This document shows, one piece after another, positions 1-32,840 of a stretch of DNA of 32,840 nt; position 1 is the stretch's first letter; each line of letters starts with the position of its first letter. The position numbers and the translations under genes are program-made. The stretch covers positions 1-32,840 of the forward strand of contig RBNJ01000331.1 of the NCBI GenBank assembly GCA_003990765.1, read 5' to 3'. Below the pieces are notes generated by a model. It made no database searches. It was not told the origin of the DNA and saw nothing but the letters and a program-made list of their open reading frames with translations. The DNA is from Jimgerdemannia flammicorona (lineage: Eukaryota).

Positions 1-459
1 AAAAAAAAAAAAAAAGAGCTATGTAAACAAGGAGACCCGTAATCCTGTAAAAACCCCCGGAGCACAACACGAGAAAGAAGGAAAAGAACACGAGGGTAGA
101 GCAAATATGTACTGAGAAACGGTTTGTGAGAGCGGAAGGGGAGGGAGTGGTGAAAGGAAGGAGGACTTTTTGGGGTAAGAACAAAAGTAAAAAAGAAAAC
201 TGAAAAAACATCCATGAGGTGGAGGGGTTGTGTCGGAAGTAAATGAAAACTTGCAAACAAGAGCACGAGTTGACCCATTCACTATAAAAGACGGCCCGGC
301 GCATACATGCAATCATGGAACAAGAGACATCATCACAACGGCGCACCCCTCAAAACCGCAAACCGCCTTCCACCATTCTCCCACTTCCAATTTCATTTCG
401 TTTCCTTCCCAATCGTAACGACTCCACATGACGACGAACGACGGACAGACCTCACGACT

Positions 460-1976
460 TTACTCCTCATCGTCCTCGGCATCATTAGCGGCGCTCAACC
501 TCCTTTCCTTCTCGGTCTCGAGCTGACCATAGAGCAGATAGAGGGCCTTCTCGTTCGCCTCGGTAGACCCAACAATAGTGAACATGCGCTCGCCGGTCTC
601 ATCGTGGGGGACTTTAGCAATAGAAATACGAGAGCCGGAGAGGCGACGGATCTCGGAGATTTTGGAGCCAGCCTTGCCAATGATGCAGCCAACCATATCG
701 CTGGGGATGGAAATGTTCTGCTGGCGGAGGTTGGAGTTGTTGACGAAAGATTGGGAGGACGTGGATTCACGACGGGAGCCCGGGTAGCTGGGCTCGCCGC
801 TGGTGGAATTGGGACGGCTGCTGAAGTCGCTACCGTTTCCGGTACGGGTGATGGAGGCGCGGCGGTCGCCCGGGAAGCCGCTCTGGCCCGTCACGCGAGT
901 GGCCGGGTTATACAGGACCGTGCCTACGCCGCGCTCCCAGTCCTCCACGAGGCACTTGCCAATCTCCCAGAGGGCGACGCGGATGGCCTCCACGGTACCT
1001 TGGACTTCGACGACGCGTTCCGTGCTCTGCGGGAGCATCTCCTTGGAGGCGACCATGCGCGCGCCGGAGACGTCCTGGATGTGCTTAATCTTGAGGCCCT
1101 GGCGACCGATGACGGTGCCCATCAGGTTGTGTGAAATAAGGAGGCGGACGGAGGTGATGGAGGTGGTGGCGGGCCTGGGAGTGGTAGGGCTGGTGGGCGG
1201 GCTGGTTGTGATAGGGTTCTCGAGGAGGGTCTGGGCGATGAGCGAATAGGCCTGCAAGTGATAATAGTAGCGGAATTGAATTAAAAATCGACATATGCAC
1301 GATGCACGATATATGGCTGTGCATATGGGTCCTTGTGTGATAGCGAATTTTAGGAGGCCGTGGGAAAAAGGATGTCCGAAGTTCAACCATATTTACACAT
1401 GCGCGGTACTACCCTCCTCCCTCTCCCTCCCCCGCCGCGGGCCTCAAATTGAGGGATATGCTCCCTGTCTCGAAATGAGCCCTCCACGGTAGCGTTCAAG
1501 GTCGATGCAATTGAAACCCGCAATCCAGTGCTCGCAACTTTGAGACTATTGTCCACAAAGCCGTACATTTTTTTTTTTTTTTCTTGCGTTCCCATCTCCG
1601 CAGGTTAAGCTTATTCGGGCCAAGATCACGCGTTTCCAGACCCCAGGTCCCCTCTTTTCCGGACCCACAAAAAAGGGAAAAGAGAGATATTCACCTTAGC
1701 CACCCCCTCCAAAGTCCCCGAAACGGTCAACACACGATCATGAACACCCTGGACGACTTTAGACACGCCGGCTTTGACGCCTGTGGCATCCCTGAGCTCA
1801 GCTACATTCTTGCCGCCCTTGCCAATGATGACGCCGGCTTCCTTGGTGGAGACCAAGGCGCGGAGCGTTAACTGTGACCCGGCCATCTCCTCAGCGGTTG
1901 GCTCGGCGGCATCATCCAAGTGATCGTCCAGCGGGTCGACGGAGGCGTCGGTGATGTTAATGGATTCGTTCGACAT
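460..1976 (-). CDS. Three-KH-domain RNA-binding protein (hnRNP K / poly(C)-binding; S. pombe Rnc1, yeast Hek2/Pbp2-like), 2 exons, ~357 aa
   Basis: Exon 1 runs 1976-1695 (ATG...VAK|GTGAAT) and exon 2 runs 1251-460 (TTGCAG|AYSLIAQ...TAA), with a phase-0 intron at 1252-1694. Three intact KH GxxG loops: GVIIGKGGKNV, GTVIGRQGLKI, GCIIGKAGSKI. Confidence 0.93.
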
Positions 1977-3518
1977 TTTGAGGAGTCTGTGAGGTGTGAG
2001 GGTGTAAGACAGAGAGTAAGGAAATGGTGAGTACGGTGGGGTGCACTGGGGAAGTGGATGTCGCGTGTGGGTGTCTCTTAGGTCGCGTCATACGTGTGTA
2101 TTGTGCGGCACGTCGTATTGGTGCAGCGGACGCGGCTAAACTTTTATTTTAAACGACAAGGGAGGAAAAAAGGTCACGACGCGTACTCGGAATGGGATCG
2201 GTTGAGTTGGTGGTGTTGTAGGGGGTTCTCAAGAGGGGATCGAGTTCAACGATGTTTTTTGGGCGTGACGAGGAAAGGAGTCGGACGGGGAGGAAAAGAG
2301 GAAAAGTCGAGAGGGAGCGAAGAGATTTAGGAAGGGGAAAGGTGGGGAGGGGGGAAGGGAAGTGGAATAGAGGGGACGGGGGCGGGGGAAAGGGAATAAT
2401 TAAAGTTAACTTGGGCGGGGTTGCTTGAAGAGAAGAGGAGACGGAAGGGGAAAGGGAGGAGCAAGTGATGGCGTGGAGAGGGTGAAGGGATAGGGAAAAA
2501 AACAACAAAAACAATAAAATCAACAATCGACACATGCGAGAGAAACACGCCCATTTTTTTTCCCACACCCAACACCTGTTTTCCAGCCTTTCTTTCTTCA
2601 CACGAAGGAAAAAAAAAAGGCCCCGAATAAACACAAAGAACCCACTCGTAAATATCGAAAAGAACAAAATCTTGACTTGTGCGGGAACCGCACTTGCGAC
2701 CCCGTGACCTTGTCCCGTGCGCGGAGCTGCTCGATTTTGCAAGCTCACGATCAATCATGGGACGTCGCACAGACGTATTGTCTTTGCACTCCCGACAATC
2801 AACCCTCGTCCGACATGTCAATCCATGTCAATCCACATCATTCGCTGCAGCAGAACATTAGGGCCCAAAAATTAATAGCCCGAATTGGGAGAATAAGCAT
2901 CCATTGAAGGAATGGGGTATATGGCTCGAGATCTTGCATGCATAACTGAATTGGGAGGAAAAAGCGTTGGAAGTCAAACTTTGCTAACAGGGTCTTCTGA
3001 CAGGAGGTAGCAGATTTATCAATGCGACTTTGTCTTCAACTAGCGAGGTTGCATCACAATAAGTCATACGAAGGGTCTATGTATCCACATCCTTCATCCG
3101 TATTCCCCCCCTTTCTGTCAGACGAAATGTGTTCAAACTGCATACAAACGGTTGTAAATGTCAAGTAATTCTGCCTTTACCTCGCAAGTTAAACGAGCAA
3201 GAACTGCAGGTAAAGAGCAAAGGAGCAGTTTGAAAACATGCATCGCCAAGTATTGTTATTTTGTTTATGATTGACGGAAGGTGGCAAAACCAAATTAGTG
3301 TTAAACTCGACCAAATCCCCCCAAATCTTTTTTCACCCTATCCTTCAGATAATTATATACAAACCATTAGCAGGCATCGTTTATTAAAACATGACGAAGA
3401 AAAAAAAAAGAAAAAAAAAAAAACAGGAACCCCAAATTTTTGCGTTTACATGTAAAGAAAAGAAAACACCAAGCACAAATTCAATCTCCGAATCTTAACA
3501 GCTACCAAAAAAATGAAA

Positions 3519-20171
<16,653 letters not shown>

Positions 20172-20192
20172 TTTGAATATTCGGCCTGTTCA

Positions 20193-20292
20193 CTTTTGCG
20201 AAGAAAAGAATATTCGTTAGACGACGGCGAACGCTAGACAACTGAAGATGGAAATTATATGGGCAAACTGCTATGCTCATCGATGTACTTAC
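20193..20292 (-). other. Putative 5'-UTR intron of the RNF213-like gene
   Basis: Minus-strand donor GTAAGT at 20292, branch-point-like CTAAC at 20220-20216, a pyrimidine tract, and AAG at 20193 (alternative CAG at 20186). Confidence 0.55.
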
Positions 20293-20610
20293 CAATGTAT
20301 GTATGATACCTTTAGTTTTACGAAGCGATAGGTGTTTGAAGAAGAAATAGAAGGAAACGGGATCCGACAAAATGGCTCTTTTTACAGGGGTAACAAACAA
20401 AGAAACAAAGAAAAGGAGACGTCAGTGACTGGAATTTTGTATTTTCTCGCAGACTATATGATGTATGATATGATGCACACCGAAAGTATGATACGCAATG
20501 GGGTATCCGCAAGGTAACTAATATGAATAAATTTGTGGTATGGCATATGGATTTGCATTTACTGAAACCCTAGTAATATCTTAATTACGATGCATACATT
20601 TGATAAGCTT

Positions 20611-20659
20611 TCCAAGGTCACGTTGTCTCCAAGGTCACGTTGTCTCCAAGGTCACGTTG
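20611..20659. repeat. 17-bp tandem repeat x~3 (TCCAAGGTCACGTTGTC)
   Basis: Perfect copies at 20611-20627 and 20628-20644 and a 15-bp copy at 20645-20659, ending 60 bp upstream of the ATG at 20720. Confidence 0.95.
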
Positions 20660-20719
20660 GCTTCTTTTTCATTTCCTCGACAAAAACACTATTTCTATTT
20701 CTCGCCAACACTCTCAAAC

Positions 20720-22230
20720 ATGCGGTGCGCTCAATGCGAGGCAGATAAGTTGTCCGTCGAATTCCCCGAAACAGCGGTTACGGATGCCTGTGAGCACATT
20801 CCTACCAATTGCCTGCGTGTAAGTAATGCGGAAGTTTACCAGACCATGTCAAGGCGTTAATGGTTTGAAATCGCAGTTCGCCTTCATACCAGTTTGGGCA
20901 ATGTCTGGTATATCACAATGCCCAACTCTTTCTCTCCCCTCAATTACATTTCCACAGTGCTTGGCCGTACAATTCTCACAACAAAAACCGCCTAACGCTT
21001 CAAAAACAATATCGTCTAGTTTTGGCAAGACGTGTCCCGAATGTGATGTTCCGTTGTCTCAGAAAGACTGGCTTCGGTTTACGGATGCGGTTGAAGCCCC
21101 AGCTTTTGCCTTGAACGTAACTAATATTGGCGTCATAACAAATGAAAAAGGCGTGCTGCAACCGAAATCAGCCTCATTAACCGCTGCTTCATCGGCGTCG
21201 AATGCGAAGGGATCCTCGTCTACTTCCGCGGCCGAGCCGGGGCCCTTAACGACCGGGGAGTTTTATGTCGTGCTTTTGACTGGCGAGCGATTTCCATTTT
21301 CGCTTAAGAACCATACTGGTGTCCAAGCTCTTAAGACAGCGCTGAAGAAGGTTGCAAATGTGGAGCCAACCAAGCAGAAGCTGATATTTCAAGGCACCGA
21401 ATTGAATGTAAGCACAATCTCTTGTTCGTTTCTCGAACTTTACGTGTCAACAACAAGAGAAACCTACGATAGCCGCTTTCTGAACCTTACTGATCTCCAC
21501 GATCTCAGGAGCATGGTCAAGATTCGCTCGCCGCCTATGGTATAGGACCCGGTAGCTACATCCAACTCATCATCATTCTTTTCGCGATCACTTCGGGTTC
21601 ACTAGTCCGGAATGTTACCTTTCGTCTTTATTGGGGTTACCCTGCCACCGGGAAGGACTATCTTGACGGCACATGCTTGGTGTTCCGAGACGGACCGGAA
21701 GACATAATGGTGTATGATTATATGCATAGATTTCGTCCTCCTTTCCCGCATATCAAGCACTCCGGTGACGTTATGGATGACGTTGGGAAGCGCGGTAAGT
21801 CTTGAGCTCTGTTCGTCTATTTTTTCTATTGCAAATATGAGAGGATATCACGTCTCAAAGTCAAATCATAGCAAATGCTTATTAACACGCATTCCACTAC
21901 CAAGGCCATCATGAAATCGTTGTGGACCTCGCCAATCTTCCTCCAGACGTCCGGCAACTTTACTTTGTGTTGAGTTCATTCCAGTCGCCCACGATCGGTC
22001 ATTTTCCAAACCCGTCTTTCCAAATGTTCGACAGAGACAAGCCAACCGAACAGCTTTGTTCGTATACCATTGCCAACGCAAAAGATCATCAAGCCGTCAT
22101 TCTAGCATGTGTATCGAGGACTGTTCAGGGTTGGCAGGTTGCGGCTGTTGGGCGATTGTCTTTGGGCAATGTCAACGACTATGACCCCATTATAGACACT
22201 ATCACCACAATCATGTTTGATTTGGCCTAA
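20720..22230 (+). CDS. RING (C3HC4-type) + ubiquitin-like + TerD-domain protein, 4 exons, 386 aa
   Basis: Exons 20720-20818, 20958-21407, 21509-21794 and 21905-22230 (1,161 nt; GTAAG donors; phases 0, 0, 1). RING: C-x2-C-x17-C-x-H-x4-C-x2-C-x24-C-x2-C (CAQC...CEH...CLR|C...CPEC). UBL: FYVVLLTGERFPF...LKTALKKVANVEPTKQKLIFQGTELN|EHGQDSLAAYGIGPGSYIQLII. TerD: LYWG...DYLDGTCLV...IKHSGD...EIVVDLANLPPDVRQLYFVL...LCSYTI...AVILACVSR...GWQVAAVG. Confidence 0.88.
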
Positions 22231-22758
22231 GAAAATGGGTTTCTGCCGTTGATTACCTGGACATCTGGTAGCGTTGATTGCTTTATTTGGTGAACAAAAC
22301 AGATTGAAGGCCCATTTCCTTCTTTGAAGGAGCATGATGAATTCTGTACACCTGTTGATTTTTTTTGATTTTTTTTTTTTTTTTTTGATTTTTGATTTTT
22401 TTTTTATGGATCGTGTCTTTATGTTCTGCCGAAAGCCAACAGGAAAATAAAGAAATAAAGTACTATTTCGTTGCTATGTTAGAACTTCACAATGTTTCAG
22501 CTGCTAGTCAAATGATCGTGATAATTGTGTGGAATCCAGGCTATTTGTTTTGAAGCAAGAAGTACTTGACGTACGAAAGTTGGGACTCGCCCACCTATAT
22601 TATAATCGATTATCGCTTATAGGATTGCTTGTCCAACATGCACTTCCGCGGCATAGCTGACACCGTGTACCGCACCATCACAATGCGTATATACACCAGC
22701 GGAATGCTGGAATTCAATGAGTTCGTGACTGTTACAGGGTGTTGCGCTACCCTCGGCC

Positions 22759-25700
22759 ATGCTGTCCTTCGACACCGACTTCGACCTGATCCACGACCTG
22801 ACCCCGCTGTTCAGGAATGTCATAGCGGAGGAGGTCGTCGCCCTCCAGACCTCGCCGGCCAAGGCTCCTCTCCACAAACCCCTCGACCGCGGCCTGACCA
22901 TTGTCGGCGTTGAGAAGGCCTACCTACTGCTGGCCTTCGACGGGTACAACGGGGAGAAGCAGACCACAGCCACATGGATTGGTCTCTACGACTTGCGCAC
23001 GGCCCTTCACCGCATTGTATACAAACACTATACGCTTATCCACGTTGTCAACGCGTCGATGTGCGATGGGGGCAACATGCTTGGTCAGTCGGAGATCAGA
23101 ACACTCCCTTGGATTGGATATAAGTAGATGGTGTGATAGGGGATAAGAGATCGGGCCGTGTTATTAACTCGACTTTTTGGTTGTCTCATTCGTTTAGCAT
23201 GTACGTATAGCACGATCGAGCCAAACATCCACAGCTCTCGAGAAGGTAGGCTTCTGATCTGATACTCCGTTGCCGATTTTCACCCAGTTTACCCAGTTTA
23301 CAAAATTGCCGACCTCTCATTGTCTCTAAACAACGCAGAACGCTATATCACATGCTTAATTGAGCTCAGCCAGCACTGCCGGGTCTACCACCTGTGCAGT
23401 TCCAACGGAAGTTTCCAGCGGGCGCAGGTAAGTTGACTTACAGCTCCACCAAGAAAATTCTCAATCACCGAAGCGCTTTCCCACCCACCGTCCATCACAT
23501 CGGAACCTGTCTTCCGCAGTTCCTCCACACCGATCCCGCTAAGCCCTCGTCCCCAACCCCATCCGCCACGACTTCATCCACCTCGTCGGCGAGCCACTCG
23601 TCCCCGGCCTCCACCGTCAAGCACTCCCTCCTGCTATTTGTTCACCCGGACCGCATCGACCTATATACCTTCGTCATGGGCGAGAAGCAGGGGCAGTGGG
23701 TCCGTATTGGGTGGCTTGGGAATTCTTCGGTTGTGTTGGGGAAACGCGACATCGCGGATCTGCTGACGCGTCGTTCCGTCTCAAAAGAGGATCCTAGAGC
23801 AGCCGAAGAAGGGCAACTCACTCGTCTGCGGATTTCTGTGGGCACAGTGGTCGGTGCAAAATAGGACACTGTACTACCTGACGGCGCAAGATAAGGTATG
23901 GGTACCGGTACGCCTTACGGAGAGGTGGGAGGATCCCCTGCTAGTGGTTAATATGCAACTTCTCCACCAGCTCAATCAGGACCTATACGTGCTCCATGCG
24001 CGCCGCTTCGGGTCCAACCCCATTGATCCTAGTCAGGTCACTACACACAACCGCAAGGGCGTCGTGCTCCCGGGAAACTCACTAGGATCCGCGGGAAATG
24101 ACACCCCAAAGCGGACATATGATTTTACTAGGTGCCTCCGTGTCGTGTCGGGTATGTTACACTGCATTATGTCCAAAGTCACCGAAAATCCATCTTCTCC
24201 GATTCCGAAAAACCACATCCGTCCTCCGATCCTCATATATTCATTCCCATCACCAGAGGCCCACTTCGACGTCGAGATCGTCCGCATTCCCCAGGGAGAC
24301 GACATCACGCACGGCCGCACCGCGCTCTGCCTCATTCGCCAGACGGCCAATCCGGTGGCGCGGGAGGTTTGGCTCGCCGGATTGGCGTTCGACGAGGAAG
24401 ACGTGAGAAGGGAGGCGCGCGAGGTCCGAGTGCAGGTGCCATGGGGGGAGGAGGGGGAGGGGAGGGCTGTTCTGGGGAGGTTGGGTGAGTTGAGTGGAGT
24501 GGGGCGATAAATTGTGTTAGGGTGAGGTGTTTTGTGTGTAAGAAGGTTCTACTGATCATCTGACCGGATTCCAACTTGTTCGTTTACATTGGAAGCCGGC
24601 ATGTTGTTTGTATATCTACCCGGATCAAGCTTTATGCTGGTCGATTGTATGGATTCTTACCGCACCTTGATTGCACACGGTATGCAATCGAACGATTAGG
24701 TTTCAAGCATATTCTTGTTTTCTTGAATATTTCTCTCTATTGCTTACATAGTAGAATTCCTATTCAATGCGTACTACAGTGGAAGATATCAAATCTACTA
24801 ACCCGAACGGTAAACCTCCGCACGCCGCTACCCTGCTACTCGTCGGCGACTATCAATTGCCCTCAGACGGTACGTACGAACCCTCGATCTAGCTTACCCA
24901 CACGCATCACCTTGAAACTAACCCAATCTCCATCCACCGCAGGCGTCTGCCTCCTCGATACTACGACCCGCATCGCTCACCGCGCACGCCTCTCGCGCGA
25001 CCCGGCCGCTGTCCTCGCCACCGCCGCCCGCAATGATCCGGGGGGGTTGGCGTGCCTGCTCCGCGTGTGGGCGAGGTATATGCTAGGGGAGGAGGAGGTC
25101 ATGACGGAGGTGGGTGGGGGACGGTCGGTTTGAAAGGAGAATGAAACGGGGCGCTGAATTAATAATGAGATTATTTTGTTCGACAAACGTGGTCTAGATC
25201 ATTCGCAAGGTGTGTACGCGCGCCACGTCGCTGGAATACGCGGACGTTTGGAAGGAGTATCTAATTGGTAAAGATATAATTTGGCTTGTGCACATGATGT
25301 ATGTTGACACGGACCGGCACTGCGTCTGGAATTGATTCGAGGATTGGCCATCGCTATCCTTTTCCTTTATCAATGTCTGCCTTGATCTTGCCGCGGTTTC
25401 AACAGGAATGGGCTACCGTGCCGTCGTGAGCTCCTGCACGGATCCGGATATCCTAGCGCAATTGCCGTTCTCGATCCGTAAACGCAAGCAGGTATCATAT
25501 TGCGATATGTGCATTTCTCATCTTTTTCGTTTTATGCAAGCCAAAATGGAAGAGTTGTTAAGACAATCTTTACTTTGATTAAACATGAGTATGGTTTGGT
25601 ACATCGGCCTTCGCAGGCGTTACGAGATATGGAAAGAGATCCTCCGTTGTCGCCTGGTTTCCAACCTGATCCCGTTGTGTCCACGTCAACGACCGTGTCC

Positions 25701-28459
25701 GAACTTAGTTCATTGAACCCATCCCTGGTACATGAAAACGTCAAAGGAGTTCCATTAGATCTCTTCTAGCCAACTTTCCTCACGATACCGCCGATTAATC
25801 ATCTCTCCAACTCCCCGCACACTCACCATCCCTGCTCCCTCAGAACGGCCGCCCCTCCCACCGCCGCACCAACTCCCAATCCTGCCTCCCGGTCTCGGTC
25901 TCTGTCACGCAGGTCAGCGCGCAGGGCGAGTTCCAGCGCACGCTCTCCCTCTCGGGCTCCGATACCCCGTCCTCCCCGGCCCGTAATAAGCCCGTCTCTC
26001 TCCCGGCCAAGGTGCCGTCCTCTCCCTCTACCTCTAGCTGGCGCCCCATGTCCATACCCTCCTTCCCTTCGTTCATGCCCTCTGTCTCCCACTCAACCCC
26101 GCTCTCGTGGATGTCCTCCACCGCCACCCTGCCGTCCCCGTCGACCACGCAAGAGTCCACATCCAAGGAGGAAGCGTGCCCGAGGTCGCCCACCATTGCG
26201 TCGGGGTCGTCGTACTTTAAGACTGATATGAGGAGGACGAAGTTCTTCCCGACGTATGGGACGCCGGCTGAGATCGAAGTGGGGCGTGGGCGTGGGAGTA
26301 AGTTTTTTATCGCATGAGATGTTGGTGTTTCGTTTTTCGGGAATCTCACAGGATTGCAAGTTTAACCACTACCCTTTCCTACCACTTTGCTCGTAGTCTC
26401 CCAACTCACTCCAAACGCGAGGCGTCTATCTCCTCCCCGGCGCCGTACCACTCTACAGGGCCCGTTCCCCTCGGTGGAGTTTCTCGCGAAGCACAACGTC
26501 GAGGAGCTGACGATCCGCCAACGGCTTATGGACATTCTGGTGGAGAACGTCGCTGACTACATTATGGCATGGCGAGGGTTTACGGAGTCGCAGACCGTGA
26601 GAGCTAAGGCCGTCGAAGCCGTCGGCGCTTTCGTGCGGGGACAGGTGTGTTTCCGACGTCTTATTATCTGCTCTTTATGTAATTTTGTTCTATTTACTTA
26701 TTGGAATAACACCATAGGCTGCTTTACATGATAAATAAAAGTCTTCTCTCGTTTCCCATTCAGATTCAACAATCCAACCACCTCTGGACCACGATGGACG
26801 AGACCCGTCACATTCTGCGTTTCTCGGACTTCGCGACCTGCCGGTGCTGGAACTGCGGCGTGCTGCAGCACCGCCACCGGCGACACGGCTCGACGACCAC
26901 GCCGACCAGCTTCCTAACGCACATCTCCTCTTCGTTCTCCGAATCTCCGCGGAAGATCGACATCGCCCTCGCGCCGACCACACGCGCCGCCACTCCCGTC
27001 ACGACGCCCATGGCGCGGCAGGACAGCTACGAGGGCATGTTCTACTTCGAGCCATCGGACATGTACGAGGATGCGGACGGCACGAAGCACGAGGTCGGTG
27101 AGGCTCTGCGTCGCGTTGGCCGCGTCGCAGTCGTGTTCCCGGTCGTGTCGCCGGAGCCGGAGCCCGAGCGTCGTGCTGAATCGTTGGTGTTGCAGCAGGC
27201 GGCGGCGAGGGAGGATCGGGCATCAGAGGTTGCTATCTTGCGCGAGCATGTGCACGCGTATAAGTTGCTAGAGGGGATGTATCGAGCGCTGCATGAACTT
27301 GGGTTGCCGTTTCCGGAGGGGTTCCATACTGCGTTTGCGGTGGCGGGATTCCATACAATGACAAGGAGGTGAGCGAGGGTGTGGATGTACTTGCGGAGTG
27401 GGATATTGGACCGGTTGACGAGTATTATGAATGTATATCAATTCTCCTGGTAAACGCTACAGGAGGTTCTTGCAGTTCGTCCAGCAGGGCGTGTTCAGGT
27501 AACGTGATGGTCTGGTGGATTGTCTCCGAGGTGCTGGGATTTTCTCGGGAGTGGCTATCCAGAGCGAAACCCTGGGCTCAATTTTTCTCGCTTGTCTTCC
27601 TGGACTATCACCAGAATGACGGACGCCTTCATGCAGCATGTCATCGAGATATTTGAAGGATCGTTTGACAAAGAGGATGTGCAGTTCAAGATGGCATTGG
27701 TGGCCGAAGTTCAGGATACGGTACGGTATTTTGGATGATTGGCCTGGATGGGGATTTTTTTTTTTTCCAGTAACAGATTACTTGACGATTTCTCTGTGGT
27801 TTATTTGAATGGGTGTGCTACAGAGCAAAATACGACTGCAAAAGCAGATGCCTGAATATGCACCATATCCTTTCGATGACAGTACTAATTCGTGCGTTTT
27901 GTCGGCTAGGACCGGGCTTTGTAAGTTATGGGGCTGCATGAGAAGAAAATCGCTGTTACCATTTTGTGTTTGGTTTGAAAGAGCTCCTTAACTTTGAATT
28001 CTTTGCCGACATGATCTGATTCTTTCGAACACACTCGTCACCGAGGAGAAGCTAGCCACGTTCTTCGATTCAGGTCCGTATTCCTATCCAATTCCTCAAT
28101 GCGTCGTCCCATCTTCCACCCATCTCCCGTTTGACAATATGAGATGAAATTTTTCAAAAAGAGATAGGCTAAGGTACTTATTAATAAACTTCGCCTCATA
28201 TTATCTCCAATTAGTCCCCGCGTCGACCTACCAATCCGCTGACCCGGATAACGCCAGCTTCACTCTTATCGACTTGCTCAACCCGCCGCCATCGCCTGGG
28301 CTAGGCGAAAAACCGACACCAAGATCGGTCGCGGACAACCGCGATGAATTTCTACCGTTCGCGGCCTTCTGTCAGAGCCTGAAGGGGAAGGGGTACGAGG
28401 ACGTGGCGGGTGTGAGAAATGCGGTGGTGGTTGGGGGAGGTTCTTTGGCGAGACTGTGA
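22759..28459 (+). CDS. GSAP: Gamma-secretase-activating protein (GSAP/pigeon)-like, roughly 20 exons
   Basis: Blocks colinear with animal GSAP as I recall it: MLSFDTDFDLIHDLTPLFR (N-terminus), IGLYDLRT, HSLLLFVH, GFLWAQWSVQNRTLYYL (~23830-23880), LFVYLPGSSFMLV (~24604-24642), CLLDTTTRIAHRARLS (~24948), WKEYLIG (~25250), and the C-terminal GSAP-16-like AYKLLEGMYRALHELGLPFPEGFHTAFAVAG (~27256-27348), FLQFVQQGVF|RMTDAF...FKMALV. Many phase-compatible GT-AG introns, e.g. 23084-23197, 24485-24595, 24680-24779. The last exons and the stop at 28457-28459 are less certain. Confidence 0.8.
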
Positions 28460-29945
28460 TAAAGAGGTGGTGGAGATGTATGGCATGTTAAAGCTATAGT
28501 AAAATACAGATTGGCGGCTGAGCACACAGGACTCGCGCATGTTGTCAATGAGGCGATTGAGTCACTCCCGAGGAGGAAGACGCGTGTTTTCCTTCATGGC
28601 CAATTATGATTTGTGGATGAAACTCTCACTACATGTTGTGATGCCTAGTGCCGCCGAGCATGTCCGACATCACCAAGTATGGTACAGATATGTATTTTCA
28701 GTGTCATTCGCGGTGACACCATGCAACAGATCTTTGCAATCGGGACATCGGAATAATGGGGCATTTATATCGTTTAAGCTGGTTGCAGCGTACGACCCTA
28801 TTTCTTAAGCTACATGCAGCCAAAAAAAAAAAAAAAGTGTACATTGATCGCATCATCCGTCACTCTCTCGACCATCAATGCTTCCTTTTGGTTGGAGTAT
28901 CGAAGGACCACGGAATTATGGCAGCACGGGGTGGTGACTTTGGACCGCCCCCTGTCAGCTCTGTGAACAGCTCCTCCTCCATCTTTGGTATGTGACAACT
29001 ATTGACGACTGGCGCGCAATCCCTTACCATTTTCTAAATAATTCATGTTAGTATAGACATATTCATTCTTTCCCTTTCAAGTGCAAAAAACATAATAGAG
29101 AATAACTCACTTTCATTTGCCAAATGCTTTTCAATAACTTGAAAAGATCTCGTAAGTTTTCCACGACGATGGGGACTTCGCGTAGCTCATCTCGTTCGAG
29201 AAGACATACATAGCCATCTGGATGGCTCATTTGCAGAACTTGGCACTTAAGTCCTGTGTTTGAGAATAGTTTCAATGCTTATGTTACCATTTTTAGTACT
29301 CAACCATATCTATAGATGTAACTTGCAGTGATCCAATTATAACCTTTAATGAGTGAACTGCTCAGAGCACTAACAATTATGCAGAAACTTTTTGTACTTG
29401 TGTAACTTACCTGAGTTCACCAACCCAACTACCTGTAGCTTCTTCACCAATGAACCTTGGTGATCCACAAGCACTTCAAGATGGAACAGTATATTGTGAA
29501 GGGTCTTTACCAGCTTAAGGTTGTCAGTAAGCCACTTTGTTGACTTCATACCTTGAAAGCTCTTTGCAACCTCAACTGTACCATACTCATAATATGCATC
29601 AGTATCAGTTTTTACAATTGTGTCTAGCCATTGACCAATCTTCAAATGATCTTTCTTTTCCATTCTCACTCTTTTCCTATTTTTTCTCATTGTTGTTATA
29701 AGAGAAGATAACTCCTTACTATATATAAGATGATCAAGATATTAGATGTATGAGTACAAACACTAACAAAATGATCAGAGAACATATATCATACAGTTTC
29801 CATATTGCAAAGCATAATCAACAATGAAAGACTAGATATTTAAATTATATCAGCCCTCTAGATATGATTTTTAAAGAAGTTGGTCAGAACTCTCAAATAG
29901 TGGAAGTCTATATTAAAGAAAAAAGAAGGTCATTATATTATAGAG

Positions 29946-30006
<61 letters not shown>
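29946..30006. repeat. ~61-nt poly(A) run followed by (GA)n
   Basis: Directly visible. Confidence 0.9.
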
Positions 30007-30009
<3 letters not shown>

Positions 30010-30817
30010 AGAGAGAGAGATATACATTTTGTATATAATTAGATTGACTTACTCAGCATCATAATGTTTCTTATGATTATATGGTTTATTATTTAATTAA
30101 TAAGAGATCATCTCTAGAATCTCTCAGAGCCCAGATATTATTGTCACCTATATTTTTTTAGAAACATAAATATCTGCACCAGGAGAAAGAAAAGAGAAAA
30201 TATATTAATCCACCCTAGCAAATCTTGATATCAACTTCACTATTTATATATAAAGCTATAGTAGAAATAATGTTTAACTACTGATCTCTTTCCAATCTAC
30301 TAGAGAGAACAGAGACATAACTTCATGATTATTGAGATAAATGACCTACAAATAGACTAGTGACTTTATACTTATGTTTTTATATTTTTTAAAAATTACA
30401 TCCTCTACTATCATTCCACTAGAGAGTACTTATTTTCAGATAGAATCTATATCTTTGTAGGTCTTTAGAAAAGAAGCTTTAGCCTCAAAAGAGTTATCAT
30501 TTTTATTCATTGAAGACTCATCTATATCATCCTTCTCATTCTCATTATAAGCTTCATATTTACTATCTTCATCTTTTTTATAATCACTATTGATCTTGTC
30601 TATATAAGGAAGTAAATTAAATTATAGAATTTTCAAAAAGATCTAGTAATATATAAAACTTATCTCAAGGTGGACATAGTATCAATATCATCTTTATAGT
30701 CTTAATATGAATCAAACTCAATTCTATTTAAATATAAATAGAAGTTCTAATTATAATAAAAGGTATACTAACCTCTCTATATAACTTTCTTTTCTCTTAC
30801 TAGTCAGAACTCTCTAA

Positions 30818-31336
30818 ATAGTACTCTGAATAAGCTGATCTCATCTGGATTGATTTAAATCAACCATTGTTTTAATTTCCAAATTAGATAATTAAATATT
30901 TATATTAATAACTTGATAAATAATCATCCAATTTTAATTATCTTGGTATTATTTAAAAACCCTTAATAAGGCCTTTCTAATGATACTAAAAATATTGAAA
31001 TTAAATTATATATTGCTGAGTTATTAAGAAAAACATCTGACTTGCCAATTTTGGAATTTATTGACTTATCAATTTTGGAAATTTCTTCAAAAGAATATTT
31101 TCATTAAAAGCTCAGATCTGATTTTAATGGTCTTGATATCATTATAAAGACCCTATTAAGATCTTTCAAATGACACCAAGATTATCAAAATTGGATAATT
31201 ATTTATTGAGTTATTAATATAAATATTTAATTATCTAATTTAGAAATTAAAATAATAGTTGATTTGAATTAATCTGGATAGGATTTAAATCTTATCTAAA
31301 TCCATCTAGATTAAATTGACTCATTCAGAGTACTAT
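30818..31336. mobile_element. MITE/foldback-like non-autonomous element with long terminal inverted repeats
   Basis: The termini ATAGTACTCTGAAT (30818-30831) and ATTCAGAGTACTAT (31323-31336) are exact reverse complements. Arms at ~30860-30985 and ~31135-31262 align in inverted orientation, including a perfect 32-mer AAATTAGATAATTAAATATTTATATTAATAAC. There is no ORF. Confidence 0.8.
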
Positions 31337-32840
31337 CTTTAAGTATTTCTCAAAAATGAAATAAACTAAAAATCTAGTCAATTTGTACTATACTAATCTT
31401 TGGCAAGTTAGTGATCAGGCTGAGTATAAAAGTTATAGAATATTTGTACTATTTCTTGATCAAAATTCTTCTAGTCCTTTCTACAATTCTCATCACATTG
31501 AGTTGATGAAGAGTCTTGAACATCAGGTAAGCTAAGAACTCATCTATATACTCTAATACTGGTTTTGTGACTCAATAAAGAGTCTTGAATGACAAGAAGC
31601 TAGAAGCTCTCTATCATACTACTATTTCTCTAAGTTTCAGACAAAAAGAAGCTTACTTTTCTATATCTATCAAGAAAGAGCTTCACTCTTTTATATCTTT
31701 TATCTCATTTATACTTCATAATATTCTTAAGAGATTTGAAATATTTATCTATTTTTAGCTTAAATGGCTCTATATTACATTTATTTAGGAATCTGAATAT
31801 ATCTTATTTTGTAGGTATATAATCAAAATATTTATATATTCTTTTTCTGAATATGAACTAGAAGGATAAAATGAGTTATCACTATATTAGATCAGGAGTA
31901 AAATGTCCATTATGAGTAAAAAGAAAGAAAATACTAGTGAGAAAAAACATAAAAGAAAGATATACATACTATATAATCTAATTAATTATCAATAGTATAG
32001 TATAAAACTTATATTAAATAGGAGAATTAATGGAAATAAAAGATGGGTATATTATAGATATGAAAAAAATAAGTAAAAGTTTTTTTCTATTAATAATATT
32101 ATTATCATACAATACTCTTGATTTTTAAAACTATATTTTACCTAATTATACTTCTAGCAGATATATCAAATATAAAAAGATTACTTATAAAAGTACTATT
32201 ATATAGTTCTAGAAGGATTTTTTTGAAAGTTCTAGATATTCTGGAAGACTATTTTCTTAAGGTTAAGATCAATTTCATATAGAGTATATCCTCTATACTT
32301 ATTGATTTTAAGATTGGATTGATATTTCAACTAAAGTTCTTTTTTGGACTTATTTTGGATATTCAGAATTTGAAAGTTCAAGAAACTAAGACCAGCTTAG
32401 TTGAATTGACATATTACTATAGACAATACCTAATTAGGAAATTACATGATATAGTTAGGAGTGAGATCTAATAGGGTACAGATTTACTTAAGAGTGATTT
32501 GTGGATTATTAAATAAAAGTAGTTATGTGAAGAAATATTATAGAGAAGTATTCAGGAGTATATTCAAATTATTCAAGTCTGAGTTTCTGAGATCTGAAGA
32601 AGAGAGTATTTATACTAATGGAGGGCTATCTAGACTATGCTAAATATAGATATAGTACTTAGTATATTGCTGAGTTAGAATATAGTCATATAGTATAAGT
32701 GTGAACTGATATATTAAAAGATTACCTGACTGCTGAGTCAGTATATAGTTATATCATATAAGACTAATCTAACCATACTAATAACTGTTAAGCTATCTAT
32801 AGATTTAGATACTGTCTGAGTAGTTTTTTTTTTTTTTTTT

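Follow-up and report, generated by a model that had tools for sequence, protein, structure and literature searches.

TerD is found widely in bacteria as a domain of stress response and phage defence. In the bacterial terZABCDE system it is encoded in an operon that also comprises TerB, TerC and other components. A eukaryotic TerD-domain protein, the cAMP-binding protein CABP1 of Dictyostelium, is said to bind nucleotide and carries neither a RING nor a ubiquitin-like domain (UBL). Among ubiquitin ligases, parkin and HOIL-1 carry a UBL in addition to the RING1 domain of the RBR class, and RINGs that bind an E2 normally have a hydrophobic residue two positions after the first zinc ligand (C1+2).

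The gene described here lies in a 32,840-nucleotide stretch of DNA (the window) from Jimgerdemannia flammicorona, a mycorrhizal fungus of the Endogonales. Its product combines a C3HC4 RING (residues 1-80), a disordered linker, a UBL (approximately residues 130-207) and a TerD beta-sandwich (approximately residues 215-386), and all three domain calls hold, with weak statistical support for the RING. As in the bacterial TerD proteins of Klebsiella pneumoniae (2kxt) and Streptomyces coelicolor (3ibz), the TerD part has the beta-sandwich fold, belongs to the same Pfam family and contains the motifs W...D-x-L-D and H-[ST]-G-D. Unlike these proteins, it is encoded by an intron-containing eukaryotic gene and is joined to both a RING and a UBL, and in contrast to terZABCDE, the gene has three spliceosomal introns and no ter operon. 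The parts of the gene are listed in the table.

Parts of the J. flammicorona RING-UBL-TerD gene, in positions of the window
Feature	Position	Strand	Description
Exon 1	20720-20818	+	Codons 1-33; ATG at 20720; donor CGT/GTAAGT; first half of RING (C3, C6, C24, H26, C31)
Intron 1	20819-20957	+	139 nt, phase 0, GT..AG; between R33 and C34 (CLR/C), inside RING
Exon 2	20958-21407	+	Codons 34-183; second half of RING (C34, C59, C62), to ~21098
Exon 2, linker and UBL parts		+	Ser/Ala-rich disordered linker ~21099-21245; UBL begins ~21246
Intron 2	21408-21508	+	101 nt, phase 0, GT..AG; interrupts UBL between N183 and E184
Exon 3	21509-21794	+	Codons 184-278 plus 1 nt; end of UBL to ~21580, short linker, TerD from ~21602
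Exon 3, residues of TerD first half		+	W225, D233, D236, H267-S-G-D270
Intron 3	21795-21904	+	110 nt, phase 1, GT..AG; splits codon G279 of TerD, directly 5' of the conserved His pair
Exon 4	21905-22230	+	Codons 279-386 plus TAA stop; second half of TerD with H280, H281
3' untranslated region	22231-22267	+	At least 37 nt; the contig of run X2 extends to 22267

Both the UBL and the TerD domain proposed in the initial annotation passed Pfam thresholds and fold searches. The Ubiquitin model PF00240 matched residues 138-205 (38.9 bits, cut-off 25.4), and the predicted UBL structure superimposed on ubiquitin chains in Foldseek with a target-normalised TM score of about 0.9 and an rmsd of about 1.7. 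Of the hydrophobic patch of ubiquitin, the UBL retains Leu-Ile-Phe (KQKLIF aligned with QQRLIF). The UBL ends in ...IQLIIILFA without Gly-Gly and runs on directly into TerD, which makes it an integral domain rather than a modifier, in agreement with the original reading of this terminus; a conjugatable ubiquitin-like modifier can thus be discarded. Across the family, a Gly-Gly within 25 residues before TerD was present in only 5 of the 131 proteins in which the RING pattern is combined with the TerD-start motif. In the AlphaFold2 model the linker that precedes the UBL (residues 81-129) has a pLDDT under 50. For TerD, PF02342 matched residues 264-362 (39.1 bits, cut-off 25.3), and exon 4 by itself scored 34.8 bits. 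Foldseek matched the TerD model to 2kxt at an E value of 1.3e-8 and to 3ibz, 2qz7 and 2qng with target TM scores of 0.71-0.76 (2qng, 0.76). At the sequence level, a profile of the TerD subfamily retrieved 3ibz (E = 3.5e-15) and 2kxt (E = 2e-14) from the PDB, whereas phmmer with the TerD part reached only 3ibz.

The RING required other evidence, since on the 386-residue protein no Pfam RING model scored above threshold (best RING_XB3, E = 5.6); the profile hits expected on the spliced protein were therefore obtained for ubiquitin and TerD, but not for the RING. Likewise, each RING model matched at most 7 of 34 relatives, always below threshold; P0044 scored 20.6 (cut-off 21) and P0070 scored 23.5 (cut-off 27.3). 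The C3HC4 assignment nevertheless has support. The pattern C3-x2-C6-x17-C24-x-H26-x4-C31-x2-C34-x24-C59-x2-C62 is evident, with M1 and each of the eight ligands unchanged in all 41 aligned relatives. Searched against PDB sequences, a family RING profile matched RNF4 (E = 2.9e-8 for a tandem chain and 1.9e-4 for a single RING), RING1B-BMI1 (4.7e-6) and BRCA1 (1.5e-4), as well as BRE1, COP1, TRIM31, RNF8 and RAD18, the matches to RING-HC proteins ranging from 2.9e-8 to 1e-3. The N-terminal domain was modelled with a pLDDT of 82.6; Foldseek returned no match to this model at E of 0.001 or lower (best 0.37), and the nearest structures, with scores low in absolute terms, were RBR-type RING1 domains. 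One homologue is named 'RING-type domain-containing protein' in UniRef.

The RING1 domains of the RBR ligases HHARI/ARIH1, ARIH2, HOIP, HOIL-1 and parkin share the C3HC4 ligand order with the J. flammicorona protein, and C-P-x3-C, with which some family members end, is also the ending of HHARI. Pfam detected neither an IBR nor a RING2 in the protein, and no further Cys-rich region follows residue 62. An RBR ligase is excluded by the absence of IBR and of a RING2 with its catalytic cysteine. The domain resembles canonical RING-HC E3 ligases such as RNF4, BRCA1, RING1B/BMI1 and BRE1 in its ligand pattern and in having Pro after C7, which is kept in 34 of 41 sequences. It differs from them by a two-residue insert between the His and C5, a gap of 4 residues compared to the usual 2-3, and in the positions that contact the E2. 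Position C1+2, with a polar residue instead of the usual hydrophobic contact, is Q, K, N or G in most of the 41 sequences (Q, K, N, G, L, S, E and R in 8, 8, 8, 4, 3, 3, 2 and 1, respectively), and the 'linchpin' position after C8 is not conserved (N6, K6, D5, H4 and others), with Asp in the J. flammicorona protein. The finger could thus be inactive or dependent on a partner. The family also has an invariant loop of its own within the RING, K10-L11-S-x-E14-F15-P16.

TerD also occurs with other components of the ubiquitin system. The search for relatives also retrieved proteins that combine TerD with UQ_con (P0140 and P0173), with an F-box (P0178) or with VWA, RING and UBL (P0129). An Atlas cluster of 51 members, in which Ascomycota is the commonest phylum, contains UQ_con in 98%, TerD in 82% and F-box-like in 69% of its members. 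These ascomycete proteins of approximately 750-1050 amino acids, to which P0140, P0173 and P0178 belong, likewise couple TerD to ubiquitin-system domains, but where the J. flammicorona protein has a RING and a UBL they have an F-box and an E2-like core; their motif, H-S-G-D-V-x-D...G-x-H, retains the second but not the first His of the pair. A literature search retrieved no paper containing both 'TerD' and 'F-box'.

On balance, we lean towards the protein being a putative RING ubiquitin ligase that senses, or is directed by, a ligand or substrate. In such a mechanism, TerD would bind either a substrate or a small ligand, such as a metal ion or a molecule resembling a nucleotide, at a bacterial calcium site that may have been remodelled to the conserved motif H-S-G-D...G-H-H. 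The RING would recruit a ubiquitin-charged E2, and the built-in UBL could help to hold the E2 or mediate docking to ubiquitin receptors, for instance the proteasome, the three domains together acting as a ligand- or substrate-directed ubiquitin ligase. We infer the E3 activity, the binding partner of TerD and the role of the UBL. The phrase 'TerD-guided ubiquitin ligase' used in the initial annotation plausibly fits the architecture as read from sequence, and also the related TerD domains beside an E2 (UQ_con) or an F-box, this co-occurrence being circumstantial.

Possible, though in our judgement rather unlikely, is that the protein acts as a non-catalytic adaptor. The RING would then be a structural or partner-binding zinc module without E2-activating power of its own, comparable to the inactive halves of RING heterodimers, and the protein would operate either as a UBL shuttle that delivers cargo bound by TerD to receptors of ubiquitin or as a subunit that regulates another ligase. 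The polar E2-contact positions and the variable linchpin described above agree with such a role, as does the ubiquitin-like surface retained by the UBL. Moreover, the closest structures are RBR RING1 domains, which do no more than dock E2s and require the IBR and RING2 that are absent here, and the family-specific loop points to a dedicated partner. However, none of the eight zinc ligands varies in a family that includes fungi, animals and an amoeba, the Pro after C7 is largely kept, and the sister architectures, which place the same type of TerD beside an E2 core or an F-box, point to active conjugation machinery.

We consider it unlikely that the protein functions in stress or metal handling, as in bacterial tellurite and calcium biology, with the RING and UBL as accessories and no transfer of ubiquitin. 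The fold and family membership of TerD are solid, and its binding site can be compared directly with that of the bacterial protein. According to PMC8779313, Ca1 of Klebsiella TerD is bound by residues 40, 41, 42, 78, 79 and 89, and Ca2 by residues 29, 82, 84 and 88. These positions were mapped by a HMMER alignment to chain 2kxt_A, the numbering of which was assumed to equal that of the paper. The bacterial site is partly kept in J. flammicorona (W29 to W225, L41 to L235, D42 to D236 and D78 to D270), and G84 corresponds to G276. By contrast, D40 falls in a gap, N79 is replaced by V271 and G82 by D274, and the two acidic ligands D88 and E89 are replaced by the conserved His pair H280/H281, the acidic stretch G-E-G-D-G-D-D-E of 2kxt aligning with D-V-G-K-R-G-H-H. 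With D40 deleted and the His pair in place of D88 and E89, the two-calcium site of the Klebsiella type is probably not intact, as judged from this alignment. The remodelled site is itself conserved among 273 aligned proteins: W225 in 271/272, D236 in 266/273, H267 in 270/271, D270 in 245/270, H280 in 197/270 and H281 in 232/271. Besides the loss of these side-chain ligands, the lack of a Ter operon partner, the eukaryotic, intron-containing gene and the repeated fusion of TerD to ubiquitin-system domains, which metal handling leaves unexplained, argue against such a function.

The initial annotation regarded the combination of RING, UBL and TerD as unusual, a view that the family does not bear out. 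The RING pattern and the TerD motif occur together in 123 of 291 proteins, all of which had been retrieved as relatives of the J. flammicorona protein. Named relatives belong to Cnidaria, Mollusca, Brachiopoda, Echinodermata, Cephalochordata, Amoebozoa, Glomeromycotina and Endogonales, and carriers of RING-UBL-TerD include corals, amphioxus and the amoeba Arcella. RING-UBL-TerD is an old, uncharacterised eukaryotic family. It has been kept, often in multiple copies, in both plant-symbiotic lineages of Mucoromycota. Yeasts, insects, nematodes and vertebrates had no named match among the best 120 of 310, and the absence of such carriers among the listed matches would explain the lack of study. 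A literature search identified no paper describing the family; the Ter survey of Anantharaman, Iyer and Aravind (2012) lay outside its scope. Many paralogues are present in arbuscular mycorrhizal fungi, several copies are listed in molluscs and cnidarians, and fusions of the family with kinases occur in Rhizophagus.

The further suggestion that a bacterial TerD domain entered this fungal lineage recently by horizontal transfer, was fused to E3-ligase parts and then gained introns is, in light of these relatives, very improbable. TerD is common in bacteria, its solved structures are all bacterial, and the nearest Atlas clusters include one that is 79% bacterial. Yet the complete three-domain architecture is common to animals, amoebae and fungi, which is at odds with a recent bacterial import. 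In the family tree, which follows taxonomy, the fungal proteins form one clade (SH-aLRT 99), with Endogonales beside Glomeromycotina, and the metazoan proteins form another (99). The best 150 of 742 matches all had E values below 1e-17, and a UBL was present in 36 of the 73 of those that were scanned. When 185,579 prokaryotic species genomes were scanned twice, once with a single alignment-derived pattern and once with six exact peptides from the TerD part, no relative was returned; these patterns are narrow and hence weak evidence of absence, but the lack of a close prokaryotic relative leaves a recent transfer unsupported. An ancient bacterial origin of the eukaryotic TerD domain as such is possible.

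What the family offers is a concrete setting in which to identify the ligand of the His-rich TerD pocket and to ask if that ligand governs the transfer of ubiquitin, as TerD is physically tied to a RING and a UBL across eukaryotes and, in sister families, to an E2 core and an F-box. One group has proposed, according to PMC7159879, that TerD recognises specialised nucleotide derivatives. A speculative extension, to which we give little weight, is that RING-UBL-TerD and the ascomycete E2/F-box-TerD proteins together constitute a eukaryotic system of signal-gated ubiquitylation descended from bacterial Ter conflict systems, in which the remodelled H-S-G-D...G-H-H pocket would sense a nucleotide-derived or metal signal of stress or infection and switch on the ligase. 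If true, such a system would explain the paralogues of arbuscular mycorrhizal fungi, the multiple copies in molluscs and cnidarians and the kinase fusions of Rhizophagus.

The locus is a real, expressed four-exon fungal gene, as had been proposed despite its being masked in the track of open reading frames. Splicing yields a coding sequence of 1161 nt, and the 386-residue product is letter-for-letter identical to P0001, the NCBI entry 'TerD domain-containing protein [Jimgerdemannia flammicorona]'. The interruption of the RING, the UBL and TerD by introns 1, 2 and 3, respectively, is as originally described. A 1102-nt contig of the public run X2 (depth 122.5), without a single letter differing from the locus, spans 20961-21407, 21509-21793 and 21904-22267. 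It is intron-less, skipping exactly introns 2 (from 21407 to 21509) and 3, and so confirms the splicing of both. Intron 3 is also skipped by a metatranscriptome contig, X5, which is 95-99% alike. Run X1 had no contig at the locus, though a fraction of 0.61 of the sampled words was present. Intron 1 is called because of the reading frame, the identity with P0001 and homology: its retention leads the frame into a stop (ORF 20585..20860), and solely its removal restores the CLRC motif. That two or three adjoining genes were wrongly merged into one model has a negligible probability in our view: none of the RNA contigs bridges intron 1 and the gene models of some relatives in the databases are plainly faulty (P0004 contains a duplicated block, and a dehydrogenase has been added to P0043), but a single contig connects exons 2, 3 and 4, and all 41 aligned relatives, drawn from independent genomes, share the N-terminal start M-x-C-x2-C and the RING that is split over intron 1. 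No Ter family was matched among the neighbouring open reading frames, which match KH, RZ-finger, CBM_20-like and GSAP-16.

The RING-UBL-TerD gene (UBL, ubiquitin-like domain) of Jimgerdemannia flammicorona belongs to a broad eukaryotic family that is unstudied, and the interest resides in this family rather than in the locus. Within the region inspected for the gene model (20300-22700), in-script splicing of the four exons listed in the table removes introns of 139, 101, and 110 nt, all three with GT..AG ends and donors of the GTAAG type, and yields a CDS of 1161 nt encoding 386 residues. With exon 2 as query, one longer protein was retrieved, P0001, the NCBI entry [quoted passage not shown]. 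Our spliced product is identical to P0001 residue for residue, and the gene model is therefore already part of the public annotation.

Positions of the exons and of other annotated features in the window
Feature	Position	Strand	Basis
Exon 1	20720-20818	+	in-script splicing of window read
Exon 2	20958-21407	+	in-script splicing of window read
Exon 3	21509-21794	+	in-script splicing of window read
Exon 4	21905-22230	+	in-script splicing of window read
KH-domain gene	460-1389	-	domain match
Run of very long ORFs	3758-16927	-	454, 371, 1283, 1479 aa and others
RZ-type zinc finger	5135-6250	-	finger within this ORF piece, E 6.9e-17
CBM_20, weak match	18414-20186	-	ORF domain match
GSAP-16 match	26710-27369	+	domain match

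We compared contigs of four public sequencing runs with the locus; one of the four, X1, contributed no contig. A 1102-nt contig of run X2, the RNA nature of which is a guess, has a depth of 122.5 and no mismatched letter relative to the window; it spans 20961-21407, 21509-21793, and 21904-22267, so that precisely introns 2 and 3 are missing, both bounded by GT..AG. Intron 3 is also spliced out in a contig from the metatranscriptome X5, which represents a relative 95-99% alike. Intron 1 is spanned by no contig in the four runs compared, and is supported because its retention leads the frame into a stop (ORF 20585..20860) and because only the spliced form yields C31-L-R-C34, common to all relatives. 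The four-exon gene proposed in the initial annotation is thus borne out by its identity to P0001 and by the absence of introns 2 and 3 from the X2 contig. In the root metatranscriptome X3, a stretch of 151 nt agrees with exon 2 at every position (20982-21132), and small shares of sampled words matched in three others (X4, X6, and X7), a hint of activity in roots by this fungus or by a strain nearly identical to it.

Two of the three domains called earlier on the spliced protein exceed Pfam cut-offs, namely the UBL (ubiquitin, residues 138-205; 38.9 bits vs. 25.4) and TerD (residues 264-362; 39.1 bits vs. 25.3), whereas the RING received no Pfam call on the studied protein and is recognized by its zinc ligands and by profile. 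Among 34 relatives compared with Pfam RING models, just 4-7 per model gave sub-threshold matches, and the C3HC4 pattern was present in 64 of 180 retrieved proteins. An alignment of 41 N-terminal regions of 27-57% identity shows C3, C6, C24, H26, C31, C34, C59, and C62 to be invariant, as are M1 and L11, with K10, E14, F15, and P16 each conserved in at least 90%. A profile built from this alignment matches the RING ligases RNF4, RING1B-BMI1, BRCA1, BRE1, COP1, TRIM31, RNF8, and RAD18 among PDB sequences. A separate model of residues 1-80 (pLDDT 82.6) gave nothing significant in Foldseek, the top entry being HHARI at E 0.37. We accept the N-terminal domain as a RING-HC finger whose shape most resembles RBR RING1. 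The studied protein has neither an IBR nor a RING2 after this finger and is therefore not an RBR ligase. Three features call for caution over ligase activity. The residue two positions after the first zinc ligand (C1+2), normally hydrophobic in RING domains that bind E2 enzymes, is polar in most of the 41 sequences; no basic or amide linchpin is conserved after the eighth ligand (C8; Asp in the studied protein); and the His-to-C5 gap is 4 instead of the usual 2-3.

The UBL model has many matches to ubiquitin and NEDD8 chains (target TM ~0.9). Its sequence aligns with ubiquitin via ...KQKLIFQGTEL... and ends in ...IQLIIILFA without Gly-Gly, in agreement with the earlier reading of an integral domain. 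In an AlphaFold2 model of the whole protein (mean pLDDT 77.7), the TerD part is mostly above 90 and matches 2kxt at E 1.3e-8 and 3ibz, 2qz7, and 2qng with target TM of 0.71-0.76, the structural matches extending over 170-178 alignment columns. A profile from 24 short subfamily members retrieved 3ibz at 3.5e-15 and 2kxt at 2e-14.

A whole-protein search gave 37 matches, and those named were exclusively from Endogonales (Jimgerdemannia, Endogone) and Glomeromycotina (Rhizophagus, Diversispora, Gigaspora, Acaulospora, Paraglomus, Ambispora, and others), with several paralogues per fungal species. One of the retrieved proteins, P0004 of Diversispora epigaea (498 aa), is without the greater part of the RING and has its UBL end and TerD block repeated, either through tandem duplication or through a mis-assembled gene model. 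When the TerD part was searched exhaustively with phmmer, 742 representatives matched at E <= 0.001, of which 309 reached 1e-10 or lower and 36 reached 1e-30 or lower; among 73 of the best matches, Pfam detected TerD in 69 and a ubiquitin domain as well in 36. A profile drawn from 26 distant representatives of the RING-UBL-TerD type matched 310 proteins at E <= 1e-5. The named proteins among the best 120 of these come from Cnidaria (Stylophora, Nematostella, Exaiptasia, Acropora, Dendronephthya, Xenia, and others), Mollusca (Haliotis, Mytilus, Crassostrea, Pinctada, Mercenaria, and others), Lingula, Branchiostoma, the echinoderms Amphiura, Acanthaster, and Anneissia, and the amoebozoan Arcella, all under the database names "uncharacterized" or "Ubiquitin-like domain-containing". 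A RING pattern was present in 143 of 291 retrieved proteins, a TerD motif in 228, and both in 123.

The TerD search also retrieved UQ_con+TerD (P0140, P0173), F-box+TerD (P0178), and VWA+RING+UBL+TerD (P0129) proteins, alongside WGR+TerD, EF-hand+TerD, EF-hand+Ank+TerD, and large multi-TerD proteins. In the Atlas protein cluster nearest P0140 (score 0.96; 51 members, Ascomycota the commonest phylum), UQ_con is present in 98% of members, TerD in 82%, and an F-box-like domain in 69%. The TerD motif associated with UQ_con and F-box is H-S-G-D-V-x-D...G-x-H, in which the second alone of the His pair is kept. That one TerD type has been fused independently to a RING, to an E2 core, and to an F-box is our main argument for a role of TerD in ubiquitin-transfer machines as the module for recognition or sensing. 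A TerD-guided ubiquitin ligase, as put forward in the initial annotation, would be a reasonable reading of the sequence. Further joins were seen in the very large proteins P0135, P0153, P0170, P0164, and P0169 (970-2625 aa; some have two to four TerD stretches, in part along with fibronectin type III, and others join CHB_HEX_C or Fn3_assoc to TerD), in two Rhizophagus irregularis proteins with protein kinase+UBL+TerD (P0026, P0032), and in P0043 (short-chain dehydrogenase+UBL+TerD), which may be a gene-model fusion.

We found no description of the RING-UBL-TerD architecture in the literature searched, outside of which lies Anantharaman et al. 2012 on Ter systems. Papers combining TerD, RING, ubiquitin, and eukaryotic did not concern it by title and abstract; the one uniting "TerD domain" with RING, ubiquitin, and eukaryotes named TerD once, as a nucleotide-binding domain. 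No literature was found on TerD together with F-box, and "TerD domain-containing" led to phages and bacteria among the matches listed.

Klebsiella TerD binds Ca1 through residues 40, 41, 42, 78, 79, and 89 and Ca2 through residues 29, 82, 84, and 88, as given in PMC8779313, citing Pan et al. 2011. We mapped these by counting along a HMMER alignment to chain 2kxt_A, taking the chain numbering as equal to that of the paper; the numbers land on W29, D40, L41, D42, D78, N79, G82, G84, D88, and E89, which supports this agreement. The corresponding positions of the studied protein are W225, a gap, L235, D236, D270, V271, D274, G276, H280, and H281, respectively. Across 273 aligned family proteins, W225 is kept in 271/272, D233 in 257/273, D236 in 266/273, H267 in 270/271, D270 in 245/270, G279 in 264/270, H280 in 197/270, and H281 in 232/271 (Gln in 36 more). 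Retained and new residues are thus strongly conserved, and the pocket is therefore under selection. As predicted from the alignment, it is chemically unlike the bacterial calcium site, and a softer metal or an organic molecule is a plausible ligand. One group has suggested that TerD recognizes specialized nucleotide derivatives (PMC7159879).

We built an unrooted tree from 73 full-length members with IQ-TREE (quick search, SH-aLRT support), omitting by choice partial rows and evident mis-models, among them P0003, P0004, P0018, P0020, and P0031. It places the 19 fungal rows in a single clade (99), with the two Jimgerdemannia paralogues adjoining a clade of Glomeromycotina (97). The named animal rows, all 30 of them, make up another clade together with five unnamed ones (99); Cnidaria group together (95), and the echinoderm and mollusc rows are for the most part grouped. 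Arcella is placed with unnamed rows, and the deep forks are without resolution. This pattern is the one that vertical descent with many losses would predict; an old transfer between eukaryotes may be an alternative. Two narrow pattern scans over 185,579 species genomes found no close prokaryotic relative, and with the taxon-like tree this leaves the earlier proposal of a recent TerD transfer followed by intron gain unsupported. The TerD part has both eukaryotic (Mollusca; Bacillariophyta) and bacterial clusters as its nearest Atlas neighbors. TerD may be of bacterial origin, acquired early in eukaryote history.

Pfam matches within the window gave no functional hint from neighboring genes. The long minus-strand ORFs are probably one giant gene, the 1283- and 1479-aa pieces of which gave no Pfam match at E <= 0.001. 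The RZ-type zinc finger is familiar from RNF213 and ZNFX1. At the low-coordinate end of the minus-strand ORF 18414-20189, a long homopolymer run reads as ~40 Phe. The 17-bp unit TCCAAGGTCACGTTGTC is tandemly repeated without mismatch in 2.9 copies (20611-20659), 61-109 bp upstream of the ATG; this may be a promoter element in several copies, with CACGT at its core. A T-rich low-complexity run occupies 22355-22405, just past the 3' end of the gene. Over 29001-32000, the window's right end, G+C falls from ~0.45-0.55 to 0.24-0.33, which may reflect repeat-rich or degraded sequence.
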